Assembly: GCF_004799515.1 (NCBI RefSeq)
Contig: NZ_SSMX01000041.1
Coordinates: 12,687-76,686 of the forward strand
Origin: Phenylobacterium sp.
Lineage (GTDB): Bacteria; Pseudomonadota; Alphaproteobacteria; Caulobacterales; Caulobacteraceae
Direction: 5' to 3'
Length of the DNA: 64,000 bases
Within the stretch, counting starts at the first letter, position 1, and the number at the start of each line of letters is the position of its first letter. The notes under the pieces are model-generated. The model had not been told where the DNA came from and searched no databases. It was given only the letters and a program-made list of their open reading frames with translations. Positions 1 through 64,000 of the stretch are shown piece after piece. A program made the translations under genes and the position numbers.

Positions 1-213
1 GACCACGGCGGTCTCGCCCCGGCCCGGCGTGCGGGCGACCCGGCCGCGGCTGGGCGCCTCCAGCCCGGCCAGCAGGCGCATGGCGGTGGACTTGCCGCAG
101 CCCGACGGCCCGACCAGGGCCACGATCTCGCCGGCCCCGATCTCGAGGCTGAACGGCCCCAGCGCCCGCCGGCGCGGATAGTCCACCTCGACCTCGCTGA
201 GGGCGGCGATCAA
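1..213 (-). CDS. ABC transporter ATP-binding protein, NitT/TauT family (5' part; runs off window start)
   Basis: Manual translation from TTG at 213: MIAALSEVEVDYPRRRALGPFSLEIGAGEIVALVGPSGCGKSTAMRLLAG, containing Walker A GPSGCGKS; directly downstream of the binding-protein gene. Confidence 0.85.
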   Translation of the reverse strand, partial: MIAALSEVEVDYPRRRALGPFSLEIGAGEIVALVGPSGCGKSTAMRLLAGLEAPSRGRVARTPGRGETAVV

Positions 214-221
214 CCCCGCCT

Positions 222-1217
222 CTACTTCAGGAACTGCAGGGTGTAGCCCTGCTTGACGTCGAGGGTCTTGGGGTAGGCGCCCTGGCTGGCGGCGACGTCG
301 AAGATGGCGTTCCAGCGGACGTCGGTCATCGTCCCGACACCGGCAGCCTTGGCGTCGCCGCCGTCGACGATGGCGTAGGACTTCAGCTTGTCGCGCGCCT
401 GGTCCAGCACGTCCTGGGTCATCTCTGGATTGTCCTTCAGGATCAGGGCGTCGGCCGGCCTGGGATCGCCGTAGAGGTAGTCGCGCCAGCCCTGGGCCGT
501 GGCCTCGACGAAGGCCTTCACGGCGGCCGGGTCCTTGGCGATCAGGGTGTCGGGGGCCAGGATCATCGAGGCGTAGCCGGGGTAGCCGTTGTCGGCCAGC
601 AGGAAGACCACCGGCTTTTCGTGGGCCTGTTTCTCGATGGTGTAGGGCTCGCTGGTGACGTAGCCCTGTTGGGCGGCGCGCTTGTCGGCCAGGAACGGGC
701 CGTTGTTGAAGTCGTACTTGCGCACCTGGCCGTCGGTGAAGCCGTACTTGGCCTTCAGCCAGACCCACAGGCCGGTGATCGAGGCGTCGTCCAGCAGGAT
801 CGGGTGGCCCTTCAGGTCGGCCAGGGCGGCCACCCCGGTTCCGGGGTGGGCGAGCAGCACCTGCGGGTCCTTCTGGAACTCAGCGGCCACCGCCTTCACC
901 GGCACATGCGCCTGCACCAGATTCAGCACGATGAAGGGGTTGGAGCCGACGCCTAAGTCCACCGAGCCGGCGCCCAGGAGCTGCGGCACGTTCACGGCCG
1001 GGCCGCCCTGGACGATCTTCACGTCCAGGCCATGGCGGGCGTAGAGGCCCTCGGCCAGGGCTTCGTAGTAGCCGCCCTGTTCCGCCTCGGCCTTCCAGTC
1101 GGTGGCGAAACGGATCGGGGTGAGGCCGCCGGCTTTAGGCGCCTCGGCCTGCTTGGCCGGCGAACAGGCGGCCAGGGCCGCGGCGAGCGCGGCGGCGAGC
1201 GGAAGCAAGGATTTCAT
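222..1217 (-). CDS. ABC transporter substrate-binding lipoprotein, NMT1/THI5-like
   Basis: Lipobox LAAC; TDWKAEAEQGGYY, GLDVKIVQGGP, LADLKG and GYVTSEP segments typical of NMT1/SsuA-family proteins. Confidence 0.85.
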   Translation of the reverse strand: MKSLLPLAAALAAALAACSPAKQAEAPKAGGLTPIRFATDWKAEAEQGGYYEALAEGLYARHGLDVKIVQGGPAVNVPQLLGAGSVDLGVGSNPFIVLNLVQAHVPVKAVAAEFQKDPQVLLAHPGTGVAALADLKGHPILLDDASITGLWVWLKAKYGFTDGQVRKYDFNNGPFLADKRAAQQGYVTSEPYTIEKQAHEKPVVFLLADNGYPGYASMILAPDTLIAKDPAAVKAFVEATAQGWRDYLYGDPRPADALILKDNPEMTQDVLDQARDKLKSYAIVDGGDAKAAGVGTMTDVRWNAIFDVAASQGAYPKTLDVKQGYTLQFLK

Positions 1218-1312
1218 GCGCGTCCCCGGATGAGCCCGTGGAGGTTAAGGCGCTGCGCTCCGTGTTGGAAGATCGGCTTTCGCCTGCCCTGGTTGGCCTG
1301 CGGCGCATAGCA

Positions 1313-1575
1313 AGAGGGCGGCGCTCCGGTCGCCCGGGGCGTCGCCCTCTCATCCAGATCCGTTGGGGGATCTGTGCCTTCCAGGTCGATCGCGCCTTCG
1401 GTTCTCGGGCAAGCCCGATGGTTTTCCGTCGCGTCCGGTGTCTCAGGAAGTCCGTCCCGGGTCGCCCCGGTCCTCGCCTCTAGAAACCTCCTGCTCGCCT
1501 CTGCTTCTGGGTCCGCCGTTTCCGGCCTCTCCGTTCGCCCGCGCCGCAGTTCCTCTCGGCAAGGGAACGGTGCTC
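1313..1575 (-). ncRNA. Candidate structured non-coding RNA (family not recognised)
   Basis: No credible ORF; chain of stems at 1313-1350, 1355-1374, 1405-1418, 1457-1470, 1515-1526 and 1549-1568; loops read CUUG, GCGA and GAAA on the minus strand; that strand is purine-rich. Confidence 0.55.
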
Positions 1576-1601
1576 CCGATCCGGAAATCCGGCAAGCGGC
1601 G

Positions 1602-1711
1602 GAATCGCGAGGCTTGTGACTCAGCGGTCGAAAGCCTGTGGACGGACGGTTGATAAGCTGGGGTCCGTCACGGATTCCCTCAGCCTTTCCAAGGCCTGGA
1701 TCTATCCACAG
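1602..1711. promoter_or_regulatory. Putative regulatory region with DnaA-box-like inverted pair and three GANTC (CcrM) sites
   Basis: CTGTGGA 1636-1642 and TCCACAG 1705-1711; CTATCCACA 1702-1710 is one mismatch from TTATCCACA; GANTC at 1602, 1618 and 1673; GACGGAC/GTCCGTC inverted repeat 1641-1669. Confidence 0.4.
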
Positions 1712-1726
1712 AAAGCCGCGGAACCG

Positions 1727-3547
<1,821 letters not shown>

Positions 3548-3607
3548 TGAGCGGCTGGAGATAAAGCCCCCAGCCGGCAATGCAAGACGGGCTGGGGGAA
3601 GACGGCC

Positions 3608-3946
3608 TTATGGCGCCTTGTCGCCGCTCGGGCTGTTGCCGCCGTTGAAGCGGCCGAACCGCTGCGACATGAGGACGGCCAGGATGAAGCCGCCGGCGAA
3701 GGCCGCGCCGGCGTCCAGCGGCGCCCGGATGTCGAAGGCGCCGATCTTGCCGAGCAGCAGCCAGGCCAGCGCCACGTTCGCCGCGCCCCACAGCGCGTTG
3801 GTGCGCGAGGTGGACAACCCCTGGCCCGGCGGATGCGCGAAGGGCGACTGGAACGGTTTGCCCTGCAGGCCGGCGACCAGGTGCGGCAGGGCGTTGGTCA
3901 GGAAGGCGCCGCCGAAGAAATAGGCGATCTCATGCAGCCAGTTCAT
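3608..3946 (-). CDS. Small membrane protein, unknown function
   Basis: 112 aa, three hydrophobic segments, GC-typical codon usage, AGGAG-like RBS upstream. Confidence 0.7.
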   Translation of the reverse strand: MNWLHEIAYFFGGAFLTNALPHLVAGLQGKPFQSPFAHPPGQGLSTSRTNALWGAANVALAWLLLGKIGAFDIRAPLDAGAAFAGGFILAVLMSQRFGRFNGGNSPSGDKAP

Positions 3947-4039
3947 GTGCGGGCTCCTCCGGCTTAGGCTTGGGCGGCGCGGACGGCCTCGGCCATCCCC
4001 CCCTCGACCCGCGCCGTCTGCGAGCCTAGATCAAGCCGC

Positions 4040-4501
4040 ATGGCTGGCGAACCCTTCTGGCGACGCAAGACGCTCGAGCAGATGACCGCCCAGGAATGGG
4101 AGAGCCTCTGTGACGGCTGCGGCCTGTGCTGCCTGGTGCGTTTCGAGGAGGAGGACACCGGCGAGGTCGTGCCCACCCGCGTGCACTGCAAGCTGTTCGA
4201 CGCGCAGGCCTGCGTCTGCACCGACTACGCCAACCGCCAGCAATATGTGCCCGACTGCGTGAAGCTGACCCCGGGCAACATCGAGACGCTGGCCTGGATG
4301 CCGCTCTCCTGCGCCTACCGCCGGCTGCACGAGGGCCGTGACCTGGCCGACTGGCACCCGCTGATCTCCGGCGATCCCGAGAGCGTCCACCGCGCCGGGG
4401 TCTCGGTGCGCGGCCAGACCCTCAACGAGGACGCCCTGGCCGAGCCGGAAGACGCCCTGGACTTCGCCGCTCCCGACCTGATCGCCGAGCGGGGGCGCTA
4501 G
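4040..4501 (+). CDS. ycgN: YcgN family cysteine-cluster protein (UPF0260)
   Basis: WESLCDGCGLCCL, C..Y.NR...VPDC, WMPLSCAYRRL and WHPLISGDPESVH motifs. Confidence 0.9.
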   Translation: MAGEPFWRRKTLEQMTAQEWESLCDGCGLCCLVRFEEEDTGEVVPTRVHCKLFDAQACVCTDYANRQQYVPDCVKLTPGNIETLAWMPLSCAYRRLHEGRDLADWHPLISGDPESVHRAGVSVRGQTLNEDALAEPEDALDFAAPDLIAERGR

Positions 4502-4938
4502 GCCGTCGCGGACCGCATGGCCTTGGGCGGATCGCCGTAGCGATTGGGTTGCGGGCTTCCCTTCAGGACGCCCACCGCCAGGAGGAACAGCAGGAGCCCC
4601 CAGAGCACCACATCTTCTGAAAGCAGAGCGCCGGTGGACCCTCGTCCAAATTCCGCTGCGGCGGCGGCGACCACCAACAACGCGACCGCCAATGGAAGGA
4701 GCATCCACCAACCGCTGCGACCCAGATCGTGCAGGCGTTTGGTCAAGCTAAAGACACTGACGACCCAGTTCGCCACGAAGAATGGCGCGAGCAGCAGCAA
4801 CATGAGTTCGCTCGGAAACAGTGTTGCTGTCGCCTTGAGGCACGCCGCGAACACCCCCGTCAAAAGCTGCACGGTCCAGAAGGTGGTCCGGTCAACCCGG
4901 CCTTTGCCCGAAAACAGGCTTTTCCAATCGAGTGGCAT
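4498..4938 (-). CDS. DUF805 (YhaH-like) inner-membrane protein
   Basis: FSGKGRVDRTTFW, KRLHDLGRSGWW and GSPQPNRYG motifs; start placed at MPLDWK. Confidence 0.85.
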   Translation of the reverse strand: MPLDWKSLFSGKGRVDRTTFWTVQLLTGVFAACLKATATLFPSELMLLLLAPFFVANWVVSVFSLTKRLHDLGRSGWWMLLPLAVALLVVAAAAAEFGRGSTGALLSEDVVLWGLLLFLLAVGVLKGSPQPNRYGDPPKAMRSATA

Positions 4939-5099
4939 GTCTGTCCCCCAAACAGTGCGGAACAAATTAAGAACCACCGCGCCCAGCTTGGCAATGGGCG
5001 CCTCTGTGTCTTTTGCGCCACACAAACCCTTGCGTGCGGAACCGAAGCGACCAATCTAAAGGTATCCGACCATCACGCGTTCAAAGGGCTGAATCCAAG

Positions 5100-6047
5100 T
5101 TGGCGAGCGACCCGTATCAGGTCCTGGGCGTCACGCGCTCGGCGAGCGCGGACGAGATCCGCAAGGCGTTCCGCAAGCTCGCCAAGGCCAACCACCCCGA
5201 CACCAATCCGGACAACAAGGCCGCCGAGGAGCGCTTCAAGCAGGTCAGCGGCGCCTTCGACATCCTGGGCGACGCCGAGAAGAAGAAGAAGTTCGACGCC
5301 GGCGAGATCGACGCCGACGGGCGCGAGACCTTCGCGGGCTTCGGCCGCGGTCAGGGCGCCGGCGGTCCCTGGGGCCCGCCGCCCGGCGGCGGGGCCTATG
5401 GCGCGCACGGCGCGAGCTTCGAGGGCGTCGACCTGAGCGACATCCTGGGCGAGATGTTCGGCGGCGCGCGGGGCGGCGGGCGTCCCGGCGGCGGCCAGGG
5501 CGGCGGCTTCGGCGGCTTCTCCCAGCGCGGGGCCGACGTGCGCGCGCGCCTGGAGATCGACCTCGAGGAGGCGATCAAGGGCGGCAAGAAGCGCATCGCC
5601 TTCTCCGACGGCCGCACCATCGACGTGACCATCCCCAAAGGCGCCCTGGAGGGCCAGACGCTGCGGTTGAAGGGCCAGGGCTCGCCCGGCCGCGCCGGCC
5701 CCGGCGACGCCTTCATCGAGCTGGCCATCGCCCCGCACCCGGTCTTCCGCCGCGAGGGCGAGCTCCTGGTGATGGACGTGCCGGTGACGGTCTACGACGC
5801 CGTCCTCGGCGGCAAGGCCGAGGCGCCGACCCCCGACGGACCGGTGACGCTGACCATCCCCAAGGGCGCCAACACCGGGACCCGGCTGCGGCTGAAGGGC
5901 CGGGGCCTGGCCGATGCGCGCGGCGTGCGCGGCGACCTCTTCGCGCGCCTGGTGGTCACCCTGCCGGAAACGCCTGACGCCGCGCTGGAAGCCTTCGCCG
6001 AGGCCTGGCGGCGCGACCGGCCCTACGCCCCCAAACGGCGCGGCTGA
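5100..6047 (+). CDS. DnaJ-class co-chaperone without zinc finger (CbpA-like)
   Basis: DPYQVLGV...HPD J-domain, G/F-rich linker, DnaJ C-terminal repeats (LRLKGQG, LRLKGRG); TTG start at 5100. Confidence 0.9.
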   Translation: MASDPYQVLGVTRSASADEIRKAFRKLAKANHPDTNPDNKAAEERFKQVSGAFDILGDAEKKKKFDAGEIDADGRETFAGFGRGQGAGGPWGPPPGGGAYGAHGASFEGVDLSDILGEMFGGARGGGRPGGGQGGGFGGFSQRGADVRARLEIDLEEAIKGGKKRIAFSDGRTIDVTIPKGALEGQTLRLKGQGSPGRAGPGDAFIELAIAPHPVFRREGELLVMDVPVTVYDAVLGGKAEAPTPDGPVTLTIPKGANTGTRLRLKGRGLADARGVRGDLFARLVVTLPETPDAALEAFAEAWRRDRPYAPKRRG

Positions 6048-6155
6048 CCCGCGATCGCCGGCCCCCTTCAGAACCCGGCGTGACAGCCGCGGCGGCGCGT
6101 CCCATAAGCTCGACGTTCAGGCCCGGTTCAGTCCCGGGCGAACAGGGTCGACGCC

Positions 6156-6452
6156 ATGATGCGCCCGCTTGTCCTCGCCGCCGCCCTCATCCTCAGCGCC
6201 GCGTCCGTGGGAGCGCCCTCTGCGTCGTGGGCCGGCCAGGAGCAGGCGGCGCACGAGGCGCCGGCCGGCGGCCAGGCGCCGCTGGCGCGGGTGCTGAAGG
6301 AGCTCGGCCAGCGTTACAAGGGTAAGCAGCTCAACACGACCATGGGCGAGGCGGCCGGCAAGCCGGTCTATCTCGTCCAGTGGCAGCTGCCCAACGGCCG
6401 GATCACGGTGTTCACGGTGGACGCCCACACCGGCCAGGTGCTGAGCCAGTAG
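6156..6452 (+). CDS. Small exported PepSY-like protein
   Basis: Signal peptide; C-terminal VYLVQW...VFTVDAHTGQVL PepSY-type ending; first gene of the TCS operon. Confidence 0.7.
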   Translation: MMRPLVLAAALILSAASVGAPSASWAGQEQAAHEAPAGGQAPLARVLKELGQRYKGKQLNTTMGEAAGKPVYLVQWQLPNGRITVFTVDAHTGQVLSQ

Positions 6453-6465
6453 AGGGAAGCGACCC

Positions 6466-7158
6466 ATGCGCATCCTGCTTGTGGAAGACGATCCGGACCT
6501 GTCGCGGCAGCTGAAGCTGGCGCTGGCCGACGCCGGCTATGCGGTGGACCACGCCCCGGACGGCGAGGAGGCCCAGTTCCTGGGCGAGACCGAGCCCTAT
6601 GACGCCATCATCCTGGACCTCGGCCTGCCCAAGGTGGACGGGGTCTCGGTGCTGGAGCGTTGGCGGCGCGAGAACATGGCCACGCCCGTCCTGATCCTCA
6701 CCGCCCGCGGCGCCTGGAGCGAGAAGGTGGCGGGCTTCGACGCCGGCGCCGACGACTATCTGACCAAGCCCTTCCACACCGAGGAGTTGCTGGCCCGCCT
6801 GCGCGCGCTGCTGCGCCGCTCCGCCGGCCATGCGGCCCCGAACCTGTCCTGCGGCGGCCTCAGGCTGGATCCACGCGCCGCCCGGGCCAGCGTCAACGGC
6901 GAGCCCCTGCGGCTGACCTCGCTGGAGTACCGCCTGCTGCATTACATGATGATGCACCAGGGCCGGGTGATCAGCCGCACGGAGCTGGTCGAGCACCTCT
7001 ACGACCAGGACTTCGACCGCGACTCGAACACCATCGAGGTGTTCATCGGCCGGGTGCGCAAGAAGATCGGTTCGGACCGCATCGAGACCATGCGCGGCCT
7101 GGGCTATCGCCTGACCTGCCCCGACGAGGAACGCGGCGGCGAGGCGCAGGCCTCCTGA
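6466..7158 (+). CDS. OmpR/PhoP-family response regulator (FeuP-like)
   Basis: MRILLVEDD, LDLGLP, GADDYLTKPF receiver domain; winged helix NTIEVFIGRVRKK, ETMRGLGY. Confidence 0.9.
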   Translation: MRILLVEDDPDLSRQLKLALADAGYAVDHAPDGEEAQFLGETEPYDAIILDLGLPKVDGVSVLERWRRENMATPVLILTARGAWSEKVAGFDAGADDYLTKPFHTEELLARLRALLRRSAGHAAPNLSCGGLRLDPRAARASVNGEPLRLTSLEYRLLHYMMMHQGRVISRTELVEHLYDQDFDRDSNTIEVFIGRVRKKIGSDRIETMRGLGYRLTCPDEERGGEAQAS

Positions 7159-8552
7159 TGCGGCTGCCGGCGGCGCTGGGCGCGTCGTCGCTGGCGCGGC
7201 GGCTGGTGCTGCTGGCGCTGACCTGGAGCCTTGGGGCCCTGGTGGTCACCGCGCTGGTCATGGGCCTGTTGTTCCAGCGCGCCGCGATCCGCCGGGTCGA
7301 CGAGACCCTGAGCGACCTGATCACCAACCTCGCCGCCTATTCCGAGGTCGGGGACGACGGCGAGGTCTTCGCCCCGCCGTTCACCGACCAGAAGGCGCTG
7401 CTCACCTACTCCGGCCGCTACTGGGAGCTGGCGGAGCCTACAGCGGACGGGCGCATCCAGCCGATCGCCGACCAGCGGTCACACTCCCTGTTCGACACGG
7501 TGCTCACGACCCCGGCGGACCTCGAGGCGCGGCTGAAGGCCCGGCCCGGGCGGACGGTGTCCTATGACACCCGCGGGCCGAAGGACGAGCCCCTGCGGGC
7601 GCGGGCGCAGCAGAACCTGCTGCCGGGGCGCAAGGCGCCGGTGATCTTCCTGGCGGCGGAGGACCGCAGTTCGGTCGACCGCGACGTCTCGAACTTCGTG
7701 GTCGCCACCTCGGCGGCCTTCCTGCTGCTGGCGGCCCTGCTGGTGGTGGCCATCGTCATCCAGGTGCGGGTGGGCCTGCGGCCGCTGTTCGACCTCCGGA
7801 ACGAGGTGGCCGCCGTGCGCCGCGGCAAGGCCCAGCGGCTGGCCGAGACCTATCCCAGCGAACTGATGCCGCTGGCCCACGAGCTCAACGCCCTGGTGGC
7901 GCACAACCAGGAAGTGGTCGAGCGCCAGCGCACCCACGTGGGCAACCTGGCGCATGCGCTGAAGACCCCGATCTCGGTGATGGCCACAGAAGCCGCCCAG
8001 CGCCCCGGCCCGCTGGCCGAGGTGGTCACCCGCCAGGCCGACGCCATGCAGAAGCAGGTGGACCACCACCTGCGCCGCGCCCGCGCCGCCGCCCGCACGC
8101 AAGGGCAGGGCGAGCGCACCTCGGTGGCCGAGGTGCTGGACGAGCTGTCGCGCACGATCGGCCGCATCTTCCGCGACAAGATCGCCATCGACTGGGACGC
8201 CGACGAGGCGCTGTTCTTCCTGGGGGAGCGGCAGGACCTGATGGAGATCGCCGGCAACGCCATCGAGAACGCCTGCAAATGGGGCCGCTCCAAAGTGCGG
8301 GTCCGCGCCGACGCCGCCGGTCCCGAGCGCTTCCGCCTGCTGGTCGAGGACGACGGCCAGGGCCTGCCGCCCGACCGCCGCGCTGAGGTGCTGCGCCGCG
8401 GGACCCGGCTGGACGAGACCGCGCCGGGCTCGGGCCTGGGGCTCTCGATCATCGACGAACTGGCCCGGGCCTACGGCGGCGTTTTGTCGCTGACGGATTC
8501 GCCGCTCGGCGGCCTGCGCCTTGAGGCCGACCTGCCACGCGCAGAGGACTGA
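7158..8552 (+). CDS. Sensor histidine kinase (FeuQ/PhoQ-like)
   Basis: ATG overlaps the upstream TGA; two TM segments, HAMP, H-box LAHALKTP, GNAIENACK, EDDGQG, GSGLGLSI. Confidence 0.9.
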   Translation: MRLPAALGASSLARRLVLLALTWSLGALVVTALVMGLLFQRAAIRRVDETLSDLITNLAAYSEVGDDGEVFAPPFTDQKALLTYSGRYWELAEPTADGRIQPIADQRSHSLFDTVLTTPADLEARLKARPGRTVSYDTRGPKDEPLRARAQQNLLPGRKAPVIFLAAEDRSSVDRDVSNFVVATSAAFLLLAALLVVAIVIQVRVGLRPLFDLRNEVAAVRRGKAQRLAETYPSELMPLAHELNALVAHNQEVVERQRTHVGNLAHALKTPISVMATEAAQRPGPLAEVVTRQADAMQKQVDHHLRRARAAARTQGQGERTSVAEVLDELSRTIGRIFRDKIAIDWDADEALFFLGERQDLMEIAGNAIENACKWGRSKVRVRADAAGPERFRLLVEDDGQGLPPDRRAEVLRRGTRLDETAPGSGLGLSIIDELARAYGGVLSLTDSPLGGLRLEADLPRAED

Positions 8553-8634
8553 AAGATCAAGGCTTTCGTATAACCTTAACCCTCGCGGGCGCAGGTTCCA
8601 GCCTTGCGGAACGGTGTTCCGTGAGGAGGGTTCG

Positions 8635-10041
8635 ATGGTCGCCCTGTCCGACCGCAAGCTGAAGATCGTCAGGACCCTGGTCGAAACCGCCCCCGACCGG
8701 ATCGTCGGCGGCCTGCGCCTGGCGCTGGCGGAGTCGCAAGGCGACAGCGTGCTCTCCAGCGTCCGCCAGCTGGTGGAGGCCGAGTCCCGCGACCGGCTGC
8801 TGCGAAACGCCGTCTTCCAGCCGGTGACGCCGCTGTTCGTGGGCGACGGCTCCGACACCCATGGCCTGGTCTTCCCGGTCGCCGCCCTGACCGCGATCTG
8901 GCGCGGGCTGAGGGCGCTGGCGCCCGGGCAGATGGCGGCCGCCGCCAACGCCTGGGCCGCCGTCGCCGCCGCCGAGGCGGCCGAGCAGCAGCAGCGCATC
9001 CCCGATCCCGCCGCCGCCTTCAACGCCGTCGTCCAGGTGGCCGCCGGCGCCCTGCGTAGCGTCGACGTCGCCGAGTTCCACGCCGCCGCCGAGCTGTGCG
9101 ACCGGGCCCGCCCCGGCGGCGCGGCGTCGCTCGCCGCCTGCCTGGACATCGCCCCCATCGTGCGCCGCGCCCTGCCGCGCCTCGACGACTGGATCGCCCA
9201 GAGCGGCGACGAGGTCAGCGCCCCGGCCCGGGTCGCCTACAAGGACGCGGTGGCGGTCTCCGAAGACGCCGGCCCGCGGTTCTTCGAGATGCTGGCCGGC
9301 CAGCTCGATCCGCCCTGGATGGTGCTCCGGATCATCTCGGCGATCATGGACAAGCCCACCGAACGCTACCTGGCGCAGTCCGAGCTGGGCGGCTTCCCCG
9401 AGCGGGTGATGGCGGCGATCGATGAATCCCTGACCGCGGTCGCCAAGCTGGACCTCGACGGCGGCCCGGAGGCCGGCCGGGCGGCCGGGCGGCGCGTCAC
9501 CCTGGTGACCGAGCAGACCTTCGAGCTGGAGACCTGCATCGAGCTCACCCGTGACCACGGCTGGGGCCACCGCATCGTCGGCCAGAAGAAGGCGCTGGCC
9601 AGCGTGGTGGAGGGCCGGCTGCGGGAGGCGGAGAAGGCCGTGGCCGAGGCGCTGCCGATGCTGACGCCGGGCTTCTCGCGGCCGCGCAAGACCGGGCCGA
9701 AGCTGGACGAGCCGCCCCCGCCGCGCGCCGTGGGCCGAGCGGTGACCCTGATGAGCTTCGTCCACGAGATTCGGCTGTGCGCCAACTACGGCGGCTTCTC
9801 GGCGGCCTATACGAAGACCACGGAGAAGATCGCCACCGCCATGGACCACTATGTGGAGGAGGTGCTGGACCACCTACGCACCGGCGACGTGGCCGACGTG
9901 GGCCTGGCGCAGGGCTTCCTGGCGATCGCCGCCGACGTCACGGGCCTGGTGCGCGACGACAAGGCCGCCGAGCTGGTGCGCCGCCGCGCCGCCAGCGCCA
10001 GCCTCACGCCGCCGGACGCCCCCGTGATGCTCGACGCGTGA
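8635..10041 (+). CDS. Conserved hypothetical protein (468 aa, predicted helical)
   Basis: Long ORF with typical codon usage; GAGGAGG RBS before MVALSDRK; no recognisable motif. Confidence 0.75.
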   Translation: MVALSDRKLKIVRTLVETAPDRIVGGLRLALAESQGDSVLSSVRQLVEAESRDRLLRNAVFQPVTPLFVGDGSDTHGLVFPVAALTAIWRGLRALAPGQMAAAANAWAAVAAAEAAEQQQRIPDPAAAFNAVVQVAAGALRSVDVAEFHAAAELCDRARPGGAASLAACLDIAPIVRRALPRLDDWIAQSGDEVSAPARVAYKDAVAVSEDAGPRFFEMLAGQLDPPWMVLRIISAIMDKPTERYLAQSELGGFPERVMAAIDESLTAVAKLDLDGGPEAGRAAGRRVTLVTEQTFELETCIELTRDHGWGHRIVGQKKALASVVEGRLREAEKAVAEALPMLTPGFSRPRKTGPKLDEPPPPRAVGRAVTLMSFVHEIRLCANYGGFSAAYTKTTEKIATAMDHYVEEVLDHLRTGDVADVGLAQGFLAIAADVTGLVRDDKAAELVRRRAASASLTPPDAPVMLDA

Positions 10042-10120
10042 CATTTCAGGGCAATGCCCCCGGGCTACGAAGCGGTATGACGCACTCGCGCTCCGCCCGG
10101 CTTTCGGCTACACGCGCCGG

Positions 10121-11245
10121 ATGATCGCCTTCTGGGTCACGGCCGGCGTCCTTTCGGCCGCGGCGGCCATGCTGATGTTGTGGCGCGCCGCGGGCGCGGC
10201 CGCCCGTCCCGAGCCCACGGATGTCACCTCCATTTTCTACCGCCGCCAGCTGGCCGAGATCGGCGACCTGGCCGACCGCGGCCTGATCGAACCCGAGGAA
10301 CGCAAGAGCGCCGAGGCCGAGGCCGGCCGCCGCCTGCTGGCCGCCGCCGACGCGCCGGTCGAGGCCTGGACGCCGGGCGTCGGGCGAGGGCCGGTGCTGG
10401 CCGCCGCCATGGCCGTCCCGGCGCTGGCGCTGGCGCTCTACATCGCCGTCGGCGCGCCCGGCTTGGCCGACCAGCCCTTCTCCGCGCGCCTGGCTAAGTG
10501 GCGCGCCTCCGACCCGCGCACGCTGGCGCCCGCCGAGATGGCCGCGGTCCTGGAAAAGCTCACCAGCGAACGGCCCAACGATCCGGAGGGCTTCCGCTTC
10601 CTGGCGCTGGCCGAGGGCGCCGCCCAGAACCCCGCCGGGGCGGTCCGCGCCCTGAAGCACGCCGTGCGGCTCGCTCCCGAACGCGGCGACCTCTGGGAGA
10701 TGCTGGGCGAGGCCGAAGTCTACACCGCCGGCGGCGCGCTGACCGACGACGCCATCACGGCCTTCCGCCGCACCCTGGCCCTCGACCCCAAGAACATCGC
10801 CGCCCGCTTCCAGCTGGCGCGGGCGAAGATCAAGGCCGGCGACCGCGAGGGCGGCCTGGCCGACTGGCGCGCGCTCCTGGCTGACATGGCCCCCAACGAC
10901 GCCCGCCGCGCCGACCTGCAATCCGCCATCGCCGAGGCCTCCGGCGCGCCGGCCCCCGTGCAGGCCCCGCCCATGGCTGAAGGTGGTGGGGCGGCGGGCG
11001 GCCTCTCCGCCGATCAGATGTCCGCCGTGCGTGGCATGGTCGATGGCCTGGCCGCCAAGCTGCAGGCCAATCCGGACGATCAGGAGGGCTGGGTGCGGCT
11101 GGTCCGCGCCTATGCCGTGCTGGGCGACGCGGGCAAGCGCGACGCGGCCCTGAAGGCCGCCCGCGCCCGCTACGCCGGCAAACCCGAAGTGCTGGACGCC
11201 CTGACGCAGGCGGCGGCCGCCGCGCCGATGAAGCAGGGTCAATAG
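10121..11245 (+). CDS. ccmI: Cytochrome c biogenesis protein CcmI (CycH)
   Basis: N-terminal TM, YRRQLAEI...RGLI, second TM, TPR-like region, GWVRLVRAYAVLG. Confidence 0.9.
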   Translation: MIAFWVTAGVLSAAAAMLMLWRAAGAAARPEPTDVTSIFYRRQLAEIGDLADRGLIEPEERKSAEAEAGRRLLAAADAPVEAWTPGVGRGPVLAAAMAVPALALALYIAVGAPGLADQPFSARLAKWRASDPRTLAPAEMAAVLEKLTSERPNDPEGFRFLALAEGAAQNPAGAVRALKHAVRLAPERGDLWEMLGEAEVYTAGGALTDDAITAFRRTLALDPKNIAARFQLARAKIKAGDREGGLADWRALLADMAPNDARRADLQSAIAEASGAPAPVQAPPMAEGGGAAGGLSADQMSAVRGMVDGLAAKLQANPDDQEGWVRLVRAYAVLGDAGKRDAALKAARARYAGKPEVLDALTQAAAAAPMKQGQ

Positions 11246-11246
11246 G

Positions 11247-11762
11247 ATGAGCTGGCTTCCAAAATCCCCCAAGGCGCGGCGGCGGCTGACCCTGGTGGCC
11301 GCCATCGCCCCGGTGCTGGCGCTGGCCGTTGGCCTGACGCTCTGGGGCCTCAGGGATTCGATCTCGTTCTTCTACACGCCGTCGCAGGCCGCCGCGGCGC
11401 ATCCGCCGCCGGGGCGCTCGGTGCAGCTGGGCGGCATGGTGCGGATGGGCAGCGTCGCCAAGCACCCGGACGGCCGCGTCGACTTCGTGGTCGTCGACCG
11501 CACGGCCGAGGACAAGGTCAGCTTCCAGGGCGACCTGCCGGACCTGTTCCGCGAGGGCCAGGGCGTGGTGGCCGTGGGCGCCTTCCGCGGCGATGGCGTC
11601 TTCGAGGCCAAGCAGGTGCTGGCCAAGCACGACGAGAAGTACATGCCGCCCGATCTGCAGAAGGCGCTGAAGGCGCAGGGCGAGTGGCGCGGCGACGGCT
11701 CGACCCCCGACTACGCCAAGGCGCAGCCCCCGATGCAGCCCCAAAGCCAGCCCAAGACATGA
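11247..11762 (+). CDS. ccmE: Heme chaperone CcmE
   Basis: FFYTPS, LPDLFREGQGVV, heme-binding LAKHDEKYMP. Confidence 0.95.
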   Translation: MSWLPKSPKARRRLTLVAAIAPVLALAVGLTLWGLRDSISFFYTPSQAAAAHPPPGRSVQLGGMVRMGSVAKHPDGRVDFVVVDRTAEDKVSFQGDLPDLFREGQGVVAVGAFRGDGVFEAKQVLAKHDEKYMPPDLQKALKAQGEWRGDGSTPDYAKAQPPMQPQSQPKT

Positions 11763-13822
11763 TCGCCGAATTCGGATCCTTCGCGCTTGTCCTGGGGCTG
11801 GCCTTCGCCGCGGCGCAGTTCGTGTTGTCGGCCGCCGCGCGGCTGCGCCGCTCCACGGTGCTGGCGGCGGCGGGCGAGGGCGCAGCGGTGGCGGCGTTCG
11901 CCGGCGTGGCCATCGCGTTCGCCTGCCTGATCCACGCGTTCGTCACCTCCGACTTCTCGGTGGCCAACGTCGCCGCCAACTCGCACACGCAAAAGCCGCT
12001 GCTCTACAAGGTGGCCGGGACCTGGGGCAGCCACGAGGGCTCGATCCTGCTCTGGTGCCTGATCCTCACCGGCTATGGCGCGGCGGCCGCCACGCTCGGG
12101 CGCGGCCTGCCGCGGGGCCTGAAGGCCTCGATGGTGGCGACGCAAGGGGCGCTGGGAACGGTGTTCCTGGCCTATACGGTCTTTGCCTCCAATCCGCTGG
12201 CGCGCCTGCCGCTGGACCGCATCCCGGTGGAGGGCAATTCGCTCAATCCGCTGCTGCAGGACCCCGCGCTCGCCATCCATCCGCCCTTCCTCTACTCGGG
12301 CTACGTCGGGATGAGCGTCGTATTCTCGCTGGCCGTGGCGGCGCTGATCGAGGGGCGCGTCGACGCGGCCTGGGCGCGCTGGGTCAGGCCCTGGGCGCTC
12401 GCCGCCTGGAGCCTGCTCACCGTCGGCATCACGCTGGGCGCCTTCTGGGCCTACTACGAGCTGGGCTGGGGCGGCTGGTGGTTCTGGGACCCGGTGGAGA
12501 ACGCCTCGTTCATGCCCTGGCTGATGGCCACGGCCCTACTGCACTCGGCCATCGTCACCGAGAAGCGCGGGGCGCTGGCGGGCTGGAGCCTGTTCCTGGC
12601 GATCGGCGCCTTCACCTTCTCGATGCTGGGCGCCTTCCTGGTGCGCTCGGGCGTCTTGACCAGCGTCCACGCCTTTGCGGTCGATCCCAAGCGCGGGGTG
12701 CTGCTGCTGATCATCCTGGGCGTGACGGCGGGCTCGGCCTTCACCCTCTTCGCCTGGCGCGCGCCGAAGCTCAGCCGCGGCGGGGTCTTCGCCCCGATCA
12801 GCCGCGAGAGCGCCCTGGTGCTGAACAACATCCTGTTGGCCGCGGCCACCATGACGGTGATGCTGGGCACCCTCTATCCGCTGATCCGCGAGGCCATGAC
12901 CGGCGAGGCGATCTCGGTGGGCCCGCCCTACTTCAACCTGACCTTCGCGCCCTTGATGGCCTGCCTGGGCCTGGTCCTGCCGGCCGGGCCGCTCTTGGCC
13001 TGGAAACGCGGCGACCTGGCGGGCGTGGCCCAGCGGCTGTGGGCCGCGGCCCTGATCGCGCTCGCCTGCGGCGTGGGCGCCTACGCACTGGTGAGCCCGC
13101 GCAAGGCCTTCGGCGCGCTCGGCATCGCGCTGGGCGCCTGGCTGGTGGCCGGCGCGCTCACTGAACTGGCCGAGCGCACGCGCGCCTTCCGCGTCTCCGC
13201 CGGCGACAGCTGGCGCCGGCTGACCGGCCTGCCGCGCGGGGCGTGGGGCATGACGCTGGCGCACCTGGGCCTGGGCGTCTTCGTCCTGGGCGCCTGCTGC
13301 GAGCTGGGCTGGCGGGGCGAGGCCGCCGAGGCCCTGCCGCTGGGCGGCTCGCTGGACGTGGCCGGCTATCACCTGACGCTCGAGACGGTTGGCCCGCGCG
13401 AGGGCAAGAACTTCGACGCCGAGCGCGCCCTGATTCGGGTGACCAAGGCCGGCCGCGAGATCTGCACCGGCGAGCCGGACCGGCGCTTCTACCCGGCCGG
13501 CGGCCAGACCATCTCCGGCATCGCGCTCTGCTACCGTGGCGCCTCGCACCTCTACATGGTGCTGGGCGAGCGGCGAACGACCGCCCCGGATTCTTCAGGA
13601 AGGGGAGGTATGCCGGTCTGGCTGATCCGCGCCTACTGGAACCCGTGGGCCAGCCTGATCTTCCTGGGTCCGGTGATCATGGCGCTGGGCGGGATCGCCT
13701 CGCTCTCCGACCGCCGGATGCGCCTGGGCGTGGGCCGCCGGCGCGAGGCGCAGGCCGCGCCCGCCACGCCGGACGCCCCGCCGCCGACACCGCTGCGTCC
13801 GGGGCAGGAGCAGACGGCGTGA
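11759..13822 (+). CDS. ccmF: Heme lyase subunit CcmF
   Basis: WGSHEGS, LNPLLQDP..AIHPP, WAYYELGWGGWWFWDPVENASFMPW, SVHAF. Confidence 0.95.
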   Translation: MIAEFGSFALVLGLAFAAAQFVLSAAARLRRSTVLAAAGEGAAVAAFAGVAIAFACLIHAFVTSDFSVANVAANSHTQKPLLYKVAGTWGSHEGSILLWCLILTGYGAAAATLGRGLPRGLKASMVATQGALGTVFLAYTVFASNPLARLPLDRIPVEGNSLNPLLQDPALAIHPPFLYSGYVGMSVVFSLAVAALIEGRVDAAWARWVRPWALAAWSLLTVGITLGAFWAYYELGWGGWWFWDPVENASFMPWLMATALLHSAIVTEKRGALAGWSLFLAIGAFTFSMLGAFLVRSGVLTSVHAFAVDPKRGVLLLIILGVTAGSAFTLFAWRAPKLSRGGVFAPISRESALVLNNILLAAATMTVMLGTLYPLIREAMTGEAISVGPPYFNLTFAPLMACLGLVLPAGPLLAWKRGDLAGVAQRLWAAALIALACGVGAYALVSPRKAFGALGIALGAWLVAGALTELAERTRAFRVSAGDSWRRLTGLPRGAWGMTLAHLGLGVFVLGACCELGWRGEAAEALPLGGSLDVAGYHLTLETVGPREGKNFDAERALIRVTKAGREICTGEPDRRFYPAGGQTISGIALCYRGASHLYMVLGERRTTAPDSSGRGGMPVWLIRAYWNPWASLIFLGPVIMALGGIASLSDRRMRLGVGRRREAQAAPATPDAPPPTPLRPGQEQTA

Positions 13823-14271
13823 GGCTGAAGGCGGTCGCGGCGATCTTCGCGGGCCTCCTCTGCCTGGCCGCCGCCGCCGACCCGGCCGACCGCCTGGCGG
13901 ACCCCGCGCAGGAAGCCCGCGCCCGGGCGATCTTCCAGGACGTCCGCTGCCTGGTCTGCCAGAACGAGTCCATCGACGACAGCGAGGCGGAACTGGCCGG
14001 CGACCTGCGCCGCACCGTCCGCGAGCAGGTCAAGGCCGGGCGCAGCGACGCGGAGATCAAGCGCTTCCTCACCGACCGCTACGGTGAGTTCGTACTCATG
14101 ACGCCGCGCTTTTCCTGGGTGAACCTGGCGCTGTGGGGCGGCCCTTTCGCGGTGGTCATTCTGGGGGCAGGCCTGCTGCTCACGCGCCTGCGGAACCGAA
14201 CGGGCGAGCCGGAACTCTCCCCCGAGGAGGCGGAACGTGTGAGACGGCTGTCGCAAACCGATCCCACCTGA
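13819..14271 (+). CDS. ccmH: Cytochrome c biogenesis protein CcmH (CycL)
   Basis: RCLVCQNESIDDS, RYGEFVLMTP; GTG start overlaps the ccmF stop. Confidence 0.93.
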   Translation: MRLKAVAAIFAGLLCLAAAADPADRLADPAQEARARAIFQDVRCLVCQNESIDDSEAELAGDLRRTVREQVKAGRSDAEIKRFLTDRYGEFVLMTPRFSWVNLALWGGPFAVVILGAGLLLTRLRNRTGEPELSPEEAERVRRLSQTDPT

Positions 14272-14292
14272 CATGATCACGCCCTATAACGG

Positions 14293-14319
14293 TCGGATAG
14301 CCTTGGGCAGGCTATCCGA
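14293..14319. repeat. Perfect 10-bp inverted repeat between ccmH and degP (terminator or operator)
   Basis: TCGGATAGCC-TTGGGCA-GGCTATCCGA. Confidence 0.6.
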
Positions 14320-14418
14320 AAGGTAACTTGAGCGCGGTTGCGCTCTCGTGCATCGAGCCTAGGTTTACGGGGCGCGACCGCCAGGCAACGGCGGCGCGCA
14401 GAGGGAAACAGTAGTCCT

Positions 14419-16008
14419 ATGACCTCCAAGAAGACCGGCTATCTCCTGGGCGCCATCGCGGGCGCCGGCGTCATGGCCGCCGCCGTCGCGGGGGCCGGCA
14501 TGCGGTTGCCCGATGCGCACGCCGACGGCGCGCACCTGATCAAGGCTTCCACCGCCCCGATCTTCGCGCCGCCGCCCGGCGCGCCGATGTCCTTCGCCGA
14601 CATCTTCGACAAGGTCTCGCCGGCGGTGGTTTCGATCAATGTGACCAGCCGGGTGGACGCGAGCGCCCTGCGCCGCATCCCGGGCTTCGAGAACTTCCCC
14701 GGCGGCCCTCCCGGCGGCGGCGGCGACGACGAGGACGGCCCGCCCCAGTCGGGCGGCGGCGGGGGCGGCGGGCGCACCGAGCGCGGCCAGCCGAAGCTGC
14801 CGACCCAGCAGTCCGCCGGCTCCGGCTTCTTCATCTCCGCCGACGGCTACATCGTCACCAACAACCACGTCGTCGAGAACGCCGAGACCATCAAGGTCGT
14901 CCTGAAGGACGAGACCGAGCTCGACGCCACCGTGGTCGGCCGCGACGAGGGCACGGACCTCGCGGTGATCAAGGTCAAGGGCGGCCGCGCCAACTTCCCG
15001 TTCGTCAGCTTCGAGAACGCCGGCAAGCCGCGGGTCGGCGACTGGGTGATCGCGGTCGGCAACCCCTTCGGCTTGGGCGGCACGGCCACCGCCGGCATCA
15101 TCTCGGCCTATGGCCGCGACATCGGCGAGAACTTCGTCGACTACATCCAGATCGACGCCCCGATCAACCGCGGCAACTCCGGCGGTCCGACCTTCGACAT
15201 CTATGGCCGGGTGATCGGGGTGAACACGGCGATCTTCTCGCCGTCGGGCGGTTCGGTGGGCATCGGCTTCGCCATCCCCGCCGACGTGGCCGACAGCGTC
15301 ACCAAGCAGCTGATCAGCGGCGGCAAGATCCAGCGTGGCTACATCGGCGCCACGATCCAGAACTTCACCGCCGACATGGCCGAGGCGCAAGGCCTGGGCT
15401 CGCAGAAGGGCGCCATCGTCTCCGACACCGTGGCCGGCGGCCCCTCGGCCCGCGGCGGCCTGATGCCCGGCGACGTCATCGTCGCGGTCAACGGCGTGGC
15501 CATCAAGACCTCCATCGAGCTGACCCGCGAGGTGGCCAAGGCCAAGCCTGGCGACGTCATCAAGCTGGACGTGATCCGCGAGGGCAAGCACCGCGCCATC
15601 GAGATCCGCTCGGGCATCCGTCCGTCGGAGAAGGATCTGGCGCTCAACGACAACACCCCCGGCGGCGGCGATCACGGGCTGACCACTCCGCCCACCGCGC
15701 CGCATCCGTCGGTGCTGGGCATGGCGCTGGGCCCACTGGACGACGCCGCGCGCCGCCGGCTCAACGCTCCGCCTGAGGCCAAGGGCGTGGTCATCGAGAG
15801 CGTCGACCCGACCTCCGACGCCGGCCAGAAGGGCATCCGCCGCGGCGACATCATCGTCCAGGCGCCCCTGGGCCGCCAGGTGACCACGGCCGCCGAGGTC
15901 GAGGCCGCCGCGGCCGAGGCCAAGAAGGCGGGCCGTCCGGGCGTGGTGTTCGGCATCCTGCGCCAGGGCCGCACGACCTACCTCACCCTGAAGTTCGTGC
16001 CGGGCTAG
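14419..16008 (+). CDS. degP: Do/HtrA-family periplasmic serine protease with two PDZ domains
   Basis: Triad motifs VTNNHVV, TDLAVIK, INRGNSGGP; RGYIG PDZ1 and a second PDZ. Confidence 0.93.
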   Translation: MTSKKTGYLLGAIAGAGVMAAAVAGAGMRLPDAHADGAHLIKASTAPIFAPPPGAPMSFADIFDKVSPAVVSINVTSRVDASALRRIPGFENFPGGPPGGGGDDEDGPPQSGGGGGGGRTERGQPKLPTQQSAGSGFFISADGYIVTNNHVVENAETIKVVLKDETELDATVVGRDEGTDLAVIKVKGGRANFPFVSFENAGKPRVGDWVIAVGNPFGLGGTATAGIISAYGRDIGENFVDYIQIDAPINRGNSGGPTFDIYGRVIGVNTAIFSPSGGSVGIGFAIPADVADSVTKQLISGGKIQRGYIGATIQNFTADMAEAQGLGSQKGAIVSDTVAGGPSARGGLMPGDVIVAVNGVAIKTSIELTREVAKAKPGDVIKLDVIREGKHRAIEIRSGIRPSEKDLALNDNTPGGGDHGLTTPPTAPHPSVLGMALGPLDDAARRRLNAPPEAKGVVIESVDPTSDAGQKGIRRGDIIVQAPLGRQVTTAAEVEAAAAEAKKAGRPGVVFGILRQGRTTYLTLKFVPG

Positions 16009-16037
16009 GCCTTAGGTTTTCGGGGCGGGAACAGACG

Positions 16038-16709
16038 ATGCGGATCCTGATAGTCGAGGACGACCTCGAGGCGGCGGAAGCCATGGACCGGGGGCTGAGC
16101 GAAGCGGGCAACGCCTGCGTCCGCGCGGCCGACGGCGAAGAGGGCCTGACCGCCGCGCGCGACGGCGAGTTCGACGTGATGATCGTCGACCGCATGATGC
16201 CGAAGATGAACGGCGTGCAGCTGGTCGAGACCCTGCGGCGCGAGGGCGACCAGACGCCGGTGCTGTTCCTCTCGGCGCTCGGCGAGGTCAACGACCGGGT
16301 GGCGGGCCTGCAGGCCGGCGGCGACGACTATCTGGTCAAGCCCTACGCCTTCGCCGAGCTGATCGCCCGGGTCGCGGCCCTGGCGCGCCGCCGCGAGACC
16401 GGCTCCGTGCAAACCCTGCTGAAGGTCGGCGAGCTGGAGATGGACCTGATCGGCCGCACGGTGCACCGCCAGGGCAAGGAGATCGACCTGCAGCCGCGCG
16501 AGTTCCAGCTCCTGGAATTCATGATGCGCCACGCCGGCCAGTCGGTGACCCGCACCATGCTGCTGGAAAAGGTCTGGGAGTACCACTTCGACCCGCAGAC
16601 CAACGTCATCGACGTGCACATCTCGCGCCTGCGCTCGAAGATCGACAAGGGCTTCGACCGACCGATGCTGCAGACCGTCCGCGGCGCGGGCTACCGGCTG
16701 GACGCTTAG
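16038..16709 (+). CDS. OmpR-family response regulator
   Basis: DRMMP receiver, GGDDYLVKPY, NVIDVHISRLRSKID, QTVRGAGY. Confidence 0.92.
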   Translation: MRILIVEDDLEAAEAMDRGLSEAGNACVRAADGEEGLTAARDGEFDVMIVDRMMPKMNGVQLVETLRREGDQTPVLFLSALGEVNDRVAGLQAGGDDYLVKPYAFAELIARVAALARRRETGSVQTLLKVGELEMDLIGRTVHRQGKEIDLQPREFQLLEFMMRHAGQSVTRTMLLEKVWEYHFDPQTNVIDVHISRLRSKIDKGFDRPMLQTVRGAGYRLDA

Positions 16710-16727
16710 GGGGCGAGTGGCGCGCCC

Positions 16728-18128
16728 ATGCGCCTGCCGCGCATATTCCGCACCACGCCGTTCCGGCTGACGCTGCTGTTCCTGGCGCTGTTCCTCAGCG
16801 CCGCCAGCGCCCTGCTCGCCTACATCTATGTGGCCACGGCCGGCGAGGCCTCGCGGCGCACCGACGAGGAGATCCGCCGGGAGATGCACTCCCTGGTGGC
16901 GGCCTACGACCGCGCAGGCGTCAGCGCCGTCAACCAGTCGCTGATCGAGCGCGCCGCCAGCGAGCGGCCGTTCCTCTACCTCCTGATGAACAAGGACCAG
17001 AAGCGGATCTCCGGCTCCATCGAGGAGAGCCCGGTGGAGAAGTTCAACGGCGATCCCACCTGGACCACTTTCCAGGTCACCGATGTCGACGCCGCCGGCC
17101 GCACGGTCAAGCACCCGGCGCGGGGCCTGCAGCAGCGGCTGAGCATGGGCCAGGTGCTGTTCGTCGGCGCCGACGTGGGCGAGGACGAGGCCTATGTGGC
17201 CCAGGTGGTCCGCGCGCTCTGGGGCGCCGGCGCGCTCACCGTGGTGCTGGGCCTCTGCTGCGGCCTTCTGATGAGCCGCAACGTCACCCGCTCGATGACC
17301 GGCCTGACCGAGGTGGTGGAGGCGGTGCGCAACGGCGACCTGGGCGCGCGGGCCCATGTGCGCGGCGCCCGCGATGAGTTCGACGAGCTGGCCGCCGGCA
17401 TCAACGAGATGCTGGACCGGCTGGAGCGCTCGATGGCCGGCCACCGCCACGCCGGCGACGCCATCGCCCACGACCTGCGCTCGCCGCTCACCCGCCTGCG
17501 CGCCCGGCTGGAGGTGGCCTACCTCGACGTCGAGGCCGGCAAGGGCGACCCGACCCAGGCGCTGGCCCAGGCCCTGGAGGACACCGACGGCGTGCTGAAG
17601 ACCTTCGCCGCGGTGCTGTCGATCGCCCGCCTGCAGGCCGCCGGCGCCGCGCCGGACCCGGTGCTGTTCGACCCCTCGGAGCTGGCGGCCAGCATCTCCG
17701 AGCTCTACGAGCCGCTCTGCGAGGACAAGGGCATCGATTTCGCCGCCGAGCTGGCCGACGGCCTGCAGGCGCGCGGCAACCGCGAGTTCCTGGCCCAGGC
17801 GCTGGCCAACATCCTCGACAACGCCGTGAAGTACACCCCCGCCGGCGGGGCGATCATGCTGCGGGTGCGCCGCCGCTCCTCCGGCGAGATCGAGTTCTCG
17901 GTGACCGACACCGGCCCCGGCGTCCCGGACGGCGACCGCGAGCGGGTGGTGGAGCGCTTCGTGCGCCTGGAGAACAGCCGCAACCAGCCTGGCGCGGGCC
18001 TGGGCCTTTCCCTGGTCGCCGCGGTGGCCGAGGCGCATGGCGGCCGCCTCGAACTCGCCGAAGGCCCCGGCAAGGTGGGCGAGATGGGCCCGGGGCTGCG
18101 GGTGGCGCTGATGTTGCCGCGGGCCTAG
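16728..18128 (+). CDS. HAMP-domain sensor histidine kinase
   Basis: Two TM segments, HAMP, IAHDLRSPL, NILDNAVKY, DTGPG, GAGLGLS. Confidence 0.92.
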   Translation: MRLPRIFRTTPFRLTLLFLALFLSAASALLAYIYVATAGEASRRTDEEIRREMHSLVAAYDRAGVSAVNQSLIERAASERPFLYLLMNKDQKRISGSIEESPVEKFNGDPTWTTFQVTDVDAAGRTVKHPARGLQQRLSMGQVLFVGADVGEDEAYVAQVVRALWGAGALTVVLGLCCGLLMSRNVTRSMTGLTEVVEAVRNGDLGARAHVRGARDEFDELAAGINEMLDRLERSMAGHRHAGDAIAHDLRSPLTRLRARLEVAYLDVEAGKGDPTQALAQALEDTDGVLKTFAAVLSIARLQAAGAAPDPVLFDPSELAASISELYEPLCEDKGIDFAAELADGLQARGNREFLAQALANILDNAVKYTPAGGAIMLRVRRRSSGEIEFSVTDTGPGVPDGDRERVVERFVRLENSRNQPGAGLGLSLVAAVAEAHGGRLELAEGPGKVGEMGPGLRVALMLPRA

Positions 18129-18234
18129 CGGCCGAGCGCCGTTAGGGTCCTGGGAACGACTTCCATGCGACAATGCGCCACATCTAGGGACCGTGCGAGG
18201 GGATCGTGCGGGTCTGGCAGACAGGAAGGGCCCG

Positions 18235-19536
18235 ATGGGCGCCGGACTACTGAACTCGCTGGCCGAGGTGGCCAAGCGGCTGCTGCAGGATCGCGCGGAA
18301 GACCGTGGGCCCGGCGGAGTCTCTCGCCGTCGTTCCGCCGCCGGGCGGCCGGGCGAGGCGGCGGTGGTGCCGGTCAGCAGCTTCCGCATGGTGGGGCTAG
18401 CCGAGGTCCAGGGCAGGCTCGCCGACAGGTGGCCGGCCGTCGCCGAGAAGGTCCATGCCACCGCCCGCAGCGTCATTCAGCGGCACCTTGTGCGCGGCGA
18501 CGTCTTCGATCAGCACGGCGACGACGGCTACCTCGTGTTGTTCGCGACGCTCGGGCCTGACGAGGCCGAGTTCAAGAGCCGCATCATCGCGCGCGAAATC
18601 GTTGAGCGCCTGCTGGGCGAGGACGAGGCCGCTGGCCTGAACATCGCCGCCCACTGCGCGGCGATCCCCGCGCAGGCCCTGGTGGACGGGGACGTGGCGT
18701 TCGTCCTGGACCAGGCGCTGGAGGCGGCGGAGAGCAAGTCCGCTCCTACCGCGCCGGTGTCGGAGGCTGCGTCGGCCCCCTGGGTTTTCGCCGCCGATGG
18801 GCCTGGGGCGGAAGGCGCGACACATGGCTATTCGCCGGTGTGGGACACTCGGCAGATGACGCTGCTGCACTTCCGGGCGCACGCGTCCCGGGCCTGGGCC
18901 GAGTTCGACGACCGGACGCGGGAGCTCCAGGCCTACAAGAGCGATATCGCCCTGGTGCGCGCGGTGGCCGTCGATCTGCGGGGGTTGGCCGCAGAGGGCC
19001 GCAGGCTTCCCGTGACGGTGGCGATCGAGCATTCAAGCCTGTCGGTAAACAGCCAGCGGGCCAGCGTGATCCAGGCCCTGGCCGTCATCCCGGGCGCGGC
19101 GCGCAAGATCCTGACGCTGGAAATCAGCGCCCCGAGCGACGGCTTCTGGACCTACGGCTGCAAGTCGTTCCTGGAGATGATCCGGCCGCTGGGCGTCGGG
19201 CTGGCGGCGCGGGTGCGCCTGGACGAGGCGCAGGCCATGCCGCCGGCCGGAGGATTGAAGTGCGTGGCCACGGACCTGGAGGGGCCGCCGCTGCGCGAAG
19301 CGGCCAGCCTGCGGCTGCTCACGGCCTTCGGCGGGCTGGCGCGGGCGCAAGGGCATGAGTGCGCGGCCTACGGGCTGAAATCCAGGGCCCTCGTCCTGGG
19401 GGCGATCGGCGCGGGGTTCCGCTACGTGGCAGGGCCGGCGGTGCATCCCGACGTGGGCGGCCTGTCCACCGCGCTGCGGTTCGAGCCGATCGACCTCTAC
19501 GCCGACATTCAGCGCGCGGCGGCCCGCGCGTCGTAG
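18235..19536 (+). CDS. Degenerate GGDEF-like/EAL-like protein
   Basis: HGDDGYLVLF resembles the GGDEF strand; YSPVWD, LTLEIS, CAAYGL and GFRYVAG align in order with EAL-fold landmarks, but catalytic residues are missing. Confidence 0.6.
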   Translation: MGAGLLNSLAEVAKRLLQDRAEDRGPGGVSRRRSAAGRPGEAAVVPVSSFRMVGLAEVQGRLADRWPAVAEKVHATARSVIQRHLVRGDVFDQHGDDGYLVLFATLGPDEAEFKSRIIAREIVERLLGEDEAAGLNIAAHCAAIPAQALVDGDVAFVLDQALEAAESKSAPTAPVSEAASAPWVFAADGPGAEGATHGYSPVWDTRQMTLLHFRAHASRAWAEFDDRTRELQAYKSDIALVRAVAVDLRGLAAEGRRLPVTVAIEHSSLSVNSQRASVIQALAVIPGAARKILTLEISAPSDGFWTYGCKSFLEMIRPLGVGLAARVRLDEAQAMPPAGGLKCVATDLEGPPLREAASLRLLTAFGGLARAQGHECAAYGLKSRALVLGAIGAGFRYVAGPAVHPDVGGLSTALRFEPIDLYADIQRAAARAS

Positions 19537-19913
19537 CCGCCGGCCGCGGGCTGCAGGGCGGCGTCGACCGCCGCGATCAGTTCGGCCTGGCGGATCGGCT
19601 TGGTCAGGGTCGCCGAGGCGCCCAGCTGCTCCGCCAGGGTCAGGAACAGGTCGCCGCCGCGGCTGCCGCCGCCCGACATGGCGATGATCGGCGTCTGCGG
19701 CGCCCGGCGGCGAAGCTCGCCGATGGTCTCCACACCTTCGCGGTTGGGCATGATGATGTCGGTCAGCACGAGGTCGGGCATCTGGACGTCGAACTGCGCC
19801 AGGCCCTGGTCGCCGTCCTCGGCCTCCACCACTGTGTGCCCCGCCCGTTCCAGAAGGGCGCGCAGGGTGCGCCGCAGCATCTGCTCGTCGTCGATCACCA
19901 GGATGAGGGCCAT
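19509..19913 (-). CDS. Single-domain response regulator (CheY-like)
   Basis: ILVIDDE, DLVLTDIIMP, IIAMSG, LTKP. Confidence 0.9.
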   Translation of the reverse strand: MALILVIDDEQMLRRTLRALLERAGHTVVEAEDGDQGLAQFDVQMPDLVLTDIIMPNREGVETIGELRRRAPQTPIIAMSGGGSRGGDLFLTLAEQLGASATLTKPIRQAELIAAVDAALQPAAGGYDARAAAR

Positions 19914-19925
19914 CTTGCTTTCTCC

Positions 19926-22085
19926 TTACGCACTACGTCGGTCGGCGGCCGAAGCCGGCGGGTCCTGGGCGGGCGCGGCGTCGACCGCGAGCGCCTCGCG
20001 CAGCTTCGCGGCCAGCTCCGTCACCCGATAGGGTTTGCTGATCACCATGTCGGCGCCGGTGACCCGGTTGTTGTTGGCGGTGGCGGCGCTGGTGAAGCCG
20101 GTGGTGAAGAGCGCCTTCAGGTCCGGCCGGGTCTCGCGCGCGGCGGCGATCATCTCGATGCCGGTCATGCCGCCAGGCATCACGATATCGGAGAAGACCA
20201 GGTCGACGCCGTGGTCGGCGGCCAGCGCCTCCAGGCCCGCCGCGCCGCTATCGGCCTCGAGGACCTGGTAGCCGAGTTCGGTCAGCTGGCGCACCGCCAC
20301 GCGGCGGACGTCGACGTTGTCCTCGACCACCAGCACCCGCTCGCCACGGCCCTTCACCGGGCCGGCGGCCGGGGCTTTCGCGGCTTCGATGGCCTCGTTG
20401 GAGCGCGGCAGGTAGAGCCGCACGGTCGTGCCATGGCCCACCTCGCTATAGATGCGCAGCTGGCCTCCCGACTGCTTTGCGAAACCGTAGATCATGCTGA
20501 GGCCCAGGCCGCTGCCCTGGCCCACGCCCTTGGTGGTGAAGAAGGGCTCGACGACCTTGGCCAGGAGCTCGGGCGGGATGCCGCTGCCGGTGTCGGAGAC
20601 CGCCACGACGGCATAGTCGCCGGGCGGCAGTTCGGGATTGTCGGGATCGACGGTGGCGTTGGTCGTCTCGACCGTCAGCACGCCGCCGTCCGGCATGGCG
20701 TCGCGGGCGTTGATCACCAGGTTCAGCAGCGAGGATTCCATCTGCGCGGGATCGAGCTTGGTGCGCCACAGGTCCCCCGCGAGCGCCAGCTTGACGGTGA
20801 CGGTCTCGCCCAGGGTGCGCCGCCACAAGGGGCCCATGCCCTCCACCAGGGTGTTCAGGTCCACCACCTTCGGGTCCAGGGTCTGGCGGCGCGAGAAGGC
20901 GAGCAGCTGCTTGGTGAGCTCCGAGCCCTTCAACGCGGCCTCCAGGGCGGTGTCGGCGAACTCCTTCTCGAGGGAGCCCGCCTGCAGATCGCCGGAGATC
21001 AGGTCGAGGTTGCCGATGATGACCGCCAGCAGGTTGTTGAAGTCGTGCGCGAGGCCGCCGGTGAGCTGGCCGACCGACTCCATCTTCTGGGCCTGGCGCA
21101 ACTGGGCGGCGGCGGTTTCCCGGTCGGTGACGTCCTGGCAAAAGCCGATCAGGCCGACCGGCCGGCCGTCGGCGTCCAGCTCGGGGCGGCCTTCGACCCA
21201 GCAACACCGCTCGCTGCCGTCGGTGTGCTGCAGCCGCAGGCTGAAGCTGAAGGCTTCGGTGTGCTCGCCGGCGAGCAGCGACGCCAGCCGTTCCCGGCCG
21301 TCGTCGTCCAGGCGCTCCATCATCCGCTCCACCGCGGGCGGGCCGTCCGCCGCATCGAGGCCGAAGATCTCGTAGAGCTCGTCCGACCACTCCGGGCGCG
21401 CCCCTCCGAGCGGCTGGCGCCAAGAGCCGATCTTGGCGATACGCTGGGTCTCCTGCAGTGACGCCTCGGCGCGGCGGACGCCGGCGAGGGTGGCGTTGAG
21501 TTCCCGCCAGGCGGCCGACAGCTGCTGGCGCGCCGACCAGAACTCGATGGCCAGCATGGCGATCACGAAGGTCTGGGCGACGGCCCGCAACACCTGGCCC
21601 TCGTGCAGGGCCGTCCTGGCGAGGCCGACGCCCACAAGGCCCAGGATACCGACCCAGGGCACCAGGCTGGCGGCCAGGATGAGCGGAGACCGGTAGTGGC
21701 GCATCAGGACGTGCACCAGGGCCGCGCTGATGATTGCAAAGCCGAACAGCTTGTCGCCGCCCTGGCCCTTGGCGATCAGGGACAGGGCCGCGAGCGCGAA
21801 GAGGGTGGTCACCAGCACCCGCATGACGGCGGCCAGCCGGGCGCTGACCGGCGCGCCCGCGGGCGCGTTCGCGGCGCGCTCCAGCAGGCGGTCCTCAATC
21901 AGCGCGGCCACAGCGGTGGCGGCCATCCAGCCCGCCACCAGCCTCCCTGGAAGGGTCAGCATCGCCGTGAGGCCGATCATGCCGATGCCGAGCGCCTGGA
22001 CGATCAGGTTCTGTACGCCATGGAAGGCGGATGGGGTCGTCCGCAAGCGCACGACGACAGAGGGCAGACGTTTCGCCAAAGCCAT
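19926..22085 (-). CDS. Membrane-bound PAS hybrid histidine kinase/receiver
   Basis: Multi-TM N-terminus, PAS (WSDELYEIFG), GGLAHDFNNLL, NARDAM, DTGSG, FFTTK, C-terminal receiver SDIVMPG. Confidence 0.9.
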   Translation of the reverse strand: MALAKRLPSVVVRLRTTPSAFHGVQNLIVQALGIGMIGLTAMLTLPGRLVAGWMAATAVAALIEDRLLERAANAPAGAPVSARLAAVMRVLVTTLFALAALSLIAKGQGGDKLFGFAIISAALVHVLMRHYRSPLILAASLVPWVGILGLVGVGLARTALHEGQVLRAVAQTFVIAMLAIEFWSARQQLSAAWRELNATLAGVRRAEASLQETQRIAKIGSWRQPLGGARPEWSDELYEIFGLDAADGPPAVERMMERLDDDGRERLASLLAGEHTEAFSFSLRLQHTDGSERCCWVEGRPELDADGRPVGLIGFCQDVTDRETAAAQLRQAQKMESVGQLTGGLAHDFNNLLAVIIGNLDLISGDLQAGSLEKEFADTALEAALKGSELTKQLLAFSRRQTLDPKVVDLNTLVEGMGPLWRRTLGETVTVKLALAGDLWRTKLDPAQMESSLLNLVINARDAMPDGGVLTVETTNATVDPDNPELPPGDYAVVAVSDTGSGIPPELLAKVVEPFFTTKGVGQGSGLGLSMIYGFAKQSGGQLRIYSEVGHGTTVRLYLPRSNEAIEAAKAPAAGPVKGRGERVLVVEDNVDVRRVAVRQLTELGYQVLEADSGAAGLEALAADHGVDLVFSDIVMPGGMTGIEMIAAARETRPDLKALFTTGFTSAATANNNRVTGADMVISKPYRVTELAAKLREALAVDAAPAQDPPASAADRRSA

Positions 22086-22236
22086 ACGCGCCGCTCCTCT
22101 TCACAAAGTGAAGCCGAGCGCATCGTCGCTATATGATATTAATAATGCCTTCACGCCTGAGGGACGCGGCAGGCCCATTCGCGGTGGGACGGCCCTATCT
22201 CCCCGCCGCCACTCGTCCTGCTTGAGCCGGGAGGCG

Positions 22237-22857
22237 TTACACCGCTTCCAGGTGCTCGGTGGCGTTGACGCCCAGGACCTGAACGTGGCCGCCGGGGGCG
22301 TCGATCTCCGTGATGCTGCAGGGCGACATCACCAGGCGCCGGTAGGCCGAGAGCGGCTGGTCGAGCGCCTGCATCAGAACGGCGCGTCCGACGCTGTCGT
22401 GGGTGACCAGCACGAGCACCCGGCCCTCGCCTACGCCTTCGGCCGCCGCCAACCGCAGCGCGTCGCCAGCGCGCAGCACCAGGTCTTGCAGCGACTCCCC
22501 GCCCGGGAAGCGCACGCTGGCCGGCGCGGAATACCAGCGGTCATAGAGGTCCCGATCGGCCGCCCGCGCCGCCTCGTGGGTCAGCCAGGTCCAGTCGCCG
22601 TAGTCGAGGTCGTTGAGCGCCTCGACCACCCGCGCCTTCGCGCCGGTGGCCTCGGCGATCGCCCGCCCGGTCTCCACGCAGCGTTGCAGGGGGCTGGTCC
22701 AGACGGCCGCCACCTCCACGCCCGCCGCGATCCGCGCCGCCGTCGCCGCCGCCTGCCGTTGACCGAGCGCGGTCAGCGGCAGCTCGCGCCGCCCGCGGAA
22801 CCGCGGCGGCTCGATCCCCTCCACGTGCCCGTGCCGAACCATCAGGATGCGCGTCAT
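22237..22857 (-). CDS. Histidine phosphatase family protein
   Basis: VRHG, SPLQRC, FPGGES and VTH motifs. Confidence 0.88.
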   Translation of the reverse strand: MTRILMVRHGHVEGIEPPRFRGRRELPLTALGQRQAAATAARIAAGVEVAAVWTSPLQRCVETGRAIAEATGAKARVVEALNDLDYGDWTWLTHEAARAADRDLYDRWYSAPASVRFPGGESLQDLVLRAGDALRLAAAEGVGEGRVLVLVTHDSVGRAVLMQALDQPLSAYRRLVMSPCSITEIDAPGGHVQVLGVNATEHLEAV

Positions 22858-22960
22858 GTTCAGGCTCCGATCACTGCGCGTTGGTAGCCCGGACGCGGCC
22901 CACTTGTCGCGGACCGTCGGCCAGTCTCGGAGAACGACGAGCTCGCCGCGCCTCAGGCGC

Positions 22961-23731
22961 TCAACCTGGCAGCCCCACCCCCGAAATCTCGGCGCAGATG
23001 GCGAGGAGGCGGTCCTGCAGCGCCGGGTCTTGGGCCTGTGGGTTCGGCGCCATGCGCTTCAGGTGATAGAAATAGCCGCCGCTCACCTGCGCCTTCGGAT
23101 CCTCGCCGGCGGCCAGCCAGGCTTGGGTGAGATGCGCCTGCGCCATGTCGTCGGGCGCCCCCGGGCCGCCCATCTTGGTCGGGACCCAGCCGGGTTCCAG
23201 GGCGTTGGACAACACCTGCGGCCAGCGCCGCGCCAGGGCGAAGGCGAGAATCGTATCGTGCAGCTTGCTCTCGGCGTAGGCCTGCGAGCCGTCCCAGCGG
23301 CGCGTCCGCCACAGGATGTCGTCAAGGTGGGCGTCGGCGTGGTGGTGCATGCCGGAGCTCAGGTAGACGAGCCGCTTCGGACGTTCGATCAGCGCGGTCA
23401 GGATGTAGGCCGAGAGCGTGTTGATCGCGAAGACGTGCGGCAGGCCGTCGGCCGTGAGGCGATGGCCTTCGCGATAGCCGACCGCCGCATTGTGGATCAC
23501 CGCGTCGAACTGGCCGAGCGCGTTGACCTGGGCGGCCACATCCTTCGCGCCGGCGATGGTCTCGATGTCGCCGGTCACCACCGCCTCCGCCTGGGGCAGG
23601 GCGCGGCGGGCGTCCTCGGCGCGGTCGGCGTTGCGGGCGTGGAGGACGACCGCGTGGCCCTGGCTCGCCAGCCGTTCGCCGGCCATCAGGCCGAGACCCG
23701 TGGACGAGCCGGAAATGAAGATGCGTGACAT
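22961..23731 (-). CDS. SDR family oxidoreductase
   Basis: ISGSSTGLG, IHNAA, YAESK (YxxxK). Confidence 0.9.
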   Translation of the reverse strand: MSRIFISGSSTGLGLMAGERLASQGHAVVLHARNADRAEDARRALPQAEAVVTGDIETIAGAKDVAAQVNALGQFDAVIHNAAVGYREGHRLTADGLPHVFAINTLSAYILTALIERPKRLVYLSSGMHHHADAHLDDILWRTRRWDGSQAYAESKLHDTILAFALARRWPQVLSNALEPGWVPTKMGGPGAPDDMAQAHLTQAWLAAGEDPKAQVSGGYFYHLKRMAPNPQAQDPALQDRLLAICAEISGVGLPG

Positions 23732-23788
23732 GTTCTGTCTCCTTGAACGGGACCGGCGGACGATGGCCCGCCGGTCCAGGGTTGCGGA

Positions 23789-24988
23789 TCAGGATTGCGG
23801 GCTGCGGGCGGTCACGACCAACGCGCCGCCCAGCAGGGCGCATGCGGCGCCGAACAGGTAGACCGCGGCGTAACCGAACTGCCCGGCGATGACGCCCGCC
23901 GCGGGACCGGACACGCCGTAGGCGATGTCGAGGAAGGCGACGAAGGCGCCCATGGCGCTGCCGCGGTTGGCGGGCAGCACACGCTTCAGGGCTTCCACAC
24001 CGAGCGCGGGGAAGACCAGCGCGCAGCCCAGGCCCGTGACCAGGGCGCCGGCCAGCGCGACGGTCTCGACCGGGGCGCCCCACAGCATGACTTGGCCGAC
24101 CGCCTCGATGACCAGCGACCAGAGCGCGACGCGATAGCCGCTCATCTTGTCCGGCAGATGCCCGAACACCATCCGGACCAGGATGAAGCCGGCGCCGAAG
24201 GCCGTCATGACCAGCCCGGCATGACCCCAGCTGCGCGCCGCGAAGTAGAGCGAGGCGAAGGCGGTGAGGCCCGAGAGACCGACACCCTGCAGCATCAGGC
24301 CCAGGCCCTCGCGCCAGATCTGGCCGATCACCCGGTAGAACGGCAGGCGCTGACCGGCCGGCGCGGTGTGGGCGGCCGCCTTAAGCGCGATGGCCGCCGC
24401 CACGAGCGGCGCGACGATGCAGGCGATCATGGCGGCCTGCAGCCCGTAGGCCTGATAGAGCCCCATGCCGATCGGCGCGCCGATGGCCAGCGCCGCGAAC
24501 ATCGCGATGCCGGTCCAGGACATGGACATGCCGGCGCGCTGCGGTCCGACGGAGGCGATCGACCAGGCGACGCAGCCGGTGACGAACTGGCTCTCGCCGA
24601 CGCCGGCGGCCAGGCGCCCGGCGACCACGATGCCGAGGCTGAGCTGAGGCGACAACCCCGGCATGGCGGCGATGACATAGAGCAGCCCGCCCAGCGCGCA
24701 CACGGCCGCGCCTTGCAGGGCCGAACGCTTGCCGCCGTGACGATCGGTCAGCCGTCCCGCATAGCCGCGGGTCAGCACCGTCGCCAGGAACTGGATCCCG
24801 ATCACCAGGCCGACGACCAGATTGCCGAAGCCCAGCTTGTCGTGGATGAACAGCGGGATGACCGGCAGCGGCAGGCCGACGCAGAGATAGCCGCAGAACA
24901 GCGCCGCGATGATGCCAGGGGCGGGATGCGAGGGATGGGCAGGCGGAGCGTCGGCTCGGCGCGCACCGTTTACAGCCAATGCAGACAT
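23789..24988 (-). CDS. MFS transporter (YfcJ/YhhS-like)
   Basis: About 12 TM segments, GRLTDRHGGK motif A, GRLAAGVGES; start placed at MSALAV. Confidence 0.88.
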   Translation of the reverse strand: MSALAVNGARRADAPPAHPSHPAPGIIAALFCGYLCVGLPLPVIPLFIHDKLGFGNLVVGLVIGIQFLATVLTRGYAGRLTDRHGGKRSALQGAAVCALGGLLYVIAAMPGLSPQLSLGIVVAGRLAAGVGESQFVTGCVAWSIASVGPQRAGMSMSWTGIAMFAALAIGAPIGMGLYQAYGLQAAMIACIVAPLVAAAIALKAAAHTAPAGQRLPFYRVIGQIWREGLGLMLQGVGLSGLTAFASLYFAARSWGHAGLVMTAFGAGFILVRMVFGHLPDKMSGYRVALWSLVIEAVGQVMLWGAPVETVALAGALVTGLGCALVFPALGVEALKRVLPANRGSAMGAFVAFLDIAYGVSGPAAGVIAGQFGYAAVYLFGAACALLGGALVVTARSPQS

Positions 24989-25055
24989 GACAGCCTCCAT
25001 GCAGTTCGGTTGAGGGATTGCGGCGCCGCCTGTCGTTCCGGGCGGCGCCCCTTGA

Positions 25056-26408
25056 TCAGGCCGCGCGCCCTGTGGGCGTGGACGTCTCGAACAGGTCCGG
25101 CCGATAGCCGCTCGCCTCGAGCAGATAGTCGCGCGAGGCGCTGACATCGGCCGCGAGCTTTGTCAGGTCGACGCCGATCAGCTTGCCGGCGCGCTTGCGG
25201 ATCTCGCCTGCGACCATCACCAGCTCGACGTCCGAGGGGCCGACCGCCTGCACGATCGTGCCGATGGCGTTGGTGACCGGGAACACGGCCACGCCGTTGG
25301 TGCGCACCATGATGATGTCGGCCTGCTTGCCGGGCGTCAGGGCGCCGACCGAGCCTTCCAGGCCGGCTGCGCGGGCGCCGTTGACCGTCGCGGCTTCGAG
25401 CACCGCTTCGACCGAGATCGGCGCCGGCGCGTTCGCCTCGCCGCGGAACCGGCGATAGCGCATCGCCGAGCGCTGCTGTCCGAACAGGGCGTGCATCTCG
25501 CCGAACAGGTCGCTGCCGAAGGCGGTGTCGAGGTCGATGCCGAGCGCCGGCGTCAGGCCATGATCGATCGCCTGCTGGTAGGCGAAGCTCTCGTCGTCGA
25601 AGCCGAACAGCGCGTCGGAGCGCGGATTGACGGTGACGTTGACGCCCCCGTCCGCAAACAGCTTCCACGTCGCCTGCGGCACGCGCGTGCAGTGGTTGAA
25701 GATGTTGTGCGGGCCCAGCACGCCCGGCCCGGCGAATTCCGGGCCAAGCTTGGCCAGGTCGCCGATGAACTCGGTCAGGATGCGCATATCCAGGCCGCGC
25801 GCGGCCTTCCACCAGTCGAGGTTCAGCTGGCCGAACAGGCCGACCTGGACCAGGCCGCCGGCGCTGTTCCAGTTGTCGGCGAGGCGCTTGAGATCGCCGG
25901 GCAGGTGGTCGGTCGACGCGCCCTTGTCCATGGCGGCGCCGACCATATGCAGCGCGCGAATGCCCGCATGGTCCAGCGCGTCCAGGGCGGCGTCGGTGTG
26001 CTCCGGGCTGCGCGAGGAATGGCAGGCGTCGATGATGGTGGTGATGCCGGCGTCAAGCGACGCGGCCGCCGTCAGCTTGGTGCTCAAGTACATGTCGAGC
26101 GGGCGGTAGTGCGCGCCCAGTGTGTCGGCGACGACGTCGATGTAGGCGAAGAGGTCGTCGACATCGGGCATCATGCGCCGCATGACGCCCAACCACATGT
26201 GATGGTGCGCGTCGATCAGGCCCGGCATGACGATCGTGTCGCGGGCGTCGATCACCTCAGCGCCGTCGGCCTGGATATCGGCGCCGACGGCGACGATGCG
26301 CTCACCTTCAATCAGGACGTCGCCGGTCCCGAGGTTCGGGATATCGCGGTCCATCGTCACAACGGCGCCACCCTTGAAGAGGGTGCGGTGCGCAGGCTGC
26401 GTGCTCAT
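25056..26408 (-). CDS. Amidohydrolase superfamily protein (deaminase-like)
   Basis: MPGLIDAHHH, AGITT, FNHC, LGID, GALTPGKQADII. Confidence 0.88.
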   Translation of the reverse strand: MSTQPAHRTLFKGGAVVTMDRDIPNLGTGDVLIEGERIVAVGADIQADGAEVIDARDTIVMPGLIDAHHHMWLGVMRRMMPDVDDLFAYIDVVADTLGAHYRPLDMYLSTKLTAAASLDAGITTIIDACHSSRSPEHTDAALDALDHAGIRALHMVGAAMDKGASTDHLPGDLKRLADNWNSAGGLVQVGLFGQLNLDWWKAARGLDMRILTEFIGDLAKLGPEFAGPGVLGPHNIFNHCTRVPQATWKLFADGGVNVTVNPRSDALFGFDDESFAYQQAIDHGLTPALGIDLDTAFGSDLFGEMHALFGQQRSAMRYRRFRGEANAPAPISVEAVLEAATVNGARAAGLEGSVGALTPGKQADIIMVRTNGVAVFPVTNAIGTIVQAVGPSDVELVMVAGEIRKRAGKLIGVDLTKLAADVSASRDYLLEASGYRPDLFETSTPTGRAA

Positions 26409-26532
26409 CTTGGGGTCCTTCCGGATGCGGTTTCGAGCCGGTTCGGCTGCGAGCCCGGTTATCGCCCCACGCCGTCATTGAATTAAGTGATGTTGTGTCA
26501 GATACTCGATGACTGAAAATCACGAGTAGGCC

Positions 26533-27438
26533 ATGGCGTTCGACGGCAGGATCTTGGCGGGCGTGGGCGTTCTGACGGCGGTCGTCGAAGGCGGCAGCTT
26601 CGTCAAAGGCGCCGAGCTGCTCGGCCTCACCGCGTCAGGCGTGAGCCGGGCGATCAGCCGGTTGGAAGTGCGGTTGGGGGCGCGGCTTCTCGACCGGACC
26701 ACGCGCTCGGTCACCCTGACTGACGAAGGGCGGCGGTTCTATGAGGCGGCCAAGCCGCATCTTGCCGCGATCGAGGATGCGGCGGTGCTGGCGTCCGGCG
26801 CGGCGTCGGCGGTGCGCGGCCGGCTGAAGGTCGACATCGACCCCTTCTTCCTGCCGCTCGTGCTGGCCGGGCGGCTCGGCGAGTTCTGCGACCGCTATCC
26901 GGAGCTGTCGATCGAGTTCGTCTCGACGGAGCATCTGGGCGATCTCGTGTCCGAGGGAATCGACCTGGCGATCCGCTTCGGGCAGCCGCGCTTCTCGACG
27001 CTGGTCTCCCGCAAGCTGATCGAGGCGCCGATCCTCACCGTGGCGTCGCCGAAATACATCGCACGGCATGGCCGGCCCAAGCACCCTTCGGATCTCGCGG
27101 GACACCGCTGCCTGCAATTCCTCGATCCGCACTCGGGGCGGCCGTTCGAGTGGGAATTCATCAACGCCGAGCAGACCGTTCCCGTCGAAACGAAGGGGCC
27201 GCTGACCTTCACCGATCCGAAGTCGATGCTGACGGAGTGCCTCGCTGGAAGCGGTGTCGCGCAGATCATCGGATGGGGCGTTGGCGACTTGCTGAGGGGC
27301 GGCGATCTGATCGACCTGTTCCCCGAGTGGCACGGCGAACGCTTCCCGCTTTTGGCGTTTCACCCCTCGCGCAAACATCCGCCGGCGAAGGTCGGCGTTT
27401 TCACGGATTTCTGCCTCGAGATCGCGAGCACGCTGTGA
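26533..27438 (+). CDS. LysR family regulator (DmlR/CrgA-like), divergent from the amidohydrolase-MFS-SDR genes
   Basis: GSFVKGAELLGLTASGVSRAISRLE HTH, RTTRSVTLTDEG, IDLAIR. Confidence 0.93.
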   Translation: MAFDGRILAGVGVLTAVVEGGSFVKGAELLGLTASGVSRAISRLEVRLGARLLDRTTRSVTLTDEGRRFYEAAKPHLAAIEDAAVLASGAASAVRGRLKVDIDPFFLPLVLAGRLGEFCDRYPELSIEFVSTEHLGDLVSEGIDLAIRFGQPRFSTLVSRKLIEAPILTVASPKYIARHGRPKHPSDLAGHRCLQFLDPHSGRPFEWEFINAEQTVPVETKGPLTFTDPKSMLTECLAGSGVAQIIGWGVGDLLRGGDLIDLFPEWHGERFPLLAFHPSRKHPPAKVGVFTDFCLEIASTL

Positions 27439-27470
27439 CGCCCGTGTTCCCTTTCGCCCGGAAGCGGCCG

Positions 27471-29372
27471 TCAGGAAGCCCGCATCTGTTCCAGACCGCT
27501 CGCCCGAACTAAGGGGCGCGCGGTCTTCGGATCTGGAACCCGCTCCGCCTCGGCCGCGAGCAGCAATTGCATGGTGTGCAGCAAGACTTCGAGATTGATC
27601 GGCTTGGCGACCAGGGCGTCCATTCCGGCCTCCAGGTATTCCGTCCTGTGGTGGTCCATCGCATTGGCTGTCAGAGCGATGATCGGCGTTCGAGCCAAGC
27701 CGCGTTCGCGTTCCATCGCTCGGATGCAGCCAGTGGCCTGAACGCCGTCCATGATTGGCATCTGGATATCCATGAGCAGCAGGTCCCAGGGGCCCGCCTT
27801 CCACTCCGCGACCGCGTCTTCGCCATTGGACACGATGACCACCGGGATGCCGCTGGCCTCGAGCAGGGTCCTGAGAACGACCTGGTTCATGGGATTGTCC
27901 TCCGCAGCGAGCACGCGCAGCCCATGGGCGACAGGGAGGGCGTCGGCCGCTTCGGGTTCGAACCCCGCGATCGCCCGCGGCGCGGCGAGCGCCGGTATTT
28001 TCACCGTGAACCTGGCGCCTGCGCCTTCGGTGCTGACGAGGTCGATGGTCCCTCCCATCAGGGCCACGAGGTCGCGGCAGATCGTCAGGCCAAGGCCTGA
28101 GCCGCCGTATCTGCGCGTGGTGGAGGCGTCGGCCTGGACGAAGGGTTCGAAGATCTGTTCCAGGCGTTCCGCGGCAATGCCGCGGCCTGTGTCCTCCACG
28201 GTCAGGAAGAGCGCCCCGCCGTCGTAGGAAATGACGACCGAAATGGCCCCTTGGTCGGTGAACTTGATGGCGTTCGAAACCAGGTTGTGCAGCACCTGCC
28301 GGACACGGGCGGGGTCGCCGATCCAGCCGCCGGACGCCTCGGGCGCGAGCGTGACCGAGAAGCTGACGTCCTTGTCCTGCAGGAGCGCGCGAAAGGCGTC
28401 GAGGCCCTCGACCAGGACCTCGGTATCGATGACGCCCGTCTCCAATTCGATTTTCCCGGCGTCGATCTTGGAGAGGTCGAGCAGGTCGTTGAGCAGGGCC
28501 AGCAGCGAGCCGCCGGCTGTGCTGATCATCCGCAGGCGGTCCCGCTGGGTCTCGGAGAGTTCATCCTTGTGCATCAGCTGGGTCATGCCCAGGACGCCGT
28601 TTAGCGGCGTGCGGATCTCGTGGCTCATCGTCGCGAGAAACTCGCCTTTCGCACGGTTTGCCGCCTCCGCGCGTCCCAGCGCTTCCGTCAGCCGCGCCTC
28701 GGCGATCTCCGAGCGCGCCAGCGCCCGCTGCATCTCGGCCATGGCTTCCAGCCGAGACGCGTTGGCGCGGTTCCACTCGGCGACGACCTTGCTGGTCCCC
28801 GATCCGATCAGCCAAAGGGCGAAGACCAGGATCAAGGTTTCGCAGAGCGCTCCCGCGCCTTCGGCGATCCCCATGGTTTCGATGACGCAAAGCGGAAGCA
28901 CCACCACCGGCACGGCGACCATGGTGAGGAAGACCCGCTGCGAATTGCGGGCTGTCGACACCGCGAGCGCGGTGAGGCCCACGGCCTGCACGGCCACGAA
29001 AGCCAGGCCTGGGGGGCTGTGGTTGAGGATCGTGAACCCGGCGGGCGCCGCATACCAGAAGGCGCTCTTCGCCAGGACGAGCCAGCACAACCCGCTCAAA
29101 CCGCGGCTGGACTCGACATGGGGCGACGCCGCCGTCAGCCGGCGGTACATCTGTTGAAGGGCCGCGTCAGCTGCGCACAAGCCCAGAGTCCACCCCAGGG
29201 CGACCCAGGGACCGGCGACCAGGCAGAACGCGAGGCCGACGGCGAGGTTGAACCCCGCCTGGCGGGGCCAGGAATAGGTCAGCGCCGCAAGCGTGAGCTC
29301 ATAGGGTGTGGCCCCAGGGTCCACGGCTATTTGTTCGCTCCGCGCGTCGGAAGTCGGCAGGCAAGCTTGCAT
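27471..29372 (-). CDS. Membrane-bound hybrid histidine kinase/receiver
   Basis: Multi-TM N-terminus, FLATMSHEIRTPLNG, NLVSNAIKFT, GGSGLGL, receiver LMDIQMP; start placed at MQACLP. Confidence 0.9.
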   Translation of the reverse strand: MQACLPTSDARSEQIAVDPGATPYELTLAALTYSWPRQAGFNLAVGLAFCLVAGPWVALGWTLGLCAADAALQQMYRRLTAASPHVESSRGLSGLCWLVLAKSAFWYAAPAGFTILNHSPPGLAFVAVQAVGLTALAVSTARNSQRVFLTMVAVPVVVLPLCVIETMGIAEGAGALCETLILVFALWLIGSGTSKVVAEWNRANASRLEAMAEMQRALARSEIAEARLTEALGRAEAANRAKGEFLATMSHEIRTPLNGVLGMTQLMHKDELSETQRDRLRMISTAGGSLLALLNDLLDLSKIDAGKIELETGVIDTEVLVEGLDAFRALLQDKDVSFSVTLAPEASGGWIGDPARVRQVLHNLVSNAIKFTDQGAISVVISYDGGALFLTVEDTGRGIAAERLEQIFEPFVQADASTTRRYGGSGLGLTICRDLVALMGGTIDLVSTEGAGARFTVKIPALAAPRAIAGFEPEAADALPVAHGLRVLAAEDNPMNQVVLRTLLEASGIPVVIVSNGEDAVAEWKAGPWDLLLMDIQMPIMDGVQATGCIRAMERERGLARTPIIALTANAMDHHRTEYLEAGMDALVAKPINLEVLLHTMQLLLAAEAERVPDPKTARPLVRASGLEQMRAS

Positions 29373-29520
29373 GGCGGCTCCTTCCTGCCAGAGGTTCACG
29401 AGCCCATTTCACTTGGCGGGTGCGCCTTAACGTCGGGGAAAAATAGCGGTCCCTGCGTCGGGATGACGCGGACCGCCCGGGTCCGGTCTTGCCGGCGCCC
29501 ACGCCATGGATTTCCGGCCG

Positions 29521-30609
29521 CTACGCCGGCGTCGGCTCGGGCTGACGCGGCGCGGCCGCGGGAGACGGGGCGTGGGCGAGATGGGCGAAGCGCGCCAGGT
29601 CCGCGGCGGCGTCGCGGCTGATCTCCGGGCAGGCGATCGAGAAGATCTCCGTGCCGTGGATCGTGCCCATCGCCTGACGGCAGCGCGCCGGAACGCCGGC
29701 CCGCAGCAGCAGGCGGTAGAAGTTCACGCCTTCGTCGCGCAAGGGATCGCACTCGTTGACGCTGATGACGGTCGGCGGAAGGCCCTTGACGTCGGCCTCG
29801 GTGGCGAAGCTGGGCCAGGCCAGGGGGTCGCGCCATTCCAGGGCCTCGATGCCGTAGGCCATGGCGCCGTGGTTGTTGTGCAGGTCCAGCAGGATGCCGT
29901 TGTTCTCGACCGACGACGGACTGTCCGGGTGGGGCCAAAACCCCGCGATGTAGGGGCAGAAGGCATACAGCCCCTGGATCAGCCCGATGTCGCCGTCGCG
30001 CAGCAGTTTCAGCCCCGTCGCCAGGGTGAGATTGCCGCCGCCGCTTTCGCCCGCGACGACCAGGCGGTCCGGATCGATGTTGAGCGCGGCGGCATTCGCG
30101 GCGGCCCACTTCACCCCCGAGACGCAGTCGTTGAGCCCCGCCGGGAAGGGCGCGACCTCCGGGGCCGAGGACGGGCGAAGGGCGTTGCGGAAGTCCACCA
30201 TGACGACGGCCACGCCCTGGGCGGCGATGATCCGGCCCCACGCCTGGTACATGCCGTTGAAGGCCGACATCGACTGCATGCCGCCGCCGTGGAGGTAGAC
30301 CACGCAAGGGAGTCTCTCGGCGCTGTCGGGCCGGATGATCGCCACCTGGATCGTGTTGCCGTCGGGCGCGGAGACGAAGCTGTCGCGGCGGATCGACAGG
30401 CCGCTGGAGGGGGCGTTGGCCTCGCTGTCGCATGCGTCGAACAGGCCGCTCATCGCCGCCTCGGCCGCCAGCGCCTCCGGCGTGTTCGCTTCGGCGATCA
30501 GCACTTCGCGGTTGGCGATGTCCTTCAGCGGCGGCGAATCCGGCCACCCGCCGAACAGGGCCTTGAGACGAGGGTCGATGCGGGGATCGGCGGCGAGCTT
30601 CGAGGTCAT
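29521..30609 (-). CDS. Alpha/beta hydrolase (HSL-family esterase)
   Basis: HGGG oxyanion motif, GESGG nucleophile elbow, [13 protein letters not shown]. Confidence 0.9.
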
Positions 30610-30700
30610 GGCGGCAGGCTCCAGGCGCGTCGGCACGTTGCCATGGGTCAGAGGCTTGGGCCAGCGTCACCAGGGAGCGATACGAGGGCGGGGCTCCTAT

Positions 30701-31705
30701 ATGGGCGTCATGATCCCGCTGTCCGTCCTCGATCTTTCGCCCATCGTGCAGGGTGGCGACCCCGGCCAATCGCTCCGCGCCAGCCGCGATCTGGCGCGCG
30801 CGGCGGAGCGGCTCGGCTTCCAGCGCTATTGGCTGGCCGAGCACCACAACATGACCGGCATCGCCAGCGCCGCGACCGCCGTCGCCCTGGCGTTCGTCGG
30901 TGACGGCACCTCGACCATCCGCCTCGGCGCCGGCGGCGTCATGCTGCCCAACCACGCGCCGCTGATCATCGCCGAGCAATTCGGCACGCTGGACGCGCTC
31001 TACCCGAAGCGCATCGACCTCGGCGTGGGCCGGGCGCCGGGGACCGACCAGCTCACCGCCCGGGCGCTCCGCCGCAACCTGGCCGGCGGGGTCGACCAGT
31101 TCCCCCAGGACGTGCTCGAGCTGATGGCCTTCCTGGACGACCCGCAGCCCAACCAGGCGATCCGCGCCGTGCCCGGCTACGGGTCCAAGGTGCCGGTGTG
31201 GATCCTGGGCTCCAGCCTCTATGGCGCGCAGCTCGCCGCGGCGCTGGGCCTGCCATTCGCCTTCGCCTCGCACTTCGCGCCGGCGATGCTGGACCAGGCC
31301 GCGCAGATCTACCGACAGCAGTTCAGGCCCTCGCCCCAGGCCGAGCGGCCGCACCTGATGCTGGGGCTTAACCTGGTGGCGGGCGAGACGGACGCCGAGG
31401 CGCGGTTCCTGTTCACCTCGCTGCAGCAGGCGTTCGTGAACCTGCACCGCGGACAGCCTGGCCCGCTGCCGCCGCCGATCGACGATCGGAACGGCGAGCT
31501 GGCCGGGACCGTCGCCGCCGGATCGCCCCTCTCCAAGGCGGTGGTCGGCGGCCCCGAGACGATCCGCGCCGGCCTCGCGCAATTCGTCGCCCAGCATCGG
31601 CCCGACGAGATCATTCTGACCGCGCAGATTTTCGATCAGGCGAAGCGCATCCGCTCCCTGGAGATCGCCAGCGAGGCGCGCGACGCCCTCGCCGGGGCGG
31701 CCTGA
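30701..31705 (+). CDS. LLM-class flavin-dependent oxidoreductase (luciferase-like, YhbW group)
   Basis: [45 protein letters not shown]. Confidence 0.92.
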
Positions 31706-31850
31706 AGCTCAGGCGGGCGGCGCCGCCGAACTTTGCGGCCTTCGCCTTGCGCTTCCGCGCCGCGCCCCCGAAGTAGCAGTCCGAGAACTCACCCCCCCCA
31801 AAGATGGCTGGCGCCGCCGTCGTCAGCCGCCGATCCTCCAGGAGGTCCCG

Positions 31851-32882
31851 ATGGAATACCGTCAACTCGGCCGTTCGGGCCTGCGCGTGCCGGCGCTGAG
31901 CTTCGGCGCCGGCACCTTCAGCGGCGGCGGCAATCCGTTCTTCGAGAAATGGGGCGCGACCGGCCTCGACGCCGCCCAACGGATCGTGGACCTCTGCCTC
32001 GACGAAGGCGTGACCTTCTTCGACACGGCGGACGTCTACTCCAATGGTTCCTCGGAGGAGATCCTTGGCGCGGCGCTGAAGGGCAAGCGCGACAAGGCGT
32101 TGATCTCCAGCAAGGCCACCTTCCGGACGGGGAAGGGCGAGAACGACGTGGGCTCCTCGCGCTATCATCTGGTGCGCGCCTGCGAGGCCAGCCTCAAGCG
32201 GCTGCAGACCGACCACATCGACCTCTACTTCATGCACGGTTTCGACGCGGCGACGCCCGTCGACGAGACCCTTCGCGCGCTGGACGATCTGATCACCAGC
32301 GGCAAGATCGGCTACATCGGCGCCTCGAACTTCTCGGGCTGGCACCTGATGAAGTCGCTGGCGACCTCCGAGAAGCACGGCCTCGCGCGCTACGTCGCCT
32401 ACCAGGGCTACTACTCGTTGATCGGCCGCGACTATGAATGGGAGCTGATGCCGCTGGGGCTCGACCAGGGCGTGGGCCTGATGGTCTGGAGCCCGCTGGG
32501 CTGGGGCCGGCTGACCGGCAAGATCCGCCGCGGCCAGGACGAGAGCGGGCGCATCGCCGCCGGCGGCGCGGCCGGCGGGCCGCCCGTGGACGACGAGCAC
32601 CTCTACACAGTCGTCGACGCCCTGCAGGCGGTCGCCGACGAGACCGGCCGCACCGTGCCGCAGGTCGCCCTGAACTGGCTGCTGACCCGGCCGACGGTCG
32701 CCAACGTCGTCGTCGGCGCCCGCAACGAGGCGCAGCTCAAGGCCAACCTCGGCGCCGTGGGCTGGACGCTCACCCCCGACCAGGTCGCCCGGCTGGACGC
32801 CGCCAGCCGCCGGACCCCCGCCTATCCCTACTGGCACCAGACGGGCTTCGACGAACGCAATCCGAAGCCGACGAATTGGTGA
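31851..32882 (+). CDS. Aldo/keto reductase
   Basis: LGRSGLRV, FDTADVYS, LQTDHIDLYFMH, IGASNF, WSPL. Confidence 0.93.
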   Translation: MEYRQLGRSGLRVPALSFGAGTFSGGGNPFFEKWGATGLDAAQRIVDLCLDEGVTFFDTADVYSNGSSEEILGAALKGKRDKALISSKATFRTGKGENDVGSSRYHLVRACEASLKRLQTDHIDLYFMHGFDAATPVDETLRALDDLITSGKIGYIGASNFSGWHLMKSLATSEKHGLARYVAYQGYYSLIGRDYEWELMPLGLDQGVGLMVWSPLGWGRLTGKIRRGQDESGRIAAGGAAGGPPVDDEHLYTVVDALQAVADETGRTVPQVALNWLLTRPTVANVVVGARNEAQLKANLGAVGWTLTPDQVARLDAASRRTPAYPYWHQTGFDERNPKPTNW

Positions 32883-32953
32883 CACGCGCGCCACCGGCCG
32901 ACCACCCAACGCTGGAGATTGCCGTCTTTGCGCGCCGTTCCCGCGGCTGGCGT

Positions 32954-34363
32954 CTACCGCGATTGATAGGGGCCGAACGATTTCAGGATCTTGGTCCCCG
33001 CGTCCTCGTCGCTGAGCATGAAGATCCGATAGCTTCCCCCGCCGGGGGCGACCCGCACGGCCACCGTGCCTCCGGCGGCCGTATAGGTCCGGTCGACAAT
33101 CGCCCCGATCGCCCCGCGGGTTTCGTCGGCCAGGTGCGTGGCGAAGACGTCACGGGGCCCCGGCCAGATGGCCTGGTTGGCGAGGCGGCGCACCACCTCC
33201 CCGCCGGGCTGGTCTGACACCCAGGTCTGCTCAATGAGCACCCTGGGCTTCAGCGTCCGGAGCAGCCGCGCGTTCATCGCATCGCGGTTGCCATGATGGT
33301 CGAAGGTCATGACGTCCACCGGCCCGACCGAGGGGGCCATCCGGCTTTCGACGTCCACGCCGTCCAGGTCGTCCAGGCCGGACATGCCGGTGTTGTCGCC
33401 GCCGGTGAAATAGTCGAAGGCGCCGTAGGAGATCTTGATCGCCAGGCTTTCGGGGTTCTCGTTGAACGAGCCGTTCGAATAGCGGACGCCCGCCCGGGGA
33501 AACAGGCGCTTGACGCCGCCCGGGGTCCAAAGCTCCTCGCTCGACTTGATGTTGCGCACCCTGAAGGTCGGGAAGTCCGCACGCCCGGCCCGCAAGGCGA
33601 TCTGGTCGGTGCGGCCTGGCGCCAGCCGCTGGAGTTTGACGCCGCGCACGAGCTCGGCCTGCTGGAAGGCCCGGTAGTTGGCGAAGGTCGGGCTCGCCAT
33701 CTGACGGGCGTCCATGCGCTCGGCGTAGTCGGGGTAGGCCCGGTCGATCAGCGTCCCGATCGGAACCCGCTCGCCCACCTCGGTGATGCCGGTGAGCAGG
33801 TAGTCGCCGGAGGCCGACCGCGCGAGGCCAGGCCGCACCGCGCCGTAGTGGTCGTCGTGGAAGTGGGAGATCACCGCGTAGTCGATCCGCGGCGCGGCGC
33901 CGCGCGGCATGACCTTGCCGATGAAGGCGGCGATGGCCGCTCCGGGCGTCGTCTGGTCGGAGGGCCGGCGCGGGGCGATGACCAGCGGCCGGCTGCGCGC
34001 CACGGCCCCGGCGTGGTCGAAATCGCCGGCGTCGAACAGCATCGTCGTGCCATCGGGGAAGATGAAGAACGCCGCGTTCCCGCCGCCGGTGTTGATATGA
34101 TAGATGTCCAGCTCGCCGCGCGACCACGGCGGGAGTTCCGCCGGGACGGTCGCGGGCAGGCTTGCAACGGCGCCGGAGGGCTCGGTCGCCGGGGCCGCCC
34201 CGCCGTGCGAAGCTCCCACGCAAACGGACAACATCGCGGCGATGGTCCAGGCGCTCAGGACAGGTCGCGAACCGCCGCGGCGCCGGGTGCGAACGGCCCC
34301 TGCCGCCTTGGCGGCGCGTCGATCGGGGCGGTCCGGCCGGCCATTCGGATTCTGATTGGCCAT
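32954..34363 (-). CDS. Exported metallo-beta-lactamase-fold hydrolase (ComEC/Rec2-like)
   Basis: HINTGGGNA, MLFDAG, ISHFHDDHYG (HxHxDH), FTGGD, DHHG; start uncertain. Confidence 0.75.
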   Translation of the reverse strand: MANQNPNGRPDRPDRRAAKAAGAVRTRRRGGSRPVLSAWTIAAMLSVCVGASHGGAAPATEPSGAVASLPATVPAELPPWSRGELDIYHINTGGGNAAFFIFPDGTTMLFDAGDFDHAGAVARSRPLVIAPRRPSDQTTPGAAIAAFIGKVMPRGAAPRIDYAVISHFHDDHYGAVRPGLARSASGDYLLTGITEVGERVPIGTLIDRAYPDYAERMDARQMASPTFANYRAFQQAELVRGVKLQRLAPGRTDQIALRAGRADFPTFRVRNIKSSEELWTPGGVKRLFPRAGVRYSNGSFNENPESLAIKISYGAFDYFTGGDNTGMSGLDDLDGVDVESRMAPSVGPVDVMTFDHHGNRDAMNARLLRTLKPRVLIEQTWVSDQPGGEVVRRLANQAIWPGPRDVFATHLADETRGAIGAIVDRTYTAAGGTVAVRVAPGGGSYRIFMLSDEDAGTKILKSFGPYQSR

Positions 34364-34614
34364 GATGCGGACGTCCCCTTGCGTGTGGCGCGCAGATGCT
34401 GCTGCTGAAAGCTTGCCGCAAGCTGGAAATCAAGGGGCCGCGGTCGCGGCGGGCACCAGCTTGATCGCGCCAATCGGGCTGCTGCTGCAGGCCTGGACGG
34501 CCCGCCCAGCGGGCGGGAATGCTGGGCGGCCGGAAGTTGCGAAGCACAATCCGATACCCCGGGATCGCGGCCCCGCGGCGCATCCATGAAAACTTGACTT
34601 TGGGCCTCACGTGT

Positions 34615-34629
34615 GTTCCTGTTTTGTTC
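34615..34629 (+). promoter_or_regulatory. Alphaproteobacterial LexA (SOS) box
   Basis: GTTC-CTGTTTT-GTTC is an exact GTTC-N7-GTTC, immediately 5' of ATG 34630; TTGACT -35-like hexamer at 34594-34599. Confidence 0.75.
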
Positions 34630-35202
34630 ATGCCGCGCAACACGGAGAAACAGGCCCGGGCGGAGGCCATGCTGGGTGAGCTCGCCGAGCTGGGCCTGAT
34701 GCTGGCCCGCGATCTGGCGGTTCAGGCCCGTGCGGCGGAGGACCCCGAAGAGAAGGTCGCCCTGGTCGCGGCCTTCCAGAAGACCTCGCGCGCCGTGCGT
34801 CTGACGCTCGCCCTCGACTTCAAGCTGGGGCGCGAGGCCGCGTGTGAGGCGCGGCAGGATCAGGAGATCGCCGAACGCCGTGAGGCGGCGGCCCAGGCCG
34901 AGGCGGAGGCCTGCGCTCCGGAGGACCCCGTCGAACAGCACGGACGACGCGTCCGCGGCGTCCTCAATCGCCTGCTCTGGACGGAATCCGAGGGCGATGA
35001 AGAGGAATTCGACGTCCTGCGGCGCGACCTCGATGTGCGGCTCAGCGAAGCCGCCCGCTTGGAGGGCTTCACCGACATCCCCGTCGAGGTGCTGGCCCAT
35101 CGGCTGAAGGCCGACATGCGGCTCGGCGGCGACCTGGTGGTCACCACCGCCGCCAGGCTGGCCGCCAACACCAGTGCGCCACCGCTGGCGGATACCGGCT
35201 GA
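34630..35202 (+). CDS. Hypothetical protein (190 aa), probably SOS-regulated
   Basis: ORF MPRNTEKQARAEAMLGELAELGL with coding-like codon usage and helical, charged composition. Confidence 0.7.
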   Translation: MPRNTEKQARAEAMLGELAELGLMLARDLAVQARAAEDPEEKVALVAAFQKTSRAVRLTLALDFKLGREAACEARQDQEIAERREAAAQAEAEACAPEDPVEQHGRRVRGVLNRLLWTESEGDEEEFDVLRRDLDVRLSEAARLEGFTDIPVEVLAHRLKADMRLGGDLVVTTAARLAANTSAPPLADTG

Positions 35203-35210
35203 ATGTCTAC

Positions 35211-35264
35211 CTCCCCCGTTTCACGGGGGAGCTAACGCTCCACTTTCTCCCGCAAGACGAGAAG
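35211..35264. repeat. REP-like short palindromes
   Basis: CTCCCCCGT-TTC-ACGGGGGAG (35211-35231) and a degenerate TTCTC..GAGAA hairpin (35245-35263) resembling the elements at 56.1 kb. Confidence 0.6.
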
Positions 35265-35282
35265 GGGTGTTAGTTCATTCCC

Positions 35283-38177
35283 ATGGCCCTCGCCGAGACC
35301 CTGACGCCCTGCGGCCCCGTCGTCGACGCGAAGGCGGCCGAACGGCTGCGCGAGGCCCTGGCCGAGGACCTCTGGACCGAACGCATGACGCGGGCCTGGC
35401 CGGCGCTGGCGCCGGTGTTCGCCGCCTCGCCCTATCTGGCCAGCCTGGCGCGGCGCGATCCCGCGCGGCTCGACGCCCTGCTGGCCGACGACCCCGACCC
35501 GCGGCTGGAGGACCTGCTGGTCCGCACCGCCGCGGCGGCGGACCTCAGTCACGATGCGGCGATGGTCGCCCTGCGCGAGCTGAAGGCCGAGCTGCACCTG
35601 ATGACCGCGCTCGCCGACCTGGGCGGCGTCTGGGACCTGGACGCTGCGACCGGGGCGCTGACCCGCTTCGCCGATGCGGCGGTGGTCGCGGCCCTGGCCG
35701 TGGCCGCGCGCGGGGAGCTGGAGGCCGGGCGGCTCTCCCGCCTGGGCGAGGGCGGCGACGGGCCGGTCCCGGGGTGGTTCTGCATCGCCATGGGCAAGCA
35801 GGGCGCCTTCGAGCTCAACTATTCCAGCGACATCGACGTCTCGGTGTTCTTCGACCCCGACCGCCTGCCGCTGGCCGACGGCGTCGACGCCGAGAGCTTC
35901 GCGGTGCGGCTGACGCAACGGCTCTCCGACCTGATGCAGGCGCGTACGGCCGACGGCTATGTCTTCCGCATGGACCTGCGTTTGCGGCCCGACCCGTCCT
36001 CGACCCAGGCGGCGGTGCCGATCCCGGCGGCCCTCGACTACTACGAGAACGTCGGCCAGAACTGGGAGCGGGCGGCCTTCATCAAGGCCCGGCCCTGCGC
36101 CGGCGACCTGCCGGCGGCCCAGGCCTTCCTCGACGAGCTGCTGCCCTTCATCTGGCGCAAGAACCTCGACTTCGCCGCCATCGCCGACATCCATTCGATC
36201 AAGCGCCAGATCCACGCGCACAAGGTCGATGAGCGCATCTCGGCCAAGGGCGTCGACCTGAAGCTGGGCGTGGGCGGCATCCGCGAGATCGAGTTCTACG
36301 TCCAGACCCAGCAGTTGATCCTGGGCGGCCGGCATCCGGAGCTGCGCAACAGGCGGACCCTGGACGCGCTGGCCGCCCTCACCGAGGCCGGCCATGTGAC
36401 GCCGCAGGCCTGTGCGGAGCTGACCGACGCCTACCGCTTCCTGCGCGCCGTCGAGCACCGGGTGCAGATGCTGGCCGACGAGCAGACGCACAAGCTGCCC
36501 GAGGCGGACGCCGATCGCCGCCGCGTGGCCGCGCTCGCGGGCTACGACGCCCTGCGCGGCTTCGACGCCGCCATCACCCGCACGCTGAAGGGCGTCAACG
36601 CCCGCTACGGCCAGCTCTTCCCCTCGGAGGAGCCGCTGTCCTCGCGCTTTGGCAGCCTGGTGTTCACCGGGGTCGAGGACGACCCGGCGACCCTCGCCAC
36701 CCTGACGCGCATGGGCTTTTCCAACCCGCACCGGGTGGCGGCCACCATCCGCGCCTGGCACCACGGCCACATCCCCGCGACCGCCACCGAACGCGGCCGG
36801 GAGCTGTTCACCCGGCTCGCCCCGCGATTGCTGGATGCGGCCCAGGCCACCGGCGCGCCGGATGCGGCCTTCAACCGGTTCGCCGACTTCTTCTCAGGGC
36901 TCTCGAGCGGGGTGCAGCTGCAGTCGCTGTTCCTGGCCCAGCCGAACCTCTTCCAGCTCATCGTCCAGGTGATGGCCTTCGCGCCGCGCCTGGCGGCCAC
37001 CCTGGCGCGGCGGCCGGCGGCGATCGACGCCATGCTGGATGGCGGCTTCTTCCAGCCCATCGACATCGCCGAGGACGGGGCGGCCATGCGCGCGGCGGTG
37101 GCGCGGACGGAGAGCTTCGAGGACGCCATGGACGCCGTGCGTGTCGTCCACCGCGAGCAGGCTTTCCGGGTGGGCGTGCAGGTGATGAGCGGCGCCGCGA
37201 GCGCGGCGGTGGCGGGCAAGGCCTTCGCTGACCTGGCCGACCTGTGCATCGAGGCCCTGGCGGACGCGGCGCTCGCCGAGACCGAGCGGCTGGGCGGCGC
37301 CTTCGCGGGCGAGGTCGCCGTGGTGGCGCTGGGCAAGTGCGGCAGCCGCGAGATGAGCGCCCGCTCCGACCTCGACCTGATGACCCTTTATCGCAGCGCC
37401 GGTGACGGGGAGGGCTCGGCGCTGAAGGGCTGGGACGGGGTCACGTTCTACGGCCGCTTCACCCAGCGGCTGATCGCGGCGCTCTCCAGCCAGACCGGGC
37501 AGGGCGGCCTCTACGAGGTGGACATGCAGTTGCGCCCCTCCGGCACCAAGGGGCCGGTGGCGGTGAGCTTTCCGGCCTTCGAGGGCTATTACGCCGCGCC
37601 CGGCGACTCCGGGGCCGAGACCTGGGAGCTCCTGGCGCTGACCCGCGCCCGGGTGGTCTGGGCGACCAGCGCCGCCTTCGCGGCCGACGCGCAGGGCGCC
37701 ATCGAAGCGGCGCTGCGCCGCCCGCGCGACCGGGCCCGGACCGCCCTCGACGTGCGCGAGATGCGTGAGCTGATGGCCCGCGAACGGCCGCCGAAGGGCG
37801 ACTGGGACCTGAAGCTCGGCCCCGGCGGCCTGGTGGACATCGAGTTCGCCGCCCAGTTCCTGCAGCTGGCCCATGCCGCCGCCGACGGGCCGCTGGAGCC
37901 CAACACCGCGGCGGCTCTGGCGGCCCTGCGGGCGGCGAAGCTCGCACCTGAACGGCCGGTGGAGGAGCTGGAAGCCGCCTGGCGGCTGCAACAGGACCTG
38001 ACCCAGCTCCTGAAAGTGGCGCTGGACGACGATTCCGACCCGAAGGCCGAGCCCGCCGCCTTCCGCGCCCTCCTGGCCCGGGCCGGCGAGGCGCGGGACT
38101 TCCGCCAGCTCACGGCGCGGCTGAAGGCGGCCCAGGCCTCGGCGCACAAGGCCTATGAGACGGTCACGGGCGGCTAG
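35283..38177 (+). CDS. glnE: Glutamine synthetase adenylyltransferase/adenylyl-removing enzyme
   Basis: Two nucleotidyltransferase motifs MGKQGAFELNYSSDID and LGKCGSREMSARSDLD; RMDLRLRP; DLKLG.GG..IEF twice. Confidence 0.95.
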   Translation: MALAETLTPCGPVVDAKAAERLREALAEDLWTERMTRAWPALAPVFAASPYLASLARRDPARLDALLADDPDPRLEDLLVRTAAAADLSHDAAMVALRELKAELHLMTALADLGGVWDLDAATGALTRFADAAVVAALAVAARGELEAGRLSRLGEGGDGPVPGWFCIAMGKQGAFELNYSSDIDVSVFFDPDRLPLADGVDAESFAVRLTQRLSDLMQARTADGYVFRMDLRLRPDPSSTQAAVPIPAALDYYENVGQNWERAAFIKARPCAGDLPAAQAFLDELLPFIWRKNLDFAAIADIHSIKRQIHAHKVDERISAKGVDLKLGVGGIREIEFYVQTQQLILGGRHPELRNRRTLDALAALTEAGHVTPQACAELTDAYRFLRAVEHRVQMLADEQTHKLPEADADRRRVAALAGYDALRGFDAAITRTLKGVNARYGQLFPSEEPLSSRFGSLVFTGVEDDPATLATLTRMGFSNPHRVAATIRAWHHGHIPATATERGRELFTRLAPRLLDAAQATGAPDAAFNRFADFFSGLSSGVQLQSLFLAQPNLFQLIVQVMAFAPRLAATLARRPAAIDAMLDGGFFQPIDIAEDGAAMRAAVARTESFEDAMDAVRVVHREQAFRVGVQVMSGAASAAVAGKAFADLADLCIEALADAALAETERLGGAFAGEVAVVALGKCGSREMSARSDLDLMTLYRSAGDGEGSALKGWDGVTFYGRFTQRLIAALSSQTGQGGLYEVDMQLRPSGTKGPVAVSFPAFEGYYAAPGDSGAETWELLALTRARVVWATSAAFAADAQGAIEAALRRPRDRARTALDVREMRELMARERPPKGDWDLKLGPGGLVDIEFAAQFLQLAHAAADGPLEPNTAAALAALRAAKLAPERPVEELEAAWRLQQDLTQLLKVALDDDSDPKAEPAAFRALLARAGEARDFRQLTARLKAAQASAHKAYETVTGG

Positions 38178-38186
38178 GCGCCGAGA

Positions 38187-39281
38187 CTATCGGCCGGCGG
38201 CGGCCGCCTCCGCCTTGGACTTGGCCGCCGCGGCCCGTTCCTCGGCGCGCGCCCCGCCCAGCACATCGGCGAGGGCGTAGTTGCCTTCGTGGCAGGCGTA
38301 TTCGAGCACTTGCCCTTTCAGCGGGTGCATCTCGTACTCGCCGCCCCAGGGCCGGTCCCATATCGTCGGGTCGGAGACGGTGAAGCTGTAGCGGATGCGG
38401 TCGCGGGCCACCCGCGTGAACCGCTCGGTGACCGTCAGGTCCTTCCACGACCCGTTGTAGGCCTGGGCCTGCGGGATGTGGTTGGTCTCGACCACCAGGG
38501 TGTCGCCGTCCCACCAGCCGATGGAGTCGCCGAACCAGGGGCGCACGTCGTCGGCGCGGTGCCTGGCGTTCAGCCGGATATGGCGCACGTCGTGCACCAT
38601 CTCGACGTCGATGGCGATCTCGGTCGGACCTTGGACGATGAGGTAGTTGTTGTTGTACCAGCCGTTGGGGAACATCGGCGGGCCGGCGCTGCGGCCGAAG
38701 GACAGCACGCACCGCTCGCCGAGCGCCCGGTTCTCCGGGTTGTCGAAGGAGCCGGCCCGGCCGACCTCCGCGGCGCCCTGAGCGGCGAACTGGTCGAATT
38801 CGGCCGCCTGCCGTGCGGCCTTCAGCCCGGCCTCGGCGGAGCCGGCGTCCGGCGGCAGGGCCTGCCTGGATTTGCCCCTGGCCGGCGGGACCTGGCCGTC
38901 CTCGGTGGTGATCAGCGAGGTGCGCGCTTCGCCGCCGACCCGCATGACGCCCGCGCCGGTGTCGATCCAGGCGCGGTCATAGGCGCCCACGTTGTCCGAA
39001 GCGCCCGCGGCGGCGCTGAGATCGACCTTGGCGTTGCTGGCGGCGGTCTTGGCGGCGTCCGCGCCTTCCAGGATGGCGATCTCCTGCGGCGTCAGGACCT
39101 TGCGGGTTCCGTAGAGGACGGGGCGGACCTGCGGCGTCAGCGTCGCGTTCGACCAGGCGCCGCCGAGGTCGGGCTGACCGAAGCCGTTGCGGGGCGTCTT
39201 ATAGCCAGCGTCCGCGGCAAGCCCGGCGGCGGGAAGGCCGCAGACGAGGGCTGCAAAGCCCGAAATCCATGCGCGTTTCAC
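38187..39281 (-). CDS. Secreted hypothetical protein
   Basis: Signal peptide; GQPDLGGAW, GDSIGWWDGDTLVVET, ERFTRV and EYACHEGN segments; no function recognised. Confidence 0.75.
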   Translation of the reverse strand: MKRAWISGFAALVCGLPAAGLAADAGYKTPRNGFGQPDLGGAWSNATLTPQVRPVLYGTRKVLTPQEIAILEGADAAKTAASNAKVDLSAAAGASDNVGAYDRAWIDTGAGVMRVGGEARTSLITTEDGQVPPARGKSRQALPPDAGSAEAGLKAARQAAEFDQFAAQGAAEVGRAGSFDNPENRALGERCVLSFGRSAGPPMFPNGWYNNNYLIVQGPTEIAIDVEMVHDVRHIRLNARHRADDVRPWFGDSIGWWDGDTLVVETNHIPQAQAYNGSWKDLTVTERFTRVARDRIRYSFTVSDPTIWDRPWGGEYEMHPLKGQVLEYACHEGNYALADVLGGARAEERAAAAKSKAEAAAAGR

Positions 39282-39374
39282 GGTGTGCCACCCTCGCGTC
39301 TTTGCGCCATGATCCGCCGTTCGCCGAACGGACGCAATCGGCGCCGCTACGGAAGGCTCCGCGGTCGCTGGCGC

Positions 39375-41240
39375 CTAGCGCCCGGTCGCCACCGCGGCCA
39401 GGGCCACGCTGGCCTGCAGCACGGGGAGCGAGAAGGTGGCGCTGGTGCCCTGGCCGGGGGCGCTGCGCAGGTCGAGCAGGCCACCGTGCATCTCCACCAG
39501 CGACTTGGTGAGCGCCAGGCCCAGGCCCGTGCCCTGCTGGGTCTTGGCGTGCTGGCTCTCGATCTGTTCGAAGGGCCGGGCCAGGCGGGCCAGGTCCTCG
39601 GGCGGGATGCCGATGCCGGTGTCCTGCACGCTGATCCGCACCCGCTCGCCCAGCGGATCCTCGCGGCGCTCGGCGCGCACGGTGACCATGCCGCCGCGCG
39701 GGGTGAACTTGATGGCGTTGGAGAGCAGGTTCAGCAGCACCTGCTTGATCGCCCGGTAGTCGGCCTCGACCTCCGGCAGGTCGGAGAAGTCCAGCCGCAG
39801 CGCCAAGCCCGCGGCCTCGGCGCGGTTGCGGACCAGGCGCAGCGCGTCCTCCGCCACGTCCTCCAGCGCCACCGGCTCGAAGCGCAGGTTCATCTTGCCG
39901 GCCTCGATCTTCGACATGTCGAGGATGTCGTTGATCAGCGCCAGCAGGTGCTGGCCCGAGTTGAGGATATCGCGGGCGTAGTCCTTGTAGCGCGGGTCGC
40001 CGACCGGGCCGTACATCTCGGCGACCATGATCTCGGAGAAGCCGTTGATGGCGTTCAGCGGGGTGCGCAGCTCGTGGCTCATGTTGGCCAGGAACTCGCT
40101 CTTGGCCTGGTTGGCGCCCTCGGCGCGGACCTTCTCGTTCTCATACTTGCGGGCCAGTTCCGAGAGCTGCTCCTGGCTGCGCTCCAGGTTGCCCACGGCG
40201 CGGCGCAGCTCCTCCTCGTTGACCCGGCGCGCCTCTTCCTGGGCTTTGAGCGCGGTGATGTCGGCGGCGGTGACGACGAGGCCGCCCTCGGCGGTGGGGC
40301 GTTCGGAGATCTGCACCCAGCGGCCGTCCACCAGTTCGGCCTCACGGACGCCCTTGCGCCCGCCCAGCGCCGGGAACTCCTGGCGCACGGCCAGCCGCGC
40401 CTGGGCGTCGACCTCCTCGCGCGCGACGCCAGGCTTCAGCACCTGCGGCTCCAGGCGGAAGAAGCTGCGGTAGTTCTTGTTGCACATCAGAAGCCGGCCC
40501 TGGCGGTCCCAGAGTACGAAGGCCTCCGACACGCTCTCGATGGCGTCGCGCAGGCGGGTCTCGGCGGCCTGGGCGCGGGCCTGGGCCAGGCGCTCCTCGG
40601 TGACGTCCAGCGCCACGCCGATGATCCGGGCGTAGCCGCCTTCGGGGCTCTTGCCGAAGCCCTGGCCGCGGGCGTCGATCCACACCGGCCGCCCGCCCGA
40701 CAGGCTGGGCACGCGGAACGAGACGTCGAAGCCGCCGTAGACCGCGGCGGTGGACAGCGCCTCGCGCAGGCCGTCGCGGTGGCCCTCGGAGACCCGCTCC
40801 AGCACCTGCTGGCCGTCCACCACCCCGCCGCGCCAGCCAAACAGGGCGGCGGTGACGTCGGACATGAAGATGCGGTCCTCGGTGAGGTCCCATTCCCAGA
40901 TGCCGCAGCGGGCGGCTTCCACGGCCAGGCGGAAGCGTTGCTCGCTGTCGCTGTAGGCGGCGTGGGCGCGCTCCACCCGGCGGGATTCCATCAGCAACAG
41001 GACGCCCAGCGCCAGCGCGACGGCCAGGGGTATGGCCAGGGAGGCGATCTGCTCGGCCACGCTCAGCGGCCCGTGCATCAGGCGCGCGAAGGCGACGCCG
41101 GTGTAGACGGCGAGCAACAGGAGGGCGGCCAGGATCGCCACCCGCGCGAACCGCTGGGTCGGTGGCCCGGCCGCCGCCTGGGCGGCGGAACGGGCCGCGG
41201 CGTCCGCCGGGGCTGCGCTTTCGTTGTCGCGCGCCGTCAA
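39375..41240 (-). CDS. pleC: PleC-like PAS sensor histidine kinase, with short or absent periplasmic domain
   Basis: [65 protein letters not shown]; lies between glnE and pepN; likely TTG start at 41240. Confidence 0.85.
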
Positions 41241-41387
41241 GGCTCGCCAACTCCCAAGTCTGGCTGGGCAAATCACCCCGATCGGGCCGGAGTCTACGCG
41301 CGAAGGGTAAACAGCGTCACCGCCATTCGCCGGATTCCAGCGGCGAATTGTCCCGCTTGTTGGTTAATCCGCCGGTCGGGGCGGTTC

Positions 41388-42500
41388 CTAGAGACGCACG
41401 ACGATCCGCCGCCAAGCGAGGACCAGGCCGAGCAGCCAGCAGGCGAGCGTGTAGGCGATGGCGCAGAGCAGCGCGCCGACCGGGCCGGGGACGGCCGCCT
41501 GGAAGACGTTGACGCCGATCCAGTCGTAGACGCCGACGTCGGGGGCGACCTCGATGGTCTGCAGGGTCGTTACGAAGAGTTCCGAGAACAGGTAGATCAC
41601 CAGCGGGTTCAGCCCGAACACCTGGAAGAAGCGGGTCACCGGGTTCGGCGTCCGGCCTTCCAGGACGGCAGCAAGGCCCGCCAGCAGGACGAGGTCGGTG
41701 CCGACGGTGAGCAGGACGAAGCTGCCGGTCCAGAGCTTCTTGGCGACGGGGAAGAATGGGCTCCAGGCCAGGGCGGCGACGGTCAGGGCGACGCCAACCA
41801 AGGCCATGCGGATCAGGGCCGGTCGACCGGCCGATGTCCTGAGGTATCGCGCCGCCAGATAGCCCCCGATCACGTTGACGCTCGCCGGCAGGGTCCCGAG
41901 AAGGCCCTCCGGGTCGAAGCCGCCGTCGCGCCGATAGAGGTGGCGCGGGCCGAGTACGAGGAGGTCGAGGCGGGTCCCGGCGTTGCCGAGCTTGGAGAAC
42001 GGATCGGCGGGGTCGAAGGCGACGAGGACGCTCCAGTAGGCCAGAAGGATCAGTGCGCTCAAGGCGGCCAGCCAGCGGGGCGAGAGGTAGCGCACCGCGA
42101 AGGCGGCCAGGGCGTAGCAGAGCGCGATCCGCTGCAGGACGCCCATCACCCGGGTGTCGGCGAAGGGGTTGAGCGCCCAGCCGCCGTCCACGCGGTGGAT
42201 GAAGGGGTACCAGTACATCAGGAAGCCAAGCAGGAAGATCAGCGCCGCCCGCCGCAGGACTTTCAGCGCAAAGGCGCCGGCGGTCGGCCGCTCGGCGAAG
42301 GCGAAGGCCATCGAACAGCCCACCGCGAACAGGAAGGACGGGAAGACCCAGTCCGCGCCGGTGAAGCCGAACCACTTGGCGTGGACCAGCCACGGGAAGG
42401 GATGCGCGCCCGGCCCCGGCGTGTTGACGACGATCATCAGGGCGACGGCGAGCCCGCGGAACACGTCCAGCGACAGGAAGCGGGCGGCGGGCTTGTCCAT
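41388..42500 (-). CDS. Heparan-alpha-glucosaminide N-acetyltransferase-like membrane protein (DUF5009/NagX group)
   Basis: SLDVFRG..MIVVN, HAKWFGFTGADWVFP.FLF, GVLQRI, DPEGLL, KKLWT.SF. Confidence 0.85.
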   Translation of the reverse strand: MDKPAARFLSLDVFRGLAVALMIVVNTPGPGAHPFPWLVHAKWFGFTGADWVFPSFLFAVGCSMAFAFAERPTAGAFALKVLRRAALIFLLGFLMYWYPFIHRVDGGWALNPFADTRVMGVLQRIALCYALAAFAVRYLSPRWLAALSALILLAYWSVLVAFDPADPFSKLGNAGTRLDLLVLGPRHLYRRDGGFDPEGLLGTLPASVNVIGGYLAARYLRTSAGRPALIRMALVGVALTVAALAWSPFFPVAKKLWTGSFVLLTVGTDLVLLAGLAAVLEGRTPNPVTRFFQVFGLNPLVIYLFSELFVTTLQTIEVAPDVGVYDWIGVNVFQAAVPGPVGALLCAIAYTLACWLLGLVLAWRRIVVRL

Positions 42501-42509
42501 CGTGGGGCC

Positions 42510-44819
42510 TTAGGGCTGGCCGAGGCGGGCGAGGAGAGCCCGCGCTGCGCTCACCGGATCGGCGGGACGCTGGCGGACGTAAGCCGTGTCGCGCTCGATC
42601 CAGTCTTGCTCCCAGGCGCCGATGGCGCGCTCCGCGGCGGGTTCGTCGAAGGCGCCGGCGCCGGCGGCGCGCAGGGCGTCCAGGAGCCGGGTCCAGCGGG
42701 GCAGGTAGTAGTCGCGGTAGAGGCCCTGCCACACCTTCGACGCGTAGTCGGAAAGCCCGCCGTCGCCGCCCCAGACCGTCACCTGGGCCTTGGCGTTGAG
42801 GACATAGGCACGGGCGTCGACCGGGTCGTCGGCATAGGCGCGGGCCGCGTCGATCCAGGTCGAGAGCGTGTCGGGTTGCGCGCCCAGCAGCCCATCCAGC
42901 GCCACGGCCAGGTCTTCGACCCCGCGCCGCGCCCGGTCGCCGGCCGCGAGGTCGCCGCGGCGATAGGCGGCGACGGCGGCCTGCAGCCGGACGTCGATCT
43001 CCTCGCTGACCAGGTGGCCTGTGAAATCGACCAGGTCGTGGACGAACAGCGGCTCGCCGGCGAAGGCCGGGGCCAGCCGCGCCAGCTCGCCCACGGCGGT
43101 CGCCAGCTTGGCGCGGTCGCCGGGCGGGCCCGGGAACTCGACGATGGTCGCCGTCGGCCGCTTGCAGAAGAGGCAGGCGCCGGCTCGGCCATTCCACCAG
43201 CGCGGCGTCCAGTAGCGGGTCGTGTAGGCGGCCTCGACCAGCTGCCGAAGCGCCGCGTCTAGCTCGGGCGTCGTGCGGCCATAGCGGGACCTCGCGTAGC
43301 CCGAGAGCCACGCGTCCAGCGACGCGCCGCCGGCGCCCCAGGCCAGGTCGTAGGCCTCCTCATAGACGATGGAGTTGTTGTCGAGGCCTTCCGGGAACAG
43401 GCCGAAGCCGCTCAGCCGCCCGGCCTGTGGGTCGGCGAGCACCGCCGCCACGTCGCGCCGGTAGCCGCCAAGGTCGCCATAGACCGGATTGCTGGCGCCG
43501 TAATTGTGCACATAGCCGAACACCCACGGCTTGCCGGCAAAGGCGCGGGCGCGGCGCCAGACGTCCGGATAGCGGTCGTTGCCGATGTCGAGCACCATCA
43601 CCCCGCCCTCGGGGACCTGACTGAAGAAGGCGGCGATGGCGGCCTCATCCCAGAACTGTGGGTCGGCGCCGAACAGCCAGCCCTGCATCACCCAGACCGC
43701 GTCGGGCCGCGCCTTCTTGAAGGCCGCGTGGATGGCCTGGCCGTAGGCGGCGAGGCGCCGGGCCTTCAGGGCGGGGTCGATGGGAGCCGCGGCCGCGGCC
43801 TTGCTGGCCCCGCCATCGCCGAAGCCGGCGTTGCCGCCGCCCCCCTTGTCTTGAGAGAATGGCCCGTCGTCGGCGACCGGCGGGCGCATCTCGTTGAAGG
43901 AGTCGGCCAGGTAGTAGGTCCCGGGCCCGTAGGTCCGCGTGTAGAGGTCGAGGAACCGCGCGGAGAGCCGGGGGAACAGCGGGTCGCCGGGATCCAGCCA
44001 GTAGGTCTCGTGGAAGCCGCCGCCGGCCGGCATCTTGTAGATGCGGGCGTCCTTGTGCTTCAGGGCGAAGGCCTTGGGAACATAGCCGCCGAAGGCCGGC
44101 AAGATCGGGCTCATGCCGAGCGCGTGCATGGCGGCCAGGATCTGGCGCTGCAGGTCGCGTTTCTTGTCGATCCAGGCGGCGGGCAAGGGCGCGCGGTAGC
44201 CCTCGATGTTGCCCATCCGCTGCCAGGGCGTGAAGGCGGGGCCGGAGAAGTATCCGGCCAGTTCGGCCTCGGTCAGGCCCTCCTCGCGCCACAGCGCCCG
44301 CCAGACGAACTCCTGGCCTTCGAGGGCCAGCGGCATGTCGATCCCGTGCACCGCCATCCAGTCGATCTCGCGGCGCCAGCGCGGCCAGTCCCACCAGGGC
44401 GTCGTGTAGCCATAGGTGCAGGGGTTCAGGTAGACGCGGTGGGCGAAGGGGCTCTCGACGCGGCCGCTTTTCCCATCCGGCCAGTGGGCGGGCAGGGCGG
44501 CGCGGTCGCCTTCCCAGCTGACATGGGCCGCGCCCATCTGGCGCATCCAGGCGTAGGCGCCGCGCGCCAGGGCGACGCCGGAATCGCCTTTGACGGCGAG
44601 CGTCCCGCTCCGGGCCTCGGCGTCGTACCAGGGCCGCGGACCGGCGGTGCCGAGCGCCAGGGCGACGCGCCCGCCGGCGGGACCGAAGAGGCGCGTCAGG
44701 ACCGCCTTGGCCGCGGCGGTGTCCGCGGGCCGAGCCGCCCAGGCAGGTGCGGCCGCGGCGGCCGCCGAGACCGCCAGGGCCTGCGCGATCGCCTCACGGC
44801 GCGAAACGGATTGCGGCAT
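42510..44819 (-). CDS. Alpha-N-acetylglucosaminidase, GH89, with Tat signal
   Basis: SRREAI Tat motif; YLNPCTYGYT..WW, IDWMAVHG, DSFNEM, FPEG, NAKAQVTVWG, LSDYASK. Confidence 0.9.
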   Translation of the reverse strand: MPQSVSRREAIAQALAVSAAAAAAPAWAARPADTAAAKAVLTRLFGPAGGRVALALGTAGPRPWYDAEARSGTLAVKGDSGVALARGAYAWMRQMGAAHVSWEGDRAALPAHWPDGKSGRVESPFAHRVYLNPCTYGYTTPWWDWPRWRREIDWMAVHGIDMPLALEGQEFVWRALWREEGLTEAELAGYFSGPAFTPWQRMGNIEGYRAPLPAAWIDKKRDLQRQILAAMHALGMSPILPAFGGYVPKAFALKHKDARIYKMPAGGGFHETYWLDPGDPLFPRLSARFLDLYTRTYGPGTYYLADSFNEMRPPVADDGPFSQDKGGGGNAGFGDGGASKAAAAAPIDPALKARRLAAYGQAIHAAFKKARPDAVWVMQGWLFGADPQFWDEAAIAAFFSQVPEGGVMVLDIGNDRYPDVWRRARAFAGKPWVFGYVHNYGASNPVYGDLGGYRRDVAAVLADPQAGRLSGFGLFPEGLDNNSIVYEEAYDLAWGAGGASLDAWLSGYARSRYGRTTPELDAALRQLVEAAYTTRYWTPRWWNGRAGACLFCKRPTATIVEFPGPPGDRAKLATAVGELARLAPAFAGEPLFVHDLVDFTGHLVSEEIDVRLQAAVAAYRRGDLAAGDRARRGVEDLAVALDGLLGAQPDTLSTWIDAARAYADDPVDARAYVLNAKAQVTVWGGDGGLSDYASKVWQGLYRDYYLPRWTRLLDALRAAGAGAFDEPAAERAIGAWEQDWIERDTAYVRQRPADPVSAARALLARLGQP

Positions 44820-44913
44820 AGGTTCGGACTCACCCCCACTCAGATGTGCAAGGTGCGCCGATCGCGATCGAGGTCAAACCGGTGGCGCGGCGCCTGCGAG
44901 GGAGGGAAAGGGC

Positions 44914-45447
44914 ATGGCCAAGCTCGTTTTCGGATTGCAGCAGTCGCTGGACGGCTACGTCGACCACATGCAGCTGGGGCCGCCAGGCCCCGAACTTTCC
45001 CGTCACTTCCTGGAGCACGTGCGCGAGCTGGCCGGCTGCGTGTACGGTCGCCGCATCTATGAGATCATGCGTTACTGGGATGAAGACCAGCCCGACTGGG
45101 ACGCGGCGGATCGCGACTTCGCGGCGGCGTGGCGAAGCAAGCCGAAGTGGGTCGTATCGCGCTCGTTGAAGTCCGTCGGCCCCAACGCCACGCTGATCCA
45201 GGATGACCTCGGGACCGCGCTGGGCGAGCTTAAGGCTCGGCTCGCCGGGGAGATCGACGTCGCTGGGCCGGACTTGGCGCGAAGCCTGACCGACCTCGGC
45301 CTCATCGACGAGTATCGGCTCTACTTCCGCCCCTTGGTGCTCGGCCACGGCGCGCCGTTTTTCGCCGGGCCCCGGCCGCCCCTCCGCCTCGTGGCCAGCG
45401 ATCTGATCGGTGAGGACACGATCCGGTTGACGTACGTTCCGGCTTGA
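44914..45447 (+). CDS. Dihydrofolate reductase-like (RibD C-terminal) protein
   Basis: QSLDGY, YGRRIYE, KWVVSRSL, LIDEYRLY.RP.VLG.G. Confidence 0.85.
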   Translation: MAKLVFGLQQSLDGYVDHMQLGPPGPELSRHFLEHVRELAGCVYGRRIYEIMRYWDEDQPDWDAADRDFAAAWRSKPKWVVSRSLKSVGPNATLIQDDLGTALGELKARLAGEIDVAGPDLARSLTDLGLIDEYRLYFRPLVLGHGAPFFAGPRPPLRLVASDLIGEDTIRLTYVPA

Positions 45448-45640
45448 TCGCCCCGGTGGACCGCGCTGACACGTCATCTCCGCTAAGGGTCGTCAGTCGA
45501 CATCGATGCAACCGTCGGAAGCGGACCTCGGAAGGCCTCGGCAAGGTGCGATTTGCGGAACGGGGCGAATGTCCGGTGTTGGCGCTTCGTCGCGCGGGAT
45601 TTTTCTGGCCAGGCGCCGGTGCGATGAGTAACCCGGTCGC

Positions 45641-46108
45641 ATGATCGAACCTCATCCGTCCGGCGGCTACATTCTGGATGAGCTTGCCGTCGGCATGACC
45701 GCCGAAAAGCGCGTCACGGTCACCTCGGAGCGCATCGATCACTTCGCGGAAGCCTCGGACGATTTCAATCCGTTGCACATGGACGAGGCGTTCGCGTCCA
45801 AGACGGCCTATCGCGGCCGGATAGCTCACGGTCTGCTGTCGGCGTCGTTCGGCTCCGCGGTCGTCGGCACCATTCTACCCGGTGCGGGCGCAATCTACCT
45901 TGGCCAGACCCTCAGCTTCCACAGGCCGGTCCGGATCGGCGACGTCGTGGTCGCCCGCGTGACGGTGGCCACGATCGACGAGGCCGCCGCCCGGGTCGTC
46001 CTCAGGTGCGAAGGCTTTGTGGACGGCGAACTCATCATGGATGGCGACGCGACCGTGCGCGTCCCGCGTCGCCGGCGCGTTTCGAAGGCGCCCGAGCCGA
46101 ACGGCTAG
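45641..46108 (+). CDS. MaoC/PhaJ-type (R)-specific enoyl-CoA hydratase
   Basis: SDDFNPLH hydratase-2 motif, RIAHG, FHRPVRIGD. Confidence 0.9.
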   Translation: MIEPHPSGGYILDELAVGMTAEKRVTVTSERIDHFAEASDDFNPLHMDEAFASKTAYRGRIAHGLLSASFGSAVVGTILPGAGAIYLGQTLSFHRPVRIGDVVVARVTVATIDEAAARVVLRCEGFVDGELIMDGDATVRVPRRRRVSKAPEPNG

Positions 46109-46135
46109 CGCCGGGAGGGACCTGAGACCCCCGCG

Positions 46136-48757
46136 CTATTCCTCGGCCAGGGACCGGCTGACCAGCTCGAAGACGTTCTTGGAGAGGTCGGGGTGCTTCA
46201 GGATGCGCTCCAGCTCCGCCTTCATCAGCCGGCCGAGCTCGGGCTTATAGCGCCGCCAGCCGCCGAGCGGCTCGACCAGCCGCGCCGCGGTCATCGGGTT
46301 GAAGCCGTCGGTGGCCAGGATCTGGTCGGCCAGGAAGCGGTAGCCGGCGCCGCTGGGATCGTGGAAGCGCACCGGGTTGAAGCTGGCGAAGGTCGCGACC
46401 AGGGCCCGCAGGCGGTTGGGGTTCTTGGCCTCGAAGGCCGGATGGGCGGTCAGGCCCATGACCCGGCCCAGCGCGCCCTCGTCCGGGTCGCGCGCCTGCA
46501 GGGCGAACCATTTGTCGATGACCAGGGGCTCGGCCTTCCACTGCTCGTAGAAGTCGCTGAGCGCGCGTTCGTAGAGGTCTCCGCCGATCAGGCTGAGCGC
46601 GGCCAGGCCGCCCACCGCGTCGGTCATGTTGGCGGCGGCCTCGTAGTGACCGAAGGCCAGCTCGCCGATTTCCGAGCGCGGGTTGGCGGCCATCAGGTCG
46701 AGGGCGGCGTTGCGCAGGGCGCGGCGGCCGGCTCCGGCGGCGTCGGGGGAGAACTCGCCGACCTCCTGCAGGCCGGCGTGCAGCCGCTTCAGCTCGTCGG
46801 CCAGGTGCAGGGCCAGCCGCAGGCGCAGGGCCTGGCGCGCCTCGTGGATCGCCGCCGGGTCGGCCGGGGTCATGGCGAGCGCCAGGTCGGGCTCCGACGG
46901 CAGCATGAGCAGCAGCGCCTTGAACGCCGGGTCGGCGGCCTGGTCGGCCAGGGCGCGGCCGACCGCCTCGGCGTAGCGTTCCTCGCCCACCTCGTCGGCC
47001 ATGCCGGTGGCGCGCGCCAGGATCAGCGCCCGGGCCAGCTCCTGGCCGGCCTCCCAGCGGTTGAACAGGTCCGGGTCGCCGGCCAGCAGGACGTAGCGGT
47101 CGCGGGACTCGGCGTTGGAAGTGAGCTTCACCGGGGCGGAGAAGCCGCGCAGGGCGGAGACCACCGGGCGCTCGTCGACGCCGGTCAGCACGACCGTGGT
47201 CTTCGCGCCATCGAGCACGACGACGGTCTCGTCCACCGCTTGGCCGTCGCGGACGAAGGCCTGGGTGCGGCCGTCGCCGTCCAGGAGGCCGATGGTCACC
47301 GGGATCGGCAGGGCGCCCTTGACCGGCTGGCCGGGCGTCGGCGCAGTCTCCTGGACGATCTCGAGCGCCAGCTCCCGGCGCTCGGCGTCATAGTGGCTGG
47401 TCAGGGTCACCTTCGGCGTGCCGGCCTGCTCGTACCAGGCGAAGAACGGCCCAAGGTCCTGGCCGGAGACGTCGGCGAAGCAGCGGATGAACGCCTCGAC
47501 CGTGGTGGCGTGGCCGTCCCAGCGTTCGAAGTAGAGGTCCATGCCTTTGCGGAAAGCGTCGGGCCCGATCAGGGTCTTCAGCATCCGGATCACTTCCGCG
47601 CCCTTCTCGTAGATGGTCGCGGTGTAGAAGTTGTCGATCTTCATGTAACTGGACGGTCGCACGGGGTGGGCGAGCGGGCCCTGGTCCTCGGCGAATTGGC
47701 GGGCGCGCAGGGCTTTCACGTCCTTGATCCGCTGCACGGCGTGGCCGCGCTGGTCGGCGGAGAAGCTCTGGTCCCGGAAGACCGTCAGGCCCTCCTTCAG
47801 GCACAGCTGGAACCAGTCGCGGCAGGTCACCCGGTCGCCGGTCCAGTTGTGGAAGTACTCGTGGGCCACCACGCTCTCGATGCGCTCGAAGTCGAGGTCG
47901 GTGGCGGTGGCGGGGTCGGCCAGCAGCAGCGAGGCGTTGAAGATGTTCAGCCCCTTGTTCTCCATCGCCCCGAAGTTGAAGTCGCGCACGGCGACGATCA
48001 TGAAGAGGTCGAGGTCGTACTCCAGGCCGAAGGTGTCCTCGTCCCACTTCATCGAGCGCTTCAGGGCGTCCATGGCGTAGGCGGCGCGCGGCGCCATGCC
48101 GGGGTCGACATAGATGCGCAGGTCGACGGTGCGCCCGCTCGAGGTGACGCGGCTGTCCTCCAGCACGTCCAGCTCGCCGGCGACCAGGGCGAACAGGTAG
48201 CAGGGCTTGGGGAAGGGATCGTTCCAGACGGCGTAGCGGCGCCCGCCCGGCAGGTCGCCGCTCTCCATCAGGTTGCCGTTGGACAGGAGGCGCTCGAAGC
48301 CCTTGTCCGCCTCGATGCGGACGGTAAAACGCGAGAGCACGTCCGGCCGGTCCGGCCAGAAGGTGATCTTGCGGAAGCCCTCGGCCTCGCACTGGGTGCA
48401 GAAGCGGCCGCCGGACATGTAGAGGCCGTCCAGCGCCTTGTTGGCCTGCGGGTCGATCTCGACCTCGGTCGTAAGCGTGAAGGCGTCGGGGGCATCGGGA
48501 ATGATCAGGAATTCGCCGTCGATGGTCCGTTCGCCCTCGGCCAGCGCCCGGCCGTCGATGGCCATGGAGATCGGCTTCAGCCGTTCGCCGTTGAACTTCA
48601 GCGGCTCGTTGTGGTCGCCGTTGCGGCGGACCTTGAGGCTGGCCTTGACGCGGGTCGCGCTGGGTTGGAGGTCGAAGGCCAGGCTGACCTCCTCCACGAG
48701 GAAGGCGGGCGGGCGATAGTCGGCGAGCTTGATCGCCTGGGGCGTGTCGGTGCGCAT
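46136..48757 (-). CDS. pepN: Aminopeptidase N (M1 family)
   Basis: TQCEAEGFR, GAMENKGLN, HEYFH...E, YEKGAEV, NPNRLRAL. Confidence 0.97.
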   Translation of the reverse strand: MRTDTPQAIKLADYRPPAFLVEEVSLAFDLQPSATRVKASLKVRRNGDHNEPLKFNGERLKPISMAIDGRALAEGERTIDGEFLIIPDAPDAFTLTTEVEIDPQANKALDGLYMSGGRFCTQCEAEGFRKITFWPDRPDVLSRFTVRIEADKGFERLLSNGNLMESGDLPGGRRYAVWNDPFPKPCYLFALVAGELDVLEDSRVTSSGRTVDLRIYVDPGMAPRAAYAMDALKRSMKWDEDTFGLEYDLDLFMIVAVRDFNFGAMENKGLNIFNASLLLADPATATDLDFERIESVVAHEYFHNWTGDRVTCRDWFQLCLKEGLTVFRDQSFSADQRGHAVQRIKDVKALRARQFAEDQGPLAHPVRPSSYMKIDNFYTATIYEKGAEVIRMLKTLIGPDAFRKGMDLYFERWDGHATTVEAFIRCFADVSGQDLGPFFAWYEQAGTPKVTLTSHYDAERRELALEIVQETAPTPGQPVKGALPIPVTIGLLDGDGRTQAFVRDGQAVDETVVVLDGAKTTVVLTGVDERPVVSALRGFSAPVKLTSNAESRDRYVLLAGDPDLFNRWEAGQELARALILARATGMADEVGEERYAEAVGRALADQAADPAFKALLLMLPSEPDLALAMTPADPAAIHEARQALRLRLALHLADELKRLHAGLQEVGEFSPDAAGAGRRALRNAALDLMAANPRSEIGELAFGHYEAAANMTDAVGGLAALSLIGGDLYERALSDFYEQWKAEPLVIDKWFALQARDPDEGALGRVMGLTAHPAFEAKNPNRLRALVATFASFNPVRFHDPSGAGYRFLADQILATDGFNPMTAARLVEPLGGWRRYKPELGRLMKAELERILKHPDLSKNVFELVSRSLAEE

Positions 48758-48825
48758 GGCTGGCATCTAGGCCCGCGCCTGCGGCGGCGCCAAGGCGATC
48801 CCGCCGATCCCGGCCGCTTTCGTCT

Positions 48826-49053
48826 TCACGGCTTCGGGCAGGGGTACTCTTCCCAGCGGCCGTTCTGCTCGCGCACCAGCATGTAGCACTCCAGACCATC
48901 AGCCTGCGCCTCGGCGCTGAGGGTGCGCGCCATGTCCATGGCGTGCATGCGGTAGGCGTAGGCGCCCACCTCCGTGGTGTTGCGCAGCACCACCCATTTG
49001 TTGTCCCGCCAGGCCACGATGATCTGCATGGCGGTCGGCTTCTCGACGTCCAT
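48826..49053 (-). CDS. Small hypothetical protein (75 aa, or 67 aa from ATG 49029)
   Basis: WRDNKWVVLRN...AMDMARTL; GAGAAG 9 nt before the second ATG; ECF promoter upstream. Confidence 0.6.
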   Translation of the reverse strand: MDVEKPTAMQIIVAWRDNKWVVLRNTTEVGAYAYRMHAMDMARTLSAEAQADGLECYMLVREQNGRWEEYPCPKP

Positions 49054-49062
49054 GGGGCTGGC

Positions 49063-49088
49063 AACAAGCCAGGGGATGTCGTTGTTCC
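49063..49088 (-). promoter_or_regulatory. EcfG/SigT-type general-stress promoter
   Basis: GGAAC-N18-GTT on the minus strand, just upstream of the small ORF. Confidence 0.6.
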
Positions 49089-49177
49089 GGCGGCTTTTTT
49101 TTGCGAGAGGTCAGGTAGGCGACAGACGGCGGCGTCGAAGCCCTTACAACGGTAACGCTGCCGGGGGGCCAGTCGTC

Positions 49178-49378
49178 TTGAAGTCCTATCGTATCTACAT
49201 TGTCGGCGCCGACGGGCGGCTGCAGCTCGGGCAGGCCTTCGAGGCGGCGGATGACGTGGCCGCGGTGGCGCGCACCTTGGAGCTGGCGGTTAGAGGTCAG
49301 GGCGCCGAACTCTGGGAGGGCGGTCGGATCGTCGGCCGCGTCTCCGCAGCCGGCGCATTCGCCGCTGGTGCGGACTAA
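49178..49378 (+). CDS. Small hypothetical protein (66 aa)
   Basis: TTG start, KSYRIYIVGADG...ELWEGGRIVG pattern seen in small alphaproteobacterial proteins. Confidence 0.55.
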   Translation: MKSYRIYIVGADGRLQLGQAFEAADDVAAVARTLELAVRGQGAELWEGGRIVGRVSAAGAFAAGAD

Positions 49379-49477
49379 GTCCTGCTGACGCGAGGTCATG
49401 CTTTTCACCCCCGGCGCGGGGCGTATGTTGACGTGCGAGGAAACCTCAAGGCCGGGCCAACCGGTGGGATGGCGCAC

Positions 49478-50593
49478 ATGAACTTCGACTTCTCCGACGA
49501 CCAGAAATTCCTCAAGGGCGAGGCGCGCAAGTTCCTGGAGGCGCATTGCCCGCCGGCCCGGGCGCGCGGGGTCATCGACGACGACGCCAAGGCCTATGAC
49601 GCCGACCTCTGGACGGCGGTGGCCGCCCAGGGCTGGCTGGGGGCGGCGATCCCGGAGGAACATGGCGGCCTCGGCCTCGGCCACCTGGAACTCTGCGTCA
49701 TCGCCGAGGAACTGGGCCGCGCCGCCGCGCCGATCCCCTTCGCCTCGACGGTCTACTTCCTGGCCGAGGCGGTGATGCTGGCCGGCGATGCCGAGCAGAA
49801 GGCCGAGCTCCTGCCGAAGATCGCCGCCGGCGCGCTGATCGGCGCACTCGCCACCTCCGAACGCCCCGGCCCGGTCAGCGCCGCGGCCCTGAAGGCTACG
49901 GTGACCGACGGCCGGCTGAGCGGGATCAAGATCCCCGTCACCGACGGCGACATCGCCAACCTGGGCCTGGTGCTGGCCAAGGAGAACGGCAAGCCTGGCC
50001 TGTTCCTCGTCCAGTTGGACGGCGAGGGCGTCACCCGCGAGGCGGTCGGAACGCTGGATCCGGCGCGCGATGCGGCGAAGCTCACGTTCAAGGACGCGCC
50101 GGCGCGCCGCCTGGGTGAGGCGGGCGTAGGCATGGAGCTCTTGGAGCAGGTGCTGGACCGCGCCGCGATCCTGATCGCCTTCGAACAGTGCGGCGGCGCC
50201 GACAGGTGCCTGGAGATGGCCAAGGCCTATGCGCTGGAGCGCTACGCCTTCGGCCGGACGATCGCCTCCTACCAGGCGATCAAGCACAAGCTGGCGGACA
50301 TCTACATCAAGAACGAACTGGCCCGCTCGAACGCGTACTATGGCGCTTGGGCGCTCAACACCGGGGCGGCGGAGACGCCGCTGGCGGCCAGCGCCGCGCG
50401 GATCGCCGCCAGCGAGGCCTTCTGGTTCGCCGCCAAGGAGAACATCCAGACCCACGGCGGCATCGGCTTCACCTGGGAGATGGACTGCCACCTCTACTAC
50501 CGCCGCTCGCGCCAGCTGGCCCTCGTCGCCGGCGCGCCCAGGGTCTGGAAGGAGCGGCTGGTGAGCCATCTCGAACGGCGCAACGCGGCCTGA
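49478..50593 (+). CDS. Acyl-CoA dehydrogenase, probable non-catalytic subunit
   Basis: MNFDFSDDQ, GWLG..IPEEHGG, RYAFGRTIASYQAIKHKLAD, QTHGGIGFTWE. Confidence 0.88.
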   Translation: MNFDFSDDQKFLKGEARKFLEAHCPPARARGVIDDDAKAYDADLWTAVAAQGWLGAAIPEEHGGLGLGHLELCVIAEELGRAAAPIPFASTVYFLAEAVMLAGDAEQKAELLPKIAAGALIGALATSERPGPVSAAALKATVTDGRLSGIKIPVTDGDIANLGLVLAKENGKPGLFLVQLDGEGVTREAVGTLDPARDAAKLTFKDAPARRLGEAGVGMELLEQVLDRAAILIAFEQCGGADRCLEMAKAYALERYAFGRTIASYQAIKHKLADIYIKNELARSNAYYGAWALNTGAAETPLAASAARIAASEAFWFAAKENIQTHGGIGFTWEMDCHLYYRRSRQLALVAGAPRVWKERLVSHLERRNAA

Positions 50594-50604
50594 GGAGCGG
50601 GATC

Positions 50605-51846
50605 ATGGACTTCAACGACACCCCGGAAGAAGCCGTCTACCGAACCCAGGTGAAGGCCTGGCTCGAGGCCAACGCTCCCAAGCGCTACGAGGGCGGCGAC
50701 GTCGAGGAAGGCGGAGCGGAAGGCTCCTTGGGCATGGCCGCCGCCCGGGCCTGGCAGGCCAAGAAGGCCGCCGCCGGATACGCCCAGATCACCTGGCCCA
50801 AGGACTGGGGCGGGGCTGGCGGCACGCCGATCCAGCAGGTGATCTTCAACCAGGAAGAAGCCAACTATCCGGTGCCGGGCAACCCGTTCCAGATCGGGCT
50901 CGGCATGTGCGTGCCGACCGTGGCGACCTTCGCCGACCAGGCCACCAAGGACCGCTTCGTGGGTCCGGCCCTGCGCGGCGAAGAGATCTGGTGCCAACTG
51001 TTCTCCGAGCCCTCCGGCGGCTCCGACGTGGCGGCGGCGCGGACCAAGGCGGTGCGCGCGGACGACAGCTCCGGCGACTGGATCATCTCGGGCCAGAAGG
51101 TGTGGACGACGGGGGCGCAGTTCTCCGACTTCGGCATCGTGGTGACCCGCACCAACCCCGACGCGCCCAAGCACAAGGGCCTGACCATGTTCTGGGTCGA
51201 CATGCATGACCCGGGCATCGAGGTGAAACCGATCCACCAGATGAGCGGCGGCTCCGGCTTCAACGAGGTATTCTTCACCGATGTGCGGGTGAAGGACAGC
51301 CAGCGGGTGGGCGCGGTCGACGACGGCTGGCGGGTCAGCCTGGTCACCCTGATGAACGAGCGCCTGGCGGTGGGCGGGCCGAGCGGGACCGGCTGGGCGC
51401 AGTTCCTGGAGACGGCCCGCAGCGTGCCCGGCCTCGACGGCGCTCCGGCGATCCAGGACCGGGCGCTGCGCGAGAAGCTGGCCGACTGGTACGTGGCCAC
51501 CGAAGGCCTGAAGCACACCCGCAACCGCACCATGACCGCCCTGTCGCGCGGTCAGACGCCGGGGCCGGAAAGCTCCATCGGCAAGGTGGTCACCGCGCTG
51601 CAGATGCAGGACCTGGCCAACACCGCCGTGGAGATGCTGGACCAGTACGGGATCATCAACGATCCGGAGCTCGCGCCCCTGCACGCGGCCTTCCAGGGCT
51701 CGCTGATGTTCGCGCCGGGGCTGCGGATCGCCGGCGGCACCGACGAGATCCTCAAGAACATCATCGCCGAGCGGGTCCTGGGCCTGCCCGGAGACATCCG
51801 CGTGGACAAGGACGTGGCGTTCAAGGACTTGCCGACGGGGCGGTGA
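50605..51846 (+). CDS. Acyl-CoA dehydrogenase, probable catalytic subunit
   Basis: WCQLFSEPSGGSD, GQKVWT, FNEVFFTDV, TLMNER, IAGGTDEI. Confidence 0.9.
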   Translation: MDFNDTPEEAVYRTQVKAWLEANAPKRYEGGDVEEGGAEGSLGMAAARAWQAKKAAAGYAQITWPKDWGGAGGTPIQQVIFNQEEANYPVPGNPFQIGLGMCVPTVATFADQATKDRFVGPALRGEEIWCQLFSEPSGGSDVAAARTKAVRADDSSGDWIISGQKVWTTGAQFSDFGIVVTRTNPDAPKHKGLTMFWVDMHDPGIEVKPIHQMSGGSGFNEVFFTDVRVKDSQRVGAVDDGWRVSLVTLMNERLAVGGPSGTGWAQFLETARSVPGLDGAPAIQDRALREKLADWYVATEGLKHTRNRTMTALSRGQTPGPESSIGKVVTALQMQDLANTAVEMLDQYGIINDPELAPLHAAFQGSLMFAPGLRIAGGTDEILKNIIAERVLGLPGDIRVDKDVAFKDLPTGR

Positions 51847-52029
51847 CATCAGTTTTGAATGTCGGGAAACCGACGTTCGCGGATCAAAGTTTCCCTTTTT
51901 AGGCGAGCACGATTGCTTACGGTGTAATCTTTTCTTAAGGATACCGCAAAGCTTCCTCGGACTGCTCCGTATGGGGCGGCAGCAGCCGGTTCGGAAGGTC
52001 GCACCAGCGTTTGTTTGGGGGTTCATCAC

Positions 52030-52821
52030 GTGAAGACCAAGGGTATCACCGGCCTTAAGGCCGCGCTTGTTGCGGCCGCCAGCTTGACCGCGATGGGCCT
52101 TGCGACCCACGCCTCGGCCGACCAGACGATCTACCTGCAGAACCTGTCGATGAACGAGAACTACGAGGCCAGCATTGCGGGCTTCGGCGCGGCCTATTCC
52201 AACATCATGACGTTCGCGGTCAGCACGACGCCGAACGGCCCGACCACCAACATTTCCGGCTTCTGCGTGGACATCTTCCACGAGATCACCACCGGTGCGC
52301 TGCCGAACTACGCCTACAACTCGACGTTCGGCAACACGACCAACGCCCTGACCCACAACTTCGACTATGAGCCGCCGACCTATCCGGCCTCCGACCCGCT
52401 GGGCAAGGACACGAAGCTCTCCACCACTCAGATCAAGGCGATCACCGATCTGGTGGACACCGGCTGGATCCTCAACGAGGAGGCCGCGCCCGACGCGGCG
52501 CTGCAGGACGCCGCCATCCAGGCTGCGATCTGGGAGATCGAGAACCCGGGCGCCGTCAGCCTGATCGACACCGGCCGCTCGGACTTCGGCGCCTACGAGG
52601 CCGCGTACGCCAGCTACGTCGCCGGCACCTACACGGACCTCACCACCTCCAGCGACCTGATCTACATGATCACCGACGAGAACAGCGATCCGGCGCACCA
52701 GTCCTTCGCCATCGGCTGGCCGAACGCCGTGCCGGAACCGGCGACCTGGGCCCTGATGCTCACCGGCTTCTTCGGCGTGGGCGGCATGCTCCGCCGCCGC
52801 CAAGCCGCCGCCGCGGCCTGA
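52030..52821 (+). CDS. PEPxxWA-CTERM surface protein with putative thioester (TED/TQXA-like) domain
   Basis: Signal peptide ending HASA; C-terminal VPEPATWALMLTGFFGVGGMLRRR; internal FCVD, IQAAIW and HQSFAI motifs; GTG start. Confidence 0.88.
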   Translation: MKTKGITGLKAALVAAASLTAMGLATHASADQTIYLQNLSMNENYEASIAGFGAAYSNIMTFAVSTTPNGPTTNISGFCVDIFHEITTGALPNYAYNSTFGNTTNALTHNFDYEPPTYPASDPLGKDTKLSTTQIKAITDLVDTGWILNEEAAPDAALQDAAIQAAIWEIENPGAVSLIDTGRSDFGAYEAAYASYVAGTYTDLTTSSDLIYMITDENSDPAHQSFAIGWPNAVPEPATWALMLTGFFGVGGMLRRRQAAAAA

Positions 52822-52850
52822 GCCGGGCGACCACAAGCCTGAAACGATCG

Positions 52851-52878
52851 AGGGGCGCTCTTCGGAGCGCCCCTTTTT
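52851..52878 (+). terminator. Rho-independent terminator
   Basis: AGGGGCGCTC-TTCG-GAGCGCCCCT followed by TTTT. Confidence 0.9.
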
Positions 52879-52931
52879 CGTTGGCGTGACCAAACATCCG
52901 CTTTCCCAGGGAAGGCGGGATTAGATTCGAG

Positions 52932-54191
52932 TCAGGCGCTGAGCCGCATGGGCGCGCGGCGCGGGCTGCGGCTCAGGAGCTGGGTGTAGAGCCGGGTCAG
53001 GCCCTCGAAGGTGTGGTCCCAGCTGTGCCGCGTCTCGGCGCGCCGGCGCGCGGCGAGCTTGAGCGCGTCCAGGTCGCGGGCGAACAGGGCCTCCACCGCC
53101 TCGGCCAGGTTGGCCGGATCGACGCCATGGGCTAGCTGGCCCACCGTCTCGTCCAGCAGCTCGCCGACGCCGCCCTTGTTGGGGCCGACCACCGGCAGGC
53201 CGGCGGCCATGGCCTCCAGCACGACCAGGCCGAAGATCTCGTTCTCGTTGGCATGCAGGAAGGCGTCGCAGCTGGCGATCACCCCGGCCAGCCGCTCGGG
53301 CGCGCGCTCGAAGCCGATGCAGGCCACGCGGCTGTCGTACTTGGCGCCCTGGCCGGCGCCGATCAGCACCAGCCGGTAGGGGTCGCCCAGCATCTCCACC
53401 GCCGCCACCATGGAATCGATGTTCTTCTCCCGCGCAGGGCGGCCGGCGAAGACCAGTAGGCGGGAGTCGTTGGGGAAGCCCAGGCGCTTCAGGAGAGCGC
53501 CACGGTCGCCGCGGCTGGGATGGAACAGGTCCAGGTCGACGCCCAACGGATGGACGCTGACCCGGTCGACGCCGGCGTCGGCCAGGCGGCTGGCGGTATG
53601 GCGGCTGGGCGCCACGACATGGTCGAAGCGCCGGTAGGCTTGGGCCCAGAAGTTGAAGGTCGGCTGCTCGGCCCAGTCGCCGAGATGCAGGGCCGCGAGC
53701 GTCGGGGCGTCGGTGTGGCAGACGCCCACCACCGGCACGCCCAGGGCCTCGCCCGCGTCCATGGCCGCGTGGCCGGGCACGAAGACGTCGCCGGCCTCGA
53801 TGATGTCCGGCTCCAGGAGCTGCAGCACCGCCGACCATTTGTTCGGGCTGGCCGGCATGCGGTAGCCGTCGCCGAACGGCAGCTTGGCGGCGCCGACCGT
53901 ATAGAGCCCCGGCCCGTCGGCGCGGGTGGCCGCGCCCGGCACCACCAGGGTGTGGCGGATGTCCGGCCGCCGGGTTTCCAGCCAGCCGCGCTTGGCTGTC
54001 AGGTAACGCTTCACCCCGCCGGACCGCGGCGCGTACATCATGGTGGTGTCGATCAGGTGGAAGCCCTGCGCCGGATCGTCGAACCCGGCGACCGGGCGTT
54101 CGATCCGGCCCGTGCGCGGGCGAGGCAGCACTCCGAGCTTACCGGCGGAGACATCGACCAATCGTCCGGCCCTTCTTTCCTCGAACCCCAT
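52932..54191 (-). CDS. GT4 (GT-B) glycosyltransferase
   Basis: YAPRSGGVKRY, VFAGR..REKN, NEIFGLVVLEAMAAGLPVV; start uncertain. Confidence 0.88.
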   Translation of the reverse strand: MGFEERRAGRLVDVSAGKLGVLPRPRTGRIERPVAGFDDPAQGFHLIDTTMMYAPRSGGVKRYLTAKRGWLETRRPDIRHTLVVPGAATRADGPGLYTVGAAKLPFGDGYRMPASPNKWSAVLQLLEPDIIEAGDVFVPGHAAMDAGEALGVPVVGVCHTDAPTLAALHLGDWAEQPTFNFWAQAYRRFDHVVAPSRHTASRLADAGVDRVSVHPLGVDLDLFHPSRGDRGALLKRLGFPNDSRLLVFAGRPAREKNIDSMVAAVEMLGDPYRLVLIGAGQGAKYDSRVACIGFERAPERLAGVIASCDAFLHANENEIFGLVVLEAMAAGLPVVGPNKGGVGELLDETVGQLAHGVDPANLAEAVEALFARDLDALKLAARRRAETRHSWDHTFEGLTRLYTQLLSRSPRRAPMRLSA

Positions 54192-54363
54192 CGCGCTCCC
54201 CCGCGCCGCGGCAACGGACAGCCTAGCCGTTCGATCCCGCCCGACCTTGCCTAGACTAGCGCGGTTAGCGGATTTTTTCCAAAGCCTGGCCAGCGGACCC
54301 CGCCTTTCCTTCATGCTGAAGCTGCACGTTCAAATTGGGGCGGACGCCCGACTCGGCAAGGTC

Positions 54364-55989
54364 TCAGCGTGGATCGTACGCCTTGGCGAACTCAGGACGA
54401 GCGCCAATGTTCGGCAGGAACAGGGGGTCGATACGCGCGTGGGTCGCCTGTTCGAAAGCGTAGCCGAAGGCCAGCAGCTTGGCGTCCGACCAGGCCGGAC
54501 CGATCAGCGACAGATTCACCGGCAGGCCGGAGACATTGCCCATCGGCACAGTCAGGTGCGGATAGCCCGAAACCGCCGGCAGGGTGGAATAGGAGCCCAG
54601 GCTGCGGCTGCCGTCGATCGGGTCGACGATGGAGGCGGGCCCGGTTGACGGCCCCACCAGCACCTCGACGTCATTGTCGTGCAGCATGTGATCGAGGGCC
54701 TCGCGCGACAGGCGCCGGGCGGTGTCGCGGCGCTGGATGTAGTTGGCGTTGGTGATCGGCGGGGCGTTGATCGATTCCTCGAAGATCTCCTGGCCGAACA
54801 ACGGCGTCTCTCGGGACTCCTTGTTGTTGAAGGCCACCAGGGCCTCCATGGAGCGCGCGGTGACCTTGGGCGCGGTGGTCAGCAGGTAGCTGTTGAGCGC
54901 CGCCTTGAACTCGACCCGCAGCGCCTCGCCCTCGTTGGTGGAGATGGCGCTCATGTCGGCGTCGGCCGGGGTCTTGACCTCCACCAGGATCGCGCCGGCC
55001 TTGCGAAGGGCGACCAGCGCATCCTCGAACACCGCGTCGGTCTGCGGCGAACGGCCGGCGGTCATGCGCAACACGCCCACGCGCACGCCCTTCAGGGCGT
55101 CGGGGCGCAGGCCGGCCAGGTAGTCGGCCTTGCGCAGGTCGGCCTCCTTGGTCCAGGCGTCGGCGGGGTCGGACCCGGCCATGGCGGTCAGCATGGCGGC
55201 GGTGTCGCGCACGGTGCGCGCCATGGGCCCGGGCGTGTCCTGCTCCGGCGAGATCGGCACCACGAAGGTGCGCGAGACCAGGCCCAGCGTCGGCTTAAGG
55301 CCCACGACCCCATTGATCGCCGAGGGGCAGGTGACCGAGCCATCGGTCTCGGTGCCCACCGCCAGCGTCACCAGTCCGGCGGAGACCGCCACGGCGGAGC
55401 CCGCGCTGGAGCCGCAGGCGGTGCGGTCCAGCGAATAGGGGTTGCGAACCAGGCCGGCGACCCCGGTCCAGCCGCTGATCGAATGGGTGGATCGGAAGTT
55501 GGCCCACTCCGACAGGTTGGCCTTGCCCAGGACCACCGCGCCGGCGTCGGTCAGCCGCTTGACGAGGACCGCGTCGCGGCCGGTGACGTTGTCGATCAGG
55601 GCGAGGGAGCCGGCGGTGGTGGCCGTGCCGTCGGCGCTCTCGATATTGTCCTTCAGCAGCACCGGCAGGCCGTGCAGGGGGCCGCGCACGTGGCCGGCCT
55701 TGCGCTCGCCGTCCATCCGGCGCGCGTCGGCCAGCGCGTGCGGGTTGAGCGCGATGACGCTGTTCAGCTTCGGGCCTTTGCGGTCGAGCTCGGCGATGCG
55801 GCCGAGGTAGGCCTGCACCAGGGCCTCGGAGGTCAGCGTCCCGGCCTGCATGGCCGCTTCCTGATCGGCGCCCGAGGCGAAGGGGCTCAACGCGCTCGGG
55901 CCTGGGGCGGCCGGAGTCTGCGCGACCGCCGCGCCCGCGACAAAAACGGCGGCGGCGAGAGCGGCCGCGAAGGTCTGTGGCTTGAGCAT
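54364..55989 (-). CDS. Exported amidase (amidase-signature family)
   Basis: Signal peptide, LLKDNI, GKANLSEWANF, GSSAGS, GTETDGSV. Confidence 0.92.
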   Translation of the reverse strand: MLKPQTFAAALAAAVFVAGAAVAQTPAAPGPSALSPFASGADQEAAMQAGTLTSEALVQAYLGRIAELDRKGPKLNSVIALNPHALADARRMDGERKAGHVRGPLHGLPVLLKDNIESADGTATTAGSLALIDNVTGRDAVLVKRLTDAGAVVLGKANLSEWANFRSTHSISGWTGVAGLVRNPYSLDRTACGSSAGSAVAVSAGLVTLAVGTETDGSVTCPSAINGVVGLKPTLGLVSRTFVVPISPEQDTPGPMARTVRDTAAMLTAMAGSDPADAWTKEADLRKADYLAGLRPDALKGVRVGVLRMTAGRSPQTDAVFEDALVALRKAGAILVEVKTPADADMSAISTNEGEALRVEFKAALNSYLLTTAPKVTARSMEALVAFNNKESRETPLFGQEIFEESINAPPITNANYIQRRDTARRLSREALDHMLHDNDVEVLVGPSTGPASIVDPIDGSRSLGSYSTLPAVSGYPHLTVPMGNVSGLPVNLSLIGPAWSDAKLLAFGYAFEQATHARIDPLFLPNIGARPEFAKAYDPR

Positions 55990-56070
55990 GACGTTCCCCG
56001 AATCCCGAGCCTCTATGAGAAACGAGGCCCGATGGAAACGCCAGTTGGCGAATTGTCCCCCTTTTTGTGT

Positions 56071-56214
56071 CCTTCTCCCGCCGGGAGAAGGTGTCGGCGT
56101 CGCCGACGGATGAGGGCGTCTTGCGCTTATGCAAAAGGCCGGAGTCGGGACCTGCCCTGGGGGCGGTCCCTCGTCCGGCCTGCTGCGCAGTCCACCTTCT
56201 CCCGGGCGGGAGAG
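56071..56214. repeat. Inverted pair of REP-like palindromic elements
   Basis: 56071-56116 (reverse complement CCCTCATCCG...CACCTTCTCCCGGCGGGAGAAGG) faces 56168-56214 (CCCTCGTCCGG...CACCTTCTCCCGGGCGGGAGAG). Confidence 0.75.
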
Positions 56215-56226
56215 TGGTTGGCGCTG

Positions 56227-56409
56227 CTACTTCTTCAGCGCTTGACGGGCGGCGTCCTTCAGGTTGCCGACGCCCTTCTGCACCTTGCCGGCGACCCGCT
56301 CGGAGGCGCCTTCGGCGGCCAGGCGGTCGTTGCCCGTGGCCTTGCCGATACCTTCTTTCACCGAGCCCTTGGCGTCCTTGGCGGCGCCCTTGATCTGATC
56401 CTTGTGCAT
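56227..56409 (-). CDS. csbD: CsbD family stress protein
   Basis: DQIKG..KDAKGSVKE.IGKATGN..L.AEG...G..QK..G. Confidence 0.92.
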   Translation of the reverse strand: MHKDQIKGAAKDAKGSVKEGIGKATGNDRLAAEGASERVAGKVQKGVGNLKDAARQALKK

Positions 56410-56463
56410 GGGAGCACTCCTGGTCTGAGTTTCAGCAGGGCCCGCGGCCCCGTCGGCTCCCAG

Positions 56464-56489
56464 TACGCAGAAGCGCAGCCTTGGGTTCC
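56464..56489 (-). promoter_or_regulatory. EcfG/SigT-type promoter of csbD
   Basis: GGAAC-N17-CGTA on the minus strand; csbD is a known general-stress-response regulon member. Confidence 0.7.
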
Positions 56490-56602
56490 TCGTCCCGCGC
56501 CTTTGCGAGGAGGAAGCCGGTGGCGCGATTGCGCCGGAGCCTTGGGGCCGCTATCTGCGGGGCCAACTCCCAGTCATTCCAACCAGCGGTGCGGACGCCC
56601 CC

Positions 56603-58267
56603 ATGGCGCAGCAATACATTTATCAGATGCAGGGCCTGACCAAGGCCTTCCCCGGCGCCCCGAAGAAGACCTTCTCGGACATCTGGCTGTCGTTCTACCC
56701 GGACGCCAAGATCGGCGTGGTCGGCGTCAACGGCTCCGGCAAGTCGACGCTGCTGAAGATCATGGCCGGCCTCGACAAGGACTTCCAGGGCGAGGCCTTC
56801 GCCGCCGAGGGCGTGAAGCGCGGCTATCTGGAGCAGGAGCCCAAGCTCGACGACCAGCTCGACGTCTGGGCCAACGTCATCGCCTGGTGCGAGGAGAAGA
56901 AGCTCTTCGACGCGTACAACGCCATCGCCGCCAAGCTGGGCGAGGAGTACACCGACGAGCTGATGGAAGAGATGACCGCGCTCCAGGAAAAGCTGGACGC
57001 CGGCGACCTCTGGGACATCGACAGCCGCATCGAAATGGCCATGGGCGCCCTGCGCTGCCCGCCCAACGACTGGCCGGTGGACAAACTGTCGGGCGGTGAG
57101 CGCCGCCGGGTGGCGCTGGCCCGCCTGCTGCTCTCCAAGCCCGACATGATGCTGCTGGACGAGCCCACCAACCACCTGGACGCCGAGAGCGTGGCCTGGC
57201 TGCAGCACCACCTGGAGGACTTCCCGGGCTGCGTGATCCTGGTGACCCACGACCGCTACTTCCTGGACCAGGTGACCAAGTGGACCCTGGAGCTCGACCG
57301 CGGCAAGGGCCTGCCCTACGAGGGCAACTATTCCGCCTGGCTGGAGCAGAAGACCAAGCGGATCGCGCAGGAAGAACGCGAAGAGGCCGGGAAGAAGCGG
57401 GCGATCGACCGGGAGCTGGCCTGGGTGCGCTCCTCGCCGAGCGCCCGGCGCACCAAGTCCAAGGCGCGCCTCGCCGCCTTCCACGACCTGCAGAACGAGG
57501 CTGAGAACGCCAAGCAGACCTTTGCCCAGATCCAGATCCCGCCGGGTCCGCGTCTGGGCCAGATGGTCATCGAGGTGAACGGCGTCGAGAAGGCCTATGG
57601 CGACAAGCTGTTGTTCAAGGACCTGACCTTCAAGCTGCCGCCGGGCGGCATCGTGGGGGTGATCGGGCCGAACGGGGCCGGCAAGTCGACGCTGTTCAAG
57701 ATCATCACCGGGCAGGAGACGCCGGACGAGGGCTCCATCCGCCTGGGCGAGACGGTGAAGCTGGCCTACGTCGACCAGAGCCGCGACAACCTCGACCCCA
57801 ACAAGAACGTCTGGGAAGAGATCTCCGGCGGACTGGACGTGATGAAGGTCGGCGGCCGCGAAATCCCCAGCCGCGCCTATGTCGGCTCGTTCAACTTCAA
57901 GGGCGCCGACCAGCAGAAGAAGGTGGGCCTGCTGTCAGGCGGGGAGCGCAACCGCGTGCACCTGGCCAAGACGCTGGCCGCCGGCGGCAACGTCCTGATG
58001 CTCGACGAACCGACCAACGACCTGGACGTGGAGACGCTCGGCGCCCTGGAAAGCGCGCTGGAGGATTTCCCCGGCTGCGCCGTGGTCATCAGCCACGACC
58101 GCTTCTTCCTGGACCGCCTGGCGACCCACATCCTGGCCTTCGAAGGCGACAGCCAGGTCGACTGGTTCGAGGGCAACTTCGAAGCCTACGAAGAGGACAA
58201 GAAGCGCCGCCTGGGCGCCGACAGCCTCATCCCGCACCGGATCAAGTTCCAGAAGTTCACGCGGTAG
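56603..58267 (+). CDS. ettA: Energy-dependent translational throttle protein EttA (ChvD)
   Basis: [47 protein letters not shown], second ABC cassette. Confidence 0.95.
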
Positions 58268-58325
58268 GCCCGGCGCCCGCCCGCCGGACCAGGCCGGCGG
58301 AACGGGAAACCGGGGCGAAGGCGAA

Positions 58326-58742
58326 CTACTTCGGCGGCGTCGAGGCCGGCGCGGCGTCCGGCGTGCTGGCCGCCGGCGGGTTCACCGCGCCCGTGGAAGA
58401 CGCGGTCGGCGGCGTCGCCGGCGCGGCTTGCTGGCCGCCTTCCGAGGGCGGGTTGGCGGTGGTGGCCGCGCCGCCCACATCGTTCGGCAGACTGGGCGTC
58501 GGGCTGGCCGGGGCGGTGGCGCTGGTGTTGGCGCTGGCGCCCGTGCTGGCCACCTGGCCGGCCGACCAGTCCTTTGACTTCCGCATCTTGGGCGAGGCCT
58601 TCATGTAGGCGTTCAGTTCGGAATAGGGGATCGGCTGCGACGGGCCGGCGACGGTCGGACCGCCGTTCTTGCCCTGGGCGAGCGTGGGGCCGGCGGCGAA
58701 GGCGATGGCGGCCGCGCCGGCGGCCAGCAGGATGGTCTTCAT
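58326..58742 (-). CDS. Secreted Pro/Ala/Thr-rich hypothetical protein
   Basis: Signal peptide, PSQPIPYSEL.AY segment, low-complexity tail. Confidence 0.7.
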   Translation of the reverse strand: MKTILLAAGAAAIAFAAGPTLAQGKNGGPTVAGPSQPIPYSELNAYMKASPKMRKSKDWSAGQVASTGASANTSATAPASPTPSLPNDVGGAATTANPPSEGGQQAAPATPPTASSTGAVNPPAASTPDAAPASTPPK

Positions 58743-58852
58743 GGGAAATCCCTCACGACGAAAACACCGTTGAAGCGGCGCCGGGATTAACCTTTGAGCC
58801 TGCCGTAAGGTTTCGCTTTCTGCCCAGGAATCGGTGGCCGGCTCGGCGCGCC

Positions 58853-58878
58853 GGAACTGTCGTCCCGGGAGACCGGTT
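58853..58878 (+). promoter_or_regulatory. Putative EcfG/SigT-type promoter of the pfpI-like gene
   Basis: GGAAC-N18-GTT. Confidence 0.55.
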
Positions 58879-58924
58879 CTGGCGTCACGTCCTCAAACCC
58901 AGAGTCCCGACAGGAGCAAAGCCC

Positions 58925-59464
58925 ATGGCCAATGACACTCTGCGCGGCAGGAAGGTCGCCGTCCTCGCGACCGACGGCTTCGAGCAGTCGGAGCTGCAGA
59001 AGCCGGTCCAGGCGCTGAAAGACGCCGGCGCCACGGTGGAGGTGGTCTCGCCGAAGTCCGGCGAGATCCAGGGCTACCAGCACCACGACAAGGGCGCGAT
59101 GGTGCGGGTCGACCGGCTGCTGGCCCAGGCCAACGCCGACGACTACGACTCCATCGTCCTGCCGGGCGGGGTGATGAACCCCGATGCGCTCAGGCTCGAG
59201 CCCAAGGCCATCGACTTCGTGCGCGCCTTCGCCGAGGCCGGCAAGCCGATCGCCGCCATCTGCCACGGCCCCTGGACGCTGATCAACGCCGAGGCCGTCG
59301 AGGGCAAGCGGATGACCTCCTGGCCCTCGCTGGAGGTCGACCTGAAGAACGCCGGCGCCGACTGGGTGGACGAAGAGGTGGTGGTCGACGACGGCCTGGT
59401 GACCTCACGCAAACCTGACGACCTGCCGGCCTTCTGCGCCAGGATGATCGAGGCGTTCGCGTAA
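58925..59464 (+). CDS. PfpI/DJ-1 family (YhbO-like) protein
   Basis: LATDGFEQSE, LPGG.MNPD.LR, AAICHGPW, TSRKPDDLPAF. Confidence 0.93.
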   Translation: MANDTLRGRKVAVLATDGFEQSELQKPVQALKDAGATVEVVSPKSGEIQGYQHHDKGAMVRVDRLLAQANADDYDSIVLPGGVMNPDALRLEPKAIDFVRAFAEAGKPIAAICHGPWTLINAEAVEGKRMTSWPSLEVDLKNAGADWVDEEVVVDDGLVTSRKPDDLPAFCARMIEAFA

Positions 59465-59490
59465 GCGCCGCCACTAGGCCCGCGGGCGCC

Positions 59491-60036
59491 TTACTCCAAG
59501 AGGCCTCTAAGCAGGCTCTCATAGTCGGCGACGGTCCCGCCGCTGATGTCCTCGCGCTTGCCGAGGTCGTCCCAGCGGCGGAGCGCCGCGGCTTCGCGCC
59601 AATAGGGCCGGCGCTCGAAGGCGGCGGCTTGGCCGGCGTCGAAGGGGCCGCCCTGCAGGGCCAGTGACTTCACCGACGCCGGGCTGAGGGCTTCGAAATA
59701 GCCCGGCTCGGCGAAGCAGAGGTAGCGCTTGGCGGCGACGTGCAGGGCGATCGGCGTGCGCACCGCCTCGCCGAACAAGCCCTTCAGCGCCTGGGCGCCG
59801 GTGATCTCGTGGCGCTCATCGAGGCCGGCGTCGGCGGCGTGCTCGTTCGCGGTCAAGAGATGGCCGACGTCGTGCAGCAAGGCGGCGGCGACCAGGCTGG
59901 CCGGCGCGCCCTCGGCCTGCGCCAGGGCGGCGCACTGGGCGGCGTGCTCCATCTGGGTCACGCCCTCGCCGTAGGTCAGGCCGCCATGCGCGGCGTAGAG
60001 GCGCTCGACGTCTTCGAGGCTGGCGAGGCGGACCAT
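59491..60036 (-). CDS. HD-domain protein, PhnZ/TmpB-like di-iron oxygenase type
   Basis: TQMEHAAQC, LLHDVGH, HE, LHVAAKRY, SLALQGGP, RRWDD; start placed at MVRL. Confidence 0.75.
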   Translation of the reverse strand: MVRLASLEDVERLYAAHGGLTYGEGVTQMEHAAQCAALAQAEGAPASLVAAALLHDVGHLLTANEHAADAGLDERHEITGAQALKGLFGEAVRTPIALHVAAKRYLCFAEPGYFEALSPASVKSLALQGGPFDAGQAAAFERRPYWREAAALRRWDDLGKREDISGGTVADYESLLRGLLE

Positions 60037-60175
60037 CGAGGTTTTCCCTGGAGTAAGACGGCGAGGAAACAGGCGGTCGGGCCGGCGGGCAAGCCACGAC
60101 GGATGCGGCGCCGACGCCCAAGCGACGCTATAGACCGACCGTGTCCAACCGAAGACAGCCCAGGAACCCGTGCGC

Positions 60176-61114
60176 ATGTCCGATCCCGTCATCCTGATCT
60201 CGCACCCGGTCCTGGCGGGGCTGGAGCCGGTGTTCGCCGGCGCCGGGCTGAGGATGGCGCGCGAGTGGGACCTGACGGACGCCGATCGCGCCGAAGTCCG
60301 CGCCATCCTGCATGCCGGCGAGTTCGTGCTGACGCCGCAGGCGCTGGCGGCCCTGCCGAAGTTGGGCCTGATCGCCTGCGTCAGCGTCGGCTACGACGGA
60401 GTCGACGTCGCCTGGTGCCGGTCGCGCGGCATCGACGTCAGCCACGCCGACGGATTGAACGCCGAGGATGTGGCCGACCACGCCATCGGCCTGATGATCG
60501 CCGCGTGGCGCAACATCCCGGCCGGCGACCGCACGGTGCGCGAGGGCCGCTGGCGGCACGAGGACCGGCTCGCGCCGCAGCCCAGCCTGGGCGGGCGCCG
60601 GCTGGGGATCGTGGGCCTGGGGGCCATCGGCCAGGCGGTCGCCCGGCGCGCCGAGGCGATGCGCCTGCAGGTCGCCTGGTGGGGTCCGCGTGACAAGCCC
60701 GCGCCCTGGCCGCGCGCCGAGAACCTGCTGGCGCTGGCCCGCGACAGCGACATCCTGGTGGTGGCGAGCCGCGCCGAGGCGTCCAACCGCGGCCTGATCT
60801 CCCGCGAGATCATCGAGGCCGTCGGGCCCAAGGGGCTGATCGTCAACGTCGCGCGCGGCTCGCTCATCGACGAGCCTGAGCTGGTGGCGGCGCTGAAGGA
60901 CGGCCGGCTCTGGCGCGCGGCGCTGGACGTCTTCCAGACCGAGCCGACGCCGCCCGAACGCTGGGCGGAGGCGCCCAACGCCGTGCTCACCCCGCACACC
61001 GCCGGCTCCTCGACCGAGGCCATACCGCTGATGGTGGCCCAGGCGATCGACAATGTGCAAAGGTTCCTGCGCGGCGAGGCGCTGGCGAGTCCGGTGGCGC
61101 CGGTCGCTGATTAG
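60176..61114 (+). CDS. D-isomer-specific 2-hydroxyacid dehydrogenase
   Basis: SVGYDGVD, GIVGLGAIG, NVARGS, LDVFQTEP, TPH. Confidence 0.92.
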   Translation: MSDPVILISHPVLAGLEPVFAGAGLRMAREWDLTDADRAEVRAILHAGEFVLTPQALAALPKLGLIACVSVGYDGVDVAWCRSRGIDVSHADGLNAEDVADHAIGLMIAAWRNIPAGDRTVREGRWRHEDRLAPQPSLGGRRLGIVGLGAIGQAVARRAEAMRLQVAWWGPRDKPAPWPRAENLLALARDSDILVVASRAEASNRGLISREIIEAVGPKGLIVNVARGSLIDEPELVAALKDGRLWRAALDVFQTEPTPPERWAEAPNAVLTPHTAGSSTEAIPLMVAQAIDNVQRFLRGEALASPVAPVAD

Positions 61115-61132
61115 GTTTCTTGGGGGTGATGC

Positions 61133-61495
61133 ATGGCTAAGGTGCTGGGTATCGGCGGAATCTTCTTCAAGGCTGCGGACCCAAAAGCGATCCAGGACTG
61201 GTACGCCCGGGTCCTGGGCTTCGAGGTCACCAAATGGGGCGGGGTCAAGTTCCCGCCGACCGGCGTCGGCTCGCAGGTCTGGAGCGCCTTTTCGGAGGAC
61301 ACCGATCACTTCGCCCCGTCCGGCCAGCCGTTCATGGTCAACCTGATCGTCGACGATCTGGACGGGGTGCTGGCGCGGGCGCGCGAGGCCGGCGCCGAGA
61401 TCCTGAACCGGCAGGACGACGACTATGGGCATTTCGCCTGGCTGATGGACCCGGCGGGGGTCAAGGTCGAGCTCTGGCAACCCGTCGAGACGTAG
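61133..61495 (+). CDS. VOC/glyoxalase family protein
   Basis: GIGGIFFKA.DP...WY..VLG, YGHFAW..DP.G..VELWQ. Confidence 0.9.
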   Translation: MAKVLGIGGIFFKAADPKAIQDWYARVLGFEVTKWGGVKFPPTGVGSQVWSAFSEDTDHFAPSGQPFMVNLIVDDLDGVLARAREAGAEILNRQDDDYGHFAWLMDPAGVKVELWQPVET

Positions 61496-61507
61496 GCGCG
61501 CCTTAAC

Positions 61508-61537
61508 TTGACATAAAGACATAAAGATATCTTTATG
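61508..61537 (+). promoter_or_regulatory. Promoter with SahR-type palindromic operator
   Basis: TTGACA at 61508-61513; perfect 18-bp palindrome CATAAAGATATCTTTATG at 61520-61537; extra half-site repeat GACATAAA. Confidence 0.8.
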
Positions 61538-61542
61538 CGCTC

Positions 61543-62514
61543 ATGGTCCTATCGGCGAGTCAGGCGGTCGAGGTGTTGCGCGCGGCGGGCGAGCCCACGC
61601 GCCTGCGCATCCTGGCGCTCTTGGCGCGCGAGGAGCTGGCGGTGTTGGAGCTCTGCCGGGTGCTGGACCAGAGCCAGCCCAGGGTCTCGCGCCATCTGAA
61701 GCTGCTGGCCGAGGCGGGCCTGGTCGAACGCTTCCCGGACGGCGCCTGGGTCTTCTATCGCCTGGCGGGCGACGGGCCGGCCTATGAACTGGCGGACCAG
61801 GCGCTGTCGCGCATCGATCCCGCCGACGCGGGGCTGCAGCGCGACGCCGAGCGGCTGTCGGCGGTCTGGGCCGAACGCGCCGCCGACGCCGGCGAATACT
61901 TCGCCCGCAACGCCGCGCGTTGGGACGAGATCCGTTCGCTCTACGTCTCCGACACGCAAGTGGAGGCCGCGATCCTGGCGGCCGCCGGGCCTGGGCCGTT
62001 CCGGCGGCTGGTGGACCTGGGCTCCGGCACCGGACGGATGCTGACCCTCCTCGCGCCCCACGCCGAGGCGGCGCTGGGCCTGGACCTGTCGCAGCAGATG
62101 CTGAACCTGGCCCGCAACCGGGTGACCGAGGCCGGGCTCCTGGGCTGCGAGCTGCGCCACGGCGATATCTTCGCCACCCGCCTGCCGGACGAGAGCGCCG
62201 ACCTGGTGGTGGTGCACCAGGTGCTGCACTACCTGGCCGACCCCGCCGCGGCGGTGAAGGAGGCGGCGCGGATCGTCGCCCCGGACGGCAAGCTGGTCAT
62301 CGCCGACTTCGCGCCGCACAAGTTGGAGTTCCTGCGCGAGCAGCACCAGCACCGCCGCCTGGGCTTCGCCGAGCCGGAGATGGCCCGCTGGCTGGGCGGC
62401 GCGGGCCTGGGCAAGATCGGCGTCACCGCCCTGCCGCCGGCGCGCAAGGGTGGCCTCACCGTCAAGATCTGGACCGCCGAGCGCGGCCGCGAAGGCCAGC
62501 GGAGGGCCGCATGA
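61543..62514 (+). CDS. sahR: ArsR-HTH plus SAM-methyltransferase-fold regulator (SahR/SamR type)
   Basis: EPTRLRIL...SQPRVSRHLK HTH; VDLGSGTG SAM-binding motif; precedes metF-metH. Confidence 0.85.
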   Translation: MVLSASQAVEVLRAAGEPTRLRILALLAREELAVLELCRVLDQSQPRVSRHLKLLAEAGLVERFPDGAWVFYRLAGDGPAYELADQALSRIDPADAGLQRDAERLSAVWAERAADAGEYFARNAARWDEIRSLYVSDTQVEAAILAAAGPGPFRRLVDLGSGTGRMLTLLAPHAEAALGLDLSQQMLNLARNRVTEAGLLGCELRHGDIFATRLPDESADLVVVHQVLHYLADPAAAVKEAARIVAPDGKLVIADFAPHKLEFLREQHQHRRLGFAEPEMARWLGGAGLGKIGVTALPPARKGGLTVKIWTAERGREGQRRAA

Positions 62515-63461
62515 GACGCCGCAGCAGTGATGTGGGCGACCAGGTCCTGGGCCCGGTCGCCCGGGCCGGCGGCGGGGCGACGCCGAGGCCCCGCGTGTCC
62601 TTCGAGTTCTCGCCGCCCAAGACCGCGGAGGCCGAGGAGACCCTCTGGGAGGCGATCCGCCGGCTGGAGCCGCTGGATCCCACCTTCGTCTCGGTGACCT
62701 ATGGCGCCGGCGGCTCGACCCGCGACCGCACGCACCGCACGGTGCTGCGGATGCTGGCCGAGACCAAGCTGAAGCCGGCCGCGCACCTGACCTGCGTCGA
62801 GGCCAGCCGCGGCGAGGTCGACGAGGTGATCCGCGACTACTGGGACGCCGGCATCCGCCACATCGTGGCCCTGCGCGGCGATCCGCCCGGCCAGATCGGC
62901 GGGGCCTACAGCCCGCGCGCCGACGGCTACGCCAACGCCACCGAGCTCACCGCCGGCATCCGCGCCATCGGCGACTTCGAGGTCAGCGTCGGCCTCTATC
63001 CGCACGTGCATCCGGAAAGTCCGTCGATCGACCACGATATCGACGTCCTGAAGGCCAAGGTCGACGCCGGTGCGACCCGGGCGATCACGCAATTCTTTTA
63101 TGATATCAATGGGTTTTTGAAATTCATGGACCGCGTGCGCGCGGCCGGGGTCACCATTCCGGTCTCGCTGGGCATCATGCCGGTGACCAGCTTCAAGGGC
63201 CTGAAGAAGATGAGCGGCCCGATGGGCGTCGAGCTGCCGGCCTGGCTGGGAAACCTGTTCGAGGGGCTGGACAAGGACCCGGAGACGCGCCGGCTGATCG
63301 CGGCCTCGGTGGCGACAGAGATGTGCGCACGGCTGGCGGAAGAGGGCTTTTCCGACTTCCACTTCTTCACGCTGAACCGCGCCGACCTTACCTACGCCAT
63401 CTGCCGGGTGCTGGGCGTGCGCGAGCCGGCGGAACCCACGAGCACGGAGGCCGCGGCATGA
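62511..63461 (+). CDS. metF: 5,10-methylenetetrahydrofolate reductase
   Basis: SFEFSPPK, SVTYGAGG, HLTC, ALRGD, AITQFF, HFFTLN. Confidence 0.96.
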   Translation: MRRRSSDVGDQVLGPVARAGGGATPRPRVSFEFSPPKTAEAEETLWEAIRRLEPLDPTFVSVTYGAGGSTRDRTHRTVLRMLAETKLKPAAHLTCVEASRGEVDEVIRDYWDAGIRHIVALRGDPPGQIGGAYSPRADGYANATELTAGIRAIGDFEVSVGLYPHVHPESPSIDHDIDVLKAKVDAGATRAITQFFYDINGFLKFMDRVRAAGVTIPVSLGIMPVTSFKGLKKMSGPMGVELPAWLGNLFEGLDKDPETRRLIAASVATEMCARLAEEGFSDFHFFTLNRADLTYAICRVLGVREPAEPTSTEAAA

Positions 63462-64000
63462 CCGCCCGAAGCGACCGCATCGCCCTCTTGAAGGCCGCCG
63501 CGAAGACGCGGGTGCTGATCCTCGACGGCTCCTGGGGCGTGATGTTCCAGAAGGCGGGCCTCAGCGAGGACGACTACCGCGGCGAGCGGTTCAAGGCCTA
63601 CGAGGGCCAGCTCAAAGGCAACAACGACGTCCTCTGCCTGACCCGGCCGGACCTGGTGGGCGAGCTGCACGAGGCCTACTACGCCGCCGGCGCCGACATC
63701 AGCGAGACCAACACCTTCTCGGCCACCACCATCGCCCAGGCGGAGTATGGGCTGGAGGCGGCGGTGCGCGACATCAACCTGGAGGGCGCCCGCGTCGCCC
63801 GCGAGGCCGCCGACCGCTGGACGGCGAAGGAGCCGCACAAGCCGCGCTTCGTGGCCGGCTCCATCGGGCCGCTGCCGGTGATGCTGTCGATGTCCAGCGA
63901 CGTGAACGACCCGGGCGCGCGCAAGGTCACCTTCGAGCAGGTCTACGCGGCCTATTCCGAACAGGTCCGCGCCCTGCACCTGGGCGGCGTCGACATGTTC
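63458..64000 (+). CDS. metH: Cobalamin-dependent methionine synthase, N-terminal homocysteine-binding part (runs off window end)
   Basis: Manual translation: RVLILDGSWGVMFQ, GNNDVLCLTRPD, AGADISETNTF, PRFVAGSIGP. Confidence 0.92.
   Translation, partial: MTARSDRIALLKAAAKTRVLILDGSWGVMFQKAGLSEDDYRGERFKAYEGQLKGNNDVLCLTRPDLVGELHEAYYAAGADISETNTFSATTIAQAEYGLEAAVRDINLEGARVAREAADRWTAKEPHKPRFVAGSIGPLPVMLSMSSDVNDPGARKVTFEQVYAAYSEQVRALHLGGVDMF

Follow-up and report, generated by a model that had tools for sequence, protein, structure and literature searches.

The DNA analysed in this study (the window) is a stretch of 64,000 nucleotides from the genome of Phenylobacterium sp. (GCF_004799515.1), which is 99.4% complete. 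In this window, the uup gene and the gene for an NMT1/THI5-like substrate-binding protein are separated by an intergenic gap of 509 bp (1218-1726), in agreement with the initial annotation, which had described a gap of about 500 bp devoid of a credible coding sequence. The operon which begins with the binding-protein gene is of the NitT/TauT type and comprises the binding protein, an ATPase and a permease. Both flanking genes are on the minus strand; read along it, uup comes before the gap and the transporter after it. The comparative evidence firmly supports the interval from about 1560 to 1307 on the minus strand as a real, independent gene for a structured non-coding RNA, and the genome annotation is corrected to this extent: a gap of about 500 bp annotated as empty holds an RNA gene. 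The features of the locus are given in Table 1.

Table 1. Genes, upstream elements and predicted RNA helices at the locus, in window positions, the two flanking genes first and the others in the direction of transcription of the RNA
Feature	Positions	Strand	Basis or remark
uup (ABC-F ATPase)	1727-3580	minus	Pfam and NCBIfam matches; co-oriented with the RNA and upstream of it
NMT1/THI5-like substrate-binding protein gene	222-1217	minus	first gene of a three-gene ABC operon
Inverted DnaA-box-like 9-mer CTATCCACA (consensus TTATCCACA)	1702-1710	plus	about 145 nt upstream of the RNA
Two forward DnaA-box-like 9-mers, TTATCAACC and CCGTCCACA	1637-1656	minus	2 bp apart, 11-bp period, near -100 and -89
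Conserved YCACA element (GAGTCACAAG)	1613-1622	minus	about 55 nt upstream of the RNA; aligned upstream regions
-35-like hexamer TTGCCG	1590-1595	minus	fixed-distance promoter pattern
-10-like hexamer CACCGT	1567-1572	minus	ends 1 nt before model position 1
Structured small RNA, predicted transcript of about 254 nt	1307-1560	minus	5' end from promoter spacing, 3' end from terminator
P1, 5' strand GCCGAGAGG	1552-1560	minus	partner 1376-1385; covariation
P2 domain	1491-1549	minus	CUGC/GCAG helix around a GAAA-capped hairpin (1515-1526)
P3, long imperfect hairpin with GCGA cap	1440-1488 (tip 1457-1470)	minus	per-sequence folds and covariation
P4, hairpin with large internal loop (GGAAAACC / AACCGAA) and CUUG-capped tip	1386-1438 (tip 1405-1418)	minus	
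P1, 3' strand CCUGGAAGGC	1376-1385	minus	partner 1552-1560
P5 hairpin CAGAUCC-CCCAAC-GGAUCUG	1355-1374	minus	stem covaries
Terminator hairpin with GCGA loop and conserved tail UUGCUAUG	1306-1351 (hairpin 1312-1351)	minus	

Comparison of the gap with related genomes by BLAST returned a match in 21 of 24 congeneric genomes and, in a larger set, in 35 of 38 Phenylobacterium genomes, with one to four matches per genome. The conserved part (about 1582-1297) was found to be the interval singled out by the initial annotation. The per-sequence folds of 29 copies (alignment A1) shared one common architecture. Plain MAFFT with RNAalifold gave just part of this fold, and once picked a pairing of the 5' block with the terminator instead; hence, a structure of 67 pairs was written by hand on an alignment of 19 sequences and converted into a covariance model (R1), with which the copies were realigned using Infernal. 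The model matched at full length on the sense strand in all 100 non-redundant loci, with E values from 5e-78 to 3e-12, and its antisense matches were to the palindromic terminator only. In the window the R1 match spans 1306-1565 (273 bits, E 5e-76).

R1 matches were present in all ten of the sampled Phenylobacterium genomes and in 17 of 41 genomes of a second Caulobacteraceae genus (one copy each), where in one divergent subclade both uup and the binding-protein gene are missing from the neighbourhood and a 4.0-Mb single-contig genome carries a divergent copy. Two further Caulobacteraceae genera also gave matches, and no true match was found in 120 genomes from other families of the order. Among the genomes searched, the RNA family is thus confined to Caulobacteraceae and is nearly universal in Phenylobacterium. 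The weak R1 matches seen in other genera and on contig C14 of the source genome proved to be ordinary GNRA-capped terminators, for example after rpsI-like genes. The exact 20-mer of the P5 hairpin occurred in 113 stretches of species-representative genomes, nearly all of them labelled Phenylobacterium or Caulobacterales, with a contig of P. aquaticum KACC 18306 among those matched; two of its matches (L052 and L122) had no other anchor and were set aside as chance. The source genome itself holds two full copies by R1, on contigs C36 and C6, and its dnaA gene lies on contig C48. The second copy (C6) follows rnd, the gene for RNase D, and has convergent genes for a 2-hydroxyacid dehydrogenase and ppx opposite to it. 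An hdaA-like gene was also observed about 5 kb from this second copy.

In the architecture shown by the folds and by the covariation, the predicted closing helix P1 surrounds the branches P2, P3 and P4, which are capped by stable tetraloops, and is followed by P5 and then by the terminator hairpin. The 67 pairs were paired in 92.4% of the cells, compared with 80.7% in shuffles and 34-47% when the partners were slid by 1-3 columns; the value comes from a model-fitted alignment and is somewhat inflated, although the margin over both controls is still large. Two-sided changes were seen in 53 of the 67 pairs in the 100-locus alignment, and the covariation score was 0.323 as against 0.136 for shuffled and 0.03-0.05 for slid partners. 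The initial annotation had suggested looking in relatives for conservation and compensatory changes, and both were thereby found.

In P1 (helices 1-2), one pair occurs as C-G in 69, U-A in 19 and U-G in 9 sequences, and another as G-U in 38, G-C in 21 and C-G in 12. The CUGC/GCAG helix of P2 changes to CCGC/GCGG and CAAC/GUUG, and the hairpin enclosed by it has a GAAA or a GCGA cap; the counts in this domain (helices 3-5) are U-A 47, U-G 26 and C-G 22 for P2 and C-G 32, G-C 15 and U-A 11 for the hairpin inside it. All pairs of P3 except one have two-sided changes (helices 6-10), its middle helix being merely 70% paired, and P4 has them in 14 of 14 pairs (helices 11-14). The terminator (helix 16) is 97% paired, with two-sided changes in 10 of 15 pairs, and its sequence shows unusually high conservation. 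Moreover, the motif GAGAGG..GCG(A/G)CGC is present twice, once in the 5' block and once in the 5' arm of the terminator. The P5 loop is C-rich and almost invariant within Phenylobacterium; the second genus has GCAA, UUCG or UUCA at this place.

Six successive hairpins had been proposed earlier for this region. All six are present in the sequence, and five of them turned out to be conserved helices at the positions given for them: the terminator (1313-1350), P5 (1355-1374) and the tips of P4 (1405-1418), P3 (1457-1470) and P2 (1515-1526). The minus-strand tetraloops CUUG, GCGA and GAAA, which had been pointed out as well, cap the conserved helices at the tips of P4, P3 and P2, respectively. On the other hand, no conservation was seen for the sixth hairpin (GTTCC/GGAAC, 1549-1568). 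It spans both the predicted -10 box and the 5' end of the RNA and is in conflict with P1 and P2; its GGAAC arm belongs to these two covarying helices. That description had lacked the long-range helix P1 and the helix P2, as well as the stems of P3 and P4 in their extended form.

A protein-coding explanation of the conservation was rejected: the lengths modulo 3 are distributed as 35/35/30, which is not 3-periodic, and there is about one stop in every frame. The strand of the RNA could be read from the alignment. Cells with G-U or U-G pairs number 434 and those with A-C or C-A 142 (about 3:1), and this excess fixes the RNA strand as minus. GNRA motifs were also 3.6 times commoner on the minus strand (1810 sense, 501 antisense). 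The folding energy, compared with that of shuffled sequences, gave z values of -1.98 (minus strand) and -2.02 (plus strand) and separated neither the structure from chance nor one strand from the other; hence, the claim of a more-than-chance structure is based on conservation and covariation and not on the folding energy.

These data also bear on the notion that there is no functional RNA here at all, the locus being an intergenic repeat or a series of palindromes resembling terminators. The element is indeed multi-copy, terminators in these genomes ordinarily take the form of GC-rich hairpins with GNRA caps (the weak R1 matches being terminators themselves), and the folding z is only about -2 on both strands. 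However, the long-range P1 and P2 covary, so that the notion is already contradicted by the covariation, and it also sits badly with the fixed synteny of each copy class across more than 100 species, the fixed promoter spacing, the strand-specific G-U excess and a copy number of just 1-4 per genome. We consider it hardly credible.

The transcription signals support the standalone small RNA on the minus strand which had been one of the two initial suggestions. A predicted promoter of the form TTG[CT]NN-N17-NANNNT was found at a single fixed distance in 97 of 98 copies, the commonest -10 hexamer being CACCGT (38 of 97); the terminator is conserved, the second copy in the source genome has a convergent gene opposite to it, and what lies downstream varies among 131 copies. 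Transcription would start about 7 nt past the sigma-70-type TTGCCG-N17-CACCGT, at the first base of P1, and would end at the conserved hairpin. The predicted RNA would thus have its 5' end at GCCGAGAGG and its 3' end after CCCUCUUGCUAU. The last hairpin had been described earlier as terminator-like with a weak U-tail, and this description holds: the hairpin is conserved and covarying, yet a simple terminator scan called no terminator on the minus strand. The weak U-tail (UUGCUAUG) and this result of the scan make the mechanism of termination uncertain.

The RNA family is uncatalogued. It is absent from Rfam 15, in accordance with the initial remark that it matched no recognised RNA family: the covariance-model scan of the region gave ctRNA_pGA1 as its best hit, at 23.4 bits (gathering score 45) and on the terminator only, and the scan of six homologous loci gave nothing relevant at E values up to 0.1. 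Further, no description of the family was found in a literature search. The large structured bacterial RNAs raiA, OLE and ROOL, which are multi-helix, GNRA-rich and lineage-restricted, also came from comparative genomics. The present RNA resembles them in having been found via conservation and covariation, in its multi-helix and GNRA-rich structure and in its restricted lineage; it has no sequence or model similarity to them, is smaller than OLE or ROOL, belongs to a single alphaproteobacterial family, is multi-copy and has a conserved upstream DNA motif. Even without any link to DnaA, it would make a well-defined new entry in RNA databases.

The other initial suggestion was a long 5' leader of the ABC operon. 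Among 131 copies, uup lies upstream in 87, and the order uup, RNA and binding-protein gene is seen in 64 (and 7 more, partly resolved); the RNA is followed by a MASE1 histidine kinase gene in 16 and by a convergent gene in at least 21, and 7 copies have the order rnd, RNA and other genes. The at least 21 convergent cases and the varied downstream genes mean that a leader role cannot be general, and as a general role the suggestion is not supported. The RNA and the co-oriented binding-protein gene, about 100 nt apart, nevertheless keep their order in four genera (10 of 11 loci in the second genus and all five loci of the two further genera), so that read-through control at this one locus is possible.

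We have also weighed this role in its strongest form, as a cis-acting, riboswitch-like attenuator. In such a leader, P1-P4 would sense a ligand or a protein, the last hairpin would be a regulated terminator, the 5' block (GAGAGG..GCGGCGC) would pair alternatively with the 3' arm of the terminator, and the other copies would be orphans or would control other genes. The gene order kept in four genera is in favour of it, and so is the company it keeps, as genes for NMT1/THI5-type binding proteins are often under riboswitch control (TPP, FMN and the xanthine/NMT1 motif). The present RNA is likewise a structured RNA with a terminator directly before an NMT1-type gene in the ancestral locus. Over 14 bp, the 5' block is complementary to the terminator's 3' arm, a match preserved in 94.6% of the cells, and the terminator sequence is unusually conserved. 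In this alternative pairing, however, compensatory changes are absent and the value is that of the shuffles. In 24 sequences a G of the 5' block has become C, and the compensating change is found in the P1 partner and not in the terminator. We keep the pairing as no more than a minor possibility. Besides the copies followed by a convergent gene (at least 21), the MASE1 kinase (16) or other unrelated genes, the second-genus subclade that has no uup and no binding-protein gene nearby speaks against this role. The junction and internal-loop nucleotides vary between genera, unlike those of a ligand pocket, and neither the known NMT1, TPP and FMN models nor any other Rfam riboswitch gave a match; further, many copies differ from such riboswitches in having no co-oriented downstream gene. 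An attenuator of the ABC operon therefore seems quite improbable to us.

Upstream of the promoter, the aligned copies carry 9-mers which look like DnaA boxes and possibly form a putative link to DnaA. The inverted 9-mer near -145 is close to TGTGGATAA, and the same upstream arrangement, with the YCACA element near -55 included, was shared by the copies of all four genera. In its position bin, the inverted box matched TTATCCACA in 61 of 98 copies with at most one mismatch and in 84 of 98 with at most two; at up to two mismatches, a forward box was present near -100 in 57 and near -85 in 30 of the 98 copies. The controls gave 0.06 (downstream) and 0.23 (shuffled) matches per sequence. Most of the 98 copies thus have several clustered, position-specific matches to TTATNCACA, most of these with one or two mismatches, and some species have GTTAACA in place of the first box. 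Genome-wide, the counts of the box TTATCCACA are at chance level, with no over-representation, and hence the signal lies in the fixed position. The DnaA-box-like 9-mers would tie transcription of the RNA to DnaA and, through it, to replication or the cell cycle.

Clusters of DnaA boxes are known outside oriC, as in datA and DARS of E. coli, and 9-mers with a 2-bp spacing (11-bp period) are the arrangement used for cooperative DnaA binding. We know of no case in which such clusters, be it those of B. subtilis or datA/DARS, include a conserved structured RNA gene. In B. subtilis, one DnaA-box cluster outside oriC is located between gcp and ydiF (PMC3245932); like Uup, the YdiF protein belongs to the ABC-F group (PMC13622287). 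The present sites resemble these systems as clustered, intergenic, off-origin DnaA-box-like 9-mers, one of the known clusters also being beside an ABC-F gene, ydiF. The known clusters, unlike the mostly imperfect boxes read here from sequence, are defined by measured DnaA binding.

It can be asked from this likeness whether the DNA itself is the functional unit, that is, a DnaA-box cluster which titrates or remodels DnaA in the manner of the B. subtilis clusters and E. coli datA/DARS, the RNA being secondary and its transcription modulating the occupancy by DnaA. The position-fixed boxes, conserved across copies and genera, their cooperative-type spacing, the parallel to the gcp-ydiF gap and the hdaA-like gene near the second copy would all agree with it. 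On the other hand, the RNA fold is strongly selected, and an incidental transcript would not show 53 compensated pairs; there are just 3-4 boxes per locus, mostly imperfect, the box is not over-represented genome-wide, and the DnaA sites are putative ones. We regard a purely DNA-level role as very doubtful. A combined arrangement is less so, though still rather unlikely: the boxes, the promoter and the RNA of about 250 nt may constitute a replication-coupled module, in which DnaA switches on the RNA gene or is titrated there, and the RNA feeds back on the cell cycle or on translation. If true, a DnaA-box cluster would for the first time have a structured RNA dedicated to it, and the B. subtilis cluster beside ydiF would be a parallel. 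For the bacterial cell cycle, Caulobacteraceae serve as the main model, and few of their small RNAs are understood. The box-like sites most of all, and with them the unusually constrained 5' block and terminator, offer a concrete way to test whether replication control is linked to an RNA regulator.

As regards the mode of action, the best explanation as a whole is an independent gene for a trans-acting regulatory RNA, possibly DnaA-linked, whose C-rich P5 loop would pair with mRNAs; we judge it about equally likely to be right or wrong, and the mode of action appears to be its weakest step. The RNA would be a rigid, nuclease-resistant scaffold acting in trans, which in Phenylobacterium may display the P5 loop CCCCCAAC for pairing with G-rich mRNA sites. 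In Phenylobacterium, 83 of 89 copies leave this loop unpaired. In the second genus an unpaired C-run was found elsewhere in just 5 of 11 copies, and a C-rich seed was rejected as a family-wide feature, not being conserved outside Phenylobacterium. The complement of the P5 loop, GUUGGGG, was not enriched at ribosome-binding sites or before start codons in the source genome when compared with permuted 7-mers. Hfq was found in the source genome and is the sole known RNA chaperone family found there.

The scaffold, 5' block and terminator are common to all the genera, which would suit an RNA that binds protein just as well as one that acts by base pairing. The RNA may then be a structural one, which binds or sequesters a protein or scaffolds a complex in the way of 6S, CsrB or Y RNAs, with no pairing to mRNAs. 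Such a role would account for the fold, tetraloop caps, 5' block and terminator being kept across genera with no single-stranded seed kept; the doubled GAGAGG..GCG(A/G)CGC motif could give two binding sites, and RNAs that act by pairing are typically simpler than this one, with its 67 pairs in about 250 nt. It lacks an evident partner, however: none of CsrA (PF02599), ProQ and Ro60 (TROVE) was found in the 99.4% complete source genome, and no protein gene is constantly linked to the RNA, uup and rnd each being tied to one copy class. Neither is the RNA rod-shaped like 6S, nor does it match Rfam. In the narrower sense of CsrB/RsmZ, the protein-sequestering multi-hairpin RNA considered in the initial annotation could not be upheld, as these three proteins were not found in the genome and the loops are GNRA, CUUG or CCCAAC and not GGA. 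Protein binding as the main role is rather improbable in our estimate. In order of preference, we place the trans-acting regulatory RNA (possibly controlled by DnaA) first, followed by the protein-binding structural RNA, the leader of the ABC operon and the DNA-level DnaA-titration site.

If the trans-acting regulatory RNA is accepted, two small RNAs of Caulobacter are its nearest points of comparison. CcnA (CCNA_R0094) of Caulobacter crescentus is 182 nt long and lies at the replication origin, with a CtrA box within the promoter and DnaA boxes in its gene region; its CCCC loop pairs with GGGG near ribosome-binding sites (PMC8959179). The present RNA is similar in being a Caulobacteraceae small RNA with an association to DnaA boxes (box-like here) and a C-rich loop (here in Phenylobacterium only). 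CcnA is tied to the replication and cell-cycle circuit, and such a tie is proposed here from the box-like sites. In contrast to CcnA, the present RNA is about 254 nt long, follows uup or rnd on contigs other than the dnaA contig, has a TTGCNN-N17-CACCGT promoter (the uup-linked copy having no TTAA-N7-TTAA) and adopts a multi-branch, GNRA-capped fold; the two are set apart by location, promoter, length and fold.

GsrN of Caulobacter acts through an exposed 5' C-rich loop on G-tracts in mRNA leaders and has been reported by BLAST in Phenylobacterium also (PMC5869019). The likeness lies in its being a Caulobacteraceae small RNA with a C-rich loop. GsrN differs from the present RNA in its length of about 100 nt, its sigma-T/EcfG promoter and its usual place beside general stress response genes. 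The sigma-T/EcfG promoter consensus is GGAAC-N16-17-CGTT. The present RNA, on the other hand, has about 254 nt, a sigma-70-like TTGCCG-N17-CACCGT promoter and uup, rnd or the ABC operon as neighbours, and it is by these features that it is distinguished from GsrN.

The RNA is found in a second copy in the own genome (GCF_004799515.1), on a contig outside the window and again with its array of DnaA-box-like 9-mers (boxes), and an hdaA-like gene lies about 5 kb away from this copy. At the window locus, the coding sequence of the binding-protein gene begins about 90 nt past the terminator of the RNA. This spacer is not conserved across species, and interspecies alignments lose similarity at once past UUGCUAUG, on the 3' side of the RNA. 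Downstream of the ABC permease gene and just outside the window, there is an open frame of 256 amino acids, for which a search against Pfam and NCBIfam gave zero matches.

Coordinates of the RNA variants, neighboring features and DnaA-box-like arrays
Feature	Location	Remarks
Second RNA copy	C6, 61958-62213	With its box array, between rnd and convergent 2-hydroxyacid dehydrogenase and ppx
hdaA-like gene	C6, 67064-67693	TIGR03420, E 9e-32, under the curated cut-off
Spacer from RNA terminator to start codon	Window 1218-1305, minus strand	
256-aa open frame	L187, 3910-4677, minus strand	
Divergent RNA, L188	G346:C1, ~804165-804425	Second genus
Ordinary terminator	C14, 18428-18518	Own genome
Triple box array and following region	C13, ~52460-52955	Own genome, outside the window
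Box pair	C24, 84994-85024	Own genome, outside the window

Structural variation of the RNA was observed in some Phenylobacterium species (loci L073, L088, L089 and L129), in which the P2 domain is enlarged by additional tandem GCUGGCGACAGC-type GNRA hairpins and the RNA reaches about 276 nt or more; L089 was missed by the anchor search because of this enlargement. A divergent subclade of the second Caulobacteraceae genus (L188, L189 and L151) retains the promoter, GUCGAGAGG, P5 and the terminator, and the sequence 3' of the 5' block differs. Neither uup nor the NMT1-type transporter was found within 2 kb of the RNA in this subclade, where the RNA is followed by a hybrid kinase or receiver-domain gene.

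The weak matches of the covariance model R1 at L174, L177, L179-L182 and on contig C14 were rejected as false, being ordinary terminators with the common pattern GGGCGC-UUCGGG-GNRA-CCGGAGCGCCC, one of which comes after an rpsI-like gene. Two-tier terminator hairpins capped by GNRA loops therefore seem to be the customary form in these Caulobacteraceae genomes.

Other groups of DnaA-box-like 9-mers are also present in the own genome. Directly 3' of a hybrid kinase gene on C13, three such 9-mers follow one another with an exact period of 11 bp (TTTTCCACA-GC-CCATCCACA-GG-CTGTCCACA), and beyond them about 200 nt without genes lead to a good terminator with a U-tract and then a convergent gene. This region may constitute a second small RNA gene, unrelated to the RNA and placed under an array of the same type. 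On C24, a perfect TTATCCACA and one TTGTCCACA, spaced by 22 nt, start right past the stop codon of a putative ribonucleotide reductase small subunit gene (identified by eye). This pair is among the only three places genome-wide where two near-perfect boxes occur within 150 bp.
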